A stretch of 64,000 nt of DNA from positions 1,504,001-1,568,000 of the forward strand of contig OY763927.2 of NCBI GenBank assembly GCA_963667665.2, in the 5' to 3' direction. Below are positions 1-64,000 of this stretch, one piece after another. Under the pieces are notes generated by a model, which was given only the letters and a program-made list of their open reading frames with translations, was not told the origin of the DNA and ran no database searches. A program made the position numbers and the translations under genes. Within the stretch, counting starts at the first letter, position 1. Each line of letters starts with the position of its first letter. The stretch comes from Nitrosopumilus sp. Its GTDB lineage: Archaea; Thermoproteota; Nitrososphaeria; Nitrososphaerales; Nitrosopumilaceae.

Positions 1-2
1 TT

Positions 3-560
3 CTAAAAATAAGAATCTGAGGCACGTTTTCTAACAAGTTTCATTATACTCTCTTTTTCCTCTTTATTTTCATAAATTCCTCTAAATGCTGATGAAGAGA
101 GTGTTGCATTATTTTTAACACCACGCATTTTCATACAAAGATGTTCCGCATCAGCAAAAACTACTACACCTTTAACACCTTGAGAATACAGTTCATCTGC
201 AATGTTTTTGGTTAGTCGTTCCTGAATTTGAAGTCTCTTTGAATATTTTTCAACTAGTCTAACAAGTTTTGAGATTCCAAAAACTTTGCCATTTGGTGAG
301 TAAGCAATGTTAATTTTTCCAAAAAATGGCAACATATGGTGTTCACACATTGAATAAAATTGAATATCACGTACAATAACTACATCAGAATCTTCAGAGA
401 ATTGTACAATTAACTCTGAATCAGAGTCATATCCCCCAAAGATTTCTTTATACATATTTGCAATTCTTTCAGGAGTCTCTCGTAATCCTTCACGGGTAGG
501 ATCTTCACCAATTTCAATAATTAATTCTCTTACGAGTTTTTTTACACGTTCTTTGTCCAT
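3..560 (-). CDS. folE: GTP cyclohydrolase I
   Basis: Motifs GLRETPER, SMCEHH, RLQIQERLT, HLCMKMRG; adjacent to queE. Confidence 0.95.
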   Translation of the reverse strand: MDKERVKKLVRELIIEIGEDPTREGLRETPERIANMYKEIFGGYDSDSELIVQFSEDSDVVIVRDIQFYSMCEHHMLPFFGKINIAYSPNGKVFGISKLVRLVEKYSKRLQIQERLTKNIADELYSQGVKGVVVFADAEHLCMKMRGVKNNATLSSSAFRGIYENKEEKESIMKLVRKRASDSYF

Positions 561-624
561 TTGATATTTTCACAGAATTTTTCTAGTATTTGAACCTAAT
601 CAGATTTTTAGGCAGATCGTAATG

Positions 625-1338
625 TTATGGGGCTCCAATGAATTTGTGTAATTGAGGAACTACCTTGACATCAATATAATGTGGATACACTATATCATAC
701 AAATTCAATAAAAGATCCAGTGATGGTTCAGAAACACCATAAGTTGGCTGAATAATAAATCCATCAATCTCATCTTTAGAGATTACATCAAAAATTTGAT
801 TTGTTAATTCTTCAAATTCGTTTAACTGAGTTTTTGAGCTAACTACAATTTTGATATAAGTTGTTTTCTTTGCTTTTACAGATGATTCAAGACACTTCAT
901 TGCATGAATTATTAATTTTTCATAGTGTTTAGAGTCTACAAAATCAGAATCTTTTGTTTTAAATTCAATTTTGATAATATCAAAAAATGGTAAAACATGA
1001 TTAAATCTATCAATATCAAAACATGATGATTCAAGGTATGTAGGAATTTTTTTATCTTGAATATGCTTTGCAAGTAATGCTACGGCTTGGTGTTGAATTA
1101 ATGGATCACCTCCCGTAAAATTTACTTTGTAAGTTTGATTTTTGAGATTAGAATCAATTAGTTGATTTGCATCTTCAATTGTATATTCTGTGCCAGAATC
1201 AAGGGGAAGAGATTCTAAGGTATCACAATAAAAACAAGTGAAAGGACATCCTGCAAGTCTCACAAAAAGAGTCTTTGTTCCATAAAGAATACCTTCACCT
1301 TCTACTGATGTAAATATCTCAAATAATCTTACTTTCAA
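625..1338 (-). CDS. queE: 7-carboxy-7-deazaguanine synthase (radical SAM)
   Basis: EIFTSVEGEG, FVRLAGCPFTCFYCDT, FTGGDP, PQLHK. Confidence 0.92.
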   Translation of the reverse strand: MKVRLFEIFTSVEGEGILYGTKTLFVRLAGCPFTCFYCDTLESLPLDSGTEYTIEDANQLIDSNLKNQTYKVNFTGGDPLIQHQAVALLAKHIQDKKIPTYLESSCFDIDRFNHVLPFFDIIKIEFKTKDSDFVDSKHYEKLIIHAMKCLESSVKAKKTTYIKIVVSSKTQLNEFEELTNQIFDVISKDEIDGFIIQPTYGVSEPSLDLLLNLYDIVYPHYIDVKVVPQLHKFIGAP

Positions 1339-1379
1339 GTAATAATAGTAGTTTTTTTCATTATTTATTCAATGAGTTT

Positions 1380-1580
1380 CTAATGCATTGAAGGTTCTTT
1401 TGAATAGAATAGTCCAGAGATAAAGAATACTATTCCTAAGATTCCAATAGTGCTTCCAACAAGTTCTATTTGATTTTGAAAATATTCTTCCATTGGAGCC
1501 CATAACCATGCCATCAAAGCGCCAACTACAATCATTGGAATTCCTACCCCAACAACAATTGCTTGAGAGGCCATGCTCAA
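1380..1580 (-). CDS. small two-TM membrane protein
   Basis: 66-aa ORF with two hydrophobic segments. Confidence 0.7.
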   Translation of the reverse strand: MSMASQAIVVGVGIPMIVVGALMAWLWAPMEEYFQNQIELVGSTIGILGIVFFISGLFYSKEPSMH

Positions 1581-1618
1581 TTCTGATTAGAAAATGTATA
1601 TGAAGTTTATGATATCTA

Positions 1619-2638
1619 TCAAAGAGAATTTTTAATTTCTCGTAATTGTTTTACTAAATCTCTTAGAAGATCGTTTGCTGCATCTGATTCACCTTCTGAT
1701 AAATGGCTTTTAATGTTTTCAAGTATTTTTCTGGCATCATCTAGATCACTTTGATCTACTCCATCTATCTGAGATAATCTAGATAGGGTTTTTTCAACTT
1801 GTAAAACTCTAGATTCAAGTCTATCATTTTTTGTTAGTTCAAACTGATCCTTAATTGACATAATCTTCCTAATTTCTTTGATAATTTCTCTTGGATTATC
1901 TGCAGAAGAGAGATTTTCTTTGGCTGTTTCTAGTTTTTCTATAATTTCATCAGCGACACCCTGTTTTTTGGCATATTCAATTAATCGATCAAGTTGTTCT
2001 AGATATTTCTTAGCATATTCGTTAGCACGTTGAGATTCATGTTTAGATGCTTCTTCACGAAGTTCTTTTTTTACTTCCACGATAGTTTCTTTAATTTCAT
2101 GAAGAGTTTCTAATGCTAATGCAAATTGATGATCACTAATCTGTTGTTTTGCTTTAGCAAACAACTCATCTAGTTCAGAAAAGTCAATTGAAGCATTATG
2201 TTTTTTGGCAATTGTCTTTATGCTATCTACATATCCTTGTAGTCTTTGAAGAAGATTTGATGGATCTCTGACAGTGTCTCTTATAGAAGCAGATTCAGCT
2301 TGAGATACAACATCAGATACTGTATCAGATGTTGTTAAATGTCTAGAGATTTCTTTGAAAATTTTCATAGCAGAAAGGAAATTCTCCTTTACAGAACCAG
2401 CATCATCACTTCTAAGTGCTCTTTCTAATGTATTGACTTTTTGTGTTCCTTCTTCAAATAATCTCTTTACTTGATCTGAGGAATCAGCAGAGATTTGATT
2501 ATGAATTTGTTCTTGTGCACGTTTTGCAATCTTTAGAAGAACTGAAGAATCATCTTGAGCAGAAACATTACTTGTCATGCCTCCAAGAGCCATACTTGCA
2601 ACTAAAATTAACAAACCAAGAGATGCTATATTTTTCAT
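1619..2638 (-). CDS. secreted or anchored alpha-helical repeat protein
   Basis: N-terminal signal peptide, long charged helical body; 4-bp overlap with the upstream gene. Confidence 0.75.
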   Translation of the reverse strand: MKNIASLGLLILVASMALGGMTSNVSAQDDSSVLLKIAKRAQEQIHNQISADSSDQVKRLFEEGTQKVNTLERALRSDDAGSVKENFLSAMKIFKEISRHLTTSDTVSDVVSQAESASIRDTVRDPSNLLQRLQGYVDSIKTIAKKHNASIDFSELDELFAKAKQQISDHQFALALETLHEIKETIVEVKKELREEASKHESQRANEYAKKYLEQLDRLIEYAKKQGVADEIIEKLETAKENLSSADNPREIIKEIRKIMSIKDQFELTKNDRLESRVLQVEKTLSRLSQIDGVDQSDLDDARKILENIKSHLSEGESDAANDLLRDLVKQLREIKNSL

Positions 2639-3564
2639 TCTTCTTTCTCCATTTCTTTCTTCAATTTGACAAGATTTTGTAGGTCTTTTTTGGTAATTTC
2701 AATTATTCCTTGTCTTTCTAATCGTTTTACTGCTCTCCACATTGTAGTTCTAGGTTGAAGGAATTTTTTTCTTAATTCACTTTCCAAAGCTTGTCCTCCA
2801 TTTTCAGAAATAAATTTAATGATTTCTTTGTCATCCTCACGTAATAGTGGTCTTAGATTGAAAATAGTTCCAGGGTCAAGAGAGTCTGTATTTGTTTTAG
2901 ATCCCGAAGAAACTTTAGTTTGTATAACAAGTGAAGATTTTGCTTGTTTTCTTTTAATCATAATTACTGCTCCAGTTATAGCTGCTGCAATAGGAACTCC
3001 AATTAGAGCTAATGTAGAAATATCAATAGTTGGTTGTACTGGATTTATGGTTGGTGGATTTGTAGTACCAAAAATATAATTAATTTCTGATAAACCGTTG
3101 CTTAGCTCTAGTTTTGTTTGATCATTCACTAGATCCATATTTGATGGAAGTACATTCATACCAACAATAATGGAATTTGATGGCATCAATAATGAATAAT
3201 CAATTGGTGATTCAAGAGAAAAAGTCCAAATTCTTCCTTCTTTTGAAATTAAGTCATGAATATCATAATCTATTGTTATAGTGGAAGAACCAAAAGTATC
3301 TATTGTTACTTTATCGCCAATTATTTCACTAGATAATAAAAATCCATTTTCATCAACTGCGACAAAGTTGTCAACAGATGAACCAAATAGATTAACTTCA
3401 AAATCAGGCTCTAAAGGATCTACATCTAGCTGAGTAAAGATATGTGCTGATCCATCTGAATAAAGAGTAAGATCAAGAGTTCGAGTAGAGCTGAATGAGG
3501 ACTGTATTGGCATCGTTAGTGCTACGACAATTAAGCCAGCAATTATCAAAGGTGTCTTAACCAT
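2635..3564 (-). CDS. membrane-anchored wHTH regulator (extracellular domain, TM, C-terminal HTH)
   Basis: Signal-like N-terminus from MVKTPL, TM LALIGVPIAAAITGAVIMI, C-terminal ESELRKKFLQPRTTMWRAVKRLERQGII; start uncertain (ORF is open to 3663). Confidence 0.75.
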   Translation of the reverse strand: MVKTPLIIAGLIVVALTMPIQSSFSSTRTLDLTLYSDGSAHIFTQLDVDPLEPDFEVNLFGSSVDNFVAVDENGFLLSSEIIGDKVTIDTFGSSTITIDYDIHDLISKEGRIWTFSLESPIDYSLLMPSNSIIVGMNVLPSNMDLVNDQTKLELSNGLSEINYIFGTTNPPTINPVQPTIDISTLALIGVPIAAAITGAVIMIKRKQAKSSLVIQTKVSSGSKTNTDSLDPGTIFNLRPLLREDDKEIIKFISENGGQALESELRKKFLQPRTTMWRAVKRLERQGIIEITKKDLQNLVKLKKEMEKEE

Positions 3565-3659
3565 TGTTTCGACGATACCATCAGTCCTTACAAAAAGCAT
3601 TCCATCTTCTCGAAAAGACTCTATTCTCTGTATAGGTACGATTTGGGGATTCATTGGGA

Positions 3660-3947
3660 TCAATACCTTAGATTCATGCTTTCTACGAGTCCCTGGAATC
3701 TTTTAAATTCCTGGAAGAATTCAAGTCCTTTTTCAGTAATCATAAAGACTCTATTCCTGTCATTTTTGACAGAATCTACTAAGCCAGCTTCTACCAGTTT
3801 CTCACATTTGTCTAATACTGCATAGTGAGATAGGTTTGCTTTGCGAGAGATCGCAGATACAATGACTCCATCACGACCACCATCGGCGGTTACGTATAAG
3901 ATATCACCCATTACGCCCATTTCGGACCTGTATTGTTGTTTTGACAT
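3660..3947 (-). CDS. winged-helix transcriptional regulator (ArnR1/HTH_45-like)
   Basis: ISRKANLSHYAVLDKCEKLVEAGLV and FMITEKG wing motif. Confidence 0.85.
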   Translation of the reverse strand: MSKQQYRSEMGVMGDILYVTADGGRDGVIVSAISRKANLSHYAVLDKCEKLVEAGLVDSVKNDRNRVFMITEKGLEFFQEFKRFQGLVESMNLRY

Positions 3948-3974
3948 GTCTTAGTATACAACTAATTAGTTTAT

Positions 3975-4225
3975 GAGGAACATTTTGAAACATCAAAGCG
4001 GAACGCAAAGCGGAACAGGTTTTTCAGCTAGAAAAATGATGGAATTTTACAGAAAATGATGCGGGAAAGAAATTCTAAGAAATTTAATGCCTAAAATTTG
4101 ATAAGAAAAAATTCATTTTCTCAAAAAATAATCATTTCTAAAGTTTTTACAAAACTGATACAGTTTCAAGATTTTTTGTTAATTTTTAAGAAATTTGCTA
4201 TTTAAGGAACAGGACGTTTCCTTGC
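3975..4225. promoter_or_regulatory. divergent promoter region with repeated GGAAC boxes
   Basis: CAAAGCGGAAC direct repeat at 3994-4004 and 4006-4016; imperfect inverted repeat AAGGAAC-N5-GTTTCCTT near 4204-4223. Confidence 0.45.
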
Positions 4226-4259
4226 CGTCCCTAAACTATCATTTAACCAAGTCTTAGAT

Positions 4260-4838
4260 ATGAAAAAATCTCACAACAGAACTATTGGAGTAATAGCAGT
4301 CTTTTTGATGCTTGGTGCTTCACCGTTATCTGTAACATACTCATTTGCAGATATACAAGGCAATCAAAAAGAGAGAATTGGAGTAATTCTTACTGAAGAA
4401 GTAGTTAATGGAAAGCTGCAAGTCCGACATTATGTGTTACCTGATGACATTACAGAAGATGATATACAGAGAAGGTTATCCTTTGAAGGTCAACCATCAA
4501 GTTGGGCATATGTAAATTACCAAGCATATCATTCAGGGATAGTCATCTTTGATGGTAAAGCATCTAAGGTTGGAGAAAATCTATGGAAAATTTCTACAAA
4601 TGATGTGATGGACAAAACAGTCTCAGATGAGAATTTCAGTTACAGAGTCGTATTTTCTGGAAAAGCTGTAGAAATAGATGAGGAGAATGTAATTGCCATT
4701 TCCTTTATGAATTATAGTCTAAAAAATCCTGAGATGGTGCCAAATATCAAATTTCTTCAGGTTGGAGAACTGACCATAAAATCAGAAAAATCAATTAACT
4801 CTAACCAAGAATTCAGAAATTCAGTATGGGTGAGATAA
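4260..4838 (+). CDS. secreted hypothetical protein
   Basis: Signal peptide; T-rich terminator after the stop. Confidence 0.7.
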   Translation: MKKSHNRTIGVIAVFLMLGASPLSVTYSFADIQGNQKERIGVILTEEVVNGKLQVRHYVLPDDITEDDIQRRLSFEGQPSSWAYVNYQAYHSGIVIFDGKASKVGENLWKISTNDVMDKTVSDENFSYRVVFSGKAVEIDEENVIAISFMNYSLKNPEMVPNIKFLQVGELTIKSEKSINSNQEFRNSVWVR

Positions 4839-4938
4839 TCACCACTTTTTTTTCTTTAATTGACTAAAAATCATTCACAAGGTCAGCTTTGAGATTCTTA
4901 GTAACTTTTTATTCCTAGATTGAAAAGAAAATCATAAA

Positions 4939-5406
4939 ATGTTTGATAAATTCAGAGAAGGTGAAGGAGAGATGGTAGAAGAAAGAAGAGAGGAGAACAC
5001 GAATACTGAAGAATCTACTTCAACTGTAGAGTCTGGAAGTGAGATTGGAATTGGAGAATTAATAGGAAAACGTGCAAAATTAGAAGAAGCAATAGATTAT
5101 GTCGGTTTAATGATTAAGAATCTCAGAGATAAGAGAACTTTACTTGAAAAAGACATTGAAGAAGAATCAGTAGATATTAAGAATCTCAAAGAAAAACTAC
5201 AGAAAGTTAGTGAATACATAGAAGAGGAAAATAGAGGAATTAGGGATCTTTCAATTAAAAGAAAACAAGTAGAAGATGAAGCTGATCAAGTAGAAACAAT
5301 CATCAATACATTAAGAGACAGACTATCAGGAATTGATAGAATAATTGGTGATGAAGGTAGTAGAGTTAAGAGAATTAAAGAATCTAGAGATTCTCTAGAA
5401 GAATAA
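4939..5406 (+). CDS. acidic coiled-coil protein
   Basis: Heptad-rich 155-aa ORF, convergent with the ESCRT-III gene. Confidence 0.75.
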   Translation: MFDKFREGEGEMVEERREENTNTEESTSTVESGSEIGIGELIGKRAKLEEAIDYVGLMIKNLRDKRTLLEKDIEEESVDIKNLKEKLQKVSEYIEEENRGIRDLSIKRKQVEDEADQVETIINTLRDRLSGIDRIIGDEGSRVKRIKESRDSLEE

Positions 5407-5417
5407 AAATTTTAGAA

Positions 5418-6059
5418 TTAGAGGAATTTAGCAGTAGTTGTTTCTTGAGTTTCTGTTGGAACTGAAGGGAACATTTGACCTGCAGAAGTCTCTGCAACAG
5501 CAGCAGCTTCTTTGAGAATACTTTCAGATTCTGCGTTAGTAGTTTCATCAACTCCAAATGCTGTATCTCCTGAGAAACTTTCTGTCATAAAGCCTCCAAG
5601 CATTTCTGCCATTTGACCAATTTCTTGCTCAGCCCCTGGCATTATTTTTCCAAGAGATGATTTTAGATTCTTCATCAAACCCATTGTTGGCATAATTGCT
5701 ATTACAGTATCTCCAAGATCACTGCAGGTAGTTAAGCGTAATTCAATTTGTTCTAATGCTATTCTAGCACTACTCAAAATTTTGGTAACTTTTCTTACCT
5801 CGGCTAACTCATTACCAAGAACTTTACTGGTTTGAGTATCGTGTTTTTGTGTTGCCTTTACAATTCTTTGAAATAATTTTGCATCACGTTCTTGTAAGTT
5901 TGTTAGCATTGAATCTAATTTTGTAATTTGTAATTGTAATTTTTTAATTCCATCCTGAACTCTTGGTTTTAGGGGACCTTTAGGCTTGAGTGTATCATTA
6001 ATTTTTTCAGTAATACTGGGTTGTGACTGTTTTGACCATTTACTAGACAAATTAGGCAT
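5418..6059 (-). CDS. Snf7/ESCRT-III (CdvB-family) protein
   Basis: Snf7 helical pattern LGNELAEVRKVTKILSSARIALEQIELRLTT and AESESILKEA. Confidence 0.9.
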   Translation of the reverse strand: MPNLSSKWSKQSQPSITEKINDTLKPKGPLKPRVQDGIKKLQLQITKLDSMLTNLQERDAKLFQRIVKATQKHDTQTSKVLGNELAEVRKVTKILSSARIALEQIELRLTTCSDLGDTVIAIMPTMGLMKNLKSSLGKIMPGAEQEIGQMAEMLGGFMTESFSGDTAFGVDETTNAESESILKEAAAVAETSAGQMFPSVPTETQETTTAKFL

Positions 6060-6230
6060 AAGTTCGATTTTAGAATATGTACTTAATTTCAGGGGTGAAT
6101 ATTGATTTACAGTAGATAAAATTTTTCTAACTAAAATTAAACATTAGTGGTTTTTCTGAGGCTAGATTATGCAATATGTTCCTCATTAATTTAGAAATTT
6201 ATTTTTATAATGGAATTTAGAACTTAGTAA

Positions 6231-6674
6231 ATGAATAAAAAAATTATAATAATTCCCATTCTTATAATTACAATTTTAGTAGTTTTTTCATCAAATTCAT
6301 CTAAGGAAAAAAATATGATATTTCATGTAACTCTTGCAGATCCTGAACTGTACAATAATGGAGTTTATACTAATGCATTTACTATAGACAAAGGAGAATA
6401 TTATTTTAGATTTGTCCCAAATGGAAGTAGTCCAGATACGTTATCAATAAAATTGGCTGGAGAAAAATTATTTAATTTTTCTGAAGATTTTCAGCTTGAA
6501 AGTACCTCACACCAAACTGGAGCATCTGAATACTTTACATGGGAATATAATGGAAAGAAAACCATTTTGATTTCAGAGATGCAAACAGTTTTCATAATTA
6601 TTAATCCAAATGGAAATGTTATGGGTTCAGTATCTGTAGATATTTTAGAAAATAAAGAAGGCGTACACCCCTAA
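6231..6674 (+). CDS. N-terminally anchored hypothetical protein
   Basis: Hydrophobic N-terminus, beta-rich domain. Confidence 0.7.
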   Translation: MNKKIIIIPILIITILVVFSSNSSKEKNMIFHVTLADPELYNNGVYTNAFTIDKGEYYFRFVPNGSSPDTLSIKLAGEKLFNFSEDFQLESTSHQTGASEYFTWEYNGKKTILISEMQTVFIIINPNGNVMGSVSVDILENKEGVHP

Positions 6675-6790
6675 ACTGCAGAACTTTGAGAGATTTCCTC
6701 TCGTGGTCAGAACGTTAACGTCTGATTGCCTTTTTCGTTCTGCGGGGCTACGCAGTTTTAGTCGATAGGAATTATATCCTTCGGCATCAT
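6655..6790 (-). ncRNA. candidate structured ncRNA (family not recognised)
   Basis: GC-rich island with nested helices and crossing pairings; minus-strand TTAAATA box at 6810-6816; oligo-T run at the 3' end. Confidence 0.6.
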
Positions 6791-6884
6791 ATTATATAGT
6801 AACTTTAACTATTTAACATTTCATATGATAAATTATAAGATTTTATGATATTTTATAAAATATTTTGTGCCTATTCTGAAATAG

Positions 6885-7664
6885 TTGATCTATAAATTAC
6901 GAATTTTTGTGAAAAAAATATTGAGATTATCAGGAAAAATTGCAATAGTAACTGGTGGAAGTAGAGGAATAGGATTTGCTACTGCAAAAATTTTATCAGA
7001 AAATGGAGCAACAGTGGTAATTACAGCAAAGGATAAGGATAGATTAGAAAAATCTGTATTAGAAGTTTCTAATGCAGTTGGTATTGCAGCTGATATTAGA
7101 AAAAAAAATGAAGTAAAAAGTGTTGTAAATAAAACAATTGAGAAATTTGGAAAATTAGATATTCTTGTAAATAATGCTGGAATATTTCCAAAGATCAAAC
7201 CATTACATGAAATTGATGAGGATGAGTGGAATGAAATTATAGATGTAAATCTTACAGGACAATTTAGATTTACTAAGGAAGCAATTCCTCATTTGAAAAA
7301 ATCAGGTGGTTCAATAATTAATATTTCATCTGATGCAGGATTAAAGGCATATCAAGGATTTAATGCTGATGCATATTCTGCTTCAAAAGCAGCACTAATT
7401 TTGCTAACAAAATGTTGGGCACTTGAATATGCAAAAAATAAGATTAGAGTTAATTGTATTTGTCCTGGAGTAGTAGATACAGATATGACAAAGCCATTTA
7501 TGAAAACACAGAAAGATAAAGAATTCATGGATAGTGAGCATCCAATAGGTAGAATTGGTCAACCGGAAGAAGTAGCAAAAGCAGTAATGTATTTTGCATC
7601 AGATGATGCATCTTGGACTACTGGTGCAATACTTGCAGTAGATGGAGGAGAATCAATTAAATGA
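6885..7664 (+). CDS. short-chain dehydrogenase/reductase
   Basis: TGGSRGIG, NNAG, YSASK; true start probably near 6921. Confidence 0.92.
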   Translation: MIYKLRIFVKKILRLSGKIAIVTGGSRGIGFATAKILSENGATVVITAKDKDRLEKSVLEVSNAVGIAADIRKKNEVKSVVNKTIEKFGKLDILVNNAGIFPKIKPLHEIDEDEWNEIIDVNLTGQFRFTKEAIPHLKKSGGSIINISSDAGLKAYQGFNADAYSASKAALILLTKCWALEYAKNKIRVNCICPGVVDTDMTKPFMKTQKDKEFMDSEHPIGRIGQPEEVAKAVMYFASDDASWTTGAILAVDGGESIK

Positions 7665-7701
7665 ATTCACATGAATTTAATACAACTATTGAGGATATAA
7701 T

Positions 7702-7911
7702 ATGATGAAAGATAGAAAGGCAAAAGCTAAGTTGATTATTCTTTTAGGATCTATTTGGTTTATTATTACATTACCGTTACCATGGATAGTAAACAACCCA
7801 CTAGTTTCAGAATCACAGTTTAACACCATACTTGCGATCATAGGAGTAATGTCAATTCCATTTATTATGCTAGGAGTTGCATGGACATTAAAGCCAGAAC
7901 TTACAACTTAG
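7702..7911 (+). CDS. small two-TM membrane protein
   Basis: Two hydrophobic helices. Confidence 0.7.
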   Translation: MMKDRKAKAKLIILLGSIWFIITLPLPWIVNNPLVSESQFNTILAIIGVMSIPFIMLGVAWTLKPELTT

Positions 7912-7918
7912 GTAATTT

Positions 7919-8737
7919 TTGTTGAAAAGTATTCCCATAGTGGATAAGATTCCTGAATTAGATATTGCAATTCAGGCTGCAAAAGAGGCAGGAAATACAA
8001 TTTTAGAGATTTATCAAAGAAATTTTAAAATTTCAAAAAAAAGTGATGATTCTCCAATTACTGAAGCAGATCTTAAGAGTAATGAAATCATTAAAGAGAT
8101 TCTTTCACAAACAGAACATGTAATTTTATCAGAAGAAGACACAGATGATCAAAGTAGATTATCAAAAGATACAATTTGGATTGTAGATCCACTTGATGGT
8201 ACTTCTGATTTTATTGATAAAACAGGAGAGTTTACAGTAATGATTGCGTTGATAAAAAACAAGAAACCAATTCTTGGAGTTATTAGTTGGCCTACAGAAA
8301 AAACATTCTTTGTTGCACAAAAAGGAAGCGGGGCATTTAGATATTCAAATGATGAATGGAGAAAAATATCTGTAACTACATTAACAGAACTTTCAAAATG
8401 TAGAGTAGTAGGATCAAGACATCATCTTTCAGATAAAGAAAAATCATTTATTAAAAAATTGGGAATTGAAGATTTTACAAGTATTGGTAGTTCATTAAAG
8501 GTTGGAAAGATTAGTTCAGGAGAAGCTGAAGCATATATCACAACAACAAACAAAATGAAGGAATGGGATTCAGCTGCATCTTATTGTATTATTTCAGAAG
8601 CCGGAGGAAAAATGACTGACATGTCAGGTAATGAAATCACATACAATAACAAAGAAGTTTTTCATCAAAATGGAATTCTAGTTACAAATGGATTAATTCA
8701 CGATAAAATAGTTGAAGAATTTAAAAAATTAGAGTAG
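7919..8737 (+). CDS. cysQ: 3'(2'),5'-bisphosphate nucleotidase
   Basis: SPITEAD, LSEE, WIVDPLDGT, EWDSAA; next to cysC. Confidence 0.9.
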   Translation: MLKSIPIVDKIPELDIAIQAAKEAGNTILEIYQRNFKISKKSDDSPITEADLKSNEIIKEILSQTEHVILSEEDTDDQSRLSKDTIWIVDPLDGTSDFIDKTGEFTVMIALIKNKKPILGVISWPTEKTFFVAQKGSGAFRYSNDEWRKISVTTLTELSKCRVVGSRHHLSDKEKSFIKKLGIEDFTSIGSSLKVGKISSGEAEAYITTTNKMKEWDSAASYCIISEAGGKMTDMSGNEITYNNKEVFHQNGILVTNGLIHDKIVEEFKKLE

Positions 8738-9244
8738 GTTTCTTCCGTTAAGAAAGTCCTTTACTTTGTTTGCACTATCTGAAAGTGGTTCATCTTCAGT
8801 ATCAATTATCAAATCTGCGTTTTCTGGAGCTTCATAAGGATCATCAATTCCTGTAAATCCTTTGATTTCTCCTTTTCTTGTCTTGGCATACATGCCTTTG
8901 ACATCTCTTTCTTCACATTTCTCAAGAGAGCATTTTACATAACATTCTGCAAACTGATCACCTGCATCGATAATTTCTCTAGCATTTTTTCTATTCTCAA
9001 CATATGGAGACACCAAAGATACTACACTTGGAACACCGTGATTTAGCAAAAGCTTAGCCAAATGAGCAACTTTTTTGTTGTGCTCATCACGTCCTGCTTT
9101 TGAAAAGTCTTTTGGAGAAAACCATTCTCTTAGTTCATCACCATCAAGCATTGCCAAGTTAGGAATGTCTTTTTGCAAATCTTTTACGATAGTGGTCTTA
9201 CCTGAACAAGGAAGACCAGTCATCCAAAGAACAAAAGGTTTCAT
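8729..9244 (-). CDS. cysC: adenylylsulfate kinase
   Basis: WMTGLPCSGKTT, LDGD, RDVKGMY, FTGIDDPYEAP. Confidence 0.95.
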   Translation of the reverse strand: MKPFVLWMTGLPCSGKTTIVKDLQKDIPNLAMLDGDELREWFSPKDFSKAGRDEHNKKVAHLAKLLLNHGVPSVVSLVSPYVENRKNAREIIDAGDQFAECYVKCSLEKCEERDVKGMYAKTRKGEIKGFTGIDDPYEAPENADLIIDTEDEPLSDSANKVKDFLNGRNLL

Positions 9245-9280
9245 AAATCAAATTCCTTAAGAGCCCATAAAGAGCTTACG

Positions 9281-9823
9281 TTAATTTTTAAACCAAGATT
9301 GATTTTCTAGATATTCAATTTCTTTAATCATATCTTCCATTTTTTTTGAAATAGCTATAACTGATTTGAATTGCTCATACATATCATATTCTTCTTCTTT
9401 TGAGAGTACTTCTGCTTCAGCTTTATCAAAGAAATTTTCTTCTTTGGTTTTATGATCCATTAGAAATATCGAATATGTTTTTAGATATCTGGCAACAGGT
9501 TCTCTTGCATCTTTTCCTTCTTTCCACTGTTTAAGATATTTTTTAATTTGTAATGCGATTCTTCTAGAAAATTCATGCTCTACTAACAGTTTGTGGATTT
9601 CTTCTTTGAGATGATCATAGCTTGCAACACAAGGAAAATATGCGTCTTCTTCTCTGGAATAATGAATAGAATCTAAGAATTCATCTATAACTAATGAAAT
9701 TTTATCTATATCAGATAAAGGAATATTTTTTCCTACATAAAGTTCCGTATAGCACTTTATGATCACTTTTTCTAATCGTCCAATTTGCTTGTGATCCTCA
9801 CGTAATGATTTTGTTGCACTCAA
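9281..9823 (-). CDS. hemerythrin/HHE domain protein
   Basis: LREDH, HYSREEDAYFP, EHE, HKTKEENFF. Confidence 0.85.
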   Translation of the reverse strand: MSATKSLREDHKQIGRLEKVIIKCYTELYVGKNIPLSDIDKISLVIDEFLDSIHYSREEDAYFPCVASYDHLKEEIHKLLVEHEFSRRIALQIKKYLKQWKEGKDAREPVARYLKTYSIFLMDHKTKEENFFDKAEAEVLSKEEEYDMYEQFKSVIAISKKMEDMIKEIEYLENQSWFKN

Positions 9824-9941
9824 GTAAGAAAAGTATTGTCAAGGTAGATTTAATGTGTATCTAAAAATCAACTATGGAGCTTAAAATTATCAAACAAATT
9901 CAGTTTAACTTTTATCCACACATATTTACATTCAGTCATTA

Positions 9942-11327
9942 ATGAACTCCATAATTTTGTCTATTTTGAATTTGATTAGAGGTCAAAGTGAAGAGGTGTT
10001 CCCATTTTCTGATTTTGATACAAGTTTGATTTTTGACAAAATTGTAGAATTACAAAATTCTATAGGGACATTATCTAGTCAAGATGGAGGAATTGCTTCA
10101 GCTCATGTAATATTACTTGCAGCAGGAGTGGTAATTTTTCTTGGAGTTGCAGGAGAAGCATTCTTCAAAAAAACAGGAATTCCAGATGTAGCATTCTTGA
10201 TGATTTTTGGAGTAATTATAGGACCTGTTTTAGGTATTATTCAACCAGAAGCTGTTATCCAAGTGGTGCCATATTTTGCAGCACTTGCATTGATAATCAT
10301 CATGTTTGATGGTGGATTACACCTAGACATCAAACATGTAATCAAAACTGCACACTTTTCTGTAACACTAGCTATTCTTGGTTTTATTTTATCAGTTGTA
10401 ATCATTACACTCGCTGCACATTTTGCATTAGGATGGTTATGGTTAGAGAGTATTTTGTTAGCTTCAATTGTAGGGGGAAGTAGTTCAGCAATTGTTTTTG
10501 GTCTTGTTAGAAATATCAAAATTTCAGAAGAAGTCAAATCAATGTTAAGTTTTGAATCTGCACTAACTGATATTTTAGCCATGATTGCTGCATTCATATT
10601 ATTTGAAGCAGTGCTAATAGGACATTTTGACTTGCAAACATTGCAAGAAACACTTGGTAGAGCAATAGTTGTAGGTTTGGTTCTTGGATTTGGAGTAGGA
10701 ATTCCTTGGATGTATGTTTCAACAAAGCTGGGTAATGCTCAACACGCATACATGCTTACATTAGGAATCTTGTTTGTTTTGTTTTTCTTAGCAAACTCAT
10801 TTGGAGAATCAGGAGCTTTGACAGCACTAGTATTTGGGATAATGCTTGGAAATAAAAAACATCTTTCACGAATACTCAAATTTAAGCTTCCAAAAATTGA
10901 GATGGATGATCCAACACATAATCAACTGACATTTTTGGTAAGATCATTTTTCTTTGTGTTTGTTGGATTATTGGCAAGTTTTGGACAAATAGAATATGTT
11001 GTATTTGGAATTTTGATTACAGTTGCTGTTTATGGAGGAAGAATATTTGTTGGTAAGGTAACGCTAACAAAGAGATTCTCCAAATTGGATAGAGCAGTCA
11101 CAAACTCTATGATTCCTAGAGGATTAGCTGCAGCCGTACTTGCTACATTTCCTATTACAATGGGTTTACCAAATGCAGAAGCGTATCCACAAATCATATT
11201 CTTTATCATTTTATCATCAGTAATAATTACAACAATTGGATTAGGAAAATCAAAAAAGATTCCTCCACCTGAATCAGTTGAAGGAGGATTTGTCAAAAAA
11301 CCACCTGAGGATTCTCAAAAAGAATAA
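9942..11327 (+). CDS. cation:proton antiporter (CPA1/NhaP-like)
   Basis: Multi-TM; FDGGL, FESALTD, PRGLAAAVLA. Confidence 0.9.
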   Translation: MNSIILSILNLIRGQSEEVFPFSDFDTSLIFDKIVELQNSIGTLSSQDGGIASAHVILLAAGVVIFLGVAGEAFFKKTGIPDVAFLMIFGVIIGPVLGIIQPEAVIQVVPYFAALALIIIMFDGGLHLDIKHVIKTAHFSVTLAILGFILSVVIITLAAHFALGWLWLESILLASIVGGSSSAIVFGLVRNIKISEEVKSMLSFESALTDILAMIAAFILFEAVLIGHFDLQTLQETLGRAIVVGLVLGFGVGIPWMYVSTKLGNAQHAYMLTLGILFVLFFLANSFGESGALTALVFGIMLGNKKHLSRILKFKLPKIEMDDPTHNQLTFLVRSFFFVFVGLLASFGQIEYVVFGILITVAVYGGRIFVGKVTLTKRFSKLDRAVTNSMIPRGLAAAVLATFPITMGLPNAEAYPQIIFFIILSSVIITTIGLGKSKKIPPPESVEGGFVKKPPEDSQKE

Positions 11328-11361
11328 ACTAATACTTTATTTCATGAAAAATGAATTAGAA

Positions 11362-12267
11362 TTATAAATCAAGTGACTCTTTGAGACCTTTGTATCTATT
11401 TCTAATAGTTACTTCAGTAACATTTGCAGCTTCTGCAATATCACGTTGAGTTTTGTCTTCCCCATTTCTTACACAAGATAGGTACAATGCTGCGGCCGCT
11501 AATCCCATAGGATCTTTTCCTGCAGAAACTTCTTTTTCTTGTGCCTGTTTTAGTACTTTGATTGCATATCTTTTTGTTTTTTCAGCAATTCCAATTCTGC
11601 TTGCAATTCTTGCAACACATTGGACTGAATCAGTTACTGGCATTTTCAAGTCAAGTTCTTTGACTAGTAATCTATAACATCTTGCAATATCTTTTCTTTT
11701 GATGTTACCAGCTTGTTCTACATCTTTTAGATTTCTTGGTGTTGAAGTATCACGACATGCAGCATAAAGTGCTGCAGCCATTAAAGCTGAAATAGAACGT
11801 CCTCTAACAAGTCCTTTTTCAAGTGCTTTTCTGTAAAGGTAAGCTGCTTTTTCAATTACTGCATCAGAAATAGCTAGTTTATCTTTTAATCTATTTAATT
11901 CACTAAATGCTTGTCTAAAGTTTCTATCTATTGGTTCATGAACTTGACTTCTACTATCCCAAGTTCTGAGTCTTTGAATTGTACTTTTCATAGATGTTGT
12001 AAGTGGTTTACCAGAAGCATCTTTGTTAACTGGATTGATAATTGTTGCAAGACCCATGTCGTGCATTGTTAAGGATGTTGGTGCACCAGCTCGTGCTCTA
12101 TCTCCATTTTGGTCTTGAGAAAAGGATCTCCATTCAGGACCAGATTCTTGTAATTTTTCAGTAATTACAAATCCACATTTGGAGCAAAACATCTCTCCTG
12201 ATTCATTATCAGTAACTAATTTTCCCTGTGCACATCTTGGGCACGATTCATTTGTTTTACTTACCAT
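11362..12267 (-). CDS. tfb: transcription initiation factor IIB
   Basis: Zn ribbon CPRC/CSKCG, GPEWRSF, cyclin repeats, VTEVTIRNRY. Confidence 0.95.
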   Translation of the reverse strand: MVSKTNESCPRCAQGKLVTDNESGEMFCSKCGFVITEKLQESGPEWRSFSQDQNGDRARAGAPTSLTMHDMGLATIINPVNKDASGKPLTTSMKSTIQRLRTWDSRSQVHEPIDRNFRQAFSELNRLKDKLAISDAVIEKAAYLYRKALEKGLVRGRSISALMAAALYAACRDTSTPRNLKDVEQAGNIKRKDIARCYRLLVKELDLKMPVTDSVQCVARIASRIGIAEKTKRYAIKVLKQAQEKEVSAGKDPMGLAAAALYLSCVRNGEDKTQRDIAEAANVTEVTIRNRYKGLKESLDL

Positions 12268-12367
12268 TTATGATTCTAGAATCCTGCGTTGTTTGGTATT
12301 TATTAATCAACAACTTTTTTCTTTAGATTTTAAGCCCAATAATGCAAAATAGATATTTTGGAGTGAT

Positions 12368-12670
12368 CTAAGATTCTAGTTTTTCTTTTATAATTTGAAT
12401 ATATTTTTTGTTGTACTCGTTGAATAGTTGAATTTTGTTTTGAGCCAAGGCCATAGCACCTAGTCTGGTATTCACGTGTATTTGAGAAATTTTTTGTTGT
12501 TTCAAGATTTTCTCAAGATTCTCTTTTGATAGAGATTTTAATTCTTCAAGCAAAATTGCAAGTTCGTTTTCAAGAATATTTTTGGTGTCAGGAGTTGCAG
12601 GTGGTTTGGCACCAATGATTTCCTTAGTTGTAATATTACCAAATACTTTTTTGTCTAATTCAAGCAACAC
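12368..12670 (-). CDS. hypothetical protein
   Basis: 100-aa ORF with typical composition. Confidence 0.65.
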   Translation of the reverse strand: MLLELDKKVFGNITTKEIIGAKPPATPDTKNILENELAILLEELKSLSKENLEKILKQQKISQIHVNTRLGAMALAQNKIQLFNEYNKKYIQIIKEKLES

Positions 12671-12785
12671 TAGAAAGTGAAATTAGGATATTATAAATTC
12701 AATTTTTTTTGAAAAGTTTTGGAATATACTTAACTACGCCTAAGAAATGAATTCCTACTTATAAGAAAACAATGCAAGTAAAATT

Positions 12786-13058
12786 ATGACAATTCCGGTT
12801 GAAGTTGAAGAAGTTATTGAAAAACACATTAAATTAATGATTTCCCAAACTGAGACATATCTACCTTTTATCAGAGTTGTATTTCCTTACTCAAAAAATA
12901 TAGCTGATGGTGTTTACAATCTAATTATTGGTAGTGCGCTCTTTGTATTTGTCAATCAATTTGCAATTAAGATGGTAAATCCTACTGTAGAAGATTTTAC
13001 AGATTTTGGAAAAATTGCTTTAAAATATAGAGATCAAATTGACAAGTTTTTCAAATAG
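12786..13058 (+). CDS. hypothetical protein
   Basis: 90-aa ORF with upstream TATA (CTTATAAG). Confidence 0.65.
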   Translation: MTIPVEVEEVIEKHIKLMISQTETYLPFIRVVFPYSKNIADGVYNLIIGSALFVFVNQFAIKMVNPTVEDFTDFGKIALKYRDQIDKFFK

Positions 13059-13289
13059 TTATGCCAATTCACCTAGAAAATGAACAGCATCATTAGTTAC
13101 AATAACTGTTCTATCTTTAGGAACATGGTATAATTTTTTTGAACCATTAGAAGATTGAACAATAAGTTTTGAAAATGGATCTTTGAGTGATTTGTAAAGA
13201 ATTCCTTTATCACCTACTGATTGAGACCAGTGTGTTCCTTGTACAAAGGAAATTGTTTGAAACTTTACAACTTGGTATGAATAAACCAT
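13059..13289 (-). CDS. small hypothetical protein
   Basis: 76-aa ORF starting 7 bp after the crcB remnant. Confidence 0.65.
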   Translation of the reverse strand: MVYSYQVVKFQTISFVQGTHWSQSVGDKGILYKSLKDPFSKLIVQSSNGSKKLYHVPKDRTVIVTNDAVHFLGELA

Positions 13290-13295
13290 TTCTAA

Positions 13296-13577
13296 TTAAT
13301 TATTGATTATTGCACTCATTAAGGATTTTCCTCCAATTAGTGCTGCAATAGATAATCCAACATTTGCAGCAATATTGATTGCAAGTATTCCATAGTGATT
13401 GCTCTCAAGAAGATTACTTGAATCAAGTGCAAATGCAGACATTATTGTAAGTGAACCGCAAAACCCTAATGCAGTAAAAAGAGAATATCGTCCATCAAGA
13501 TTCTATTGTTATGACATTATGACAAATGCCTCAAGTACAGAACCTACTGCAAGAAAAACAAATTCTAAACCTTTCAT
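13296..13577 (-). pseudogene. crcB: fluoride channel CrcB/Fluc pseudogene
   Basis: In-frame translation MKGLEFVFLAVGSVLEAFVIMS*Q*NLDGRYSLFTALGFCGSLTIMSAFALD... has the Fluc GFCGSLT motif, two stops and an apparent internal deletion. Confidence 0.8.
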
Positions 13578-13707
13578 CTATTTTCTAACATAAACTAATG
13601 ATATTAGTGCTATTTGAGAGAATATAGATACAATTCATGTCAATCTCATTATAAATCTAAAAATCAAGTCTATGATTTTTATAGTCACAATATTGTTTTC
13701 AGACTAA

Positions 13708-13899
13708 ATGAATCTCAAACTAAGATGTGAAGATTATGGTTTTGAATGTGAATTTGCTCTTGATGAAGAAAAATCTTTAGCGGAACTCAAAAAATTTAGA
13801 GACCATTTTGAAGAAGAACACGGAATTGATTATACAATAGAAGCAGTTACCCAAATGATTACAAATCGTGGACATTCTTTAGATTCAATTAAGAAATAA
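13708..13899 (+). CDS. DUF1059-like small metal-binding protein
   Basis: LRCEDYGFECEF and HFEEEHG. Confidence 0.8.
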   Translation: MNLKLRCEDYGFECEFALDEEKSLAELKKFRDHFEEEHGIDYTIEAVTQMITNRGHSLDSIKK

Positions 13900-14075
13900 A
13901 TTATTAAAAAAAATTATTTTTTTATTTTAACATTTATTACAATGTATATTGTATAGCATACAAAGAGTTATTTTTTGAAAAGTTTAGGAATTTTTTGTAT
14001 GCAAAGCTTTGTTTTGATTACAAAATTACCTGAAACAAATTATTTTTATTTTAGAAACACCAATTATAGTTAGTA

Positions 14076-14996
14076 GTGATAGGAAATTATTCTAGTGATT
14101 ATGATGTAAAGTGTCAACTTGATACTTGCAAAACCTACCCCGTAATAACAGATTCTGAAAGAGGAGAAATTGTTTGTGGGGGATGCGGTCTTATTCTAGT
14201 GCAAAACATGCTTGACACATCATATGAAAACAATGGTTACACTTTAGAAGGCTTTATGAAGCAAGCAAGAACAGGTCCTGCTACATCACTAACAATGTTT
14301 GATAAGGGATTATCAACTGTAATTGGTACCAACAAAGATTTTTCTGGAAACTCATTATCTAGCAAAACAAAATATGAATTCAATAGACTACGAACATGGG
14401 ATCAGAGAAGTAAATCAAGAAATACTGCTAGCTTAAGCAAAGCGTTTACCTTACTTCATGGAATGAAAACAAAGTTAGGGATTCCAGATAATGTTGTAGA
14501 GAATGCTGCCTATATTTACAGAAAAATAGTTAGTGCAAAACTAACCAGAGGAAGAACAATGGCAACATTGATTTCAGCTGCTTTGTATGCTGCATGTAGA
14601 GAAAATAACATTCCAAGAACGTTAAATGATATTGCAGAAGCTGGAAATGTTGAAAGAAGAATACTTTCGCGTGATTTGAGAACTATAATCAAAAAACTTG
14701 GATTGAATCTTAATCAGTATGATACTAATTCATTTATCACAAAAATTTCAAACAACATGAATCTAAAAGAAAAGATCAAACGAGATGCATTTGAGATTCT
14801 AAAGCGCTGTGAAAAAGAAGAGATTACTGCTGGAAAACATCCTGTAGCGCAAGCTGCTGCTTCATTATATATTTCATGTATAATGAATGGTGTAAAAATT
14901 AGTCAAAAGAAATTTTCAGAAGAATCTGGAGTGAGTGATGTTACAATTAGAAATAGATCTGTCTTAATTAAGAAAACATTAAAACTAGTAGAGTAA
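14076..14996 (+). CDS. tfb: transcription initiation factor IIB paralogue
   Basis: GEIVCGGCG, RLRTWD, AALYAACR, GVSDVTIRNR; divergent B-reader region. Confidence 0.92.
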   Translation: MIGNYSSDYDVKCQLDTCKTYPVITDSERGEIVCGGCGLILVQNMLDTSYENNGYTLEGFMKQARTGPATSLTMFDKGLSTVIGTNKDFSGNSLSSKTKYEFNRLRTWDQRSKSRNTASLSKAFTLLHGMKTKLGIPDNVVENAAYIYRKIVSAKLTRGRTMATLISAALYAACRENNIPRTLNDIAEAGNVERRILSRDLRTIIKKLGLNLNQYDTNSFITKISNNMNLKEKIKRDAFEILKRCEKEEITAGKHPVAQAAASLYISCIMNGVKISQKKFSEESGVSDVTIRNRSVLIKKTLKLVE

Positions 14997-15011
14997 ACTT
15001 TTAAAAAAATT

Positions 15012-15449
15012 CTACAGGTTAATTATAGGAGAAAATATTTTTTCAAATAATACATCTTTCAGTCTATTTACCAAATCCATTATTACTTGTATTTGCTCCA
15101 TTGCTATTTCTTTAAGATTTGCAATGCTATCATTTAGTTCCAATATTTCAGCTTGTAATCTTGAATTTTCATTTTTTATAGTTGATATTTGTCCTTGAAG
15201 GTTGGTATTTTGTTGTTTTAGTTTGTCATTTTCTTCAGTTAATCGTTGTATTTTTTCTAAATCAGTATCTCCTGGGAATGGTTCTGGAACAGGATCAGAT
15301 TTGGGTAATTGAATTGGTGCTGGTTCTGGAGAGGGTTCAGGAATTCCAGGTGGTTTTGGTTCTTGTTCAGTTTCAAACGCTAATGTAAATTGCAAGGAAC
15401 TAACTAAAAGAAGCATAACAGTTAAACCAAAAATAAGACTACTTTTCAT
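15012..15449 (-). CDS. secreted protein with Pro-rich linker and coiled coil
   Basis: Signal peptide, PEPSPEP linker, heptad repeats. Confidence 0.7.
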   Translation of the reverse strand: MKSSLIFGLTVMLLLVSSLQFTLAFETEQEPKPPGIPEPSPEPAPIQLPKSDPVPEPFPGDTDLEKIQRLTEENDKLKQQNTNLQGQISTIKNENSRLQAEILELNDSIANLKEIAMEQIQVIMDLVNRLKDVLFEKIFSPIINL

Positions 15450-15613
15450 TTTATTATTTCACTAACATACTAGAACAATTTTGTATATGAATATGATTAT
15501 TAATTTCTAAGAAGTAGTGTTTTGTCCAATTAAGTAGTGAACAGTTCGTCAAACATTACAGAAATTACTCTCTTCTATCTTTCAAAAAATTATGCGAACA
15601 TTTTCTGGAGAGA

Positions 15614-16441
15614 ATGATGGCAAGAAGAAAACTATCCCTGTATGGGAAAAGAGCAACTACAGATGATATTCTAGAAGAAATTAATCGCCTTCTTTACGCT
15701 AAAGGAAACAGACCATACCCGCTAAAGCCTGTAGAAATTGCAAAGGCAATTGGCATGTCTCGTCAATCCATTTACAACTATATCAAAAAATTATCAAAAC
15801 AAGGAGATGTGATTAGACTACAGTCTGGTCATTTTTTCCTACCAAAGGCAGAAGAAAGTGAATTTCGTGAATTCAATAAATTTCATGAGATTACCAATGA
15901 TCCTCTAATTTCAGAATGGATGGAGGATTTACTGACAAGAAAACAAGGTCTTCCACTAAAGGTATGGAAAACCAGACTACGTTCAGTCGAAACAGTCTGT
16001 AATACATGCAAAGTGACTCCATATGATTTTACAATATCCAAGAAAAATACAGAAAAGATTATGCGCTCCTTTGCAAGACATTTCCAAAGCGGAGACATTG
16101 TCTGTTCAAACAGTGGTAGAAGAAACTCACTGGGAATGAATACAACAGTATACGCAAAAGTCCAGGCAGTTCGTGATTTTTGCTCATTTTATGACATTAC
16201 TTGGAGAAAGGGAGTTACTGGAATAATGTCACAAAAGACTCCACAACACAGGAAATATGCAGATATCAGATTTACCGATGAAGAGTTTGATGCAGCAGAT
16301 ACACCATTAAGACAAGAAGTTCAACAAACTTATTTTGAATTACATAAAAAATCAATGCCAGAGTTAGATAGATTTACTCAGAGTGAATTGCAGTGGGGAG
16401 CTTTAGAAACTGAAGCACTATATACGATCAAGTCCTATTAA
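15614..16441 (+). pseudogene. HTH plus integrase N-terminal-like protein lacking a catalytic domain (probable deletion fusion)
   Basis: N-terminal HTH (EIAKAIGMSRQSIYNYIKKL); core-binding-like region ending KYADIRFTDEEF; no tyrosine-recombinase R/HxxR/Y catalytic motifs follow. Confidence 0.5.
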
Positions 16442-16445
16442 TAAG

Positions 16446-16898
16446 ATGATAATACAGATGAAAGAATTAACAACAAAAGCAAATAAAAGTAATGATCTGC
16501 TACTACAGCCAGGTATGGTTGTGGGAAAACTAGTAAAAAATTCTAGCCATTCCAAACAAGAAGTTATTTTAGATGAAAGTATTGATGATGTTTTAAAAAA
16601 TGTAAATTTGTTAAAAATCCCTTCTCAAGTGTTTAATCCACATAGATTATTAATTTTAACTGCATTGGATCGTTTTGGTGCATTAGATTTTCCTTCGTTA
16701 CGTGATGGAGTTTTGTTAAATAGAAGTGATGGAAATATAGCTAATCATTTACGAGTGTTAAAAGATCTGGAATTCATTAAAGTTGAGAAAAGATTTGTAG
16801 ATAGGAAACCAAAAACATACTATAGACTTACAATAAAAGGAAAAGAACTAGTAAAAGATCTAGCAAAACAATTAGTAAGTATTTTTGATGAAGAATAA
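16446..16898 (+). CDS. winged-helix regulator (ArsR/MarR, HTH_34-like)
   Basis: RLLILTAL, SDGNIANHLRVL, KPKTYYRLTIKG. Confidence 0.85.
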   Translation: MIIQMKELTTKANKSNDLLLQPGMVVGKLVKNSSHSKQEVILDESIDDVLKNVNLLKIPSQVFNPHRLLILTALDRFGALDFPSLRDGVLLNRSDGNIANHLRVLKDLEFIKVEKRFVDRKPKTYYRLTIKGKELVKDLAKQLVSIFDEE

Positions 16899-16900
16899 CA

Positions 16901-17368
16901 ATGAAAGTTAGAGATAAACTATTTTCATTATTTGATGATCTTGATGTTAAATATGATCTAGAATCATTTGAAAATAGAAAACAATTGCAAAAATTAACAT
17001 ATTTGATCGAAGTGTTTGGTGTTGATTTAAAATTTAGATTTCATTGGTATGTATACGGACCATACGATAAAAGACTCACTGCTGTTCTTTATGATGATAC
17101 ACCAGAATCTTCAGGAAGAGAAGTCAAGGATGTATATCCTAATGAACAAAAAAACCTTGCCAAATTGAAAGATTTCTTAGGTTCTGATATTCATTCAAGT
17201 AGAAATCTTGAGTTGATTGTATCTCTTCATTATATCATGCAAGTGGGAAAGAGAGACAATCTTACAGAAGATAGTAAAATCATTAGACAGTTATTAGATT
17301 TAAAACCACAATTCAATGAATCTGAGGCTAGGTTTTATTTGAAAAGATTAAGAGAATTTTTAGACTAA
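16901..17368 (+). CDS. YwgA/SocA (DUF4065)-like wHTH protein, resembling the DarG C-terminal domain
   Basis: KQLQKLTYL, FHWYVYGPY, LELIVSLHY. Confidence 0.7.
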   Translation: MKVRDKLFSLFDDLDVKYDLESFENRKQLQKLTYLIEVFGVDLKFRFHWYVYGPYDKRLTAVLYDDTPESSGREVKDVYPNEQKNLAKLKDFLGSDIHSSRNLELIVSLHYIMQVGKRDNLTEDSKIIRQLLDLKPQFNESEARFYLKRLREFLD

Positions 17369-17578
17369 AATCATTCCCCCTCGATCCGACAAAACGTTGT
17401 TCTTCACATCCAGTATATGCTATAATTATAGCTTCATTGAGGCTAATTTCTGCAATTTTTCAGCTACGATGGGACAGGTAGATTTAGAATTGATTGTTTT
17501 GGTACCAAATAGGCTCAAAAAACTGATTAAACTGAATGGTTTGCCAATATGTTTAGAGTGTAAAACAGAGAAAAAATA

Positions 17579-18250
17579 CTAATTTTCATCTGACATTATC
17601 AAATCTGCTTTCTCCATTTCAGTAGATATTAGTTCCTCTTGTAATCCGATCATTAATTCAGATAAAATAATTTTAATCTGTTCAAAATGTTCCAAGTCAA
17701 TTTTAATGTCAGTGACATTCTGTTGATTTTGTAACAGTTCTCGAAGATTTAAAACAGCACCAATCAATTTTTTATCAAAATTTTTAGCATTGAAATAATT
17801 TAATTTATTCAGAGTTTCAAAATTTGTATCTACAGATTTAAGATGTATTTTTAGAAGTTCTATAGTTTCAGTGCTTTTATTTGCAGATTTATTATGAATC
17901 GTAATGACGTTAATCAACCAATCAATTTTTGTATCAATTATATCTAGTTGAAATTTAACAACACGTATTCTATCTATTTTAACTGATAATTTCTTGTAAT
18001 TTTCTTTTTTAACAGATGAATAAATTGTTTCAATTTTTTTATTAGTTTTTCTTTCACTATCTTTTGTTATCATTAGAACAAACAATGTAATGATAATACC
18101 GACACCAATTTCTGCAATCAAAGTTGCATTGTTTGACCACTCTTGGTCTCCTTTTACGTATAGATTCTCCATAGCTAACCATGTAAAAATAGCACCGATA
18201 ACTACAATGGGTATTCCAAAACCAAGAAAAATTTGGTCTTTTTTATTCAT
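17579..18250 (-). CDS. two-TM membrane protein with helical cytoplasmic domain
   Basis: Two N-terminal hydrophobic helices; island cargo. Confidence 0.7.
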   Translation of the reverse strand: MNKKDQIFLGFGIPIVVIGAIFTWLAMENLYVKGDQEWSNNATLIAEIGVGIIITLFVLMITKDSERKTNKKIETIYSSVKKENYKKLSVKIDRIRVVKFQLDIIDTKIDWLINVITIHNKSANKSTETIELLKIHLKSVDTNFETLNKLNYFNAKNFDKKLIGAVLNLRELLQNQQNVTDIKIDLEHFEQIKIILSELMIGLQEELISTEMEKADLIMSDEN

Positions 18251-18428
18251 AAAATATGAAAAATAGCAGGTGGTATAAAGTAAACTAACACAAAAGACCC
18301 TATCCCAACTGGTTTAACAATATGTTTTGAGTCCTACAAACTTGGAGCTTGTTTACTGATTATTTTGATATCAAATAGGCTTGAATCTTGCTTAGATCGT
18401 TTTTATTGTAAAATACTAAGGGAGAATA

Positions 18429-19061
18429 TTGGACAATTATCTATTTCCTCCCATGATAGTCATTATCGCGTTAGCATTTGGTGTTGGATATACTATTGGA
18501 AACATTAATGATAATTCTAATGAAGAGATGTCGATCATCTTATCTGTAATTACAATTGGATTGGCCATTGCTATTTTTGCCTTCCAAAACTCACAAAATG
18601 AGAAAATCAAAGAACTTGCTAAAAATAATGAAGGAATTCTAGAGGAACAAATTGAGCGAACAAAACGACGTCATGATTATGTAACTAAGTTAGTCCAATA
18701 CAAGATCTCATATGCTTCAGATGTTGCTCCACGTTCAGAAATTTTCAAAAAAATTTTCTTGCTTCCCAAAGAAGAACAAGGAGGCCAAATACATGATGAA
18801 ATTTCAACTATAGAATACACAATAGATGAATTACAAAATATATAAAATTTAACCAGTCTTTATTCGGATGATCTTGATCCTGATGAAATAAGACTGATTT
18901 TAGGGATATCAAAATTTGCACAGATTCTTCGATTGGATCTAAGTGAAGATGTAAGAATTCTTGCAAATGATCTTGCATCATTTGAAAAAAAATGTGATTT
19001 ATTTTTCCAAAAATTCAAACGAATGGATTGGAGTAAAAATCAGGAAGAAGCACTTGATTAA
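18429..19061 (+). pseudogene. two-TM helical protein interrupted by a premature stop
   Basis: TAA at 18843-18845; the same frame stays open for 71 more codons to TAA at 19059-19061. Confidence 0.6.
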
Positions 19062-19164
19062 CTTTTGACATAATGTTATTTTTGTGCCTATTTGGTCATA
19101 TTATTATCAGCAAAGGCCGGAAATAAAAGAAAGTATAAAACACAATTATTGGGAGTGATGGTAA

Positions 19165-19857
19165 ATGGTTGAGAAATCTGAATTTCTATCAATACACATA
19201 GAAGAACTTCTCGGCCGTCCACTAAATGACATTGAAAAAAAGGTAAAAGTGGAAACTCTTTTTGTAAAAGGTTCTTTGGAAATCCCATTACCATGTCCAA
19301 AAGTGTCAATCATTGGTTCAAGAAAGGCATCTCCACAAGGAATTGAAAATGCTCAAAAAATTGCTAAAACATTGATTGAAAATCGAGTAATTATTGTTAG
19401 TGGTCTTGCTGAAGGAATTGATACAGCAGCTCACGAGACAGCTATCAGAATGAATGGAAAAACTATTGCAGTACTTGGAACACCATTAAACAAAACTTTT
19501 CCTGCCAAAAATTTTAAACTTCAACAAGAAATTATGAAAAATCATCTTGCTGTTTCACAATTTCCCGTAGGTTATCCAACCAGAGGAAAAGAATTCGTAA
19601 TAAGAAATAGGACAATGGCTCTTATTTCTGATGCTTCTGTAATTGTAGAGGCTGGAAAATCAAGTGGTTCGTTACATCAAGGATGGGAAACACTTAGACT
19701 TGGACGACCATTATTCATTTGGGAATCTGTTGTAAATAACAAACAATTGGATTGGCCACAAGAAATGATGAAATACGGGGCAATGGTACTTTCTAATCCA
19801 ATTGATGTGTTAGAAGTGTTACCAACACGATTTAAAATGATTGATATGTTTCAGTAA
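19165..19857 (+). CDS. DprA/Smf-family protein (ShosA-like)
   Basis: IIGSRKAS, IVSGLAEGIDTAAH, AVLGT, RNRTMA, VEAGKSSGS; short form lacking the SAM and C-terminal domains. Confidence 0.9.
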   Translation: MVEKSEFLSIHIEELLGRPLNDIEKKVKVETLFVKGSLEIPLPCPKVSIIGSRKASPQGIENAQKIAKTLIENRVIIVSGLAEGIDTAAHETAIRMNGKTIAVLGTPLNKTFPAKNFKLQQEIMKNHLAVSQFPVGYPTRGKEFVIRNRTMALISDASVIVEAGKSSGSLHQGWETLRLGRPLFIWESVVNNKQLDWPQEMMKYGAMVLSNPIDVLEVLPTRFKMIDMFQ

Positions 19858-19862
19858 CTAGT

Positions 19863-20516
19863 ATGAATATTACTGAAATGGAGTTTGGAACTCTATGGAA
19901 ATATTCTCCTTGGGGGAAAACTGAAGAGGAATTTCGTTCAAAGACCATAAAAGCAAATTTGAAGACAGATGCAGTCAGAGCAGAAGATAAAATTCCAATG
20001 TCAGAGTATGTAGCAAGAGGAATTAAAAATGATTTAGAAAAACTTCCTTTTGCCAAGTTCTTTGAGGTAAAACCAGTTCTTGTTCCAATGCCAAGTAGCT
20101 CTCTAACTAAAGCAAATACACTTTGGGTTCCACTAAATTTAGCAACTGCTTTAGTAAAAAATGGCCTGGGAGTAAAAGTTAGCCAATGTCTTCAACGAAC
20201 AAAACCTATACGAAAATCTCATGCAAGTAAAGCTGCAAACAGACCAAAAGCTCAGGAGCATTATGATTCAATGTCGGTTCAGAAAGAACTCTCTGACCCA
20301 GCTGAAATTTTATTAATTGATGATTTCATTACTAAAGGATCTACATCAATTGGGGCTGCAAGTAGATTAGCAGATGCATATCCAAATGCTAACATCCGTG
20401 TTTTAATAATAATGAAAACAATAAGTAATCCAAATAATTTTAAAAAAATTATTGAGCCATGTATAGGAAAAATTACGTATTCACATGGAGAGTGTTTTAA
20501 TGATTGTGTTGAATAG
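19863..20516 (+). CDS. ComF-like phosphoribosyltransferase (ShosT-like)
   Basis: LVPMPSS and PRPP-binding loop ILLIDDFITKGST; 5 bp downstream of the DprA-family gene. Confidence 0.85.
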   Translation: MNITEMEFGTLWKYSPWGKTEEEFRSKTIKANLKTDAVRAEDKIPMSEYVARGIKNDLEKLPFAKFFEVKPVLVPMPSSSLTKANTLWVPLNLATALVKNGLGVKVSQCLQRTKPIRKSHASKAANRPKAQEHYDSMSVQKELSDPAEILLIDDFITKGSTSIGAASRLADAYPNANIRVLIIMKTISNPNNFKKIIEPCIGKITYSHGECFNDCVE

Positions 20517-20595
20517 AGTTTAGAATCTAATATTGACAATTACAATCAGCTACAAACCAATACCAGCTATCAAAATTACGAATAACATTCCAAAC

Positions 20596-20724
20596 TGTAA
20601 CAGAATATCTCCTTCGTAATTAGCTACAAAACATCACTTGTAACAAATTGAACTGCCATACAAGGTACATTTGTTACAAATTGCAGAAAACTATCTTTGT
20701 ATCAATTTGTCAAGGATTGTAACA
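20596..20724. repeat. cluster of TGTWWCA motifs at the island right end
   Basis: TGTAACA at 20596, 20639, 20718; TGTTACA at 20672; TGTATCA at 20698. Confidence 0.5.
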
Positions 20725-20849
20725 GATTCTCAAAGGGCATGCCTATAGTATCGTAAAATTTTCACTATTAGACAGGTAATTAGACGATAAATGTCTAACA
20801 GCAGGTGTTGATTAAGGGTAACCGCAAACTCTAAGAATAAAAAATAGGA

Positions 20850-21068
20850 TTATTTGTAAAAATCAGGTTCTTGATCTTTTTTTTGCTTTGGAAGATCATC
20901 CATAACAGCTTGAACAACTTCGTTGTGATTATATGTTAAATGTCTAAGAAATTTTGCAGATTCGTCTGCTCTTTTCTTCTCATCTGCAAACAACATTTCA
21001 GGGCTACTCAGTTCTGCCATCATTGTATTACATTCTTGGCAGGGATTAAAATCAAGATAGAGTTTCAT
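20850..21068 (-). CDS. small CxxC/H metal-binding protein
   Basis: PCQEC and HLTYNH; downstream of cdc48. Confidence 0.75.
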   Translation of the reverse strand: MKLYLDFNPCQECNTMMAELSSPEMLFADEKKRADESAKFLRHLTYNHNEVVQAVMDDLPKQKKDQEPDFYK

Positions 21069-21098
21069 TATTTTGCTTCATTTTCCTTAGTATTTAGA

Positions 21099-23246
21099 CT
21101 ATTTTATTGATTGAGATAGAGGAGCCTCTTTTTTTCTAGGCTTTACCTTATCTACTGCTTCAATTAGATCTTGTTGAGTTATCTTGATTTCTTTGATATT
21201 TTGAGACCTACCACTGACGTATCTCTTCAGAGCAGTTATTGCAGCCCTATTTGCAACAGCTGCAATTTCTGCACCACTAAAACTATCTGTCAACTCTACG
21301 AGTTTTGTAATGTTAACATCACTTGCAAGTGGTTTCTTTTTGGTATGAATCTTAAAGATATGATGTCTTCCTTTGGCATCAGAATTTGAAACTTTGATAA
21401 TTCTATCAAATCTTCCGGGTCTTAGCAATGCCTCATCTACAATATCTAATCTATTGGTTGCGCCAATTATCAAGACATTATGTAGTTCTTCAAGTCCATC
21501 AATTTCAGTTAGAATTTGAGAGACTACATTTTCTGTAACACGTGATCCTGAATCTCCACTACCTCTACGTGGAACAAGTGCATCAATTTCATCTAAGAAG
21601 ATGATACATGGTGTTGCCTGTCGTGCTTTTCTGAAAATTTCTCTGATTCCTTTTTCAGACTCTCCAACCCACTTTGAGAGTAGCTCAGGACCTTTAATGC
21701 TAATAAAATTAGATTCTGTCATTGTTGCAAGTGCTTTTGCAATGAGAGTTTTACCAGTTCCAGGTGGACCATGAAGTAAAATTCCTTTTGGAGATTCTAC
21801 ATTAACATAATCAAATGCCTCTTTGTACTTAATAGGCCATTCAACTGCCTCACAAAGTTCTTCTTTTAATTGATCTAGACCACCAACATCATCCCAATTA
21901 ACATTAGGAATTTGAACTTGAACTTCTCTTAGTGCACTTGGTCTGACTTCTTTTAATGCATCTCTAAAGTCTTCACTAGTTATCTGAATCTTTTGAAGAA
22001 TTTCTGAAGAAATTTTATCTTCATCAAGATCAATTTCAGGAAGAATTCTACGAAGAGATCTCATTGCAGCTTCTTTTGATAATACTTCTAAATCAGCTCC
22101 TACAAATCCATGTGTAGTCTTTGAGATTTGTTTGAGATCTACTTTTTTGTCAATTGGCATACCACGTGTATGAATTGATAGAATATCGAATCTTCCCTCA
22201 TCATCAGGAATTCCAATTTCAATTTCTCGATCAAATCTTCCTGGTCTTCGAAGTGCAGGATCAATAGAGTCTGGTCTGTTAGTAGCTGCAATCACTACAA
22301 CTTTTCCTCTAGACTTCATACCATCCATCAGTGCTAAGAGTTGAGAAACTATTCTCTTCTCTACTTCACCGGTTACTTCATCTCTCTTTGGAGTAATAGA
22401 ATCAATCTCATCAATGAAAATAATGCTAGGTGAGTTTTCTTCAGCTTGTGCAAAGATCTCTCTTAGTTTACCTTCGCTTTCTCCGTAGTACTTTCCCATA
22501 ATTTCAGGACCACTAAGTGAGATAAAGTGAGCATTAGTTTCTCCAGCAACTGCTTTTGCAAGTAGAGTCTTACCAGTTCCAGGTGGACCATATAGTAAGA
22601 CACCCTTTGGTGCCTCTACACCTATTTTGTCAAATAACTCTGGATGTCTCATGGGTAATTCTACCATCTCACGGATTTTTAGAACCTCATTTTTTAAGCC
22701 TCCAAGTTCATCGTATGTAATTCTTGGAACTGAGGCATCAACTGCTTTCGTCATTGTCCCAAGTTTGAAGATGGTATTATCATTAACAATAACTGGTTTT
22801 GATGGTTTTGTATTAGTAATAATAAACTGTATTTTTCCACCCATTTGTGTTGGTAGCTGGATTGAATCATGAATAGTAAAAACATGATTTTGGAAATTTG
22901 TAATCATTACATCATGTAATTGTTCTTCATCAATGCGTAATTTTTCAGTTGGAGATAAAGTAATTTGTTCAGCATCAACTGCATCTACAGATTTTATAGA
23001 AATTTTATCTCCAATTCCAGCTCCAATATTTAGTCTAGTCATTCCATCAATTTTGATAATTCCTGCTCCATATTCTTCAGGTGAACCTTCCCAAAGTTTT
23101 ACATGTGTTTTTTTGTTGTATGTTAATTCTAAAATTTGTCCTAATTCCCATTTATGATCCTCAATAATTTTAGGATCAATTATGGCCATTCCTCTTCCAA
23201 CATGTTGTTGTGGAATTTCATCTATTTTTAAAATAATTTCACTCAT
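21099..23246 (-). CDS. cdc48: CDC48/VCP-family AAA ATPase
   Basis: Two AAA modules with GPPGTGKT and RPGRFDR. Confidence 0.97.
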
Positions 23247-23274
23247 TTTATTACCTCACAAATTTAGGAGAGGT

Positions 23275-23775
23275 TTATTCAACCTCCACCTTTTTGCCTT
23301 TTGGTTTTTCTTCTTCAACTAATTTGAAAACTATTTGTAAAATTCCGTTTTTGTAAGAAGCCTTTGCAGAATTCTCATCAACTTTATGTTTCACTGGAAC
23401 TTTTACATGATACTTTTTTTCGTCATGTTCTGCTGAAAGATCTACGATCTTATTTTCAACAACAACTTTGACATCAGTCTTTTCAACTCCTGGCATCTCA
23501 GCTATGAGTTTTACTATCTTTTCTTTTTCATCGACAATAATGTCGACAAGTGGTTCTCGTGTATCAGATATTGGAAGTTGGTCTGGTTTGACGTTTCCAA
23601 ATTCTTTTACAACAGGTTTTCCATCTGGACCAACAGTCATTGTATAACCGCAACAATATGAACCAGAGTCAGAACCGTTTCCTTTGAAATCTTCACAAAT
23701 GCCATCTATGTTAAAAAAAGAATTTGACATTTGTCTGAAGATTCTATTGATTTCACTATCAAAGAATATTGTCAT
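23275..23775 (-). CDS. hsp20: small heat-shock protein Hsp20
   Basis: GPDGKPVVKEFGNV, AEMPGV, ASYKNGIL, C-terminal VEVE. Confidence 0.93.
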   Translation of the reverse strand: MTIFFDSEINRIFRQMSNSFFNIDGICEDFKGNGSDSGSYCCGYTMTVGPDGKPVVKEFGNVKPDQLPISDTREPLVDIIVDEKEKIVKLIAEMPGVEKTDVKVVVENKIVDLSAEHDEKKYHVKVPVKHKVDENSAKASYKNGILQIVFKLVEEEKPKGKKVEVE

Positions 23776-23879
23776 ATTTATCTATCTTATGTAATATATA
23801 TGACATTATATAAAGATTATCTTGTTTTCTTTGATATCTTACATAATCCTATTATAACTGACATATTATAATAATCTTA

Positions 23880-24545
23880 ATGAGGGTTTCAAGTATGTCT
23901 GTGCCTGAGGTAGTCAAAGAAATCATTACCAGAAATCGTTCAATTTATGATTGCATGAAGATGGATCTGATAAACTACACAGCACTAGCAGTAAAGATTC
24001 AACCAGAGATTGAAAGGATTCTAGGAAATTCTGTTAATATCAATACAGTGGTAGTTGCAATCAAACGATATTCAGATTCATTTGAGATCAAAGAAGAGAT
24101 CAAAGAGGAATCAGTTTTGAAAAATGCTAGATTGGCTTTAACTGATGGAATTATGGATATTAAATTTTCAATAAAGGATTCTAATGAAATAGATCCTATG
24201 GCAATTTTAGAAAAGTTTTCCAAGGTAACTAACAATTATGAGTTTTTCAGAGTATCTGATTCTTTTAGATTCCTTGCAGAAGATATGGAAGATATTAGGC
24301 AGATCTTCAGTAATGTTTCAAACAGAGATGATATGTTCAATACTGGTCTTGCAAAGATTAGAATTTCAATACCAACATCCCAAAATCAATCAGATGTGGT
24401 TTCTTATGTTGCTGAGGTATTACATTCCAATGGAATTGAGTTAGTAAATGCATTTTTCAGCCAAGATAGTATTGTTATTATTTTAAATGAAAAGAATTCA
24501 TCAAGGGCATATGATATCTTACATTCAGATATTATGAGAACCTAA
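23880..24545 (+). CDS. ACT-domain regulatory protein
   Basis: DLINYTALA N-terminus and ACT-like C-terminus. Confidence 0.75.
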   Translation: MRVSSMSVPEVVKEIITRNRSIYDCMKMDLINYTALAVKIQPEIERILGNSVNINTVVVAIKRYSDSFEIKEEIKEESVLKNARLALTDGIMDIKFSIKDSNEIDPMAILEKFSKVTNNYEFFRVSDSFRFLAEDMEDIRQIFSNVSNRDDMFNTGLAKIRISIPTSQNQSDVVSYVAEVLHSNGIELVNAFFSQDSIVIILNEKNSSRAYDILHSDIMRT

Positions 24546-24595
24546 TTGTGTGATTTTCCTGAAAAAATTTCTCATAGCATATATTCAACCAATAT

Positions 24596-25969
24596 GTGAA
24601 AAGAGCACAATTGGCTAGAAATAAGAAGAAAGTTGTGATTTTAGGTGGTGGTTTTGCAGGAGTAGAATGTACAAGACAACTAGAATCTGAATTTGGAAAC
24701 GATCCCGAAATAGAACTAGTAATGATAAGTGAAGATAATTTTATGTTATTTACACCAATGTTGCCACAAGTAGCATCAGGAATGATTGAAACCAGACACA
24801 TAGTTTTTCCTATTAGAACAATCTGCAAGAAAACAAAGTTCTATGAAGGTAGAATTAAAAATATTGATCCTTATGGAAAACTAGTAACTCTATGGGGAAC
24901 TGGAGATAAAAGAAGTATCTCAATTCATTATGATTTTCTGATAGTTGCACTTGGTAGTGAGACAAACTTTTTTGGAATGGCAGATGTTGAAAAAAATGCC
25001 TACACCATGAAGACACTCAATGACGCTGTGATGTTAAGAAATAGAGTTATTGATATGCTTGAACAAGCAGAAAATGAGACTAATCCAATTCTTCGAAAAA
25101 GCTTTTTGAATTTTGTTGTTGTTGGTGGCGGTTTTGCAGGAATTGAAACTGCTGGTGAATTGATGGATCTACTTTTTGATGCACGAAAATACTATCCAAT
25201 CACACATAAAGAAGATCTCAAAGTTATCGTGTTAGAGGCATTATCATTGATCTTGCCAGGATTTGAACCAAAACTAGCAGAGTTTGCAAAAGAAAAGTTA
25301 GAAGAGAAAGGAATTGAGATAAGACTAAAAACAGCAGTAACTAGTTTTGATGGAAATGAGGTTACCACAAAATCATTAGATGAAAATCCAAAAGACCCAC
25401 TAGACACATCAGAGATTGATGTAATTAGAACAAAGACTATGATTTGGACTGCTGGGGTAACTCCAGTTAATACAATCAAGAGATCAATGTTCAAGACTGA
25501 AAAGGGTAAAGTCATTATTAATGAATATCTTGAAGTACAAGACTTTCCGGGAGTTTTTGCAATTGGTGATTGTGCATTATTTTTAGATCCTAAAACAGAA
25601 AGACCATTTCCTCCAACTGCACAAATTGCAGAAGCTCAAGCAAAAACTGCAGCTAAAAATTTAAAGGCACTAATTACAAATTCACAAAAAGAAAAATTTG
25701 TTTATCATTCCAAGGGTCAAATGGCAATTATTGGAAAGAGATCAGGAATTGCTACATTTTTGGGAATGAATATTTCTGGATTTTGGGCATGGTTAATTTG
25801 GAGAAATGTCTATCTTTCAAAAATTCCAACTTTTGATAAAAAATTCAGAGTGTTCCTTGATTGGACAATAGATTTGTTCTTTAATAGAGATATTTCTAGA
25901 CTAAAACTAATGAAACGTGATACTGAGAAAGAATACAAGGATCTTGATGAAGTAGATGATGTTTGGTAA
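24596..25969 (+). CDS. type II NADH dehydrogenase-like FAD oxidoreductase
   Basis: Two GGGFAG motifs, FTPML, FAIGDCA, PPTAQIA. Confidence 0.9.
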   Translation: MKRAQLARNKKKVVILGGGFAGVECTRQLESEFGNDPEIELVMISEDNFMLFTPMLPQVASGMIETRHIVFPIRTICKKTKFYEGRIKNIDPYGKLVTLWGTGDKRSISIHYDFLIVALGSETNFFGMADVEKNAYTMKTLNDAVMLRNRVIDMLEQAENETNPILRKSFLNFVVVGGGFAGIETAGELMDLLFDARKYYPITHKEDLKVIVLEALSLILPGFEPKLAEFAKEKLEEKGIEIRLKTAVTSFDGNEVTTKSLDENPKDPLDTSEIDVIRTKTMIWTAGVTPVNTIKRSMFKTEKGKVIINEYLEVQDFPGVFAIGDCALFLDPKTERPFPPTAQIAEAQAKTAAKNLKALITNSQKEKFVYHSKGQMAIIGKRSGIATFLGMNISGFWAWLIWRNVYLSKIPTFDKKFRVFLDWTIDLFFNRDISRLKLMKRDTEKEYKDLDEVDDVW

Positions 25970-25983
25970 AAAGAGAATGAAGA

Positions 25984-26163
25984 TTATTCTTCAATCTTAA
26001 GTGCAGCAGATGGACATTCCTTTACAACTTTTCTAATTTGGTCTTCAGGTGCTCCATCTTGTATAATAACAAATTTTCCGTCCTGTTTTGTAAATACTGA
26101 AGGAAGATTCTTGACACATTTGGCTGAATGAATACAAATGTTTTCATCCCAAGTTACTTTCAT
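25984..26163 (-). CDS. small divergent Fe-S ferredoxin (Fer4_19/YjdI-like); missing from the ORF track
   Basis: Manual translation MKVTWDENICIHSAKCVKNLPSVF...ECPSAALKIEE (59 aa). Confidence 0.85.
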   Translation of the reverse strand: MKVTWDENICIHSAKCVKNLPSVFTKQDGKFVIIQDGAPEDQIRKVVKECPSAALKIEE

Positions 26164-26220
26164 TATTGTTTGTTCTACATTCAGGGATTTATAGTGTTCT
26201 AGAGATTTGTATAATATGGA

Positions 26221-27774
26221 TTAGATATGTTTTCTAATTACAACAATCACACTAGCTGGGATTCCAAGATACATTCCCAAATTAAGTATAATTAAAGATA
26301 TTCCAAAACCTAAAACTGATTCTTCTGAATCCATTTCAACATAATTTAAAATTGATAGACTAGAAATCATTGGAGTAATTCCAAGCTTGACTATTTCCTT
26401 GAATACAGGATTTTCACGCTCATAATCTGCAATGTATGGGCTAAATGAATAGTAAAATTCGTTAAATGATTTCATGAATGATGTTCCAGATTCTGTTTGG
26501 AGTAAATGATTATCTCTAAGTTCTCGTAATTGTTGAACTTGTGGTGATAATTCTGAACCATATGTTGCAGTTGCTATTAAACACCCTCCGTCTTCTTTCT
26601 CCATTACCTCTTCAATGAGTTCATTATTAGAGGAATCTTTGGATAATATTTCAAAAGAATCAATTGTTTCATCAAATCTTGAAAGTTGAGAATCAAATTC
26701 ATCTATACCATTACTGTATGCAAATGTGTAAAATTTTTCAGTATCATAAATCAAAACTTCTTTAAATTTTACATCCAAATTTTCGTTATTGGATGAAAAC
26801 AATCCTTCTGCGTTAGTTACATATGCTTGATAACCATTGATTGTAATCTTTTCCTGAGAAATTATTTTCAAGTCATCTGACTCTACTACTTCCTTTAATG
26901 TCTCAGCTTTTTCAGAAATAATATCATCTAGAGTTTTTTGATTGGTTTGTTGTACAGTTAATGAAATTACAGGATTCATTACACCTACTTTTGGTCCTAC
27001 TGCAACTACATTAGGAGAGTTTTCCTGTGTTTTAGTTGGTTCTTGTAACAACCAACCTTCTGGGGCACTAAATGCAATTTCAAGTTCAGCACTTTCGAAT
27101 TTCTGATTACCAGTAGATGGAGTTACTGCGGATTGTGTACGTTCAGGTTGTGATAATTCAAGAAGATTTGAAATGTCAGAACGATTAGTTATTGTAACTT
27201 TTGTTATTTTAACCTGTTCAGTGTCTATGGGTCTATCACTAGCTCCTATTTGCACTGCTGCAATTTTATCAAGTGTTTCAAAACTTTCATCAGTTACAAT
27301 TCTACCAAACACTGTATACTGTTCATCAAGAAAGTTAGAGTCTTTATGAACTATAAAAAATTGGGAACCAGCACTGTTTGGATCAGCTGATCTTGCCATT
27401 GAAACAATTCCACGATTGTGTTTGATTGTGTTAAATTCAGCATCAACTGTTTCTGTTGGGCCTCCTTGTCCCCAAGTACTTGGATTACCATTGATTGTAT
27501 TTGGATCTCCTCCCTGAATCATAAATCCTGGAATTATTCTATGAAAGATTGTTCCATCATAAAATCCTAATTGAGATAATTTGATAAAATTTTCAACATG
27601 ATTTGGTGCATCACTAAAGAAAAATTCTATTGTGATATTTCCAAGATTAGTCTCTAAAACAACTACAGGATCAAGTATCTTGATTTGATTAAACTCAACC
27701 CCTTGAGCAAATACTTGATTTCCAACTCCAACTAAAATTAATGAAATTATAATTACCAAAAAAATTCTATTCAA
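26221..27774 (-). CDS. exported cyclophilin PPIase with PsbP-like domain and CFI-box-CTERM
   Basis: FHRIIPGFMIQGGDP, SAGSQFFI; C-terminal GGCLIATATYGSELSPQVQQLRELRD followed by a TM. Confidence 0.88.
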   Translation of the reverse strand: MNRIFLVIIISLILVGVGNQVFAQGVEFNQIKILDPVVVLETNLGNITIEFFFSDAPNHVENFIKLSQLGFYDGTIFHRIIPGFMIQGGDPNTINGNPSTWGQGGPTETVDAEFNTIKHNRGIVSMARSADPNSAGSQFFIVHKDSNFLDEQYTVFGRIVTDESFETLDKIAAVQIGASDRPIDTEQVKITKVTITNRSDISNLLELSQPERTQSAVTPSTGNQKFESAELEIAFSAPEGWLLQEPTKTQENSPNVVAVGPKVGVMNPVISLTVQQTNQKTLDDIISEKAETLKEVVESDDLKIISQEKITINGYQAYVTNAEGLFSSNNENLDVKFKEVLIYDTEKFYTFAYSNGIDEFDSQLSRFDETIDSFEILSKDSSNNELIEEVMEKEDGGCLIATATYGSELSPQVQQLRELRDNHLLQTESGTSFMKSFNEFYYSFSPYIADYERENPVFKEIVKLGITPMISSLSILNYVEMDSEESVLGFGISLIILNLGMYLGIPASVIVVIRKHI

Positions 27775-27847
27775 CTATTTTTCTCAAAGTGCCATACTTA
27801 AAAGCCAATTGTATTAGTTTTTAACAAAGTCAAATAATTCAACCCAT

Positions 27848-28339
27848 ATGCAATCTGATGAAAAGATTCAAGCACATCTAGTTTCAGTATGGAGAGAGTC
27901 AAAAAAGTTCTTTTCAATTGGCGGAAAAGAGGGCATGTTAATACTGACTGACAAACATTTGTCGTTTGTATTCAAGACAGAAGCTAGAATGAAGTGGTGG
28001 AAAGCTATTACTCAGAGACAGGTGATTAATTTTATCAAATCAAAGAACACAATGATTATTCATGATGGGTATAATGAACAAGAATTAATGAATGATTTAG
28101 AAAATGAAAAAAATATTGAATTAGTGTTTGATGATATTTCCAAGATTAGTTTTGAAGAAAAGGTTTGGGGAAGTGCATTATTTTTAGAATATAAAAAAAA
28201 TGGAAAAGAAGAAAAATTTCAATATGCAATAGCACAAGATTGGGTAAAATATCCTGTAAAAGAGCCTACAAAATTCATGAAAGTAGATTGGAAGCCTTTT
28301 GTGCAATATATTAAAGACAGACAAATATTAACGAAGTAA
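27848..28339 (+). CDS. hypothetical protein (possible PH-like fold)
   Basis: GMLILTDKHLSF pattern. Confidence 0.65.
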   Translation: MQSDEKIQAHLVSVWRESKKFFSIGGKEGMLILTDKHLSFVFKTEARMKWWKAITQRQVINFIKSKNTMIIHDGYNEQELMNDLENEKNIELVFDDISKISFEEKVWGSALFLEYKKNGKEEKFQYAIAQDWVKYPVKEPTKFMKVDWKPFVQYIKDRQILTK

Positions 28340-28341
28340 AA

Positions 28342-29058
28342 TTGGGAAAAGTTTTTGCTGTTGGTGTTGGACCGGGTTCATCAAAATATGTAACTGAAAT
28401 TGTAAAAGAGATTATTCAAAATTGTGATATTGTGATTGGTTACAAATACACACTAAAGACAATAGAGAATCTAATTGAGGGAAAAGAGATCTATGAAATT
28501 ACCATGAAAGATCAGGAAGAGTCATATCAAAAAATTCTTCCTAAGCTTGGCAATAGAAAATTAGTAATTCCATTTACAGGAGATGTGAATTTTTCTGAAT
28601 CAGAAGTTGTTGATAGATTAATTGAGATTTTTGGTGACGTGGAAATTATTCCAGGCATTAGTTCAATTCAAGTTGCTGCATCAAGAGCCAAAGTCCCTCT
28701 TGATAAATCCAAAGTAATTACAATGCATGTTACAACCAAAATTGAAGATAAGAAATTAGAATTACAAAAGGCATTGATTGATGGTTTTAGTGTGATTTTA
28801 GTTCCAAGACCTTGGCCAAAACAACCAGACAAGCACTTTATGCCTTCAGAGATAGCAGTTTATCTTCGAGAAAATAATTTTGATACTGCAAAGATGAAGG
28901 TTCATGTTTTTGAGGCAATAACTACTGAAAATGAAACCAGTTTTGTAGGAACTGTAAAAGATTTGGAAAGAAAAGAGTTTTCTGATTTATCAGTAATGGT
29001 GTTTAATCAAACAAGTTTGGATTCATACATGAATTACAGATGGCAGTGGGAAAACTAA
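28342..29058 (+). CDS. cbiE: cobalt-precorrin-7 C5-methyltransferase
   Basis: VGVGPG, FTGD, IIPGISSIQVA tetrapyrrole methylase motifs. Confidence 0.8.
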   Translation: MGKVFAVGVGPGSSKYVTEIVKEIIQNCDIVIGYKYTLKTIENLIEGKEIYEITMKDQEESYQKILPKLGNRKLVIPFTGDVNFSESEVVDRLIEIFGDVEIIPGISSIQVAASRAKVPLDKSKVITMHVTTKIEDKKLELQKALIDGFSVILVPRPWPKQPDKHFMPSEIAVYLRENNFDTAKMKVHVFEAITTENETSFVGTVKDLERKEFSDLSVMVFNQTSLDSYMNYRWQWEN

Positions 29059-29963
29059 TTACCCAAGTTTTGTCCTTGCCCAAAAACTAAATTATCAGAA
29101 TCTGGAAATACATATGCTACAATTCTCATCCAATGATAATCTGGATCATATAGTCTGTAAAATCCCATATCATCAAATGTAATATCTACTGATTCTCCTG
29201 GTGCAATATCTCCAGTTGAAATTCTGTTATCTGGTGTAAATGGAATATAACGATCATTGTTTTCTTTTCCGCTAATAATACTGTGAGATACTACATCTTC
29301 ATTTACTATTGTAATGGTAGTACCAGGTTCAATTGAAATTCTATCTTGTGAGAAATAACTCAATCTAGTAGGATCTGATGTATTTTGAGCTTTACCTGTA
29401 CCAACATAACTATCTGACCCCGAAATTAAAGATGAGCCTTTAAGAATGCGCAATGTAAGATAATTTGATTCTTCAGACTCTGTAGAAGTTGTGGTAATTT
29501 TTGAGAGTGTAGATAATTTTGTTGTGTAAATTACTTTGTATGTATCATCAGGAGTTGTAATTCTTCCAGTAAAACCATAAACTGATGCATCTTTGCTTTC
29601 TTCAACTAATCTTCCAAAAAAGCTAATTGAGGTATCAAGTCCGCTTGAACTCTCAATATTTCCATTAATTCTAATGTAACGACCTTCACGCAAAAATTTT
29701 CCTTCTAAATCAGTAATTGCAAATTCATCAGCATTTAGAGTAATAAAACCATCTTCAATTAGAAAGTTAATTGTACTTCCACGTTGTTGTTGTGAAGACA
29801 AACCAATATCAATTTCTGAAATATTAATTGATTCTTCAGTAACTGCAAATCCAGAACCTTCTAAAAGAAATGCCTGATTCTGAGAAATTTCAGCAAATGA
29901 TTCATTGATAAAATATCCTGATGAAACAACAAGTAATGCTAATAGTGTTATAGCTGCCTTCAC
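29055..29963 (-). CDS. exported protein with C-terminal cupredoxin-like domain
   Basis: Signal peptide; ISIEPGTTITIVNEDVVSHSI and GESVDITFDDMGFYRLYDPDYHWM. Confidence 0.75.
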   Translation of the reverse strand: MKAAITLLALLVVSSGYFINESFAEISQNQAFLLEGSGFAVTEESINISEIDIGLSSQQQRGSTINFLIEDGFITLNADEFAITDLEGKFLREGRYIRINGNIESSSGLDTSISFFGRLVEESKDASVYGFTGRITTPDDTYKVIYTTKLSTLSKITTTSTESEESNYLTLRILKGSSLISGSDSYVGTGKAQNTSDPTRLSYFSQDRISIEPGTTITIVNEDVVSHSIISGKENNDRYIPFTPDNRISTGDIAPGESVDITFDDMGFYRLYDPDYHWMRIVAYVFPDSDNLVFGQGQNLGN

Positions 29964-30072
29964 GATTAATTTGTCATTTAATTTGGTTTATAATTTACTA
30001 CTAAATTATTTTAGATGTAACATATAGTATATCTAAACTCGAGCCTGTACTAGCAAACATACTCTAAATAAT

Positions 30073-30609
30073 TTAGAATCCAGGCATCTCAAGACCTTCT
30101 GTTTGGGCCAATTCGATCATGTAGAATTCAAGATATCCTCCTACCAAAAGAAGTGCCACAACAATTCCAATCTCTATAATTGTTGGTTTGATAAATGAAG
30201 AAAGACTGATCTTTTTGATTACTGCTCGAATTAGTATGAAACTTCTAGAGATACCTATAGAGTATGCAGTAATTTCCATCAAGCCAAATGGTAATAAGAA
30301 AAGAATTGAAAGTGGTGGTATTTCTCCTATTTCAGGAACAGTAATAGCAATTGCTGCAAAAGCAAATCCTGTAGACCAAGCAGAGAACAATCCCCATGCA
30401 ACCCCAAATCCTGGAATAAACATTGGTAGTGCAATAGTCAAGTTATGAGTAAAAATTCCAAATGCATCAATATCTAAAACAAGTTCTTCAAATTCAGACA
30501 TGAAAGCTTCTGCGTCTTCTTCACTTACGGAAGTCATTGAGCCTAACTGAAATGCTGCAGCAAAAATTCCTAAAAATATGAAAAATAAGATTATTCTGAT
30601 TTTATTCAC
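30073..30609 (-). CDS. SpoIIM/DUF95-family membrane protein
   Basis: IFTHNL, PFGLMEI, GGYLE. Confidence 0.8.
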   Translation of the reverse strand: MNKIRIILFFIFLGIFAAAFQLGSMTSVSEEDAEAFMSEFEELVLDIDAFGIFTHNLTIALPMFIPGFGVAWGLFSAWSTGFAFAAIAITVPEIGEIPPLSILFLLPFGLMEITAYSIGISRSFILIRAVIKKISLSSFIKPTIIEIGIVVALLLVGGYLEFYMIELAQTEGLEMPGF

Positions 30610-30673
30610 ATTGCCTTTTCATTTTATACAATATTTGAGGGTTGGTAGTTAGACACATATTTAATTAAACCAA

Positions 30674-32134
30674 ATGATATTTTTTGATATGAAAAAGGAA
30701 CTGACCTTTGTATTAAACTATGCATTAAACAAAGGATTTCAAATTCATCCAGATGCTTTTAAAATTTTAGAAAATTTTGATGTTAAAAAATTAGAGAAGA
30801 TCATAAAGGAAATAGTTAGAGAAAAGACCAAACAGAAATTATTCCAAATTAACCAAGACGATTTAGAAACATATCTTGGAATTAAAGAGGATCCAACACT
30901 ACAAAGTGAAATCAAAGTATTATCTGATCCTACGACAAAAATTACAACAGGTGAGGGAGTTAAAGGATATAATGCATTATTTTCAAGTCGTTTTAACAAA
31001 CTAAAACGAATAATTTCAGATAGACCAGAATCAAAAAAACTCAAATCTATTGCATCTGTAAAAACCACAAAACAGAATGGTGATATGTACGTCTGCGGTC
31101 TTGTCACTTCAAGAAGTGTTGAGAGAAATATCACAAAGTTGGTTTTAGAGGATCCATCAGGCTTGTTTGAGGGAATTGTTTTTGATAATGAATTACAAAA
31201 AACTGTAGGTACTCTTCTAACTGATCAATTCGTTATGGTAAGAACAGGTTTGGGAAAGAATTCTGGGTTTATTATAAAGGATATAATTCAGCCAGATATT
31301 CCAGACCAGGCCATCAACAAATCAGAATCTGAAGTATATGCAGTCTTTCTTTCAGATCTTCATATTGGTAGCAGGTACTTTATGGAGAAGGAATTCACAG
31401 AATTTGTTTCGTGGCTATCAAGTCCAGATCCAGTAGCAAGAAAAATTCGTTTTGTTCTAATTGGTGGAGATGTAGTTGATGGAGTTGGAATATACCCTAA
31501 TCAGGATAAAGAATTGATTTGCCAAACCATAGAGGAGCAGCTAAAAAAGGCAGTAGATTTGATTGATAAAATTCCAAAAAATATGAAGGTGATTATAATG
31601 CCTGGAAACCATGACCCTGGTAGAAGAGCCCTTCCACAACCAGCTATCCCAAAAAAATACAATTCAAGTTTGTGGGAAATGGAAAATGTGGTTATGGTTG
31701 GAAACCCAGCAGTAGTCTCATTGAATGGTGTAAAGGTAATGATGTTTCATGGACAAAGTATTGATGATATTGTAAAAACCACGCCTGGTCTGAGTTACGA
31801 CAAACCAACTAATGTAATGAAACATCTTCTCAAAGCTAGACACCTAAGTCCAATTTATGGTAGCCAAACACCCATTGCACCAGAGATGCAAGATCTTTTA
31901 GTAATTGAGGATGTTCCAGATATCTTTCATGTGGGTCATGTTCACAGAGCAGAATTGGATATGTATAAGGGAATTTTACTGATAAATTCTGGTTCATGGC
32001 AAAAACAGACACCTTTCCAGGCAAGTGTTGGGATGACCCCAAATCCAGGAATTGCACTAATGGTTAATCTAAAAACTTTCCAAGTATTTCATCAAAATTA
32101 TAATTTAGAGTTAGATAATATCCTTCAAAGTTAG
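30674..32134 (+). CDS. polB: DNA polymerase D small subunit DP1
   Basis: SDLHIGS, GDVVDG, PGNHD, FHGQS, GHVH phosphoesterase motifs plus OB fold. Confidence 0.95.
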   Translation: MIFFDMKKELTFVLNYALNKGFQIHPDAFKILENFDVKKLEKIIKEIVREKTKQKLFQINQDDLETYLGIKEDPTLQSEIKVLSDPTTKITTGEGVKGYNALFSSRFNKLKRIISDRPESKKLKSIASVKTTKQNGDMYVCGLVTSRSVERNITKLVLEDPSGLFEGIVFDNELQKTVGTLLTDQFVMVRTGLGKNSGFIIKDIIQPDIPDQAINKSESEVYAVFLSDLHIGSRYFMEKEFTEFVSWLSSPDPVARKIRFVLIGGDVVDGVGIYPNQDKELICQTIEEQLKKAVDLIDKIPKNMKVIIMPGNHDPGRRALPQPAIPKKYNSSLWEMENVVMVGNPAVVSLNGVKVMMFHGQSIDDIVKTTPGLSYDKPTNVMKHLLKARHLSPIYGSQTPIAPEMQDLLVIEDVPDIFHVGHVHRAELDMYKGILLINSGSWQKQTPFQASVGMTPNPGIALMVNLKTFQVFHQNYNLELDNILQS

Positions 32135-33313
32135 ATCATCTTTGAAAGTCTTTTTTACCATTTCAGATGAGATTGTAAGTTTGTATTTTTTTGTCCTACC
32201 ATGAATTCCTTGATGAATCAGTTTGCCAGTAATAATTCCAGATAATTCAATTTCACTTAACATTTGTGTAACTCTTCTTTGGGTTAGCTCATCCCGACCA
32301 ACTGTCTTGCAGAGATTTTTGTATGATGAATAAATCTCTCCTGTGGAAGAGTCTTTTGCCTTCATAATTGCAAGAATGACCAGTTTTTCATGAAGCGGAT
32401 ATGATTTCAGAGAAGTTTCTTCTTTGTTTTCTTCAATTTTTAGAGAGGCTTCTCTAACATGTTCAGCTGTAACTTTCTTTGATTGTTGCCTTTCTGCAAT
32501 CTCTCCTGCTACACGAATTAGATCAATTGCCCTACGAGCATCACCGTGTTCTCCTCCTGCTAGTGCAGCACATAGATTTAGGGCTGAATCTTCAACAGTG
32601 TTCTCAATAAAAGCCTCGTTAATTCTCTCTTCAAGAATTGTTTTAATTTGTTCAACATTATAATTAGTAAAGACAATCTCTTCCTCACCCAGACTACTAA
32701 TTACTCTAGGATCTAGTTTTTCTTTGAATGTAAGGTCGTTGGAAATTCCAACCAAAGTTAGGGAGCCTTGTTTTAGTCGCTCATTTGCTCTTGTTAATTG
32801 GTATAAGATGTCCTTACCTGTTTTTGAGACTAGTTGGGCTAGATAGTCAATCTCATCAATTACAAAAATTGCGTTAAGTTTTCCTTCATCAATTTTATTG
32901 AGAATTCTTTTGAAGACCTCACTTATTGCAAGACCAGTTATGGGTAATTCCTTCTCATTTAGATTTAATTGTCTGCCTAGGCTGACTAATAATCCGTATA
33001 GTGTAGTCTCTTCTTTAGAGTTTGAATAAACGAGTTTAATTGGAAAATTTGATTTTTCTACTCTCTCTTGTATTTTAGAAATTACTTTTTTTACAACTAA
33101 TGTTTTACCAATTCCAGGTTTTCCATATACCAAAAGATTTGATGGTCTAGATTGTTTTAGTATTGGTAATAGTGATTGGGTAACTTGTTCTTGTTCAGTA
33201 TTTCTATGTTGGATGGTATTTGGTATGTATGATGTTTGAAGAATATCTCTGTTTTTTATTATAGACTTGCCTGATTCTGCTGCATCAAGTAATCTATCTA
33301 TTGGATCTGACAT
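32111..33313 (-). CDS. cdc6: Cdc6/Orc1 replication initiator
   Basis: Walker A GKPGIGKT, IDEID, GDARRAIDL, C-terminal wHTH; ATG at 33313. Confidence 0.96.
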   Translation of the reverse strand: MSDPIDRLLDAAESGKSIIKNRDILQTSYIPNTIQHRNTEQEQVTQSLLPILKQSRPSNLLVYGKPGIGKTLVVKKVISKIQERVEKSNFPIKLVYSNSKEETTLYGLLVSLGRQLNLNEKELPITGLAISEVFKRILNKIDEGKLNAIFVIDEIDYLAQLVSKTGKDILYQLTRANERLKQGSLTLVGISNDLTFKEKLDPRVISSLGEEEIVFTNYNVEQIKTILEERINEAFIENTVEDSALNLCAALAGGEHGDARRAIDLIRVAGEIAERQQSKKVTAEHVREASLKIEENKEETSLKSYPLHEKLVILAIMKAKDSSTGEIYSSYKNLCKTVGRDELTQRRVTQMLSEIELSGIITGKLIHQGIHGRTKKYKLTISSEMVKKTFKDDLTLKDII

Positions 33314-33314
33314 A

Positions 33315-33785
33315 CTCACACACCTTTGTTTCCTATCAATAATATCATAACCATATTTGAATTAAGAGGGTATAGAAGAGAATAGTAACTCTAGTTTAGT
33401 TTGTAATTAATTATTTTTAGTTAGATTTTGATTTTCTTAAAAAAAAAATTATAAAAAATATAGAGTGGAAAGATTGGTGTGTGAGTTGAATCTAATTTTT
33501 ACTGTAAAGTTAACAGTTTGTTAATTTACTGTTATGAAATTATACAAAAAGCCTGTTTTGACCCTTTAATTTCCACTCCAGGCGTTAAGATTGATGTTAA
33601 CACTGTGAATAAACATGAAATTACCCCTTTAATTTCCACTCCAGGCATGAATATTTCCTAATTAGAGGGGATTTTACATGGGAGTGTGTTAATAACAAAA
33701 ATATGGTTAGGCGTGACCTACGCAGTCAATGTTAACAAACAAACTAGTTAACAAACATTCTTGGATCAATTGAATTGTTAACATT
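33315..33785. other. replication origin (oriC) with ORB elements and AT-rich unwinding element
   Basis: Exact 22-bp repeat CCCTTTAATTTCCACTCCAGGC at 33562-33583 and 33625-33646 (reverse complement contains GAGTGGAAATTAAAGGG, ORB-like); ORB-like inverted pair 33315-33333 / 33467-33485 flanks an A/T tract; directly upstream of cdc6. Confidence 0.88.
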
Positions 33786-33805
33786 TGATCCTTTAGATCT
33801 CAAAG

Positions 33806-34192
33806 ATGGCTAAAAAACGTATTCGAATAGACATGAAGGACTCAGATGGTGCACGATTTGACATCAAAATAGAAGGTAATGTTACCAGAGAAAAGGTTCT
33901 CAAAATATTTGAAATGATGGACTTGATGAATATTGAAGAAGAACAAGAAATAATAAATATGGATTCAGTAGGCTCAAAAATTTGGCATATTGTGGATAAA
34001 TTCTTCCCAATAGGTAAATTTACCTCCACGACCATTCTTGAAAAATACGAAGATGAATTCAACGAACCAGTAAAACTTAGTATAATATCGACCTATTTGT
34101 CACGTTTTTCATCAAAAGGTAAGATTGATAGAGTTAGAACAGGTCGTGAATGGACCTATCAAGCCATTAAGATAGGCCAAAAACAACGATAA
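33806..34192 (+). CDS. origin-adjacent winged-helix protein
   Basis: FTSTTILEKYEDEFNEPVKLSIISTYLSRF and REWTY wHTH pattern. Confidence 0.8.
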   Translation: MAKKRIRIDMKDSDGARFDIKIEGNVTREKVLKIFEMMDLMNIEEEQEIINMDSVGSKIWHIVDKFFPIGKFTSTTILEKYEDEFNEPVKLSIISTYLSRFSSKGKIDRVRTGREWTYQAIKIGQKQR

Positions 34193-34196
34193 CTAA

Positions 34197-34358
34197 TCAA
34201 GAAATGGTTATTTTTCTGACAATTAACCGATCTTTTTCAAGAATCAACTTAACATATTCACCTTTTTGAACATCCATGTATTTCCTAAATTGTTTAGGAA
34301 TAGAAATTGTCCCGGCTGAGGTAATTTTTACCAAAACTTCATTCTCTTGAACAGACAT
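34197..34358 (-). CDS. AbrB/MazE/SpoVT-family DNA-binding protein; missing from the ORF track
   Basis: Manual translation MSVQENEVLVKITSAGTISIPKQFRKYMDVQKGEYVKLILEKDRLIVRKITIS (53 aa). Confidence 0.88.
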   Translation of the reverse strand: MSVQENEVLVKITSAGTISIPKQFRKYMDVQKGEYVKLILEKDRLIVRKITIS

Positions 34359-34474
34359 ATTATAATTATAATCTTATAATATATATAATTTATAATTAAT
34401 AATGAATTGTCGTGTTTTCTTAAAAATTTGAATGAAAGAACAAAAATCTATTCTAGTAAAGGGAAAAGAATCTC

Positions 34475-35077
34475 TTATGCAATTATGGGACTAGATTGAA
34501 CATCATCAACCTTTGCTTTTCCCTTTTCAGTTATTGAATAAGTGTATGGTTTAGTTTCTATATTTCTTTGAACATAACCATCATCAAATAATTTCTTCAT
34601 TAATCTTGAAGTATGTTCTCTACTTTTCTTTAATGTGATTTGTATGTCACGTGATGTCACAGTTTTGTTTGTGATTAAATGCAACACATAATCTGTTGGG
34701 TTTGTGTATTCTATACTAGGAATGCTAGGGGTTGAAACTGGTTTTTCAGACATTACTTTTGGTTTACTAACTTCCTCAACTTCATTCTCTTTGATTTTGT
34801 TATTTACTAATTTTCCTAAGAGTTGTTTTAATTCAAAGTTAGAATCATCTGTTTTAGGCTCAATTCCTTGAATTTCTAAAGCATCTAGGCGTATTTTCAT
34901 GTCAATTAACTGCCTTTCATAGAATTCTAAACGCTCAGATTGTGGAACATCAGTCATTTCACTCTTTGATTTAATGAATGGAAGTACTTTGTAGAATACG
35001 TACAACCCACCTAAACCAACCACAAATGCTAAAATCACACTCAAAATCACCTCAGGATCAGGAATTTCTATTAACAT
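34475..35077 (-). CDS. membrane-anchored coiled-coil/wHTH protein
   Basis: Start MLIEIPDPE; TM VILSVILAFVVGLGGLYVF; coiled coil; C-terminal TSRDIQITLKKSREHTSRLMKKLFDDGYV and YSITEKG. Confidence 0.82.
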   Translation of the reverse strand: MLIEIPDPEVILSVILAFVVGLGGLYVFYKVLPFIKSKSEMTDVPQSERLEFYERQLIDMKIRLDALEIQGIEPKTDDSNFELKQLLGKLVNNKIKENEVEEVSKPKVMSEKPVSTPSIPSIEYTNPTDYVLHLITNKTVTSRDIQITLKKSREHTSRLMKKLFDDGYVQRNIETKPYTYSITEKGKAKVDDVQSSPIIA

Positions 35078-35323
35078 CACAAATTTACGCCTATGTTGTG
35101 ATTTATCGTGATTGAACAACATTATTTTACACTTTAGATTAACATACTGACACATACAATCACAAACACATCAACTACTTTTTCATATTCGTCACCACAA
35201 ACATCACATATTACATGCCTTTCGAATAGTCATATCTATCACCCTAGTGATTTGTTCTTCTCTTTCTGGAAATATATCACCATCATTCATCACACGAATG
35301 TTCTCTGAAAGTTTTGATATCAC
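35034..35323. repeat. dense ATCAC/GTGAT motif array
   Basis: 12 copies in ~290 bp, plus five RTCAC-type copies at 34635-34675. Confidence 0.7.
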
Positions 35324-35566
35324 ATCAATATCATCAGGTAAGAGTATGCCTAGACCACGAAAAAGTATGATTGAATAGAATAATGCAATTAATTTCTCTC
35401 TTGACTGCCCAACTTGCCTGTAATATGCTCCTCTTGATATAGAAAATTTAGATTCTAGAAGATCCTTCTGATTTAAAATAATTTCAATTTGTCGCTCTGT
35501 AAATAGTGATTTTTTGATGATTTGACGAATAATATTGTTAAAATTAGATTCTTCAGACTCTGCCAT
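35204..35566 (-). CDS. HTH protein (Tfx/sigma-70 region 4-like)
   Basis: LFTERQIEII and ISRGAYYRQVGQSREKL. Confidence 0.75.
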   Translation of the reverse strand: MAESEESNFNNIIRQIIKKSLFTERQIEIILNQKDLLESKFSISRGAYYRQVGQSREKLIALFYSIILFRGLGILLPDDIDVISKLSENIRVMNDGDIFPEREEQITRVIDMTIRKACNM

Positions 35567-35631
35567 AGCTATACAAATCTGTATACTGACATTCCAATTA
35601 AACTTTAAAGAGTCATCTACAAACCTCCACT

Positions 35632-36384
35632 ATGACTGGAAATAAAGTTGAATCGTTCCTAAAATCGGAATTAAAAAAGAAAAATGCGTTATTGTTTGTA
35701 TTAATTGATTCTGAGGTATCACAATTAAAAACATCAAGTAAGCTTGCAAAAGATGTTGAAAAGATAGGGGCTTCTGCAATCCTAGTTGGAGGTTCCTCAG
35801 CCACAGATCAGATTGAGATGGCTCAAGTGGTTAAAGGCATCAAAAAAGGTGTTAAAATTCCAATTATCTTATTTCCTGGAAATGTTACTGGTGTTGTGCC
35901 TGATGCTGATGCAATCTTATTTAGCTCTCTAATGAACTCAGAGAATCCATACTTTATCACACAAGCACAAGCATTAGGTGCTCCAAGTGTTCTCAAATTT
36001 GGTTTAGAGCCACTTCCTACTGCTTATTTGGTGATAGGAGATGGAACCTCTGCTTGGTTTGTAGGTTCAGCACGAGGAATTCCATTTGAAAAACCAAAAA
36101 TTGCAGCTGCATATGCCCTTGCTGCTCAATTCCTTGGTATGAGATTTGTATATTTAGAAGCAGGTTCTGGTGCAAAAACCAGTGTTACACCAGAGATGGT
36201 TAAGACAGTAAGGCGTGCTTTTAATGGTTTCTTGATAGTAGGAGGAGGAATTAAAGATGTTAAAACTGCCCAGAGTTTGGTCAAAGCAGGAGCCAACGCT
36301 TTGGTTATTGGGACATTCCTTGAAAAAGGAGGAAGCATCAAAAAACTCCAAGAAATAGCAAAAGTAATTCAAAGAAGCAAGTAG
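35632..36384 (+). CDS. geranylgeranylglyceryl phosphate synthase
   Basis: LVGGS, ILFPG, YLEAGSGA, VGGGI. Confidence 0.93.
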   Translation: MTGNKVESFLKSELKKKNALLFVLIDSEVSQLKTSSKLAKDVEKIGASAILVGGSSATDQIEMAQVVKGIKKGVKIPIILFPGNVTGVVPDADAILFSSLMNSENPYFITQAQALGAPSVLKFGLEPLPTAYLVIGDGTSAWFVGSARGIPFEKPKIAAAYALAAQFLGMRFVYLEAGSGAKTSVTPEMVKTVRRAFNGFLIVGGGIKDVKTAQSLVKAGANALVIGTFLEKGGSIKKLQEIAKVIQRSK

Positions 36385-36396
36385 TAGAATTGTATT

Positions 36397-39300
36397 ATGT
36401 CAGATAATGATGCAATTTCTCGTATTAGTGATATTGAGATGCCAGATTATTATCGTGATTATTACTCAAATCTCACAACTGAAACAGTTTCCATATTTGA
36501 GAAAGCAGCAGTTGCAAAATCAAGTTTGGTAGACTCTTCAGGAATAATCGAGCCTAAAATTGCATTTGATTTGGCAGATCGAGTTTCTAAAATGCACGAA
36601 ATTGATATTGCTGAACCACTTAGAGAACTACTAAAAATAAATGGAAAGGAGCTTTCTGCACTTATTTTATCAAAGGAAATTGCTCTTGGTAAATACTCTC
36701 TTTCTGATGCCACCTTAGAAGACAAACTAGATCTTGCAGTTCGTGTAGGGTTGGCAATTGTTACAGAAGGAGTTACCATAGCTCCTTTACAAGGAATTAG
36801 TGAAGTAAAGATAAAGAAAAACAAAGATGGTACGGAATATCTTTCAGTTTCTATTGCAGGACCTATGCGTTCAGCAGGTGGAACAGAATCTGCTGTAACA
36901 ATACTGATTGCAGATCATGTTAGAAAGGCAGTTGGGTTAACAAAATACCAAGCAAATTCTTTTGATGATGAAACTGGTAGATTTGTAGAGGAATTAAGAA
37001 TTTATGAAAGAGAGGCCAGTAGTTTTCAATTTCATATATTAGATGAAGATATTGAACATGTCATTTCTCACCTTCCAGTTGAATTAGATGGAGTAGATAC
37101 GGATCCATTTGAGGTTGTAAATCACAAATCTATGGCTCGCATCAAAACTGATAGGGTTAGAGGAGGTGCTTTACGAGTCTTAAATGATGGATTGATTGGA
37201 AGATCTAAAAAACTTCTCAAAAGGATTGAACTGTACAATCTAGATGGCTGGGAATGGCTCAATGATCTTAAAGGCGTAGTTCAAACAGGTGAAAATCAGG
37301 AAGACGCAGCTGCTAAAAGAATGCGTGAAGTAATTACAGGAAGATCAGTCTTATCCATGCCTAAAAAGTTAGGTGGGTTTCGATTAAGATATGGAAGAGC
37401 ATGTAATACTGGTTTTGCAGCAGTAGGCATTCATCCTGTATTAGGCGAAATTTTAGATCATACCATAGTTGTAGGAACACAAGTAAAAATTGATGTTCCA
37501 GGAAAAGGAGCAACTGTTGCTTTTGTTGATTCTATTGATACTCCAATAGTTCGTCTAAAAAATGGAAGTGTGGTTAAGATTAGAGACATTAAACATGGAT
37601 TAGAAATTAAAAACGAAATTGAAAAGATCCTACATTTAGGAGATATTCTAATTTCATTTGGAGACTTTCTTGAAAACAATGCTCAACTTATTCCTTCAGG
37701 ATATGTTGAGGAATTTTGGATAGAAGAACTAAAACAAAAAATCCAAAAATATGAGCCTGATGATCAATTCATTAAACAATTTCTGACTAGAATACCCTCA
37801 ATAGATGAAGCCCTGAAAATTTCCCTTGACTTTCAAATTCCACTTCACCCACATTATCTATATTTCTGGGATAAAATATCATCAAAAGAATTTGCCCAAC
37901 TTTTAGAACCAAAAAAAGTTACTGAAACATCAATTGAATACTTTATACAAACCAAAAAAATTCTTGAAAAATTGGGAGTTCCTCATAAAGTTGAAAATGA
38001 AACTATAATCTTAGAAAATCTAGAGGCAAAAATTTTCTACAATCTATTGTTTAGAGAAAAACCAACAATTAGTGATTTATCAATTCCAAAAATTCTATCA
38101 AAATCATCAGGAATTCAAATTAAAAATAAATTCTCAACATCAATTGGAGTTCGAATTGGAAGACCTGAAAAAGCAGCTGCTAGACAAATGAAACCTCCAA
38201 CTCATGTCTTATTTCCAGTTAGTGATAAAGGAGGACCCACTAGAGATCTTCTAAAAGCATCAAGAAATGAACATTTCTTTACTAACATATTCAATAGATT
38301 TTGTAACGAATGTGATGAACCATCTATAGGCATAAAATGCTCTAAATGTGGCACTAAAACAACAATCATCTACAAATGTCCTAACTGTAGAGATACTCTC
38401 AAAGAACCATATTGTGAAAAATGTAAACGTAAAGCACAAACTCATTCCCACAAAGAATTTCCACTAAAAACAAAATTACTATCCGCTCAGGAAAAGATGG
38501 GATTACGTGTTAAAGAACCATTCAAAGGCGTCAAAGAGCTAATTAACCAAGATAGAATTGCTGAACCTCTAGAAAAAGGAATAGTACGTCAAAACTTTGG
38601 ACTTACAGTCTTCAAAGATGGGACTGTTAGATTTGATGCAACAAATTCTCCCTTAACTCAATTCAAACCATCATGGATTGGAACATCAATTCAGAAACTA
38701 AAGGAGCTTGGATATTCTCATGACATAGATGGAAAACCAATTACAGACTTGGATCAGATAATTGAACTTCGTATGCAGGATGTGATAATTCCTTATGAAA
38801 GCGGAAACTATCTAGTTTCTACCTGTAAATACATTGATACTCTTTTAGTGAAATTCTATGGAAAATCTAAATTTTACAAAGTAAAGAATACTGAAGAGCT
38901 TATCGGTCATTTAGTAATTGGGCTAGCTCCACATACTTCTGTTGGAATCGTAGGACGAATCATTGGATATACAGAAACCCATGTTTGTTTTGGAACTCCA
39001 AACTGGCACTCTGCAAAAAGAAGAGATGCTGATGGTGATGCTGATTCTATAATGCTTCTAATGGATAGTTTACTTAATTTCTCAAGACAGTTTCTTTCTG
39101 ATAGAATAGGTGGGCTAATGGATGCACCATTACTTATTCAACCACTTGTTTTACCTCATGAATCTCAACCTCAAGCACACAATCTTGAAGTTACAAAGTC
39201 ACTTCCTTTAGAATTCTTCGAGTCTACACTTGAACAGATCAAAGCATCAGACGTGTCATCTGTAGAAATTATAAAATCACGTCTAGAAACTGAAAGACAG

Positions 39301-39774
39301 TTTTATGATTATTTCTTTACACATTCAACTTCATCTCTAACCACTTCAAAATCTCGTAGTGCCTATTCTACACTTGGTTCAATGCTTGACAAATTTGATA
39401 TGCAAATTAGAAATGCAGAATTAATTGATGTGGTAAATCCTTCCGAAATTGTTTCAAATGTAATTTCAACACACCTAGTTCCAGATATAATGGGAAATCT
39501 TAGAGCGTATGCAAGACAAAACTTTAGGTGCACAGGCTGTGGAAAATCATTTCGTCGAATGCCTCTAATTCAAACATGTGTCTGTGGTCATAAACTAATT
39601 GCTACAATTACAAGAGGCTCTGTTGAAAAATATCTAAAACTTGCTAAAAGACTTGTTGAGAAATATGATGTTGGTGAATATCAAAAAGGAAGAATTCATG
39701 CTCTATCAGATGAAATTGAATTAGTATTTGGTAAGAGTAAAGGTGACCAATCACTTCTTACTGATTACGCCTAG
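36397..39774 (+). CDS. polC: DNA polymerase D large subunit DP2
   Basis: AGPMRSAGGT, GFRLRYGR, catalytic KRRDADGDAD, Zn fingers; no intein. Confidence 0.97.
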   Translation: MSDNDAISRISDIEMPDYYRDYYSNLTTETVSIFEKAAVAKSSLVDSSGIIEPKIAFDLADRVSKMHEIDIAEPLRELLKINGKELSALILSKEIALGKYSLSDATLEDKLDLAVRVGLAIVTEGVTIAPLQGISEVKIKKNKDGTEYLSVSIAGPMRSAGGTESAVTILIADHVRKAVGLTKYQANSFDDETGRFVEELRIYEREASSFQFHILDEDIEHVISHLPVELDGVDTDPFEVVNHKSMARIKTDRVRGGALRVLNDGLIGRSKKLLKRIELYNLDGWEWLNDLKGVVQTGENQEDAAAKRMREVITGRSVLSMPKKLGGFRLRYGRACNTGFAAVGIHPVLGEILDHTIVVGTQVKIDVPGKGATVAFVDSIDTPIVRLKNGSVVKIRDIKHGLEIKNEIEKILHLGDILISFGDFLENNAQLIPSGYVEEFWIEELKQKIQKYEPDDQFIKQFLTRIPSIDEALKISLDFQIPLHPHYLYFWDKISSKEFAQLLEPKKVTETSIEYFIQTKKILEKLGVPHKVENETIILENLEAKIFYNLLFREKPTISDLSIPKILSKSSGIQIKNKFSTSIGVRIGRPEKAAARQMKPPTHVLFPVSDKGGPTRDLLKASRNEHFFTNIFNRFCNECDEPSIGIKCSKCGTKTTIIYKCPNCRDTLKEPYCEKCKRKAQTHSHKEFPLKTKLLSAQEKMGLRVKEPFKGVKELINQDRIAEPLEKGIVRQNFGLTVFKDGTVRFDATNSPLTQFKPSWIGTSIQKLKELGYSHDIDGKPITDLDQIIELRMQDVIIPYESGNYLVSTCKYIDTLLVKFYGKSKFYKVKNTEELIGHLVIGLAPHTSVGIVGRIIGYTETHVCFGTPNWHSAKRRDADGDADSIMLLMDSLLNFSRQFLSDRIGGLMDAPLLIQPLVLPHESQPQAHNLEVTKSLPLEFFESTLEQIKASDVSSVEIIKSRLETERQFYDYFFTHSTSSLTTSKSRSAYSTLGSMLDKFDMQIRNAELIDVVNPSEIVSNVISTHLVPDIMGNLRAYARQNFRCTGCGKSFRRMPLIQTCVCGHKLIATITRGSVEKYLKLAKRLVEKYDVGEYQKGRIHALSDEIELVFGKSKGDQSLLTDYA

Positions 39775-39775
39775 A

Positions 39776-41098
39776 TTATCTCAATTTGACGTATTCGTAA
39801 GCACCTAATTTATTATCAAAACAGAATTTGACTTTTTGATAATTTTTTCTCAATGCTTTAACTTTTGGAAGTAACTTCTTTGGGTCCTTTTTCTCAATCA
39901 CTACTTGTTTAATCAAAGATGCAATTTCCTGCATCTCATTCTTTTTCATTCCAAGTCGTGTAATTTCAGAAACTCCTAATCTAATTCCACTAGGATGAAA
40001 ATAATTTCTTCCTGCCTTAATATCTCCTGGAATAAGTTGTCTGTTAACAATGATGTTAGCTTTTTCTAAATCAGCTTCTACTTTTCCACCATCAAAATAA
40101 TCTAAAACATTGACTGCAATTTGATGTGATTCTGTAAATCCTCTATTTTCTCCTAATACCTTGAATCCCATATCACTCAAAGCCTCTGCAAATAACTTCG
40201 CATTTTTAATTACTTGAGTTGCATAATCTTTTCCAAACTCTAAGGCTTCTGCAAAGGCAATTGCTTTTCCAGCCATATGATGAATGTGATGACTACTTGT
40301 AAGACCTGGAAACGTTGCTTTTTTGATAACCTCTTCATGCTCTTCAGATCCTAAAACTAGTCCTCCTTGAGGTCCAAACAAAGTTTTATGCGTACTCATA
40401 GTCATAGTATCTGCACCTTCTCGTAAGGGGTCTTGGAATTTTCCACCAGCAATTAATCCAGCAACATGAGCTGCATCATAATTAATGTGCATATCATAAC
40501 TCTTTAGAAAATCTGATAATTCTTTGACAGGATGTGGAAACAAGAATAATGAACCACCAAACATTGCCATCTTTGGAAGACGACCATCTTTTTTTAGGGC
40601 CTTTACTTTCTGTTTTGTCTTATCAACATCAATTGTCATTTCTTCAGCATTAAATGGATAGAACTCTATCTCTAATCCATGAACTAAACCGGCAGTTCCA
40701 AAATGCTCCTTTTTACCATGTGAAATATGTCCACCTGCAGGAATAGAAGGTGCCAGCATTACATCACCTGGATTAGTAAAAGAAGAATACACTACAAGAT
40801 TTGCAACAACTCCTGAAATTGGTCTTACATCAACAAATTTTGCTTTGTATAATTTTTTTGCCAATTTCATACATTCAAACTCTACATCATCAATGTAGAT
40901 ACAACCAGCATACACCCTTTCTCCAGGCCATCCTTCAGCATATCTATTACCAAAATCTGAAATTATTGCTTCTCGAACAGCAGGACTTGGAATATTTTCA
41001 CTTGCAATCAATGGAATTGAATTTTCAAACCATTTGTGATGTTCTTTTAATTTAGCGAAAATTTTATCGTAAGATTCTTTATTTTGTGACTTTACCAT
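39776..41098 (-). CDS. glyA: serine hydroxymethyltransferase
   Basis: LIASEN, YAEG, GGHISHG, STHKT. Confidence 0.96.
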   Translation of the reverse strand: MVKSQNKESYDKIFAKLKEHHKWFENSIPLIASENIPSPAVREAIISDFGNRYAEGWPGERVYAGCIYIDDVEFECMKLAKKLYKAKFVDVRPISGVVANLVVYSSFTNPGDVMLAPSIPAGGHISHGKKEHFGTAGLVHGLEIEFYPFNAEEMTIDVDKTKQKVKALKKDGRLPKMAMFGGSLFLFPHPVKELSDFLKSYDMHINYDAAHVAGLIAGGKFQDPLREGADTMTMSTHKTLFGPQGGLVLGSEEHEEVIKKATFPGLTSSHHIHHMAGKAIAFAEALEFGKDYATQVIKNAKLFAEALSDMGFKVLGENRGFTESHQIAVNVLDYFDGGKVEADLEKANIIVNRQLIPGDIKAGRNYFHPSGIRLGVSEITRLGMKKNEMQEIASLIKQVVIEKKDPKKLLPKVKALRKNYQKVKFCFDNKLGAYEYVKLR

Positions 41099-41201
41099 AT
41101 TTTGAAATTTGATTTTCCCAATTTAAAAACACCGATACTGCCTCAGATTTACACGATCTGATCTGCAAGGTATAAAAGGGGAATCTAGAGTTTCAGCATC
41201 T

Positions 41202-42923
41202 ATGGGTATGCAAGCCACTTCTAAGGGCACTATGCCAGTTGTATTGCTAAAAGAAGGCGGTACAGAAACTAAAGGCAGAGATGCACAAAAGAATAACATT
41301 GCTGCATGCAAAATTATTGCTGAGATTGTTCAAACCAGCCTAGGTCCACGAGGCATGGATAAAATGCTAGTTGACTCTTTAGGAGATGTTACTATTACTA
41401 ATGATGGTGCAACCATTCTAAAAGAAATTGATGTTCAACATCCAGCTGCAAAAATGCTAGTTGAAATTTCTAAAACTACTGACAATGAAGTAGGAGATGG
41501 TACAACTTCAGTCGTTGTGTTGGCAGGTGCTTTACTTGATAACGCTGAATTATTAATTGATCAAGATGTTCATCCAACAATTATTGTTGATGGTTATAGA
41601 AAAGCTGCAAAAAAGGCAAAACAGTTTCTTGAAAGTATTTCTGATAAAGTATCTGCAAATGACAAAAACATTCTAACCAAAATTGCAAAAACCTCAATGC
41701 AAACTAAACTTGTTAGAAAAGATTCTGATCAACTTGCAGAAATTGTTGTAAAGTCTATCCTTGCTGTTTCAGAAAAAAATGGTGAAACTTACAATGTTGA
41801 TATTGATGATATTAAAGTAGAAAAGAAGGCTGGTGGTTCTATCAAAGATATGATGATTATTCAGGGTATTGTTCTTGACAAAGAAATTGTTAATGGAGGA
41901 ATGCCTACTAGAATTACTGAAGCTAAAATTGCATTAATTAATACCGCATTAGAAATTAGTAAAACTGAAACTGATGCAAAAATTAACATTTCAAATCCTC
42001 AACAACTTAAAGCATTTCTAGATGAAGAAAACAGAATGCTCAAGACAATGGTTGACAAAGTCATTGGCTCTGGGGCAAATGTGGTTTTATGTCAAAAAGG
42101 TATTGATGATATGGCACAACATTATCTAGCAAAATCTGGAATCATTGCAGTTAGAAGAATTAAAGAAAGTGATCTTGAAAAACTTTCAAGAGCAACAGGT
42201 GCCAGAATAGTTACAAACCTTGATGATCTTTTTGAAAAAGATCTAGGCAATGCAGATCTAGTTGAAGAAAGAAAAATTGAAGAAGACAAATGGGTATTTG
42301 TTGAAGGCTGCAAACATCCAAAATCAGTTACCTTACTTCTTCGTGGAGGCTCACAAAGAGTAGTTGATGAAGTTGAACGATCTGTTCATGACGCACTAAT
42401 GGTTGTAAAAGATGTAATGGAAAATCCTTCAATTGTTGCAGGTGGTGGAGCTCCTGAAACATTTGCTGCAACTAAAATAAGAAGTTGGGCAAAATCTTTG
42501 GAAGGAAGAGAACAATTAGCTGCTGAAAAATTTGCTGATGCTTTAGAATCAATTCCATTAATACTTTCAGAAAATGCTGGAATGGATCCAATTGATACGA
42601 TGACATATCTTCGTTCTAGACAACAGAAAGGAGAGAAATGGACGGGAATTGATGTTATGAAAGGAAAGATTGCTAATATGAAATCAAGTGATATTATTGA
42701 ACCACTCACAGTTAAACTTCAAATTGTATCTGCAGCATCAGAAGCTGCCTGTATGATTCTTAGAATTGATGATGTAATTGCTACCCAAAAATCTGCAGGT
42801 GGTCCACCTGGAGGAGGAGAAGGAGGAATGCCACCTGGAATGGGTGGAGGAATGCCACCTGGAATGGGTGGAGGAATGCCACCTGGAATGGGTGGAATGC
42901 CTGACATGGGCGGAATGATGTAA
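41202..42923 (+). CDS. ths: thermosome (group II chaperonin) subunit
   Basis: [25 protein letters not shown] tail. Confidence 0.97.
42822..42900 (+). repeat. 24-bp coding tandem repeat (GGMPPGMG x3)
   Basis: GGAGGAATGCCACCTGGAATGGGT repeated three times. Confidence 0.85.
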
Positions 42924-42979
42924 ATCATTTTGAAAAATTTTTTAAAAAGTTTATTTGATTATTACATTCATGAACAACA

Positions 42980-43258
42980 TTGAATAAAACATCGTCCAAA
43001 GTTCTTACTAGTTTTAAGTACATTTACCTAGTTGCATTTTTTACATTACTTGCTGGATTCTTTCACCCACTAATTACTAACACAAGTTATGATGGTGTAA
43101 TCATTGGCGTTTTGGTATTGTTTATGGGTCTTGCTGGGGGAGTTTTATTGTATAGAGCAGCTACGTCTGAAAAGTGGCGAGGAATATTTCTAGGAGGGGG
43201 ATTTACACTGATGGCAATTTCATTATACTATATCTTTCAGCTTACTGGAAGAGCCTAA
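42980..43258 (+). CDS. small three-TM membrane protein
   Basis: Hydrophobic 92-aa ORF. Confidence 0.7.
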   Translation: MNKTSSKVLTSFKYIYLVAFFTLLAGFFHPLITNTSYDGVIIGVLVLFMGLAGGVLLYRAATSEKWRGIFLGGGFTLMAISLYYIFQLTGRA

Positions 43259-44745
43259 ACATCAAAGTACAGATAAAATTCATGTGGATGTGGTCTAATG
43301 GCAATTTCACGTTGATCTCTTCTTTCTAATTCTATTATCTTGTCAATAACATCATTAGTGTAAATTGGATTAAGGAATTTTCTATCACTCTCTAACTCAT
43401 CTAATGCTTCACCAAGACTTTTTGGTAGAACGCCAATACCTCTTTTAGCTCTGTCTGATCTAGTCATCTTGAAGATATCATCACGTACTTGGTCTCCAGG
43501 ATCCATCTTCTTTTTGATTCCATCCATTCCCGCAGATGCCACTGCAGCAAATACAAGATATGGATTTGATGAAGGATCAGGTGCTCGAAACTCTAGTCTT
43601 TTTAGATCAGCATAGTCTTTTCCTTTGAGATGTTTTGGAACTCTGACTATCGCAGAACGATTTCCTGAGCTCCATGCAATGTATGCTGGAGCCTCATATC
43701 CCGGTACAAGTCTATGGTATGAATTAGTAGTAGGATTACAAATTGCTGATAGTGCTTTTGCATGATTAATAATTCCTCCACAAAAGTATCTACCAGTTTG
43801 ACTTAATTCAATCTCATCATCTGGATCATAAAACATGTTTTCTTTTCCTTTCCATAAACTAACATTAACATGCATTCCAGAACCTGAATCCATTGCAATT
43901 GGTTTTGGCATCATTGTTGCAACCTTTCCAAATTTCTGTGCAATATTTTTTACAACATACTTGTAGGATTGCGCAGCATCTGCAGCATTTGTTAAGAGAT
44001 CATATCTGATATCAATTTCACATTGTCCTGCAGTTGCAACTTCATGATGATGATTATCACATAATATTCCAAAATCTTTGTTCAAAATATTTACACATTC
44101 GTTTCTGTATGGTGTAAGAGTATCTGATGGTGTACTAGGATAGTATCCTTCTTGTAATCCCATTGGGTATCCATCTCCGTCTTGACTCCATGGAGCTTCT
44201 TTTGATTCAATTGAATATGACTGTCCTTTGTATGGTGTTAGAACATCCCAATGTACCTTATCAAAAGCAAAGAATTCTACCTCTGGACCCCATGTACTAA
44301 AATCAAATCCCTGTGTTTTGATATATTCTTCAGCTTTTTGAGCAATTCCTCGAGGATCTCTTGATAATCTTCCTCTATTTTCTCCCCAATAAACATCACA
44401 AAGAAGTCTAGCTGTTTTATTTTCAGTCATCCAAGGAATTATTGCAAATGTATTTGGATCTGGCTTGAGAAGTAGATCTGAATCATCAATACTAGTAAAA
44501 CCAACAATTGACGAACCATCCAATTTAGGTAATCCATCTTTCATTTGTTGAGGTGTAAACAAGTTAGCTGAAATGGTAGTATGATGAAAATGACCTGTAA
44601 GACCTGTGAATTGTAGATCAATAAACTGAATTTCTTCATGTTGAATCCTAGCGAAAACTTCATCAGGCGAATAAGTTATTGAGATTACTTTACCGTGACT
44701 AACTTTATAGGGCAATTTTTTTACTTCAATCAAACACAAATACAC
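43255..44745 (-). CDS. glnA: glutamine synthetase type I
   Basis: DGSSI, GPEVEF, HHEVA, GSGMH, RLVPGYEAP, RLEFRAPD; true start probably slightly downstream (~44715). Confidence 0.96.
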   Translation of the reverse strand: MYLCLIEVKKLPYKVSHGKVISITYSPDEVFARIQHEEIQFIDLQFTGLTGHFHHTTISANLFTPQQMKDGLPKLDGSSIVGFTSIDDSDLLLKPDPNTFAIIPWMTENKTARLLCDVYWGENRGRLSRDPRGIAQKAEEYIKTQGFDFSTWGPEVEFFAFDKVHWDVLTPYKGQSYSIESKEAPWSQDGDGYPMGLQEGYYPSTPSDTLTPYRNECVNILNKDFGILCDNHHHEVATAGQCEIDIRYDLLTNAADAAQSYKYVVKNIAQKFGKVATMMPKPIAMDSGSGMHVNVSLWKGKENMFYDPDDEIELSQTGRYFCGGIINHAKALSAICNPTTNSYHRLVPGYEAPAYIAWSSGNRSAIVRVPKHLKGKDYADLKRLEFRAPDPSSNPYLVFAAVASAGMDGIKKKMDPGDQVRDDIFKMTRSDRAKRGIGVLPKSLGEALDELESDRKFLNPIYTNDVIDKIIELERRDQREIAIRPHPHEFYLYFDV

Positions 44746-44770
44746 CCAGCATTTAAGGATTAGGTAAGAA

Positions 44771-45328
44771 ATGTCTGAATCAAATCAAATCGACATCAAC
44801 TCTTTACATCAAACAGTTTTGCTAGAAACTGAAAATGATTCTATATTAGAAATCGATCAAAACTTTTACAGGAATCTTTCTGACTTTATAGGAAATTTAA
44901 GAAAACAAGAATTTGATGGTGTAGAAAGTAAAATCAAAGATGCATTGATAGAAATGGCAACTGAATTAACATCATTACTAATACATATCAGATTAGAAAA
45001 AATTACTCAATCAAAAGACATCCAATTTGGAAATCTTTTAGATGAAGAAAAATTCATTTTGGATTCACAAGAGGAACAAAGAGAAAGGATTGAAATGATT
45101 CTTTCTGCTACAATTAACGGAAAATCAAAATTCCTTGAATCATTAGCTCAAAATCACAAAACAAAGAAAATCGTCATTAGATTTCTTAAAGAAGTAGAAG
45201 AAATTGTGGGTGCTGACCTTGAAAAATATGGTCCTTTCAAAACTGAAGATATTGCTACTATTCCATATGAAAATGCTCAGGCCTTAATTGCTAAAAATGC
45301 TGCAACTAAAATCCGTTGGGATGATTAG
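44771..45328 (+). CDS. GINS complex subunit (Gins15/51 type)
   Basis: C-terminal B-domain IRFLKEVEEIVGADLEKYGPFKTEDIATIPYENAQALI. Confidence 0.85.
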   Translation: MSESNQIDINSLHQTVLLETENDSILEIDQNFYRNLSDFIGNLRKQEFDGVESKIKDALIEMATELTSLLIHIRLEKITQSKDIQFGNLLDEEKFILDSQEEQRERIEMILSATINGKSKFLESLAQNHKTKKIVIRFLKEVEEIVGADLEKYGPFKTEDIATIPYENAQALIAKNAATKIRWDD

Positions 45329-45361
45329 ATAAAAATTATACCTGTTTTATTTTCATATTAA

Positions 45362-45646
45362 ATGTCTCATACAGGCGTAGAAGTATTCGATTTTTTATTA
45401 TTTTCAATTTATCCAGTAATTGGAATCTTTGCTATTGAAGCTATAAGCCGATTAATCAAAGCCCCAAAATGGATTAAACTGTGGGTACAAGCAGCTGTAT
45501 CAATTGGTTTTGGAGTTTACTATTGGTTTATTTTGCCTGCACCACAAAATTTCCCATTAACTGCAATGGTAATGTTTGCACTTGCTATTGCTTTAATTTA
45601 TCAAGGTAGACGCGCAAAAATTTCTCCTGAAAAAAGTCCGTACTAA
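45362..45646 (+). CDS. small membrane protein
   Basis: Three TM segments. Confidence 0.7.
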   Translation: MSHTGVEVFDFLLFSIYPVIGIFAIEAISRLIKAPKWIKLWVQAAVSIGFGVYYWFILPAPQNFPLTAMVMFALAIALIYQGRRAKISPEKSPY

Positions 45647-45885
45647 TCTTTAAATCTACTGAATATTCTTTTGAAAATATTTGGTTTGTCTCTACCACCA
45701 TCTCGTATCACTTTTTTCTCACCAAATCTTCTTGCTCTAATTTGGGTTAGCTTTACACATCTATGTTCTTCAGGTAATCTATGTTCAGCACAAAATGGAT
45801 CCTTGCAATAATTACAATGAAATGGCATATCTGTTAAATCACCACAATAAGCACATTTCTCAGACTCCATAACTTGGTTAGTCAT
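45643..45885 (-). CDS. AN1-type zinc finger protein
   Basis: CAYC and PFHCNYCKDPFCAEHRLPEEHRC. Confidence 0.9.
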   Translation of the reverse strand: MTNQVMESEKCAYCGDLTDMPFHCNYCKDPFCAEHRLPEEHRCVKLTQIRARRFGEKKVIRDGGRDKPNIFKRIFSRFKD

Positions 45886-45971
45886 TTTTTATTTAATAAA
45901 GGTGGCAGTACTTTTTTTCTAAAATGATTTAGTCTAAACGTTTTTACGATGATGGAATTGGATTAAATTAA

Positions 45972-46712
45972 ATGATTAAAGACAAAGTTGCAATAATTAC
46001 AGGAGCAAGCAGTGGTATTGGATTTGTAACTGCCTTGACATTATCAAAAGCAGGAGCTAAAGTTGCTATTGGCGCAAGACGAGTCGACAAACTAGAAGCA
46101 CTTGCAAAACAAATTACTGATAATGGTGGAGAAGTATTTTATCAAAAATTAGATGTTACACAAAGAGAAGAGTGTGATAATTTTGCAAAAGCAGTTTTAG
46201 AAAAATGGGGATCCATTGACATTCTTGTAAATAATGCAGGTTTGATGCCTCTAAGTTTCTTCAAAAGCCTCAAGGTAGATGAATGGGATAGAATGATTGA
46301 TGTGAATATCAAAGGCGTACTATATTCTACAGCCTCAGTAATTTTGCATATGAAAGAAAAAAAATCTGGACATATTGTAAATCTATCATCTGTTGCTGGA
46401 AGAATTGTTTTTCCAGCTGGTAGTGTTTATTGTGCAACAAAACATGCAATTGCAGCATTTAGTGAAGGATTAAGACAAGAATTTAGTGTACGTTCTAACA
46501 TTAGAGTAACTTCAATTGAACCTGGAGTCGTAGATACAGAACTTAATGATACTATTACTGATGAATCTTTGCAGGGATTTGTAGAGAATACAAAAAAGAT
46601 GAAAGCATTACATGCAGAAGATATTGCAAACGCAATTTTGTATGCAGTTGAATCTCCATCTCATGTTAATGTTAATGAAATTTTGATAAGACCAACAACA
46701 CAAGAACGTTAA
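45972..46712 (+). CDS. SDR oxidoreductase (YdfG-like)
   Basis: TGASSGIG, NNAG, YCATK. Confidence 0.92.
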   Translation: MIKDKVAIITGASSGIGFVTALTLSKAGAKVAIGARRVDKLEALAKQITDNGGEVFYQKLDVTQREECDNFAKAVLEKWGSIDILVNNAGLMPLSFFKSLKVDEWDRMIDVNIKGVLYSTASVILHMKEKKSGHIVNLSSVAGRIVFPAGSVYCATKHAIAAFSEGLRQEFSVRSNIRVTSIEPGVVDTELNDTITDESLQGFVENTKKMKALHAEDIANAILYAVESPSHVNVNEILIRPTTQER

Positions 46713-46731
46713 GTTAACAAATTCTAAATGA

Positions 46732-46947
46732 TTATATTTTTTCCTCCTTGTCTTTATCTTTTGATAGATGTTCTAGGATAGCTCTTACTTCAACACCAAG
46801 CTTTTGTGTGTCTATTGATAGATTTAATTTTTCAGGAATTTTATTTTTAAAATCTTCATTTTCCATTTCGATACTTCTTTTTTGAATACAATCTAAATGA
46901 TCTTGATCAGTAGCAGAAATTTTATGACAAATGTTACAAATCTTCAT
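46732..46947 (-). CDS. small Zn-finger-like protein
   Basis: CNICH and HLDC. Confidence 0.6.
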   Translation of the reverse strand: MKICNICHKISATDQDHLDCIQKRSIEMENEDFKNKIPEKLNLSIDTQKLGVEVRAILEHLSKDKDKEEKI

Positions 46948-47002
46948 TATTTTTATTAATCAATACGACGATTTAATAATTCATTTTGTGCCTGTGATAC
47001 AA

Positions 47003-47076
47003 GGGATCGTAGTCTAGCTTGGTATGATACTAGTCTGGGGGACTAGTGATCGCAGGTTCAAATCCTGCCGGTCCCA
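47003..47076 (+). tRNA. tRNA-Pro(GGG)
   Basis: Acceptor stem GGGATCG/CGGTCCC, anticodon arm CTAGT-CTGGGGG-ACTAG, T-loop GGTTCAAATCC; no encoded CCA, no intron. Confidence 0.95.
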
Positions 47077-47838
47077 TTATAATTTTAGAATTTTCAATAG
47101 TTTTTCAAAATTTTCTTGTGTCTTTTCTTGTTTGTATAGTTTTAAGATCTCAATAATTTTTTCTTTAGGCGAATTTTTGTAAATTTTTTGAGTTTTTTTT
47201 GCAATCCCTGATCCAATAAAAATTGCTTGAGTAACTGATGTAACATTTGATGATCTTCTTTTAGTGCTAGAACTTTCAAAATCAATTAAGGTGGATTTTG
47301 TTTTTCCTACAATGACATGTTTTGAAACATTGCTTAATTCACCGTGATCTAAATTTATTTGATCTAATCTATAACAGTCTTCTAAAACATTTTTGATTGT
47401 GGATTTTAATTTCTTTGTACTACCTATTCCTTTTAACACATTTACCCATTTTCTAATATCAATCCCTTCAAGATATTCCATAACTAAGAAATTTTTGCTC
47501 ACAACAAACATTTTCGGTCCAACATTTACTGAATTTGCTAATTTTAGTAAAATTGCTTCATTTTTCATTTCATTTCTTTGTGAATCGGTTCGTCTAATTT
47601 TTAATGCAACTTGTTTACTACCTTTTTTTGCTAGAACTACAACTCCGACATACCCTTTCCCTAAGACTGCTAAATTTCCAAGTGTAGTAGAACCTGTAAA
47701 TGAAATTGATTTTATTTTTAATTTCTCTAATTCATTAATTCTTGATTTAATTTGACGACTGGTTGCTCTTGGATATCCTAAAATATTTGAGTATGGCTCA
47801 TCCACAAATTTTTTAATTGAAATGAAGGAGTGTACCAT
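47077..47838 (-). CDS. RIO-like/atypical Ser/Thr protein kinase
   Basis: LGKGYVGVV, VALKIRR, HGELS, LIDFES. Confidence 0.85.
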   Translation of the reverse strand: MVHSFISIKKFVDEPYSNILGYPRATSRQIKSRINELEKLKIKSISFTGSTTLGNLAVLGKGYVGVVVLAKKGSKQVALKIRRTDSQRNEMKNEAILLKLANSVNVGPKMFVVSKNFLVMEYLEGIDIRKWVNVLKGIGSTKKLKSTIKNVLEDCYRLDQINLDHGELSNVSKHVIVGKTKSTLIDFESSSTKRRSSNVTSVTQAIFIGSGIAKKTQKIYKNSPKEKIIEILKLYKQEKTQENFEKLLKILKL

Positions 47839-49144
47839 CTGTTGAAATCAACTCACTTGCAGCCTCTTTAATTGATTTGCTTAAATTTTTACTTCCTATT
47901 GAAACCTCGAAACCTCGTTTGAAATCACTTTGAAGACCTTTTGGTATGTCTGTTCGAAGATTCTTTTTCAAAAACTCTATCATAAATTTGACTGCTTCAG
48001 TATGTTTTCTTTTTTCTAATGAAATTATTTTTTTATTTTTTCCGATCCACATCAATTCTGTATTTGCAAGATTTTTTGAAATAAAACTATTTGAACTATT
48101 TTCTCTAAAATATTCTGGTCCATTTTTTTGATACATTTTTGAAATTTTTGTAGATTCTAACAAGAAAAAGAGATAGGCTTCTTTTTGTTGATCTGTATGA
48201 GGTTTACTTCTTAGTACGTCAAATCCTCCTAATTCTAATTGAGTAGACAATGATGAAGTGGCTCTTTTAATTTGTCCCCATATTATATCTGAGCTTCTAA
48301 TTTTAAAGTCAAATTTTATCACCAACAAATTTTCCCAATGTTTTTTTGAAATTATTGATTTTTTATCCTTGAAGAATCCTATTGTAGATTTTTCTTTAAA
48401 TGTTCTAGAAACAAGAATGAATTTTCCAAGATTTTCATCAGATATTGCAGCAGCTAAGTTTCTATCATCATCAATTGGATCTATAATCACTATTGATGTT
48501 CCAAATTTCTTTGAAGTCTTTCCAATAATTTGATTTTCTTTAATTCCTGATATTGATTTGATTACATTTTCAAAACTTCCAAAATTTAAGATTAAAACTT
48601 CTGAAACATATCCACTAAATCCTTGCTTTGCAATTTCAGCTCCATAAATTTTGTTTGACTTGAAAAATGTTTTTAAAATTCTAACATCGTTTCTCATTTT
48701 GGATGTTAGTGATTTTTTCATAAATTTTGTATGAAATGGAGATCTATCAGCAGCACTTTTCCACTCTCCAATTTTTACATCATAAAATGGTACAACATTG
48801 ATCTTAGTATTCTTTATTTTAGCCTCAACATATGGATGCTCAGAATATCTAACATATGGAGAATATTTTCTCAATGATTGAAAACCAATTTTTTTTGAGA
48901 TCTTTTCAAATTTTTCTTCTGATGTTGATTTCTTGAATCTGATAAAAATATCTATATCTGCATCTTTTGATAACCAAGTACCTTTTGCATATGAACCACC
49001 AAATTCCAATCCTGTAACTTGTGAAAATTTCTTAGTTTCTTTTTCAATTAAGTTAAATGCTAATTCAGCAATTTGTTTTTTTGACTTCTCTGTTATTTTT
49101 GATGGAATGACAAATTTAGAAATTTTAGAAATAATTTGTTTCAT
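47813..49144 (-). CDS. cca: CCA-adding tRNA nucleotidyltransferase (class I)
   Basis: GSYAKGTWLSKDADIDIF, SAADRSPFH, GFSGY. Confidence 0.95.
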   Translation of the reverse strand: MKQIISKISKFVIPSKITEKSKKQIAELAFNLIEKETKKFSQVTGLEFGGSYAKGTWLSKDADIDIFIRFKKSTSEEKFEKISKKIGFQSLRKYSPYVRYSEHPYVEAKIKNTKINVVPFYDVKIGEWKSAADRSPFHTKFMKKSLTSKMRNDVRILKTFFKSNKIYGAEIAKQGFSGYVSEVLILNFGSFENVIKSISGIKENQIIGKTSKKFGTSIVIIDPIDDDRNLAAAISDENLGKFILVSRTFKEKSTIGFFKDKKSIISKKHWENLLVIKFDFKIRSSDIIWGQIKRATSSLSTQLELGGFDVLRSKPHTDQQKEAYLFFLLESTKISKMYQKNGPEYFRENSSNSFISKNLANTELMWIGKNKKIISLEKRKHTEAVKFMIEFLKKNLRTDIPKGLQSDFKRGFEVSIGSKNLSKSIKEAASELISTDGTLLHFN

Positions 49145-49683
49145 TTTACTGCTTTAATCTCCTCTAAATCAGAATAGATTGGTCCTTTTGATGTAAGTTC
49201 ACTTTTTTTCAATTTGATACTAGTTACTTCTTGTATTCCAAAATCTATCATTTTTTGACTATCCAATTCTTTTGTTATATTTCCTACCTTCTTTTTAATT
49301 CTAAATACTGTGATATGAGGTTTGAATGGCTTGTCTGAAAAAAATCCCAAAGGTTCTAACACTTTTTCAACTTTTTTTGATAACTGAATTAGCATGTTTC
49401 CTCCATTATCATCTGTTCCTATCCAAATTACTCTTGGAAATTTAGGTTTAGGAAATGCACCAGTTCCTTTCAAGTTTACACTAAAACTTGAAAATTCAAT
49501 TTTACGAAGAGCTTGGATGATTTTTTGTAAGATCTCTTCTGATACTTCACCTAAAAATTGTAATGTAAAATGAAAATTCCTTGATTCCACGGGTTTAGCA
49601 TCAATGTTAATTTTGGTTTGAAATTTTTTTATGGAATTGATTATATCATTATTTGAGATTTCAATTGCTACAAAAGTTCGCAT
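49141..49683 (-). CDS. thpR: RNA 2',3'-cyclic phosphodiesterase
   Basis: Two HxT motifs (HFTL, HITV), PRVIWIG. Confidence 0.92.
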   Translation of the reverse strand: MRTFVAIEISNNDIINSIKKFQTKINIDAKPVESRNFHFTLQFLGEVSEEILQKIIQALRKIEFSSFSVNLKGTGAFPKPKFPRVIWIGTDDNGGNMLIQLSKKVEKVLEPLGFFSDKPFKPHITVFRIKKKVGNITKELDSQKMIDFGIQEVTSIKLKKSELTSKGPIYSDLEEIKAVK

Positions 49684-49755
49684 TATAACATTTTTTGAAG
49701 TATCTTTATAATAATTTCCGGTAGCTTCATAGACGAGACTCTTTTTTGTTAAGTA

Positions 49756-50301
49756 TTGACAAAACTAATTGTATGCTTAACAGGCATGCCAGGTGCTGGT
49801 AAATCCACTATTGCTGAAGGATTGAAACTAAAAGGATATGATATTATCAATATGGGAAATGCTGTCAGAGAAGAAGCAAAAACAAGAAACTTAGAATCAA
49901 CTGGTCCAAATCTTGGAAAATTAATGCTTGAGCTTAGAGAAAAAAATGGTCCTGGTGCAATAGCAGAATTGATTAAACCACAAATAGAATCCTCTACTGC
50001 AAGTGTGATTCTAATTGATGGAGTTAGGTCTACTGATGAAATACAGGTACTTAGAAAACTTGGTAGTGTAAAACTTCTTGCAATTCATGCATCAACTGAT
50101 ACTAGATTTGATTTTTTACAAAAAAGAGGAAGATCAGATGATCCTCAAACAAAAGACAACTTTGAAGAAAGAGACAATCGTGAATTAGGGGTTGGACTTA
50201 GTAAACCAATTGCATTATCTGATTATGCAATATCAAACATTGGTTTAACGAAAGACCAGTTAATAGAAACTGCCTTTAAAATCATTCAAAGTTGGATATA
50301 A
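49756..50301 (+). CDS. archaeal dephospho-CoA kinase-like P-loop kinase
   Basis: GMPGAGKS, IDGVRS, RGRSDD, RDNREL. Confidence 0.8.
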   Translation: MTKLIVCLTGMPGAGKSTIAEGLKLKGYDIINMGNAVREEAKTRNLESTGPNLGKLMLELREKNGPGAIAELIKPQIESSTASVILIDGVRSTDEIQVLRKLGSVKLLAIHASTDTRFDFLQKRGRSDDPQTKDNFEERDNRELGVGLSKPIALSDYAISNIGLTKDQLIETAFKIIQSWI

Positions 50302-50708
50302 TGAAAATTCCAAGTGTTAGTTGCAAAATAGAAATGTTTTGTTCAGTAAATCCTTCTGAGGATCCAAAAAAAATCAAAAAAGCAATTTCAAATATTTTTA
50401 CAAACTCAACTATTAAAACTGAAACTTTTTCAATTAGTGCTCAATCTAAAAATCTAAAGTCTTTAGAAATAATTTATGAAACAATTCATACGAAACAATC
50501 TCAAAAAATCTATAGACGTAACCTTGAAAAAAATTTAGAAAATAATACTACTTGGTTTTATCTAAATAAACAAGCAGCTTTTGTTGAAAAAATAGCAATT
50601 TGTGAAGAAGCAAACGAATCCCCTCTAGGACCAATTAAAGTGATCCTGACTTCATCTAATATTGATAGAATTATTGATTGGTTTGTTTCTAGGTATGATG
50701 AAACTTAG
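50301..50708 (+). CDS. DUF54/UPF0201 RNA-binding protein
   Basis: PSEDPKKIKKAI, LNKQAA, SPLGPI. Confidence 0.85.
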   Translation: MKIPSVSCKIEMFCSVNPSEDPKKIKKAISNIFTNSTIKTETFSISAQSKNLKSLEIIYETIHTKQSQKIYRRNLEKNLENNTTWFYLNKQAAFVEKIAICEEANESPLGPIKVILTSSNIDRIIDWFVSRYDET

Positions 50709-50778
50709 CTAAGAAAATTCAATCATTGTTGAATATTTTTTTAGTTTGAATCTAAAATCCTTTTTTTAGAATTAGTAT

Positions 50779-51586
50779 TTGATGCTCATAAAATTAGGCA
50801 TAATAGCTGGAATTGTGATCTTGGGAGGCATGATATTCTCCACAGAAATTGGTAACATTTTTCCAACTACGTCAGCCACAGTATTTGATTCTTTAATTGA
50901 TGATGTAGCCAACTTTGGTTCAAAAGCTTCAGATTCTGTAGACCAAAGAATTGATGAATCAATTGATAAAATTGTGGATAAAACAAGTAGTTCCATAACT
51001 AATGAAATCAGTGGAGCTGGAGATAATATTGCTAATGAAATCTCTGAAGCAAAAAAATCATCTCAAAAAACCATTACTGAAGAAATTTCAAATTTTAATC
51101 CTATTGAAGCAATAACAAATATTTTCACAGGTACTTCTGGTTCACCTAGTACAACTTCACCTAGTACAACTTCACCTAGTACAACTTCACCTAGTACAAC
51201 TTCACCTAGTACAACTTCACCTAGTACAACTTCACCTAGTACAACTTCACCTAGTACAACTTCACCAATAACCTATGAGACATTATCTTTATCTACTAAA
51301 CAACAATCAGATGACAATATTCTTCTTCAATATTCTTCTTCAATATTCTGATTCAAGTGGTAAAACACAAAGTGTTAGTGTTGTGATTAGAACTGAACAA
51401 AAAGAAATTTTTTCTGGCACATTTTTCACTTCAATGTTTGAAACTACTGTAAATGATGCATCTGGAATTCCTTACTATGTAGACATGGTTGTTGAACATG
51501 AAGATTATGGTACAATCAATTCATCAGTGTTTAATTCTGGGGATGACTCTGACACAAAAATTAATGGTATATTTTCACAACCATAA
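50779..51586 (+). pseudogene. membrane-anchored Ser/Thr/Pro-repeat protein, frameshifted by a 13-bp duplication
   Basis: CAATATTCTTCTT duplicated at 51315-51340; removing one copy joins ...DDNILLQY to SDSSGKTQ... through the stop at 51586. Confidence 0.75.
51141..51266 (+). repeat. 15-bp tandem repeat x8 encoding SPSTT
   Basis: TTCACCTAGTACAAC x8 perfect copies plus a partial copy. Confidence 0.95.
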
Positions 51587-51587
51587 T

Positions 51588-52316
51588 TTAATTTTCTTTA
51601 AACATTGAGACAAATTTTGGCAGTGTAACTGCACTAGTATTTCTTATAACTAAATCCATTTCTGATGACATTTCAGTATTTTCTGGATTAACTTCAATCA
51701 ATATTGCTTTATTTTGTTTTGCATAGATTGGTAGTGTATTTGCAGGTGATACAACTAGAGATGTGCCAGCAATTATCATCAAATCACATTCACTTGCAAA
51801 AATCATAGCTTTTTGCCATACATCTTGTGGTAGAGATTCTCCAAACCAAACAACATTTGGCCTAAGTATATTTCCACACTTGCATAAGGGAGGAATTTCA
51901 GAAAATTCAGTTAATATTTCATCTTTAAAATCACAAACTGAACACTTGATTTTTACAATACTTCCATGTAATTCCAACACTTCTGAGCTTCCAGCCTTTT
52001 GATGAAGGCCATCAATATTCTGAGTTAATACCACAACTTTGACATATTTTTCAAGTTCAGCAATTACTTTGTGACCTAGATTTGGTTGTGCAGCAAAGAT
52101 ATTCTTCCTTCTTTCATTATACCACTCCCAAACCAATTTTGGATTATCATAAAATGCGTCAATAGTAGCTAATTTCATTGCATCATAGTTTCTCCATAAT
52201 CCATCTTTTCCTCTAAATGTGGGGATTCCACTTTCTTGTGATATTCCAGCCCCTGTTACAAATGCAATTTTTTTAATATCTTTTATGTGATCTTTAATTG
52301 ATTCAAACATTTTCAT
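51588..52316 (-). CDS. cobB: NAD-dependent deacylase (sirtuin)
   Basis: TGAGISQESGIPTFRG, TQNIDGLH, HGS, GTS. Confidence 0.95.
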   Translation of the reverse strand: MKMFESIKDHIKDIKKIAFVTGAGISQESGIPTFRGKDGLWRNYDAMKLATIDAFYDNPKLVWEWYNERRKNIFAAQPNLGHKVIAELEKYVKVVVLTQNIDGLHQKAGSSEVLELHGSIVKIKCSVCDFKDEILTEFSEIPPLCKCGNILRPNVVWFGESLPQDVWQKAMIFASECDLMIIAGTSLVVSPANTLPIYAKQNKAILIEVNPENTEMSSEMDLVIRNTSAVTLPKFVSMFKEN

Positions 52317-53212
52317 TTAATTTCTATTTCTAAAAGATCTCTTGCAGTTGTTACTGAATTATGAATTTCTTCTGCTTCTTTCAAATGTCTAACTTCATCT
52401 TTGTATCTAGCTGAAAAATGTGTTAGAATTAAATTTTTTACTTTTGCATTTTTTCCTAAAGTTGCAGCTTGCTTAGCAGTAGAATGACACGTATCTTGTG
52501 CTCTTTCTCTTTCTTCATCAAGAAATGTAGAATCAAATACTAGATAATCACAATTTTCAAAAAATTTTTCTAATTCTTTAGTAGGCATTGTATCACCTGA
52601 AATTCCTATTTTTTTACCTGGACGTTTTTTTCCTAACACCTGTTCTGGTTTTATTATTTTTTCATTTATGGTAATTTCATTTCCATTTTGTAATTTATTC
52701 CATAATTCGCCTTCTGGTATGCCTAATTCCTTGGCTTTTTCAACATTAAATCTTCCAGGTTTATCTTTTTCTTCCAACAAATATGAAAATGCTGTAACTG
52801 AGTGATTTGCTTTGCATGCATATATTGAAAATTTTCCATTCTCAAAAATTTTTCCTTCTTTGATAATAGTAATTAAAACAGGAAATGATAACCCAAAATT
52901 TAATATTTTTATATTTGCTGCAATAAATTCATCAATTCCACTTGGACCAAAAATTTCTAAAGTTTCAGTTCTTTTTTGCATAGACATTGTTTGTAATAAT
53001 CCTAGAATTCCTACACAATGATCTCCATGTAGATGTGTAACAAACATTTTCATTTTCTTGTTCCATCCTAAACCTGATTTCATATAGGAAATTTGTGCAG
53101 CTTCCCCTGCATCAAACATTAAGATCTCTCCATCTCTTTCTAAACAAATACAAGATAGTCCCCTGTTTTCAGTGGGTTGAGATGCTGATGTTCCTAAAAA
53201 TACAAGTTTCAT
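52313..53212 (-). CDS. rnz: ribonuclease Z
   Basis: THLHGDH, exosite GIPEG, SGDT, HST, THFSARY. Confidence 0.95.
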   Translation of the reverse strand: MKLVFLGTSASQPTENRGLSCICLERDGEILMFDAGEAAQISYMKSGLGWNKKMKMFVTHLHGDHCVGILGLLQTMSMQKRTETLEIFGPSGIDEFIAANIKILNFGLSFPVLITIIKEGKIFENGKFSIYACKANHSVTAFSYLLEEKDKPGRFNVEKAKELGIPEGELWNKLQNGNEITINEKIIKPEQVLGKKRPGKKIGISGDTMPTKELEKFFENCDYLVFDSTFLDEERERAQDTCHSTAKQAATLGKNAKVKNLILTHFSARYKDEVRHLKEAEEIHNSVTTARDLLEIEIK

Positions 53213-54156
53213 TTAATCAAAATTGTCCTTGTCAAGCTTTTATGCCTATAGATTTCATATTTCTTTAATCCACTTAACTTCAAATTACTAGCTAATTCTT
53301 TTTTGTACATAATTGCTATTTTCTTACGTTTGGGCATAATTGAAAAAAATTTCTTTAGGATTTCTTCGGGTTTTTCTGATGCTTTTGATGCTCTACCATA
53401 TGGTAAGTCAGTGACAATTCCATCAAACTTTCCGGAGAGCTTTGAGAATTCTTGAAAATCTGATTTCAAAATCTTTGATTTATACCCATTTACCTTGAGA
53501 TTTTCTTTTGAAATTTCATACATTTTTTCATCAAAATCTAATCCAATTGCATGAATACCCATAGATTCAGCCTCCAAAAGTGTAGTTCCAGTACCACAAA
53601 ATGGATCACATACAGTTTCTCCTTCTTTTAACCCAATCAGGTTTATCATAACTCTTGTCAATTTCCAATCCAATTCATGAGGATATTTTTTAATTTTTTT
53701 GGGTCTGATTTTTTCTTTAATTCGTTCTGAAAATCCAAAAAAGTTTTCATTTTCTGTAAAAATTAAATATATTGTAATGTCAGGATCTTCCAAATCTACT
53801 TTTGCATGAGAGAATTTTGATATCATATCTCCCATAGAGCTTTCTAATTCTGGAATATTGAATTGTTTTGATGATAAATTAATTATTCTACACACAAAGG
53901 TCTTTGCATTTTTTAATACTTCAAAATTATCCTCATTTAAAAATAATCCTGACATCTTCCGTAATATTTGTCCAGAAACTTTAACAAATGAAGCACGCTT
54001 TGTAATTTCAATCCAATTTGTTTTTGATTGGATGATTATCAAATTAGAAATTACTTTAACTTTAGAAAATCTATCATACATTTTTGATAATGCAATTATT
54101 TCATCAGTTGCAAGCTCTAGATAATCTTTAGATAAAATAAAAAAACTTTCTGGCAT
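53209..54156 (-). CDS. THUMP-domain SAM-dependent tRNA methyltransferase (Trm11-like)
   Basis: DPFCGTGT, TDLPYG. Confidence 0.82.
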   Translation of the reverse strand: MPESFFILSKDYLELATDEIIALSKMYDRFSKVKVISNLIIIQSKTNWIEITKRASFVKVSGQILRKMSGLFLNEDNFEVLKNAKTFVCRIINLSSKQFNIPELESSMGDMISKFSHAKVDLEDPDITIYLIFTENENFFGFSERIKEKIRPKKIKKYPHELDWKLTRVMINLIGLKEGETVCDPFCGTGTTLLEAESMGIHAIGLDFDEKMYEISKENLKVNGYKSKILKSDFQEFSKLSGKFDGIVTDLPYGRASKASEKPEEILKKFFSIMPKRKKIAIMYKKELASNLKLSGLKKYEIYRHKSLTRTILIK

Positions 54157-55037
54157 TACATTATTGCCTTTGTAATTGTATTAGAAACATCAACAACTGA
54201 TGTTTTACCTGGAATTGTATTTGTACTAACAATACTTGTAACTCCTGCTTTTCTTATCTTCTTTTCAGCATCATTCATTAAAAGAGCATGAGTACATGCA
54301 ACATACACTCTCTTACATTTTTGTTTTTTAAGAAATTGTGTTGCCTTGATGATACTTCCTCCAGTACTAATCATATCATCAACCAAAATTAGATCTCTAC
54401 CAACAACTGTATCTGAATTTTTTGTTTTAATTTGCACTTTGCCTGTTTTTTTATCTCTTTTTTTCTCTAGAGCAATATACTTTGTTCCAAATTCTTTTGC
54501 AAATTCTTTTGCTCTATTTTTTCCTCCTTGATCAGGAGAAACAACTAAAGGGTTTTTCAGGCTCAATTTCTTGAAATATTTCACAAGATCTGGAATTGCA
54601 GTGACGTTCTTTGATTTGATAGTAAAATGCTTGAGACCTATTGCACTGTGAATATCAACAGCAATTATTTTTGATGCACCAACTCCTTTAAACAATTTTG
54701 CAAGAACTTTCATCGTAATAATTTCACCAGGTAAAAATTCTCTGTCTTGTCTTGCATATCCCATATATGGAATTACAGCAATTACTTCAGATGATGTTTC
54801 TTTTGCTTTTGAAATTAATGATAATGCTTGAACTAGATTTGTATCAACAGGAGGATAAATTGATTGTACAACAATGGACTTTCTTTTAGATAGATTTCCT
54901 TTAAGAGTGATCTTGCTTTCTCTATCAGGAAAAACTCTAACTTCTGATTTTACAAGATTAGCTTTTAATTTTTTTGATAATTTTTTAGCTAGTTCTTCTG
55001 AAGATTTTCCTGAAATAACTGATATCTTACTCAACAA
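54156..55037 (-). CDS. prs: ribose-phosphate pyrophosphokinase
   Basis: PYMGYARQD, SPDQGG, VDDMISTGGS. Confidence 0.95.
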   Translation of the reverse strand: MLSKISVISGKSSEELAKKLSKKLKANLVKSEVRVFPDRESKITLKGNLSKRKSIVVQSIYPPVDTNLVQALSLISKAKETSSEVIAVIPYMGYARQDREFLPGEIITMKVLAKLFKGVGASKIIAVDIHSAIGLKHFTIKSKNVTAIPDLVKYFKKLSLKNPLVVSPDQGGKNRAKEFAKEFGTKYIALEKKRDKKTGKVQIKTKNSDTVVGRDLILVDDMISTGGSIIKATQFLKKQKCKRVYVACTHALLMNDAEKKIRKAGVTSIVSTNTIPGKTSVVDVSNTITKAIM

Positions 55038-55076
55038 GAAAATGTGATTTAATGTGATTCTTAAGTTTTGAGAAAA

Positions 55077-56801
55077 TCAATCTTCTTCTGCTGAACCTTC
55101 AGTTTTCTTAGTGCCATATTCCTTTACCACTTGGTCACGCATTTTATCTAATTTTCCAATCTCATCTGCTTCTCTTTTCTCATCGCCTTGGTATACTGTT
55201 CTAATAGGCCATGGAATTCTGATATCATACTCTTTGAATTCTTGATACATGATTGTTCTCATTTCACTTTTCATTTTAAACTGAGAACCATAATCTCGCA
55301 CAAACACTCTAAGTGCAAAATCAAGTGCTGAATCATTAAAACTGTTAAACCTTACAACAGGATCGCCTACATCTACATGTATTTCTTTATCACATCCACA
55401 ACTTGGTTTGTGTTCATCAAGATATGGACATCTTTTCTGTCTGGCTAGATGGTTACCTTGTCCATCTTTAACTTCTTTCATGGCTCGTTTACCTATCTTC
55501 ATTAGAATTGCTTCAACTTGTACAGGATCATTTAGATATGAAACTCCAACCTCAACAACTGCAGGAACAAGCTTGAATTCCTTTGTAAAGTTGATTATTT
55601 CTTCTGAGACAATTTGTTTTGTAGGAATAATTGCCAAAGATTCGTTGAGACCGTGTCTAACATAGGTTACTCTAGGTGTAATTTTGAATACTAAACCTGT
55701 ATATCCACTTGGCAAAGTAACCCTATCACCTTCTTTGATTACTCTGTCTTTCTTTATCATGATATATGCAAAATAATTTTCCATTGTTTCTTTTAGTGCT
55801 AGTCCTATACCAAGTGCCATTCCTCCAGTTGCAGTTGCCAAAACTACCAAATCTACTCCCCACCATGTAACTATACCAAGTATTGTTGCGACAAAAATTC
55901 CTATTGGAAGAACTTGTTTTGCAGATTTTGGAACTCCTTCTTTTTGTTTTCTTGCATATCCTGGTGGTCTTGAACTTGGAATTAATGGACTAAAGTTATT
56001 TTGTCTCTTTTGTTCTCGCCATATATCTATAGGATAAATTTCATCTGGAGAAGCACCAGGTTTCAGTTTTTGTCCTGACTGATTGCTTCCAGTGATACAA
56101 TTTTCAAAATATTTTTCATATTTTACTCTCTCTGATTTTTGCCATTCTTCAAATGGATCATCTACTAGTTTCTTGTAACTACCAATAGGTAAACCTCTGG
56201 AAGTACGGTATTTTTCAAGAAATTCTAAACCATCATCTGTTTGAATATATTTTTGAAATTCCTCATCGTTCATATCGTAAGGAGTAGTCTGAGGTGGAAT
56301 CCATTTGAAACATTTATGGAATAAATCATCATCATCTGCAAATCCTTGCATGTCATTCCATTGTTCATAATCTTCTCTTTCCAGAATCAATTTGTCACGT
56401 TTTGTTAAAGCAATTGGAATTAGGTGTGATATTGTCCAACCAATTACTAGTATGTTAATAGAATCAAGAAGTTTTGCAAATTTTTCAGCACCATCTGATC
56501 CATCTTCAATCTCTTTCTCAAATAGATCGGCAGTTTGTATGTATACATTAATGGATGATACTAAAGCTATTGCAAAAAATGGTAGTACTGCCTTGCGAAC
56601 AAATCTAGAAAAATGTGGTCGTGTATAGTTTAATTTTTGCGAAGAAACCCAATGTGAAAATTTACGATAAACTATCCCGATAACTACCAAACCAATGATT
56701 AAAAGAACAGAGGCTAGTTGAAGAGACTCTGATGAAGCTAAAAGCTGAGGTATTGTTTCAAATTCTCCTACAGAAATTCCTGCAGATTCATGCTCAGCCA
56801 T
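55077..56801 (-). CDS. MscS-family mechanosensitive channel with large insertion
   Basis: TM helices, EGDRV, FNDSALDF, IRIPWP. Confidence 0.85.
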   Translation of the reverse strand: MAEHESAGISVGEFETIPQLLASSESLQLASVLLIIGLVVIGIVYRKFSHWVSSQKLNYTRPHFSRFVRKAVLPFFAIALVSSINVYIQTADLFEKEIEDGSDGAEKFAKLLDSINILVIGWTISHLIPIALTKRDKLILEREDYEQWNDMQGFADDDDLFHKCFKWIPPQTTPYDMNDEEFQKYIQTDDGLEFLEKYRTSRGLPIGSYKKLVDDPFEEWQKSERVKYEKYFENCITGSNQSGQKLKPGASPDEIYPIDIWREQKRQNNFSPLIPSSRPPGYARKQKEGVPKSAKQVLPIGIFVATILGIVTWWGVDLVVLATATGGMALGIGLALKETMENYFAYIMIKKDRVIKEGDRVTLPSGYTGLVFKITPRVTYVRHGLNESLAIIPTKQIVSEEIINFTKEFKLVPAVVEVGVSYLNDPVQVEAILMKIGKRAMKEVKDGQGNHLARQKRCPYLDEHKPSCGCDKEIHVDVGDPVVRFNSFNDSALDFALRVFVRDYGSQFKMKSEMRTIMYQEFKEYDIRIPWPIRTVYQGDEKREADEIGKLDKMRDQVVKEYGTKKTEGSAEED

Positions 56802-56956
56802 ATCTACTCAATTAAATCACAGTTTAATATAGAATACAAAGTTAACTTCTGTTATCATTATTGATTGAAATTTTCATCAAACTCTTGATAAATTCAAAAA
56901 TTTTTACGCGTAATTAGTCTGTAACCTTTAACAAGGGTTTATGCACTATTTACAAA

Positions 56957-58303
56957 ATGACCCATCAAGAATCAATTTGGAGTGATTCACCATCACTAAA
57001 ATCATATACATTAGCAAATTTTCGTAGTCTTCCACAAATTCAGAATCTTTCTGAAGAAACTCGATTTGAGATGGAAGTTGTAGGAAATGTTCTACCCTTT
57101 AAAGCAAACAACTACGTTGTTGAACAATTAATTGATTGGAATAATATTCCAAACGATCCAATGTATGTTTTGACTTTTCCTCAAAAAGGAATGTTAAAAC
57201 CAGAACATTATGAAAAAATGGCAACTCTTTTAAAAAATAATCCTGACAAAAAAGAAATTGCATCTATTGCAAATGAAATTCGTTTACAACTAAATCCACA
57301 TCCTGCAGGACAAATGGAACTTAATGTTCCAACACTAAAGGATGGAACCAAGTTGTATGGCATGCAACACAAATACAAGGAAACTTGTCTCTTCTTTCCA
57401 AGTCAAAGTCAAACTTGTCATGCTTACTGTACCTTTTGTTTTAGATGGCCACAATTTGTTGGAATGGATGAAATGAAATTTGCAATGCGAGAGGGAGAAC
57501 AACTTGTACAATATGTTTCAGAACATCCAGAAATTAGTGATGTACTCTTTACAGGTGGTGATCCAATGATTATGAATGCAAAAATGTTTTCCAAATACAT
57601 TGATACTTTAATTGATTCTAAACTTCCAAATCTTAAAACAATTAGAATCGGAACTAAAGCCCTTTCTTATTGGCCTTACAAATTTTTAACAGATTCTGAC
57701 TCGCAAGAAATGTTAGGCATTTTTAGAAAGATTACTGATAACGGATTACATCTAGCAATTATGGGTCACTTTAATCATCTAAATGAATTATCAACAGATG
57801 CTGTAAAATCTGCAATTAAAGAAGTTAGAAAAACTGGTGCTGAAATTAGAACGCAATCTCCACTTTTAGCACACATAAATGATGATGCAGAAATGTGGAC
57901 AAAGATGTGGACAAAACAAGTTCAATTAGGATGTATTCCGTACTACATGTTTGTAGTTAGAGATACTGGTGCTCAAGACTACTTTGGAATTCCTCTAGTC
58001 AAAGCATATGAAATTTTTAGTAAAGCCTATTCTTCTGTAAGTGGATTAGCAAGAACCGTTCGTGGACCTAGTATGTCTGCAACTCCAGGAAAAGTGCAGG
58101 TTGTTGGAACTACCACTATCCATGAACAAAAAGTAATAATTCTGAGATTTTTGCAGGGTAGAAATCCTAATTGGGTACATGAACCATTCTTTGCAAAATA
58201 TGATGAAAATGCAATTTGGTTAGATGATTTGAAACCAGCATTTACTGAAAAATTTTTCTTTGAAGATGAATTAAATGATATCAAAATATCAAAAATGAAT
58301 TAG
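56957..58303 (+). CDS. KamA-family radical SAM aminomutase
   Basis: QHKY, CHAYCTFCFR, LFTGGDP, IRIGTK, HFNH, PYY. Confidence 0.88.
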   Translation: MTHQESIWSDSPSLKSYTLANFRSLPQIQNLSEETRFEMEVVGNVLPFKANNYVVEQLIDWNNIPNDPMYVLTFPQKGMLKPEHYEKMATLLKNNPDKKEIASIANEIRLQLNPHPAGQMELNVPTLKDGTKLYGMQHKYKETCLFFPSQSQTCHAYCTFCFRWPQFVGMDEMKFAMREGEQLVQYVSEHPEISDVLFTGGDPMIMNAKMFSKYIDTLIDSKLPNLKTIRIGTKALSYWPYKFLTDSDSQEMLGIFRKITDNGLHLAIMGHFNHLNELSTDAVKSAIKEVRKTGAEIRTQSPLLAHINDDAEMWTKMWTKQVQLGCIPYYMFVVRDTGAQDYFGIPLVKAYEIFSKAYSSVSGLARTVRGPSMSATPGKVQVVGTTTIHEQKVIILRFLQGRNPNWVHEPFFAKYDENAIWLDDLKPAFTEKFFFEDELNDIKISKMN

Positions 58304-58371
58304 AGTTTATCAATAGTGTAATAACCTACAAGTATAGGAATCATGAAAAATTAATCTAGTTGGTGTAAGGT

Positions 58372-59523
58372 ATGGTAGAAAACAATTATGATATTCTAAA
58401 AATCGTGGAAGGTTCAACTAGGAAAGAAATTAGAGATGCATTTAGACGATTAGCTCTTCAATTTCATTCAGATCGTGGAGGAGAAAATGAACAATTCATC
58501 AAAATTAAACAAGCATATGAGGATCTCAAAATTGGTAAGAAATATCCTGATACAGACATTGAAAAAATAAGAAATTCACACGTATATTCTGATGAATCTG
58601 AAGCTGATGTTAAAAGAAAAAATCAGATTCTAGGTCAGCAATTATCCAAAGAAATGAAAACTGCTGAAGAATGGGCAGCAGCCTTGAACAAATCAAACTC
58701 AACTGCAACAAGATTATTTGGATCAAAAACTCTTGGGGAAATTGAACTAGAAAGAAAAGCAACAGGTGCTTTGTCAATAAAAGGAAATTTTATGGCAGGA
58801 AATCTAACATATGATGGTCCAATAGTAATGCAAGGAAGTATAACTAGTCCCTCATGGACACAAGAATTCAAAACAAACATACATCTAACTAAAGGAGATT
58901 TTAAATTTGTTAATCCTTTAGAAACTAAATTCAAAATTGAGAATGGCGCTAGAATTATTGCAGATAACGGGGATGTTATAATTGGAAATATCTATGGCAG
59001 AAAATTTAAAATTGCAGACAAAGTAAAAGTTGGTGTATTTCAAATTCAGGAACATAGAACACACATTTCAGCTCCAAATGGAAAAATTATTGCTGAAAAT
59101 GTTGTCAATACAGTTTCACTAGATGCTGATACAATTATTGTTCTAAATGTAGAAGATGATGTAATATTATCTGGACGTGAAATTTTATTTTATGGAGGAA
59201 AATTTACACATGATTCTGTAATTGAATTAAAACATGGTGGCTCAATACGATTTTTTGAAAACTTTTCAATTCAAGGATTAAGTGGTGATGCAATAATCAA
59301 ACTTGAAAATGGCAAACAAATTCGATTGTTTGATCTAAAAACTAAAAAAATCAAAGATCTAGCTGATGAATTTATACCTAACAAGGAAAACTATGGAAAA
59401 GATGCTACTATGATTGGATATGGATTTACAATTACATATGATATGTTAGATAATCTTTCAAAGAAACCAACTAAAAAACAAAAAAGTGGTTGGGCATCAA
59501 AATTTGGTTTTTCTAAAAACTAA
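58372..59523 (+). CDS. J-domain protein with beta-rich C-terminal region
   Basis: YDILKI, IRDAFRRLALQFHSDRGG, FIKIKQAYEDL. Confidence 0.8.
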   Translation: MVENNYDILKIVEGSTRKEIRDAFRRLALQFHSDRGGENEQFIKIKQAYEDLKIGKKYPDTDIEKIRNSHVYSDESEADVKRKNQILGQQLSKEMKTAEEWAAALNKSNSTATRLFGSKTLGEIELERKATGALSIKGNFMAGNLTYDGPIVMQGSITSPSWTQEFKTNIHLTKGDFKFVNPLETKFKIENGARIIADNGDVIIGNIYGRKFKIADKVKVGVFQIQEHRTHISAPNGKIIAENVVNTVSLDADTIIVLNVEDDVILSGREILFYGGKFTHDSVIELKHGGSIRFFENFSIQGLSGDAIIKLENGKQIRLFDLKTKKIKDLADEFIPNKENYGKDATMIGYGFTITYDMLDNLSKKPTKKQKSGWASKFGFSKN

Positions 59524-59591
59524 ATATCTCACAACGCACATCTAATACTAAGAATATCTAAAATAAGAAAAAGAAATTAAATTGAACTAAT

Positions 59592-59891
59592 CTAATCGAT
59601 TAATTCAGTCCAACCTTTGATGAAGACTGAGCTCCTGTAGAGTGGAACTGGTTGTCCGACAGTAAAGTCCATTGGTCTCATCCAAAAGATTGCTTTAGTT
59701 GGGCATACACCTATGCATGCTCCATCTGTGATGCATCTTTCTGGATAAAATACAAATGCTTTACCTCTCTTCCAGCCTTCAACTGGCTTTACTCTAAGGA
59801 CATCTGGACCAAGAGTTGTACAGATTTCTACACAAAGTGCACATCCGATACACATCTGTTCACTGATGTCTGGAAGTATTGCTACTGGCAT
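59592..59891 (-). CDS. 4Fe-4S dicluster ferredoxin
   Basis: CIGCALCVEIC and CITDGACIGVCP. Confidence 0.92.
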   Translation of the reverse strand: MPVAILPDISEQMCIGCALCVEICTTLGPDVLRVKPVEGWKRGKAFVFYPERCITDGACIGVCPTKAIFWMRPMDFTVGQPVPLYRSSVFIKGWTELID

Positions 59892-59984
59892 TATGAAATC
59901 ATTCCTTGATTTGGTCTTTATATAATTATCCTAAAAATATCAAGTTATAACGGTGTTTTAAATTTGATCGCACCAAAATCCAAA

Positions 59985-60599
59985 TCAACTGTTTTCTTGT
60001 TCTATTTTGAATATCTTTGAATTTGCATCTTCCAAAGTACTGATCACTAAATCATTTTTAATTTTTTTTAAGAAAAAAACTCCTGTTTTTTCTGATTTTA
60101 TGATTTGTTTCCCTCCTGGAGATAATATCCATTCATTGTTTTCTTTCTTTCGTGCCATTGCAACTATAACAATAGATGAACTTGTTTGTTTTCCAACAGA
60201 CGCAAGTAACATAATACATGAATTGATGAATCTTGCAGATTCAAGATCATCAAACATATTGTAAACTCCATTGAATGAATCAATTACAACTAGGAATTCC
60301 TCCTTTGACACTTTAGTTATGATCTCTAATAATTCCTTCTTCCAACTTTCTTTGTCAGGATGAAAAATTGTTACATTATTTTTTTTCTGAATCATTCCAG
60401 ATTCAATATATCCTGTGTAAAGCAAATCCATATCTACAAAAATAATTGGATTTTTGATAGAATTGATTAGCCTGTTAAGAAATTCCGCTTTATCAAAAGG
60501 TTCTGAACATAACACTATACTTGGTAGGTTTTGCCTAAATTCATTTTGAATATGTGTTAAATTATTATCTAAAACCCTCTCAGGACTTTTATCCAACAC
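59985..60599 (-). CDS. hypothetical protein, degenerate RecA-like fold
   Basis: IIFVDMD and VVIDS Walker-B-like motifs; no intact Walker A. Confidence 0.6.
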   Translation of the reverse strand: MLDKSPERVLDNNLTHIQNEFRQNLPSIVLCSEPFDKAEFLNRLINSIKNPIIFVDMDLLYTGYIESGMIQKKNNVTIFHPDKESWKKELLEIITKVSKEEFLVVIDSFNGVYNMFDDLESARFINSCIMLLASVGKQTSSSIVIVAMARKKENNEWILSPGGKQIIKSEKTGVFFLKKIKNDLVISTLEDANSKIFKIEQENS

Positions 60600-60625
60600 T
60601 ACTTTAGCATTTTACAGATATAATA

Positions 60626-61777
60626 ATGAATTTAGTATCAAAAGATATTTCAGATGATTTTCCTAATTCAGATAAAATCTATCTAAATAGTGCTTCAGTC
60701 TCTTTGATGCCTTCTCAAAGTATCGAAGCCATGAAAGAGTTTCTAATCTCATATAATTCAATTGGTCCTGATTCAAAAGATTCAGAGCTATTTGTTACGG
60801 AAAAACTACAAAATGTAAGAAAAATAATTGCAAAAATTATCTTCTGTCAACCAAATGAAGTTGTTCTTACTCAAAGTACAACTGATGGAATCAATATTGT
60901 GGCAAATGGTTTATCTTTTGATACTAATTCCAATATCATAATTCGTGGAATGACACATGAACATCATTCAAACTTTTATCCTTGGATAAAATTAAAAGAT
61001 AAAATTTCAATAAAAAATCTTCCTATAGATAAAAATGGTTTTTTCAAATTAGATGATCTAGAATCTCATATTGATGATAATACAAAACTAGTATCTCTCA
61101 GTCATGCTCTGTATAATACTGGCTCAATATTACCTGTCGAAGAAATTGGAAATATTCTTCAAGATAAAGTTCCATTCTTTATTGATAGTGCACAGACTGT
61201 AGGTTGTATAGGTGACATTGATGTATCAAAAATAAAATGTGATTTTATGTCATTTAATGGCTCTAAATGGCTTTGCGGTCCAATGGGCACCGGTTTGTTT
61301 TATTGTAATAGAAAATCAAGTGACTTGTTAGAACCAATGACAATTGGTGGTGAATCTGCAATAATTTATGATGATTCAAATCTTGCTTTCAAAGAACTAC
61401 CAGACAAATTTCAAACTGGTTTTAGAAATTATGTTGGAATAGTTGGATTGGAATCATCTGTTAAATACTTGCTAAACTTTGGTTTGAAAAATATCCATGA
61501 CAAAAATCAATACTTGTCAAATCTTTTCAGAGAAGAATTATCAAAAATCCCAAATATTATTTTGTACGGACCAGATGATCCAAATGTTAGAACCAGTATT
61601 GTATCTTTTAATATTGATGGTTTTGATCCACAAGAAATTGTAGATAAACTTGAAAAACAAGGTATTGTTTTGGCAGTAAGAGAAATTATGGAGAAGAAAA
61701 TTGTACGAGCATCTCCTCACTTTTTTAATACTGAATCAGAAATTCTTCAGGTAATTGATGCAATAAAAAAACTATAG
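60626..61777 (+). CDS. class V PLP aminotransferase / cysteine desulfurase-like
   Basis: YLNSAS, STTDG, EHHSN, DSAQ, GSKWLCGP, RASPH. Confidence 0.88.
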   Translation: MNLVSKDISDDFPNSDKIYLNSASVSLMPSQSIEAMKEFLISYNSIGPDSKDSELFVTEKLQNVRKIIAKIIFCQPNEVVLTQSTTDGINIVANGLSFDTNSNIIIRGMTHEHHSNFYPWIKLKDKISIKNLPIDKNGFFKLDDLESHIDDNTKLVSLSHALYNTGSILPVEEIGNILQDKVPFFIDSAQTVGCIGDIDVSKIKCDFMSFNGSKWLCGPMGTGLFYCNRKSSDLLEPMTIGGESAIIYDDSNLAFKELPDKFQTGFRNYVGIVGLESSVKYLLNFGLKNIHDKNQYLSNLFREELSKIPNIILYGPDDPNVRTSIVSFNIDGFDPQEIVDKLEKQGIVLAVREIMEKKIVRASPHFFNTESEILQVIDAIKKL

Positions 61778-62029
61778 ATTTTCTTGCTCATCTATTACCA
61801 TCATAGTTAACGTTGATTGAACTTTACTGATTTTTCTAATTTTATTGGTGATAATTGCACGTAATTTCTCAGCATCATCAGATGATAATTTTAAGACAAT
61901 GTCATACACTCCATAAACTCCTTGAACTTCAGATGTAACGTCTTCCTCTGCAAGAATCTGCTTTACTTCATTAATGATTGACTCATCTGATCCTAAATCC
62001 GAATTCAATAGAACATACGCAGTAGGCAC
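61772..62029 (-). CDS. Lrp/AsnC ligand-binding (RAM) domain protein
   Basis: AYVLLN, VYGVYDIV, IRKISKVQSTLT. Confidence 0.88.
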   Translation of the reverse strand: MPTAYVLLNSDLGSDESIINEVKQILAEEDVTSEVQGVYGVYDIVLKLSSDDAEKLRAIITNKIRKISKVQSTLTMMVIDEQENL

Positions 62030-62104
62030 ACGAAATTTTTCATCAAACAGTATTTAACCTTTCATAATTCAAAAACTGATTAATCACTATCAAGATCTGT
62101 TGGT

Positions 62105-62746
62105 GTGGAACTAATAGATCTAACACTTACAATATCAAAATCTATTCCAAGCTTTCCTGGTTCTCCAAAACCTCAATTCATTTCTTGGTCTGATCTAAAA
62201 GACGATGGATATAATCTTGAATTGTTATTCTTAAGTTCGCACACTGGAACCCATCTTGATGCACCATATCATTTTGTTAAAAATGGTCTCAAAATCAACC
62301 AAATTCCTCTTGATAGGCTCATAGGAAAAGCTACAATAATTAAACTCAAAAAAAACAAGAATTCTGCTATAACTAAATTAGATATTACTTTATTTGAAAA
62401 AAAGAATGGAAAGATTTTCAACCATTCCTCTATTTTCTTCTTTACTGGATGGCAAAAAAATTTGAAAAAAGATAACTATTTCACAGAAAATCCAGGATTG
62501 GCCATATCCGCAGCTAAATATCTTGTATCAAAAAATATCAATCTGATTGGAATAGATTCACCAAGCATAGATCTTGGAAAAGATGAATCATTCAACGTTC
62601 ACCATATTTTATCAAAAAACAATATTTTGATTGTTGAGAATTTAACAAACTTGAATAAAATTTTATCCAAGGAATTTAATTTTACAATTCTTCCACTAAA
62701 GCTTAAAGATGCTACAGGCTCACCTGTAAGAGCAATAGCCTCATAA
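62105..62746 (+). CDS. cyclase family (kynurenine formamidase-like) hydrolase
   Basis: HTGTHLDAPYH, GIDSPS, VENL, GSPVRA. Confidence 0.9.
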   Translation: MELIDLTLTISKSIPSFPGSPKPQFISWSDLKDDGYNLELLFLSSHTGTHLDAPYHFVKNGLKINQIPLDRLIGKATIIKLKKNKNSAITKLDITLFEKKNGKIFNHSSIFFFTGWQKNLKKDNYFTENPGLAISAAKYLVSKNINLIGIDSPSIDLGKDESFNVHHILSKNNILIVENLTNLNKILSKEFNFTILPLKLKDATGSPVRAIAS

Positions 62747-62801
62747 TTTACTCACACACAATTCCGTAATGCTAAAAATATAGAAAATATTAACATCCTT
62801 C

Positions 62802-63296
62802 ATGAGCAAACCTGGAAATATTTGGAGAAAGGTTCATGGTAAAATTACAAAAAAACCAACTAACTTCTCATGGTTGATTGAAGAAAAATTAGCTGGTTCT
62901 GGAATGCCAACAAGTTTTGATGAATTTGATTGGCTTCTAAATCAAGGAGTAAAATCAATTGTGACTATGACTGAGAACGCTTTACCTGATGACTGGATAA
63001 AAAATATTAATTATCTACACGTACCTACTCCTGATCTTACAGCTCCTGACATGGATAAAATAGATTCAGCAGTAGATTTCATTCATGAACAAATCAAAAA
63101 CGATCAAGCAGTAATGGTTCACTGTGCTGCTGGAATGGGAAGAGCAGGAACAATTCTTGCATGCTATTACATAAAATACAAAAAATTTTCAACAGATGAA
63201 GCAATTAAAAAAATTAGAGATGAAAGACCTGGCTCTATACAATCTGAAGTACAAGAGCTAGCTATTGGTTTTTATGAAAAACATATAAAAAATTAG
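62802..63296 (+). CDS. dual-specificity protein phosphatase
   Basis: VHCAAGMGRAG (CX5R), RPGSIQ. Confidence 0.92.
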   Translation: MSKPGNIWRKVHGKITKKPTNFSWLIEEKLAGSGMPTSFDEFDWLLNQGVKSIVTMTENALPDDWIKNINYLHVPTPDLTAPDMDKIDSAVDFIHEQIKNDQAVMVHCAAGMGRAGTILACYYIKYKKFSTDEAIKKIRDERPGSIQSEVQELAIGFYEKHIKN

Positions 63297-63297
63297 T

Positions 63298-63444
63298 TTA
63301 GACAAATTCTGAAACTAGTTTTCCATCAACAACTTTGATCTTCAAAGTTTTGTTATCTTGAAAGATCAAAGTTACTCCACCTTCTGAATCAGGATCTTCT
63401 ACTTTTACAAGTTCTACCATTCTAATTGAATCATATTTTCCCAT
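63298..63444 (-). CDS. 48-aa microprotein, paralogue of the upstream ORF; missing from the ORF track
   Basis: MGKYDSIRMVELVKVEDPDSEGGVTLIFQDNKTLKIKVVDGKLVSEFV. Confidence 0.75.
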   Translation of the reverse strand: MGKYDSIRMVELVKVEDPDSEGGVTLIFQDNKTLKIKVVDGKLVSEFV

Positions 63445-63454
63445 TCTTATTCAC

Positions 63455-63607
63455 CTATTCTGGAATTGATACCGTATCAATTTTTCCATCAACTACTTTT
63501 ACAAACAAAAACCTGTTGTCTTTAATAATAAAGGTAATTCCACCTTCTTTATCAGGTTCTTCTACTTCAAGTATTGGTTGTCCTAATAGTCCGTCGTATT
63601 TTGCCAT
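63455..63607 (-). CDS. 50-aa microprotein; missing from the ORF track
   Basis: MAKYDGLLGQPILEVEEPDKEGGITFIIKDNRFLFVKVVDGKIDTVSIPE. Confidence 0.75.
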   Translation of the reverse strand: MAKYDGLLGQPILEVEEPDKEGGITFIIKDNRFLFVKVVDGKIDTVSIPE

Positions 63608-63637
63608 GTTAATTCATTCAAAAAGTTCCTTATATCC

Positions 63638-64000
63638 CTAATTGATTGTGATTTCAATTTCGCTGGAATTATTTTTGACACTGCCTGGCTTTGTAAAGTC
63701 ATGCTTTTGCCATGATGCAAATGCTTCAGCCCCAATTTTGTGTTTACCTTTTCCTAAATCTGATGCTTTGAACACAAATTTTTCATCAAAGTCAAAAAGT
63801 TCCTGTCTTACTTCTTCTTCTGAGAGTCTGATAAATGGCTCAAAGTTTTTAGCTATCTGAACCCAGACTCTTTTGTCTTTATTTGGATTGACCAGTTTTG
63901 GATTTCTCGTCCAAAAAATTGATGCCTTTCTGTAGGTGTCAACAGTCCTTCCTAATTCCTTCTTTCTGAATCCACCTGATGTCAATTTTACACCATATTT
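63638..64000 (-). CDS. hypothetical protein, probably 5'-truncated by the window edge
   Basis: Reading frame stays open to the window end upstream of the TTG at 63985. Confidence 0.65.
   Translation of the reverse strand, partial: KYGVKLTSGGFRKKELGRTVDTYRKASIFWTRNPKLVNPNKDKRVWVQIAKNFEPFIRLSEEEVRQELFDFDEKFVFKASDLGKGKHKIGAEAFASWQKHDFTKPGSVKNNSSEIEITIN

Follow-up and report, generated by a model that had tools for sequence, protein, structure and literature searches.

The abundant panhandle RNAs known as Y RNA, vault RNA and 6S RNA act as protein-bound particles, and none of them is known to begin with a mini-ORF. The bacterial dual-function RNAs SgrS, RNAIII and SR1 hold frames that encode conserved peptides of 26-43 residues and have a ribosome-binding site, and tmRNA is not known from archaea. 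Ammonia-oxidising archaea of the family Nitrosopumilaceae are among the most abundant marine cells and drive marine nitrification; a full-text literature search returned no description of structured RNAs from these archaea beyond rRNA, tRNA, RNase P RNA and SRP RNA. From Marine Group II Euryarchaeota, the available text of PMC5069720 describes Tan1 (Thalassoarchaea ncRNA 1), an RNA of 229 nt.

Here we analyse a locus in a stretch of 64,000 nt from Nitrosopumilus sp. (contig OY763927.2; hereafter the window, to which all coordinates refer). The locus is a separately transcribed gene for a compact folded RNA, and it is very likely that positions 6658-6787 of the minus strand make up a stand-alone gene for a structured small RNA of ~130 nt. 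As a best guess, the RNA is stable and protein-bound and may engage ribosomes as well; for this explanation as a whole, that is, a non-coding RNA gene with a trans-acting, protein-bound product that doubles as a mini-message, we put the probability at roughly 0.45.

Anatomy of the gene

As the earlier note, made from the letters of the window, had remarked, the locus is a GC-rich island in AT-rich DNA, with a GC content of 0.46 (6650-6749) and 0.43 (6700-6799) compared with 0.16-0.34 in the adjoining 100-base segments. The sequence elements listed in that note are all found on the plus strand: the helix GCAGAAC (6678-6684) with GTTCTGC (6737-6743), the pairing of GCGTACACCCC (6661-6671) with GGGGCTACGC (6744-6753), the segments AAACT (6673-6677) and AGTTT (6754-6758), and the hairpins GAGAG-ATTTC-CTCTC (6688-6702), TCAGA..TCTGA (6707-6725) and, at the end, CGATAGGA..TCCTTCG (6762-6784). 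Read on the minus strand, the RNA has a 5' hairpin (H1) followed by a long closing helix (P1 and P2, stacked into a clamp that joins both ends of the body) around a three-way junction with P4 and P3 (Table 1). A feature that the earlier note missed is a mini-ORF: the RNA opens with an AUG, seven or eight codons and a stop.

Table 1. Parts of the gene, its predicted RNA and the convergent neighbour.
Feature	Positions	Strand	Remarks
TATA box TTAAATA, archaeal	6810..6816	-	-29..-23 from the A of the conserved AUG
AUG, predicted transcription start, leaderless 5' end	6785..6787	-	same model position in 96/98 full-length copies
Mini-ORF: AUG, eight sense codons (MPKDIIPID) and UAA at 6760..6758	6758..6787	-	
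H1, 5' hairpin inside the mini-ORF; stems CCGAAGG / CUAUCGA, AU-rich loop	6762..6784	-	
P1, 5' strand GCGUAGCCCC	6744..6753	-	partner 6661-6671
P2, 5' strand GCAGAAC	6737..6743	-	partner 6678-6684
Junction J2/4 GAAAAAGGCAA	6726..6736	-	plus strand reads CCTTTTTC, T5 run
P4, variable hairpin UCAGACG-UUAA-CGUUCUGA	6707..6725	-	
P3, near-invariant hairpin GAGAG-GAAAU-CUCUC	6688..6702	-	family consensus GRGAGG-N-AAUCUCYC; near-invariant form GAGAGG-N-AAUCUCUC
P2, 3' strand GUUCUGC	6678..6684	-	pairs with 6737-6743
3'-side bulge AGUUUA between P2 and P1	6672..6677	-	sequence variable
P1, 3' strand GGGGUGUACGC	6661..6671	-	pairs with 6744-6753
3' tail C-UUCUUUAUUUUC, oligo-U terminator region	6648..6660	-	
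orf147, convergent neighbour, signal-anchored 147-aa protein	6231..6674	+	no Pfam or NCBIfam family

Covariation of the RNA fold

Across 100 family-wide copies, 94.4% of the alignment cells pair as predicted, compared with 31.2-53.7% when the partners are slid, in an alignment that was fitted to the model and so leans towards the structure, as do those behind the promoter, T-run and G.U/A.C counts given below. Compensatory changes, for which the earlier note had called on homologues from Nitrosopumilaceae, occur at 24 of the 35 pairs in these copies, a number reached by none of 500 shuffles. Among 48 copies from the same genus 94.5% of the cells pair (35.5-46.9% with slid partners), and both sides change at 8 of the 35 pairs.

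The helices differ in what is conserved. P1 and P2 are each paired in 98.1% of the cells; six of the nine P1 pairs show compensatory change in the 100 copies, and P2 has 22 G.U cells versus 2 A.C cells. All seven pairs of P4 have compensatory changes, and its length ranges from 12 to 26 nt among 164 distinct copies, with every length from 12 to 23 nt occurring. H1, in which five of seven pairs change on both sides, measures 23 nt in 155 of the 164 copies and 20 nt in five, while P3 measures 15 nt in 163. P3 is closed by G-C in 84 copies and by A-U in 11, and in one genus, g34, a further pair has changed from A-U to G-C. P3 and P2 hardly change in sequence; P4 and H1 vary freely, their changes being compensated. 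Conservation is highest in P2-P3, not in the frame of the mini-ORF. The segments that are kept best are helical, and the unpaired parts (linker, bulge and junctions) are variable, J2/4 being conserved within the genus and variable across the family.

The pseudoknot or switch proposed in the earlier note, a crossing pairing of AAACU (6758..6754) with AGUUU (6677..6673), is not supported. It shows no covariation, and 58% of its cells pair in the 48 same-genus copies; the two junction-proximal pairs hold (35/48 and 41/48 cells) but the distal ones fail (9/32, 6/21 and 24/48), and the closest relative, at 91% identity, has AACAA where the window copy has AGUUU. Pairing of J2/4 (AAAAGG) with the 3' tail (CCUUUU) is not established either: 91.7% of the cells pair within the genus in columns that hardly vary, a positive permutation test (0/5000) was driven by one clade, and in 18 distinct copies with a CA tail the junction pairs no better with its own tail (2.39 pairs) than with tails of the other classes (2.46). 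Mutual information over the 100 copies recovered the known helices and an H1 split between two paralogue types, and nothing else.

Coding strand, promoter and RNA-library contigs

In the same model-fitted alignments, P1, P2 and P3 together contain 66 G.U cells versus 5 A.C cells when read on the minus strand, an asymmetry that is weak outside the core (94 to 51 in H1, 30 to 20 in P4). The TATA box that the earlier note had seen on this strand (TTAAATA, 6816..6810) is kept in relatives, occurring at -29 to -23 in 87 of 95 genome copies, and the same heptamer stands at the same distance in 58 of the 66 metagenome copies that have the AUG. The oligo-T tract at 6659..6648, likewise read as a terminator in that note, is also kept in relatives: 78 of 95 copies have a T-run of at least four no more than 20 nt past P1. 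The minus strand is therefore the RNA strand, given the excess of G.U over A.C, the fixed TATA box and the T-run after the last helix. Folding energy counts against this assignment: the minus strand folds at -42.5 kcal/mol (z -4.03) and the plus strand at -49.1 kcal/mol (z -5.26), none of 200 shuffles being as good in either case. A scan for bacterial-type promoters and terminators was set aside, because the host is an archaeon. The distance from the TATA box places the putative transcription start at the AUG, and the predicted transcript runs on the minus strand from ~6787 to 6658.

RNA-library contigs from two studies lie on the gene. Library X1 yielded one contig of 194 nt (6581-6774), which passes the predicted terminator by ~75 nt, to 6581, and libraries X2 and X4 yielded 143 and 40 contigs, respectively, within 6654-6772; these contigs come without strand or mapped ends, DNA carry-over is possible, and their depth is a poor measure of expression. 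No contig of X2 or X4 fell on the flanking genes (6450-6650 and 6790-6950). In a single record, adapter and T9 directly precede 6658. H1 is far less covered than the core in X2 and X4; depth here adds up contigs from many strains and tracks conservation, and we draw no conclusion on processing or relative expression from these gaps. A further library, X3, is probably DNA.

Distribution in Nitrosopumilaceae

BLAST matches with E values of 1.5e-10 or better were obtained in 35 of 36 genomes of the same genus. Searches with a covariance model (R1) detected the RNA in 135 of 151 genomes of the family, representing 25 of 27 genera, or in 132 of 148 when three unpublished genomes (G137, G152 and G153) are left aside; matching genomes have one to four copies, and the genome studied here has one. 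A second model (R2) matched all 23 family genomes searched with it and none of 127 genomes from the other 19 families of the order. Nitrosopumilaceae, which the earlier note had named as the source of homologues, thus agree with the family-wide distribution. The window copy matches both models over their full length (152 bits with R1, 145 bits with R2) and has H1, the P1-P2 clamp, P4, the invariant P3, the TATA box at -29 to -23 and the U-tract. Viral contigs gave no match to the P3-P2 pattern.

Since promoter, fold and the invariant hairpin of 15 nt are kept in 25 of 27 sampled genera, the RNA very probably has a central role, or at least an advantageous one. One genus of small (0.8-0.9 Mb) amoA-positive genomes shows no copy (0/4 with R1, 0/2 with R2), so the RNA is not essential.

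A candidate protein-bound RNA

The near-invariance of P3 and P2, set against the compensated variation of P4 and H1, suggests recognition by a protein. We tentatively propose, from sequence comparison, that the RNA would act in trans as a long-lived molecule, with its invariant P2-P3 platform as the site that a bound protein or complex recognises. The ends of the RNA may be protected by P1 and H1; the P4 arm would be kept as structure only, and P3 and P2 as sequence. No RNA-binding protein was found among the neighbouring genes, which, besides orf147, encode a short-chain dehydrogenase, a Snf7-like protein, an inositol monophosphatase, a DUF1246/DUF1297 protein and a small zinc-finger-like ORF.

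The mini-ORF at the 5' end

Of 98 genome copies, 96 keep the mini-ORF in frame, and 66 of 70 metagenome copies have it intact at the model position, with two more displaced but intact; overall, ~97% of copies keep the frame. Four other copies have UUG or GUG in place of the AUG. Because AUG, seven or eight codons and stop are kept in frame, ribosomes probably load on the RNA as well, as on a leaderless mini-message. Between the stop and P1 lie 5-7 nt, so that a terminating ribosome would have to open this helix, and translation reaching the base of P1 could modulate folding or the access of the putative partner. The hairpin that starts at about +4 should hinder leaderless initiation.

The same frame would allow translation itself to be the function, the RNA being a leaderless mini-message of nine codons in which either the peptide or the act of translating or terminating beside P1 matters, and the structured 3' domain being a stabiliser or a ribosome-interacting module. 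Consistent with this reading are, apart from the conservation of the frame and the position of its stop, an AUG that coincides with the predicted +1 and follows the TATA box by 23 bases; the occurrence of all three stop codons (TAA 70, TAG 24, TGA 2); and a common length change in H1 of -3 nt (5/164), as against any length from 12 to 23 nt in P4. The stop-codon pattern, however, is not significant, because less than one UGG is expected alongside 70 UAA, 24 UAG and 2 UGA. Moreover, conservation does not extend to the peptide, which changes from one paralogue or genus to another (MPKDIIPID, MSLVIKSGD, MQKDAIPTA) even as its nucleotides covary as a hairpin; the g34 orthologue, confirmed by synteny, has neither AUG nor stop and yet retains the fold; and conservation peaks in P2-P3 rather than in the frame. 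We consider this reading unlikely. Also improbable is a new kind of ribosome-engaging RNA, abundant and family-wide, that would recruit ribosomes through the leaderless nine-codon frame and park them on the invariant domain.

The convergent neighbour and base pairing

In the window, the last five codons and stop of orf147 overlap the 3' strand of P1 and the bulge by 17 nt, and in 51 of 100 copies, as well as in g34, the 3' end of the RNA abuts or overlaps the stop of a convergent orf147 homologue. The RNA could thus be a base-pairing regulator, either in cis, as the convergent partner of the orf147 message, or in trans, through a short seed that pairs with mRNAs; at the T5 run on the plus strand (6731-6735) the orf147 message could terminate, which would leave it ~60 nt perfectly complementary to the RNA. 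Other paralogues, however, lie among different neighbours, such as a DUF1246/DUF1297 gene at 30-100 nt; BLAST against the own genome revealed no complementarity beyond 19 nt with 2 mismatches; and the single-stranded parts are those that vary, the best-conserved segments being helical. We regard base pairing as a doubtful explanation, somewhat more so than translation as the function, and retain the protein-bound RNA as the preferred reading.

Relation to described RNA classes

Scanning the window against Rfam 15 (4227 models) at gathering thresholds returned only the tRNA at 47003-47076, and a scan of 6560-6920 by E value gave three matches of 14.4-17.9 bits (E 2.6-3.6) where the thresholds are 36-90 bits. 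ARAGORN reported only tRNA-Pro at 47003 and neither tRNA nor tmRNA at the RNA locus, and reading of the RNA sequence revealed no T-loop motif. The earlier note's unrecognised standalone structured sRNA has thus gained support, from the missing Rfam and tRNA matches as well as from the strong covariation, the minus-favouring G.U asymmetry and the promoter box at a fixed distance. As the RNA is kept by nearly all members of the family and has no counterpart among catalogued RNA families, we regard it as a good candidate new cellular RNA.

Individual classes were rejected as follows. The 5S rRNA (78.2 bits), RNase P RNA (189.2 bits) and SRP RNA (99.9 bits) of this genome, each above its cut-off, lie elsewhere, as does its 16S RNA. 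C/D box sRNAs are ~50-70 nt long and form a K-turn from box C (RUGAUGA), close to the 5' end, and box D (CUGA), close to the 3' end; the window copy starts with UGAUGCC but many copies with UAAUG, no CUGA is conserved towards the 3' end, nor is the one inside P4, and ~130 nt is unlike the length of this class. H/ACA sRNAs have an ACA box 3' of a hairpin with a pseudouridylation pocket and a K-turn or K-loop; here a C and a U- or A-rich tail without ACA follow P1, and the sole internal loop is a one-sided bulge of 5-6 nt. For a Y RNA, no TROVE (PF05731) match was found in the genome, which is 99.97% complete, in a search whose control was positive in Deinococcus and Bacteroides. A cis-regulatory leader or riboswitch was rejected on the next downstream gene, which is convergent in the window and in most copies, and on the oligo-U tract after P1. 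The GAGG..AUC of P3 resembles the complement of the 16S 3' end (GAUCACCUCCU), but the loop position at which Shine-Dalgarno mimicry needs a U is free and an A.C mismatch is invariant, and we judge the resemblance to be coincidental. Elsewhere in the genome the P3 motif has 15 matches with up to 2 mismatches, compared with 13 for a reversed control; the sole compensated look-alike falls in coding sequence.

It is very unlikely that the RNA is a divergent member of a described class beyond the reach of Rfam, or one already in the literature. Ocean metatranscriptome surveys report many unnamed small RNAs, and in the study by Shi, Tyson and DeLong (Nature, 2009) some groups of small RNAs reportedly mapped to marine crenarchaeal DNA. 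Besides the missing Rfam 15 match, a full-text literature search found no description of the RNA, in as far as the sources are accessible, among them PMC5069720, PMC13414033 and PMC2996960; nor do the available portions of PMC13475601, PMC3043068 and bioRxiv 10.1101/175141 mention it.

Still less probable is a self-cleaving ribozyme or ligand-sensing, riboswitch-like RNA: a three-way junction with a conserved core is found in many ribozymes and aptamers, and the earlier note had guessed at a ribozyme-like RNA, but no Rfam ribozyme or riboswitch family matched even at E values up to 10, the junction strands vary across the family and no co-directional gene follows that a riboswitch could control. 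Least credible of all is a plus-strand element, such as a 3' UTR, terminator or stability hairpin of orf147, for although that strand folds slightly better, the element starts within the last codons of orf147 and the X1 contig covers the orf147 end and most of the element, the core helices favour the minus strand by G.U over A.C, the TATA box stands at its fixed distance on the minus side and paralogues exist without orf147.

Implications

If the RNA does engage ribosomes, it would link the activity of an RNA-protein particle with the state of translation, and would be an archaeal functional counterpart of tmRNA- or 6S-type RNAs, sensing or buffering the gene-expression machinery in the most numerous archaea of the ocean. 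The leaderless mini-ORF poses a directly testable question, namely what archaeal ribosomes do on 5'-terminal AUGs of structured RNAs. As the RNA is small, covaries clearly and has a ready covariance model, it can be annotated at once in genomes and metatranscriptomes, where unrecognised reads from it may be miscounted.

Comparison with known RNAs

Tan1 and our RNA are both lineage-specific small RNAs from planktonic archaea that lack annotation and an Rfam family and are predicted to fold in a complex way; Tan1 is abundant and ours presumably so. As far as the available text of PMC5069720 describes Tan1, our RNA is set apart by its length of ~130 nt and its confinement to one family of ammonia oxidisers. 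tmRNA also combines a structured domain with paired ends and a short frame ending in a stop, but our RNA has neither a tRNA-like T arm nor a CCA end, is not found by ARAGORN as tmRNA, and has its frame at the extreme 5' end with an AUG start, whereas that of tmRNA is internal and resumed. With SgrS, RNAIII and SR1 it shares a short frame within a small structured RNA; the frame here, however, has 8-9 codons, is leaderless, encodes an unconserved peptide and is folded into a hairpin.

The architecture is like that of Y, vault and 6S RNAs, which are ~100-180 nt long, pair the ends of their body in a long bulged helix closing a multi-loop with specific elements, have a U-rich 3' end, and are abundant and lineage-wide. 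It differs from all three in having no sequence or Rfam similarity to them, from Y RNA in that this genome encodes no Ro/TROVE protein, and from 6S RNA in that it lacks a central bubble resembling an open promoter.

Architecture and strand

The helices that the earlier note had read from the plus-strand text are present there. Within 6400-7050, GCAGAAC 6678-6684 pairs with GTTCTGC 6737-6743 and GCGTACACCCC 6661-6671 with GGGGCTACGC 6744-6753, two hairpins are enclosed at 6688-6702 and 6707-6725, and a terminal hairpin occupies 6762-6784. The GC-rich island was also recovered, with GC contents of 0.46 and 0.43 in two 100-base windows over the element vs 0.16-0.34 alongside. Folded alone, 6655-6795 (141 bases) yielded -42.5 kcal/mol (z -4.03) on the minus strand and -49.1 kcal/mol (z -5.26) on the plus strand. 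Since none of 200 dinucleotide-preserving shuffles attained the fold energy on either strand, the structure is real and beyond chance.

An alignment of 50 copies revealed that the conserved region extends past the originally noted coordinates. TATTTAA at 6810-6816 is invariant in these copies and, read on the minus strand as TTAAATA, is an archaeal TATA box. As the earlier note had proposed, this box belongs to the minus strand: in 87 of the 95 scorable copies among 100 aligned to the model, it occupies precisely -29..-23 relative to a conserved AUG. The proposed oligo-T terminator was likewise found, with a T-run of at least 4 within 20 bases after the last helix in 78 of 95 copies. In P1, P2 and P3, read on the minus strand, 66 cells were G.U vs 5 A.C (100 copies), and the counts swap on the plus strand; H1 (94 to 51, largely from a single doubtful outer pair) and P4 (30 to 20) show a smaller bias. 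The element is therefore a minus-strand RNA, as promoter, terminator and wobble pairs agree, and it is a standalone small RNA with its own gene, consensus promoter and U-tract. An element of a plus-strand 3' UTR is very improbable; the somewhat better plus-strand energy of this one sequence is due to G.U pairs in P4 that are absent from its relatives. The fold is compact, the ends of its body being clamped by 17 base pairs (P1 and P2).

Features of the RNA gene and its flanks (window coordinates; minus-strand features read 5' to 3')
Feature	Position	Strand	Remark
Short-chain dehydrogenase gene	6885-7664	+	divergent from the RNA promoter
TATA box	6816..6810	minus	TTAAATA
AUG	6787..6785	minus	expected start-site position, 23 bases after the TATA box; predicted start
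H1	6784..6762	minus	5' hairpin
Stop	6760..6758	minus	UAA
Linker	to 6754	minus	
P1	6753..6744 with 6671..6661	minus	
P2	6743..6737 with 6684..6678	minus	
J2/4	6736..6726	minus	
P4	6725..6707	minus	
J4/3	6706..6703	minus	CCAC
P3	6702..6688	minus	GAGAG-GAAAU-CUCUC
J3/2	6687..6685	minus	AAA
Bulge	6677..6672	minus	one-sided, AGUUUA
Tail	6660..6648	minus	C-UUCUUUAUUUUC
orf147	6231-6674	+	convergent with the RNA; its stop and the five codons before it share sequence with P1 and the bulge

Covariation and long-range pairings

The covariation check suggested earlier supported the fold at both depths. In a plain MAFFT alignment of 48 same-genus copies, standard pairs occupied 94.5% of 1667 cells, against 35.5-46.9% when the 3' partners were slid by one to three columns, and 8 of 35 pairs had changed on both sides. 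Across the family (100 copies, about 20 genera) 94.4% of 3447 cells were paired vs 31.2-53.7% when slid, in an alignment fitted to a covariance model and so biased towards structure; 24 of the 35 pairs were compensatory, a number attained by 0 of 500 shuffles. By helix, compensatory pairs numbered 7/7 in P4, 5/7 in H1, 6/9 in P1, 4/7 in P2 and 2/5 in P3. P4 and H1 vary freely in sequence with compensation, and P2 and P3 are almost invariant. In 163 of 164 distinct copies the length of P3 is 15 nt, and its loop is G-N-A-A-U in all copies; in P4 every length between 12 and 23 nt occurs, as does 26, and the length changes are not multiples of three.

The pseudoknot that the earlier note had read from crossing helices was rejected: AAACU (5' of P1) and AGUUU (bulge) pair in 58% of cells (48 copies), and the two junction-proximal pairs alone hold. 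A different candidate pairing, of junction AAAAGG with tail CCUUUU after P1, is formed in 91.7% of cells, with hardly any variation in the genus. Across the family some changes (A-U to U-A) seem compensatory; in copies whose tail begins with CA, the junction pairs no better with its own tail than with tails of other classes.

The 5' half and loop of P3 (GAGG-AA-AUC; minus strand of 6688-6702, and 2960-2971 in locus L129) resemble the complement of the 16S rRNA 3' end (GAUCACCUCCU), with 8/9 matches in copies carrying U at the free loop position. We judged this likeness a coincidence, because there is no selection at the free position and one mismatch never varies.

Distribution

Blast searches with 6640-6800 returned only the self-match in the window's own genome and matches with E of 1.5e-10 or better in 35 of 36 genomes of the genus; the 36th (69% complete) yielded a chance-level match. 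Many of these genomes contained two matches (72-91% identity). R1, a covariance model built from the genus alignment, found one copy in the window's genome (6649-6796, minus strand, 152 bits) and full-length matches in 135 of 151 sampled family genomes (108 of 115 of good quality), one to four per genome and spread over 25 of the 27 genera. Three unpublished genomes (G137, G152, G153) were among the 151 and all matched; excluding them the count is 132/148. R2, for which 30 copies from about 20 genera were used, matched 23/23 family genomes and 0/127 genomes from 19 other families of the order, R1 matching 22/23 and 0/127 on the same draw.

Genus g34 was missed by R1 and gave a weak R2 match (36.4 and 34.8 bits) in two of three genomes. 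Immediately downstream of that copy is a convergent orf147 homologue (38% identity, E 1e-36) and, beyond it, a Snf7-like gene (51% identity, E 2e-81); owing to this shared neighbourhood the match is a true orthologue. Its P3 is retained with an extra compensated pair (GGGAGG-C-AAUCUCCC). In genus g26 (G064, G091, G115, G134; 0.8-0.9 Mb, 79-95% complete) R1 matched 0/4 genomes and R2 0/2, and amoA was present in all three tested (G064, G091, G115); that neither model found it in the genomes searched suggests that the RNA can be lost.

The P3-to-P2 pattern occurred in at least 118 metagenomic contigs, and all 80 metagenome loci among the matches listed contain a covariance-model match; viral contigs returned no match to the pattern. 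Locus L107 (genome G194 of the GC-richer genus g39) carries two tandem same-strand copies (898-1033 and 1201-1336, about 170 nt apart), one of which has a hairpin loop shortened by 3 nt and a frame of eight codons. In draft genomes many matches lie at contig extremes (e.g. G005:C107:1-102, G022:C41:1-105, G162:C112:3-149, G150:C35:1-137), as expected if short-read assemblies are interrupted at the two or three paralogous copies; copy numbers in such drafts are therefore underestimates.

Genomic context

The RNA gene is flanked by two plus-strand genes. The product of orf147 (147 aa) has an N-terminal hydrophobic anchor and matched no Pfam or NCBIfam family in a domain search; it is kept throughout the family, with identity falling to 35-41%. 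Of 100 copies examined, 51 are followed directly by a homologue in convergent orientation, whose stop codon in most cases falls within a few bases of the 3' end of the model. A Snf7-like (ESCRT-III) gene lies beyond orf147 in many loci (5418-6059 in the window). A second paralogue type has a convergent gene of 333-363 aa, 30-100 bases away; in L038, the single locus scanned, this gene encodes DUF1246 and DUF1297 domains. No neighbouring gene obviously encodes an RNA-binding protein.

A plus-strand T5 run at 6731-6735, inside the RNA gene, is the complement of junction GAAAAAGG and could end the orf147 message after about 60 nt perfectly complementary to the 3' half of the RNA. The A-run of this junction is conserved in the genus, not family-wide.

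A short frame at the 5' end

The RNA is predicted to start with an AUG, followed by an in-frame stop, which the earlier note had not mentioned. The ATG occupies the same model position in 96 of 98 full-length genome copies, opening frames of nine codons including the ATG (94) or eight (2) that end in TAA (70), TAG (24) or TGA (2). The absence of UGG is insignificant given these stop-codon frequencies. In metagenomes the arrangement recurs in 66 of 70 distinct full-length copies (63 nine-codon, 3 eight-codon); in two others, as read from the printed sequences, the frame is intact though displaced, and in two UUG replaces AUG. The hairpin H1 sits within the frame; of 164 copies, 155 have it at 23 nt and 5 at 20 nt. 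In four loci of a minor paralogue type (L033, L051, L161, L193; whole fold, 116-143 bits) UUG or GUG one codon downstream replaces the 5' AUG.

The frame is probably under selection, and ribosome engagement through it is plausible, if unproven. That translation is the main function of the RNA is unlikely: the peptide is unconserved (MPKDIIPID, MSLVIKSGD, MQKDAIPTA), the nucleotides of the frame covary as a hairpin, and both AUG and stop are missing from the g34 orthologue.

Presence in RNA libraries

A run search with a 501-base query listed 23 runs. RNA libraries covered only a small share of the query (X1 0.23, X2 0.14), and six runs covering 0.95-1.00 of it, with no recorded library type, are probably DNA, as is run X3. 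From X1, a metatranscriptome of sequencing study P1, came one 194-nt contig at least 99% alike to 6581-6774, extending about 75 bases beyond the predicted terminator. Two marine metatranscriptomes of study P2, X2 and X4, gave 143 and 40 contigs, all inside 6654-6772, with summed word depths of up to 15353 and 2162. At loose contig ends, sequencing adapter directly follows 6751 and 6761, and in a single record adapter and T9 directly precede 6658; if the T9 is an added poly(A) tail, the minus-strand 3' end would be at ...ACGCCUU. The RNA is thus present in RNA libraries, in contigs that give no strand, reliable ends or level and that may include DNA carry-over.

Possible function

The best-conserved parts of the RNA are the sequence-fixed helices P2 and P3, not single strands, and recognition by a protein is therefore likelier than base-pairing to targets. 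We tentatively favour, at a probability of roughly 0.35, a stable RNA-protein particle acting in trans. P2-P3 would be bound by a protein, and the clamp and 5' hairpin would make the RNA long-lived. Ribosomes may enter at the mini-ORF, and on terminating at its stop they would need to unwind the foot of P1, which begins 5-7 nt further on. Base-pairing or cis-antisense regulation, to which the overlap with orf147 might point, is somewhat less probable than a coding role, given that conservation lies in helices; the association with orf147 is, in our view, long-standing synteny, and a cis-antisense effect a lesser possibility.

Relation to known RNAs

Rfam 15 contains no family that matches the element at gathering thresholds, the sole RNA in the whole window being a tRNA at 47003-47076. 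A scan of 6560-6920 at permissive E returned three matches far below thresholds (14.4-17.9 bits, E 2.6-3.6), to two snoRNAs and one Listeria sRNA. The earlier failure to recognise a tRNA, 5S, SRP or RNase P motif was borne out: ARAGORN reports in the window only the tRNA-Pro at 47003-47076, and the genome's 5S rRNA, RNase P RNA, SRP RNA and 16S rRNA were each found elsewhere above cut-offs, so the element corresponds to none of them. Minus-strand ORFs of at least 40 aa do not extend across it. C/D or H/ACA guide RNAs were ruled out by absent or unconserved boxes, tmRNA by the ARAGORN scan, and a leader or riboswitch by the lack of a downstream gene in the same direction. The accessible parts of the literature searched hold no description of the RNA; the supplements of metatranscriptome surveys may carry it as an entry of an unnamed group, and that it has already been described is improbable. 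A ribozyme, as the earlier note had contemplated, or a ligand sensor is more improbable again.

Y, vault and 6S RNAs are abundant panhandle RNAs, and the present RNA is similar to them in architecture. Sequence likeness to any Rfam family (Rfam 15) was not found, and assignment to the Y RNAs fails, as their Ro/TROVE protein was not found in this genome. As a discovery, its closest precedent is Tan1, a 229-nt orphan RNA from marine Euryarchaeota identified in metatranscriptomes (PMC5069720). The RNA described here is real and well supported as a gene, and we rate it a new family of a known general kind, the archaeal structured small RNAs, with an unusual leaderless mini-ORF.

Follow-up and report, generated by a model that had tools for sequence, protein, structure and literature searches.

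Little is known of the factors that act at archaeal origins of replication besides Orc1/Cdc6, and the first accessory factor, UBP of Sulfolobus, was reported only in 2025. In bacteria, SeqA with the GATC cluster at E. coli oriC and RacA with ram of B. subtilis are examples of a short palindrome clustered at the origin, or of an array of origin-proximal sites, used to hold the origin at the envelope. In the ParR/parC and TubR/tubC systems about ten short repeats lie at the promoter from which the system's own small DNA-binding protein is expressed, and TubR is a winged-helix protein. In ToxR and CadC the DNA-binding domain is N-terminal and a sensor domain lies outside the cell.

In the UBP/ucm system of Sulfolobus origins, UBP is described as a β-rich saddle with more than 300 sites and as a nucleoid protein (Dhanaraju et al. 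2025, PMC12141716). The winged-helix gene encoding WhiP, an initiator related to Cdt1, is described as lying beside the origin that it serves, Sulfolobus oriC3 (PMC4010727). RicO of Staphylococcus aureus, with its site ricS, is reported to hold origins at the cell periphery by means of a DNA-binding domain and a membrane-binding element (bioRxiv 10.64898/2026.03.06.710092). Among transmembrane transcription regulators, single-pass proteins are the commonest and Thermoproteota are enriched; the accessible part of that survey does not mention origins (Demey et al. 2023, PMC10269533).

Here we describe a block of small DNA-binding-type genes beside the predicted origin of a 1.89-Mb Nitrosopumilus genome. 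The window, that is, the whole stretch of DNA analysed, is 64 kb long. The locus offers three single-copy uncharacterised proteins together with defined candidate sites, kept by the origin over several classes. We found no description of these genes beside an origin in the literature searched, to which subscription journals mostly did not belong.

Results

The predicted origin and its surroundings

The orc1/cdc6 gene (32111..33319, reverse strand; TIGR02928, 365 bits, with Cdc6_lid and Cdc6_C domains) gives the only such match in the whole 1.89-Mb genome. A repeat search revealed ORB-like 28-nt inverted arms at 33314-33341 and 33459-33486, which are 79% complementary. The 117-nt AT-rich stretch between them (33314..33486 with the arms) is a putative unwinding element, and the core of the arms, GAGTGGAAA, is kept in relatives. 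Two ORB-type 31-nt direct repeats, 90% identical, lie at 33562-33592 and 33625-33655 on the forward strand. Their 13-mers have exact matches nowhere else in the 64-kb window, and their core, TTTCCACT(C/G)(C/G)AG, is found in the corresponding position throughout the class. We take these repeats to match the published ORB consensus. Cumulative GC skew over the whole genome has extremes at approximately 0.62 and 1.53 Mb, about half a genome apart; the origin, at 1.537 Mb, is near the latter, and the whole-genome skew shows no more than a broad plateau. Inside the 64-kb window GC skew gave no informative signal. Because orc1/cdc6 is single, the ORBs are canonical, the AT-rich stretch is flanked by inverted repeats and the site is near a GC-skew extreme, we predict from the gene and repeats that this is an origin of the Orc1/Cdc6-ORB type. 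A single origin has been mapped in Nitrosopumilus maritimus, according to a review.

The order of the locus is PolD small subunit, cdc6, oriC, the gene for a 128-residue winged-helix protein, an AbrB gene, the gene for a membrane-anchored winged-helix protein, a gene for a helical HTH-like protein, GGGP synthase and PolD large subunit. An earlier note on this DNA had proposed that four small genes of DNA-binding type adjoin an ORB-containing origin, between the PolD/cdc6 genes and GGGP synthase; the four open reading frames were found where it had placed them, and profile matches agreed with both flanks, the PolD small subunit and orc1/cdc6 being to the left and GGGP synthase and the PolD large subunit to the right. 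The PolD small subunit gene (30674..32134, forward strand; PF04042, E = 2.5e-23) forms the left edge of the conserved block and adjoins cdc6 in most of the related loci compared. On the right, GGGP synthase (35632-36384, forward strand; PF01884, E = 2.5e-50; NF003198 above cut-off) is followed after 12 nt by the PolD large subunit (36397-39774, forward strand), an order kept in the related loci compared. We tentatively regard the block as the Nitrosopumilus version of an old gene set beside orc1/cdc6 and an ORB origin.

The four small proteins

The first gene (33806..34192, forward strand) is divergent from cdc6 across the origin and encodes a 128-residue protein, referred to below as wHTH128. 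The winged-helix fold proposed for it was borne out by structure prediction: residues 52-126 form a canonical winged helix in the model (pLDDT >90), which matches the Fur DNA-binding domain over 70 residues (VIA Z 11.4, rmsd 1.9). In Pfam, wHTH128 scores below threshold against Penicillinase_R (BlaI/MecI; 17 bits, cut-off 22.6), a model matched at E ≤0.01 by 6 of 19 orthologues, the best at 2.9e-6. Foldseek against the PDB returned generic winged-helix rows only (best E 5e-3), and no informative match was found in a profile search of solved-structure sequences.

The second gene (34197..34358, reverse strand) encodes a 53-residue AbrB/SpoVT-domain protein. Its AbrB-like character, noted earlier from the sequence, agrees with two family models that score above cut-off, PF04014 (E = 1.8e-8, 34.6 bits, cut-off 24.7) and TIGR01439 (35.5 bits, cut-off 28.3). 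With regard to a MazE-type antitoxin, no PIN or MazF-like reading frame adjoins the gene, whose neighbours are two winged-helix genes. It is family-specific, being present in 31 of 35 Nitrosopumilaceae loci and in none of 15 other loci of the class. In Nitrosopumilaceae the AbrB protein could equally be the array binder.

The third gene (34475..35077, reverse strand) encodes a single-pass membrane protein with a transmembrane helix, a short coiled coil, a variable linker and a C-terminal winged helix. This architecture, as originally proposed, is conserved in 26 of 30 orthologues; the anchor is absent in the other four (families f17, f24 and f18). The hydrophobic helix was placed at residues 10-28 (Kyte-Doolittle 2.59) by a 19-residue hydropathy scan, which is not a dedicated transmembrane predictor. 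Residues 125-186 match HTH_27 (25.7 bits, cut-off 22.2), and the protein thus fits the architectural class of transmembrane transcription regulators. In 24 of the 26 anchored orthologues the residues that follow the helix are more positively charged than those before it; these flanking charges fit an N-out/C-in orientation, and would therefore place the winged helix in the cytoplasm. The linker is flexible and 40-120 residues long, and in the orthologue alignment the recognition helix carries the motif R-E-H..R without variation. Only generic CRP/MarR helices were matched in the profile search of solved-structure sequences. As to the MarR family proper, its flanking dimerisation helices are absent and no match of MarR length was obtained. 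The cultured species N. maritimus has an orthologue that is 75% identical.

The fourth gene (35204..35566, reverse strand) encodes a 120-residue all-helical protein, modelled as five helices with pLDDT 84. The earlier note had called it a Tfx-like HTH protein. The gene is present and a weak HTH resemblance was detected: residues 16-74 align to LuxR/sigma-region-4 HTH domains with Z of 5.4 to 3.5, below the trust level of the tool, the partners being EsrB, DosR, DesR and several sigma region 4 chains. A sequence-family match was not obtained, in that no Pfam or NCBIfam family was matched by the protein or by 11 orthologues. Foldseek against the PDB gave nothing at E below 2.9, the profile search of solved-structure sequences found no informative match, and an Atlas lead at 0.82 pointed to a cluster in which 14% of members carry Sigma70_r4. 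On the model, a ‘Tfx-like’ identity is plausible. The gene occurs in 80 of 151 genomes of the phylum, usually directly upstream of the membrane gene, and had that position wherever places were compared.

Two arrays of short sites

Five tGTTAACa sites lie at 33509, 33595, 33730, 33747 and 33776. They make up an array (33509..33783) that interleaves with the ORBs, covers the promoter region of wHTH128 and extends to 29 nt before its start codon. The remaining 63.7 kb of the window contain another five GTTAAC sites. There are 262 in the genome (0.139/kb) against 289 expected, thus no avoidance, and the array is the sole spot in the genome with five in 300 bp; one other spot has three. A second array, TGTGAT, consists by motif count of 12 ATCAC/GTGAT sites at 35034..35323. 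It reaches from the start of the membrane gene across the 126-nt spacer into the Tfx-like gene, of which it occupies the 3′ third. ATCAC/GTGAT has a genome-wide background of 2.35/kb, and this is the only place with at least eight in 300 bp. Both arrays had been claimed beforehand, and each proved to be the densest cluster of its motif in the 1.89-Mb genome. Neither motif is over-represented across the window overall; the signal is one of clustering.

Clustering of GTTAAC is also found in relatives. In 44 cdc6-side intergenic regions of the class the motif occurs at 6.59/kb, compared with 0.113/kb elsewhere in the loci, a 58-fold difference; for 13 loci outside the family the corresponding values are 3.64 and 0.183/kb. 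In other genera the sites relax to the non-palindromic ATTAACA or CTTAACA. GTTAAC sites are absent or few in families f5, f6 and f11, and f5 and f11 have GTGAA-type repeats instead. When this change of motif was compared with the recognition helices, both winged-helix proteins were found to differ in those lineages. The GTGAA of f5 and f11 may belong to the local ORB. The cdc6-side intergenic regions of other classes showed a modest excess of TTAACA/GTTAAC or TGTGAA repeats, and one common conserved motif was not found among them. TTAACA was also considered as a direct repeat aimed at the wHTH128 gene; the two orientations were counted 178 and 180 times, and the directional-repeat idea was therefore dropped, the site being a short palindrome.

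The GTTAAC cluster might be a control element read through methylation, comparable to E. coli oriC with its GATC cluster and SeqA, and not a plain operator for a protein. The GTTAAC core is a 6-bp palindrome, is clustered at the origin only and is not avoided genome-wide, and the genome encodes a D12-class adenine methylase, with roughly a dozen matches to N6/N4 methylases. The non-palindromic sites of other genera argue against such an element, and so does the array's conservation throughout the class, given that methylase sets differ from strain to strain. We consider this explanation very improbable.

The GTGAT array was found in 38 loci with 6-16 sites at conserved positions and the consensus tGTGATd. 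Within the Tfx-like gene the codons that fall in motifs are frozen: Val82 is GTG in 29 of 30 sequences, Val92 is GTG in 30 of 30, and Ser96 is AGT in 23 of 23. Val codons outside the motifs vary, as at Val52 (GTA 15, GTT 8, GTG 4). These frozen synonymous sites provide a clean example of a DNA-level element inside coding sequence.

Loci in which the block is broken separate the two arrays. In G019, G007 and family f9, TTAACA-type sites stay between cdc6 and the wHTH128 gene, G007 having the smallest number. In the two cases that allowed a check, G019 and G007, the GTGAT array has gone along with the Tfx-like gene and the membrane gene. In G019, nine TTAACA-type sites remain at the origin, and 11 GTGAT sites accompany the membrane and Tfx-like genes at a distance of approximately 60 kb. 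The assignment of arrays to proteins is made by linkage only.

Conservation beside the origin

Synteny with cdc6 had been set beforehand as a test. With the exception of AbrB, the genes keep their place throughout the class, and many families from other classes of the phylum have the same three there, far beyond Thaumarchaeota; they are therefore conserved next to origins in relatives. The counts that follow were tallied by hand from result tables, and come from related genomes, so that they are not independent. Within the family, the membrane gene is present in 59 of 61 genomes, mostly as a single copy; in 48 of the 61 it has the same orientation as cdc6 and is no more than 2.1 kb from it, with two more across the contig start. 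In other families of the class it is within 2 kb in 23 of the 36 genomes having the gene, and at 3-8 kb in nine more. Orthologues of wHTH128 adjoin cdc6 in 18 of 19 class loci and, outside the class, lie no more than 1 kb from it in 39 of the 81 genomes having the gene. The wHTH128 and membrane genes are at most 3 kb apart in 47 genomes of other classes. The best 80 related loci from a search with a seven-row alignment were all from Nitrosopumilaceae. The membrane gene had been put forward as the origin tether; its synteny is kept, but the gene tied most tightly to cdc6 and oriC is wHTH128.

Synteny extends to the wider neighbourhood, in which GGGP synthase, CbiX and SpoIIM-like genes also lie. 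Since the whole neighbourhood is conserved, part of the linkage may reflect inheritance and not function. In families f18, f35, f20, f26, f36 and f38 the genes are 12-580 kb from the best cdc6 match or on other contigs.

Contigs from RNA libraries (three runs from two studies) cover the wHTH128 and membrane genes; such contigs give no measure of level, ends or strand, and some may stem from DNA carried over into the libraries. Over the origin spacer and the greater part of the Tfx-like gene there was no cover, which says nothing either way.

The same neighbourhood bears on a reading in which the proteins are ordinary local transcription regulators riding in a conserved block, and none has the origin itself as its target. 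Control of the GGGP synthase/PolD-large operon would fall to the Tfx-like and membrane proteins, which might read membrane state, and wHTH128 would simply regulate cdc6. Just 65 nt separate the Tfx-like gene from the divergently oriented GGGP synthase gene, and a regulator divergent from its target is a common arrangement. GGGP synthase stays with the membrane and Tfx-like genes away from the origin in G019, G007 and f9, and off-origin linkage is also seen in other classes (L060, L062 and L064). Public annotation names the membrane protein a MarR-family or winged-helix regulator. However, the TGTGAT array is found not in the 65-nt divergent promoter region but at the opposite end of the Tfx-like gene; the tGTTAACa sites interleave with the ORBs and are not set at the cdc6 start; family f7, which lacks GGGP synthase at this place, still has the membrane gene beside the origin; and a single copy with position kept across classes would be unusual for such regulators. 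This reading seems to us distinctly unlikely.

Alternatively, on the reading of the earlier note, here widened, the membrane winged-helix protein might be an origin-membrane tether for positioning or segregation, which would bind an origin-proximal array directly or hold the origin via wHTH128. It combines an anchor with a predicted cytoplasmic DNA-binding domain on a long flexible linker, conserved over several classes, and has no sensor domain because only about nine residues lie outside the cell. The arrays, with 5-12 sites each, exceed the need of a simple operator, and each is unique in its genome. In family f13 the membrane gene is 0.5-0.8 kb from cdc6 without wHTH128, and the wHTH128 and membrane genes remain a convergent pair even away from cdc6, as in f18 (14 genomes). 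RicO of S. aureus provides a bacterial precedent (10.64898/2026.03.06.710092). Against a tether, the GTTAACA array does not travel with the membrane gene, the anchor has been lost in 4 of 30 orthologues, and the pair is 116-194 kb from the best cdc6 match in f18 and f35. Archaeal transmembrane regulators without a tethering role are also reported to be common (PMC10269533). The earlier note had pointed to the absence of ParA and ParB, and the window does lack both, but they are present elsewhere in the genome: none of seven ParA-type matches (CbiA/ParA-family model only) and neither of two ParB_N matches falls inside the window, and the four block proteins are without ParB_N. On balance a tethering role appears rather unlikely, while retaining some real chance.

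Discussion

Our preferred reading, held tentatively and on the evidence of sequence, is that the block may be a dedicated origin-flanking DNA-binding module, whose products are site-specific binders acting locally. Because even very distant relatives keep the arrangement, the proteins are good candidates for factors in origin control or positioning. In such a module wHTH128 would occupy the tGTTAACa sites, and would thereby control its own promoter and the divergent cdc6 promoter, access of Orc1, with consequences for origin firing, or both. Since there are 257 other GTTAAC sites in the genome, the binder need not be origin-specific. The Tfx-like protein, the membrane protein or both would occupy the TGTGAT array at their own promoter. 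This occupancy would bring DNA approximately 1.5 kb from the ORBs to the membrane, as a function or as a by-product, because the cytoplasmic winged helix of the membrane protein, on its flexible linker, would hold the array. Membrane tethering of origin-proximal DNA is, judged from sequence features, possible. The fuller proposal, that the membrane protein, origin-bound wHTH128 and the repeat array together attach the origin region physically to the membrane in Nitrososphaeria and several other classes of the phylum, we regard as unlikely. If it were true, the attachment of origins to the membrane proposed in the classic replicon model would have an archaeal counterpart. This would be inherited with orc1/cdc6, and would couple the start of replication to chromosome positioning and perhaps, through the adjacent GGGP synthase/PolD operon, to lipid synthesis.

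Several described systems resemble parts of this locus. With SeqA and RacA, which are bacterial and unrelated proteins, the likeness lies in a palindrome cluster or an origin-proximal array of sites. The likeness to ParR/parC and TubR/tubC is one of layout only, as the locus is chromosomal and no ParM, TubZ or ParA gene adjoins it; a TubR chain appeared at rank 32 among the generic Foldseek matches in the PDB. Compared with ToxR and CadC, the order of domains in the membrane protein is reversed, and almost nothing lies outside the cell.

UBP/ucm, like the array described here, has a short non-ORB motif between archaeal ORBs (PMC12141716). In that system a small non-initiator protein is reported to bind the motif and to be needed for origin activity, whereas the case presented here is at the level of sequence (PMC12141716). 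UBP is a β-rich saddle with DNA-binding β-hairpins, in contrast to the winged-helix and all-helical models obtained here, and its gene was identified biochemically, whereas the present genes flank the origin and their motifs are clustered there (PMC12141716). No UBP chain was among the results of profile searches of solved structures with three block proteins. WhiP is likewise encoded by a winged-helix gene by an origin; wHTH128 is generic, and no specific relation to the Cdt1/Orc winged helix stood out (PMC4010727).

RicO shares with the membrane protein a DNA-binding domain joined to a membrane element, and its motif is origin-proximal (10.64898/2026.03.06.710092). It is bacterial, and it binds DNA through an N-terminal domain and has an amphipathic helix at the C-terminus, whereas the protein described here has an N-terminal transmembrane helix; the function of RicO is experimental, and that of its counterpart here is conjectural, likened by architecture (10.64898/2026.03.06.710092). 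Transmembrane transcription regulators have the same combination of a DNA-binding domain and a predicted transmembrane helix, in a class defined by architecture only (PMC10269533). Single-pass membrane regulators are thus an already known class.

Gene order at the putative origin

The genome consists of 1.89 Mb in two contigs, and a search of all of it found a single copy of orc1/cdc6. The PolD small subunit gene (30674-32134, + strand) and orc1/cdc6 (32111-33319, - strand), both recognised as open reading frames with family profile matches, are followed by a putative origin spacer of 486 nt and a gene for a 128-aa winged-helix protein (33806-34192, +). Beyond it lie an AbrB gene (34197-34358, -; 53 aa), a membrane-protein gene (34475-35077, -; 200 aa), a Tfx-like gene (35204-35566, -; a 120-aa open reading frame), GGGP synthase (35632-36384, +) and the PolD large subunit gene (36397-39774, +). 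The spacer contains two 31-nt direct ORB-type repeats, and a 28-nt inverted pair bracketing 117 AT-rich nucleotides. Cumulative GC skew over the whole genome has its minimum at ~0.62 Mb and a plateau from ~1.53 Mb, with about half the genome between them; the putative origin, at 1.537 Mb, lies near the start of the plateau. In N. maritimus a single origin has been mapped, according to a review.

The PolD small subunit gene and orc1/cdc6, which face each other on opposite strands, share 24 nt at their 3′ ends (32111-32134). GGGP synthase and the PolD large subunit gene have the same orientation (35632-39774), with GGGP synthase upstream and 12 nt between them; the pairing is repeated across the class (loci L033, L034, L036-L039 and L051). 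The enzyme catalyses the committed first reaction in making archaeal membrane lipids, and its apparent co-transcription with the replicative polymerase gene is odd. A CbiX-like gene and a gene for a SpoIIM-like membrane protein, to the left of the PolD small subunit gene (28342-30609), likewise keep their places in the family and in other families (loci L034, L035 and L049-L051), so the conserved neighbourhood is wider than the four genes between orc1/cdc6 and GGGP synthase.

RNA contigs from three libraries of two studies, which give no level, strand or ends and may include DNA carry-over, cover the 128-aa gene (33840-34276, 33902-34085 and 33955-34155), the membrane gene (34549-35082, 34650-35070 and 34901-35062), GGGP synthase and parts of cdc6. 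One contig (RNA run X17) has G at 34012, inside the 128-aa gene, where the window has A; this is probably a strain difference.

Properties of the four proteins

In the predicted structure of the 128-aa protein, residues 55-120 form a C-terminal winged helix (pLDDT >90), and the N-terminal hairpin-helix region is poorly defined. In a wide structure search, all 50 among the matches listed had Z of at least 8 and covered residues ~52-126; those inspected were winged-helix domains, and no family stood out. The best was a Fur DNA-binding domain (Z 11.4, rmsd 1.9 over 70 residues). Penicillinase_R was the sole Pfam match, below threshold, and was matched weakly by six of 19 orthologues. The AbrB protein passed the cut-offs of both its family models.

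The membrane protein matched HTH_27 over the cut-off (residues 125-186). From its N-terminus, a hydrophobic helix (residues 10-28) and a short coiled coil are followed by a variable linker, acidic or polar, and by the winged helix, whose recognition helix carries an R-E-H..R motif that is invariant in the orthologue alignment. Orthologues begin M(M)L/IxEIPD, which places the start of the gene at 35077; a longer open reading frame to 35155 was ruled out by these N-termini. The hydrophobic helix was found in 26 of 30 orthologues from several classes and was absent from the other four (one each in families f17 and f18, two in f24). In 24 of the 26 anchored orthologues the net charge of the 15 residues that follow the helix exceeds that of the residues preceding it (means +1.85 and -1.12), a charge distribution that fits an N-out/C-in topology. 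Public annotation calls the protein winged-helix DNA-binding, a MarR-family regulator or hypothetical, and the N. maritimus orthologue is 75% identical. A copy 69% identical is encoded on a 4125-nt contig titled as a Lutibacter (bacterial) MAG (locus L145, SDWL01000226.1), most likely a mis-binned Nitrosopumilaceae contig. In f17, matches from several genomes of one genus contain one to three in-frame stops (for example G185:C12:15363-15869, and in genomes G265, G227, G234, G213 and G199), and may be decaying copies or mis-set frames; the f17 orthologue inspected (locus L062) is without anchor.

The 120-aa protein gave no family match in Pfam or NCBIfam and no Foldseek match. Its predicted structure has five helices (pLDDT 84), of which residues 16-74 were placed on LuxR-type/sigma region-4 HTH units by a wide aligner (Z 5.4-3.5, which the tool rates as weak); an Atlas lead (score 0.82) pointed in the same direction. 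The label "Tfx-like" is thus a fair guess.

Conservation and break points of the block

The earlier note had named synteny of these genes with cdc6 among relatives as a check on its proposal, and the synteny was borne out: the block, except for the AbrB gene, is kept in the class and in families of other classes. All tallies that follow come from related genomes and count non-independent events. In the family Nitrosopumilaceae the membrane gene was present in 59 of 61 genomes, the two without a match being 74% and 88% complete. Manual comparison of the match tables placed it on the same strand as cdc6 and at most 2.1 kb away in 48 of the 61; two more genomes hold the pair across the start of a circular contig, four hold it on different contig ends, and in five the genes are wider apart, by 3.3, 4.3 and 8 kb in three of them and by ~60 kb in the two that represent one genus. 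The class tallies include one unpublished genome (G144), on which no result depends alone. Among the other families of the class, 36 of 47 genomes matched the membrane gene, 23 of them within 2 kb of cdc6 and nine within 3-8 kb, while four cannot be judged; family f8 gave no match in six genomes. The same gene order was seen across families f2 to f11 in twenty fetched loci. Of the 19 class loci that hold cdc6, 18 have the 128-aa gene beside it; in 16 the two genes diverge across 325-800 nt, one locus has them co-directional and another has them 3 kb apart. For the AbrB gene the count is 31 of 35 family loci, as against none of 15 others.

The sample of the phylum outside the class comprised 130 genomes, of which 81 had a match to the 128-aa family, 71 to the membrane family and 59 to the Tfx-like family; in most cases a genome carried one copy of the gene concerned. 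The 128-aa gene was less than 1 kb from the best cdc6 match in 39 of the 81 (manual tally), and within 3 kb of the membrane gene in 47 genomes. Nineteen fetched loci from other classes showed, in several families, the order PolD small subunit, cdc6, spacer, 128-aa, membrane and Tfx-like gene, with GGGP synthase also inside the block in some (three) of them. Families that apparently have three cdc6 copies or weak cdc6 matches gave almost no match to any of the three genes (none in f29, one weak match in f21).

Where the block splits, it does so always between the 128-aa and membrane genes. In the two genomes G019 and G044 the 128-aa gene stays by cdc6, and the membrane and Tfx-like genes are ~60 kb away together with GGGP synthase; in genome G007 an 8-kb insertion parts the two (locus L049, G007:C1:537000-555000); and in family f9 the membrane gene is 4-7 kb away with GGGP synthase still adjoining. 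Given this company, the proteins might be ordinary regulators of the neighbouring GGGP synthase/PolD operon, a reading that we consider unlikely. In f18 (14 genomes) and f35, a convergent 128-aa/membrane pair is found 116-194 kb from the best cdc6 match or on another contig. In f13 the Tfx-like gene, membrane gene and cdc6 stand in a row and the 128-aa gene was undetected; in f19 the 128-aa gene is by cdc6 and the membrane gene absent; in f30 and f38 the 128-aa and Tfx-like genes adjoin and the membrane gene is again absent. From these broken arrangements, the 128-aa, membrane and Tfx-like genes can be considered linked among themselves, in addition to their linkage with cdc6. In genome G146 a 3-kb insertion lies between cdc6 and the 128-aa gene (locus L035, G146:C11:129000-143000); it and the G007 insertion may be integrated elements at the origin.

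Two separate motif arrays

Five GTTAAC sites lie in 33509-33783, compared with five in the remainder of the 64 kb. Genome-wide the motif is neither avoided nor favoured, since 262 sites were observed and a Markov estimate gave 289. Five within 300 bp occur only at the origin, and three at one other place in the whole genome. Small clusters outside the window were found at G000:C1:1675789-1676032 (three GTTAAC in 243 bp) and C1:1792020-1792092 (four GTTAACA strand-matches in 72 bp), and nowhere else. The consensus from 179 sites in relatives is tGTTAACa, with balanced orientations (178 versus 180). In 44 cdc6-side intergenic regions of the class, 31 of them from one family, the motif reaches 6.59/kb (146 sites in 22,142 nt) versus 0.113/kb elsewhere in the same loci (34 sites in 301,917 nt); at least three sites were present in 30 regions, two in six, one in four and none in four. 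The 13 regions from outside the family gave 3.64/kb versus 0.183/kb in the remaining sequence. Origin sites are relaxed to ATTAACA or CTTAACA in some genera, GTGAA-type repeats take the place of GTTAAC in f5 and f11, and the cdc6-side regions of other classes present a mixed motif picture. That the cluster is one of palindromes read through methylation would accord with the many DNA methylases of this genome, and seems to us very improbable. About a dozen N6/N4 DNA methylase matches were found (for example G000:C1:1815449-1817175 and 1868341-1870067), several with internal stops; one pair appears to be an inverted duplicate ~52 kb apart, and there is one D12-class methylase.

The second array comprises 12 ATCAC/GTGAT sites in 35034-35319, against 2.35/kb genome-wide, and at least eight per 300 bp occur nowhere else in the genome. 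The sites, with consensus tGTGATd, extend from the last third of the Tfx-like gene through the 126-nt spacer into the first codons of the membrane gene. These positions are kept in all 38 loci holding both genes (6-16 sites each), and the relocated copy in G019 has 11 sites. Across 32 distinct Tfx-like orthologues, the synonymous positions of which the motif is made are frozen: Val82, Val92 and Val109 are GTG in 29/30, 30/30 and 25/31, and Ser96 is AGT in 23/23. Val52, Val98, Val106 and Val113 have mixed codons, and most other codons a synonymous entropy of 1-2 bits. As the in-motif codons are frozen and the other valine codons mixed, this is direct evidence that, inside the Tfx-like coding sequence, the DNA sequence as such is under selection.

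Each motif keeps to its own part of the locus: a scan of the window found no GTTAACA in 34-36 kb and no ATCAC in the origin spacer. Linkage would assign the tGTTAACa sites to the 128-aa protein and cdc6/oriC, and the TGTGAT sites to the Tfx-like and membrane proteins. Binding of the TGTGAT array by the membrane protein would, in most of these genomes, keep DNA 1.5 kb from the ORBs at the membrane. The earlier note had gone further, with the membrane protein binding the nearby array and tethering the origin region to the membrane. As a core function we regard this as possible, though doubtful: the anchor is missing from four orthologues, the genes are far from cdc6 in some lineages, and the membrane gene moves without the GTTAACA array. 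As judged from sequence comparison, the observations agree with a DNA-binding module that would be dedicated to the origin and act locally there.

Relation to known systems

A literature search, with subscription journals mostly outside its coverage, found no description of these genes beside an origin. Sites interleaved with ORBs recall the ucm motif of Sulfolobus and its binder UBP, the one archaeal origin accessory factor described in the literature found; UBP differs in having another fold and in binding hundreds of sites (PMC12141716). In architecture the membrane protein is one of the transmembrane transcription regulators, of which a census counts about four per archaeal genome; since such regulators are common in archaea, a membrane anchor alone is not unusual (PMC10269533). 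The supplement of that census includes Nitrosopumilaceae genomes, and the passage does not identify their proteins. What stands out as unusual is that the membrane protein is conserved by the origin and has no outside domain, and that the arrays are large and unique. A bacterial protein with such a membrane-holding role, RicO, has just been reported (bioRxiv 10.64898/2026.03.06.710092). We regard the block, in our reading a candidate module acting locally at the origin, as a variation on three types already described: accessory binders of origins, membrane-bound regulators, and origin tethers.
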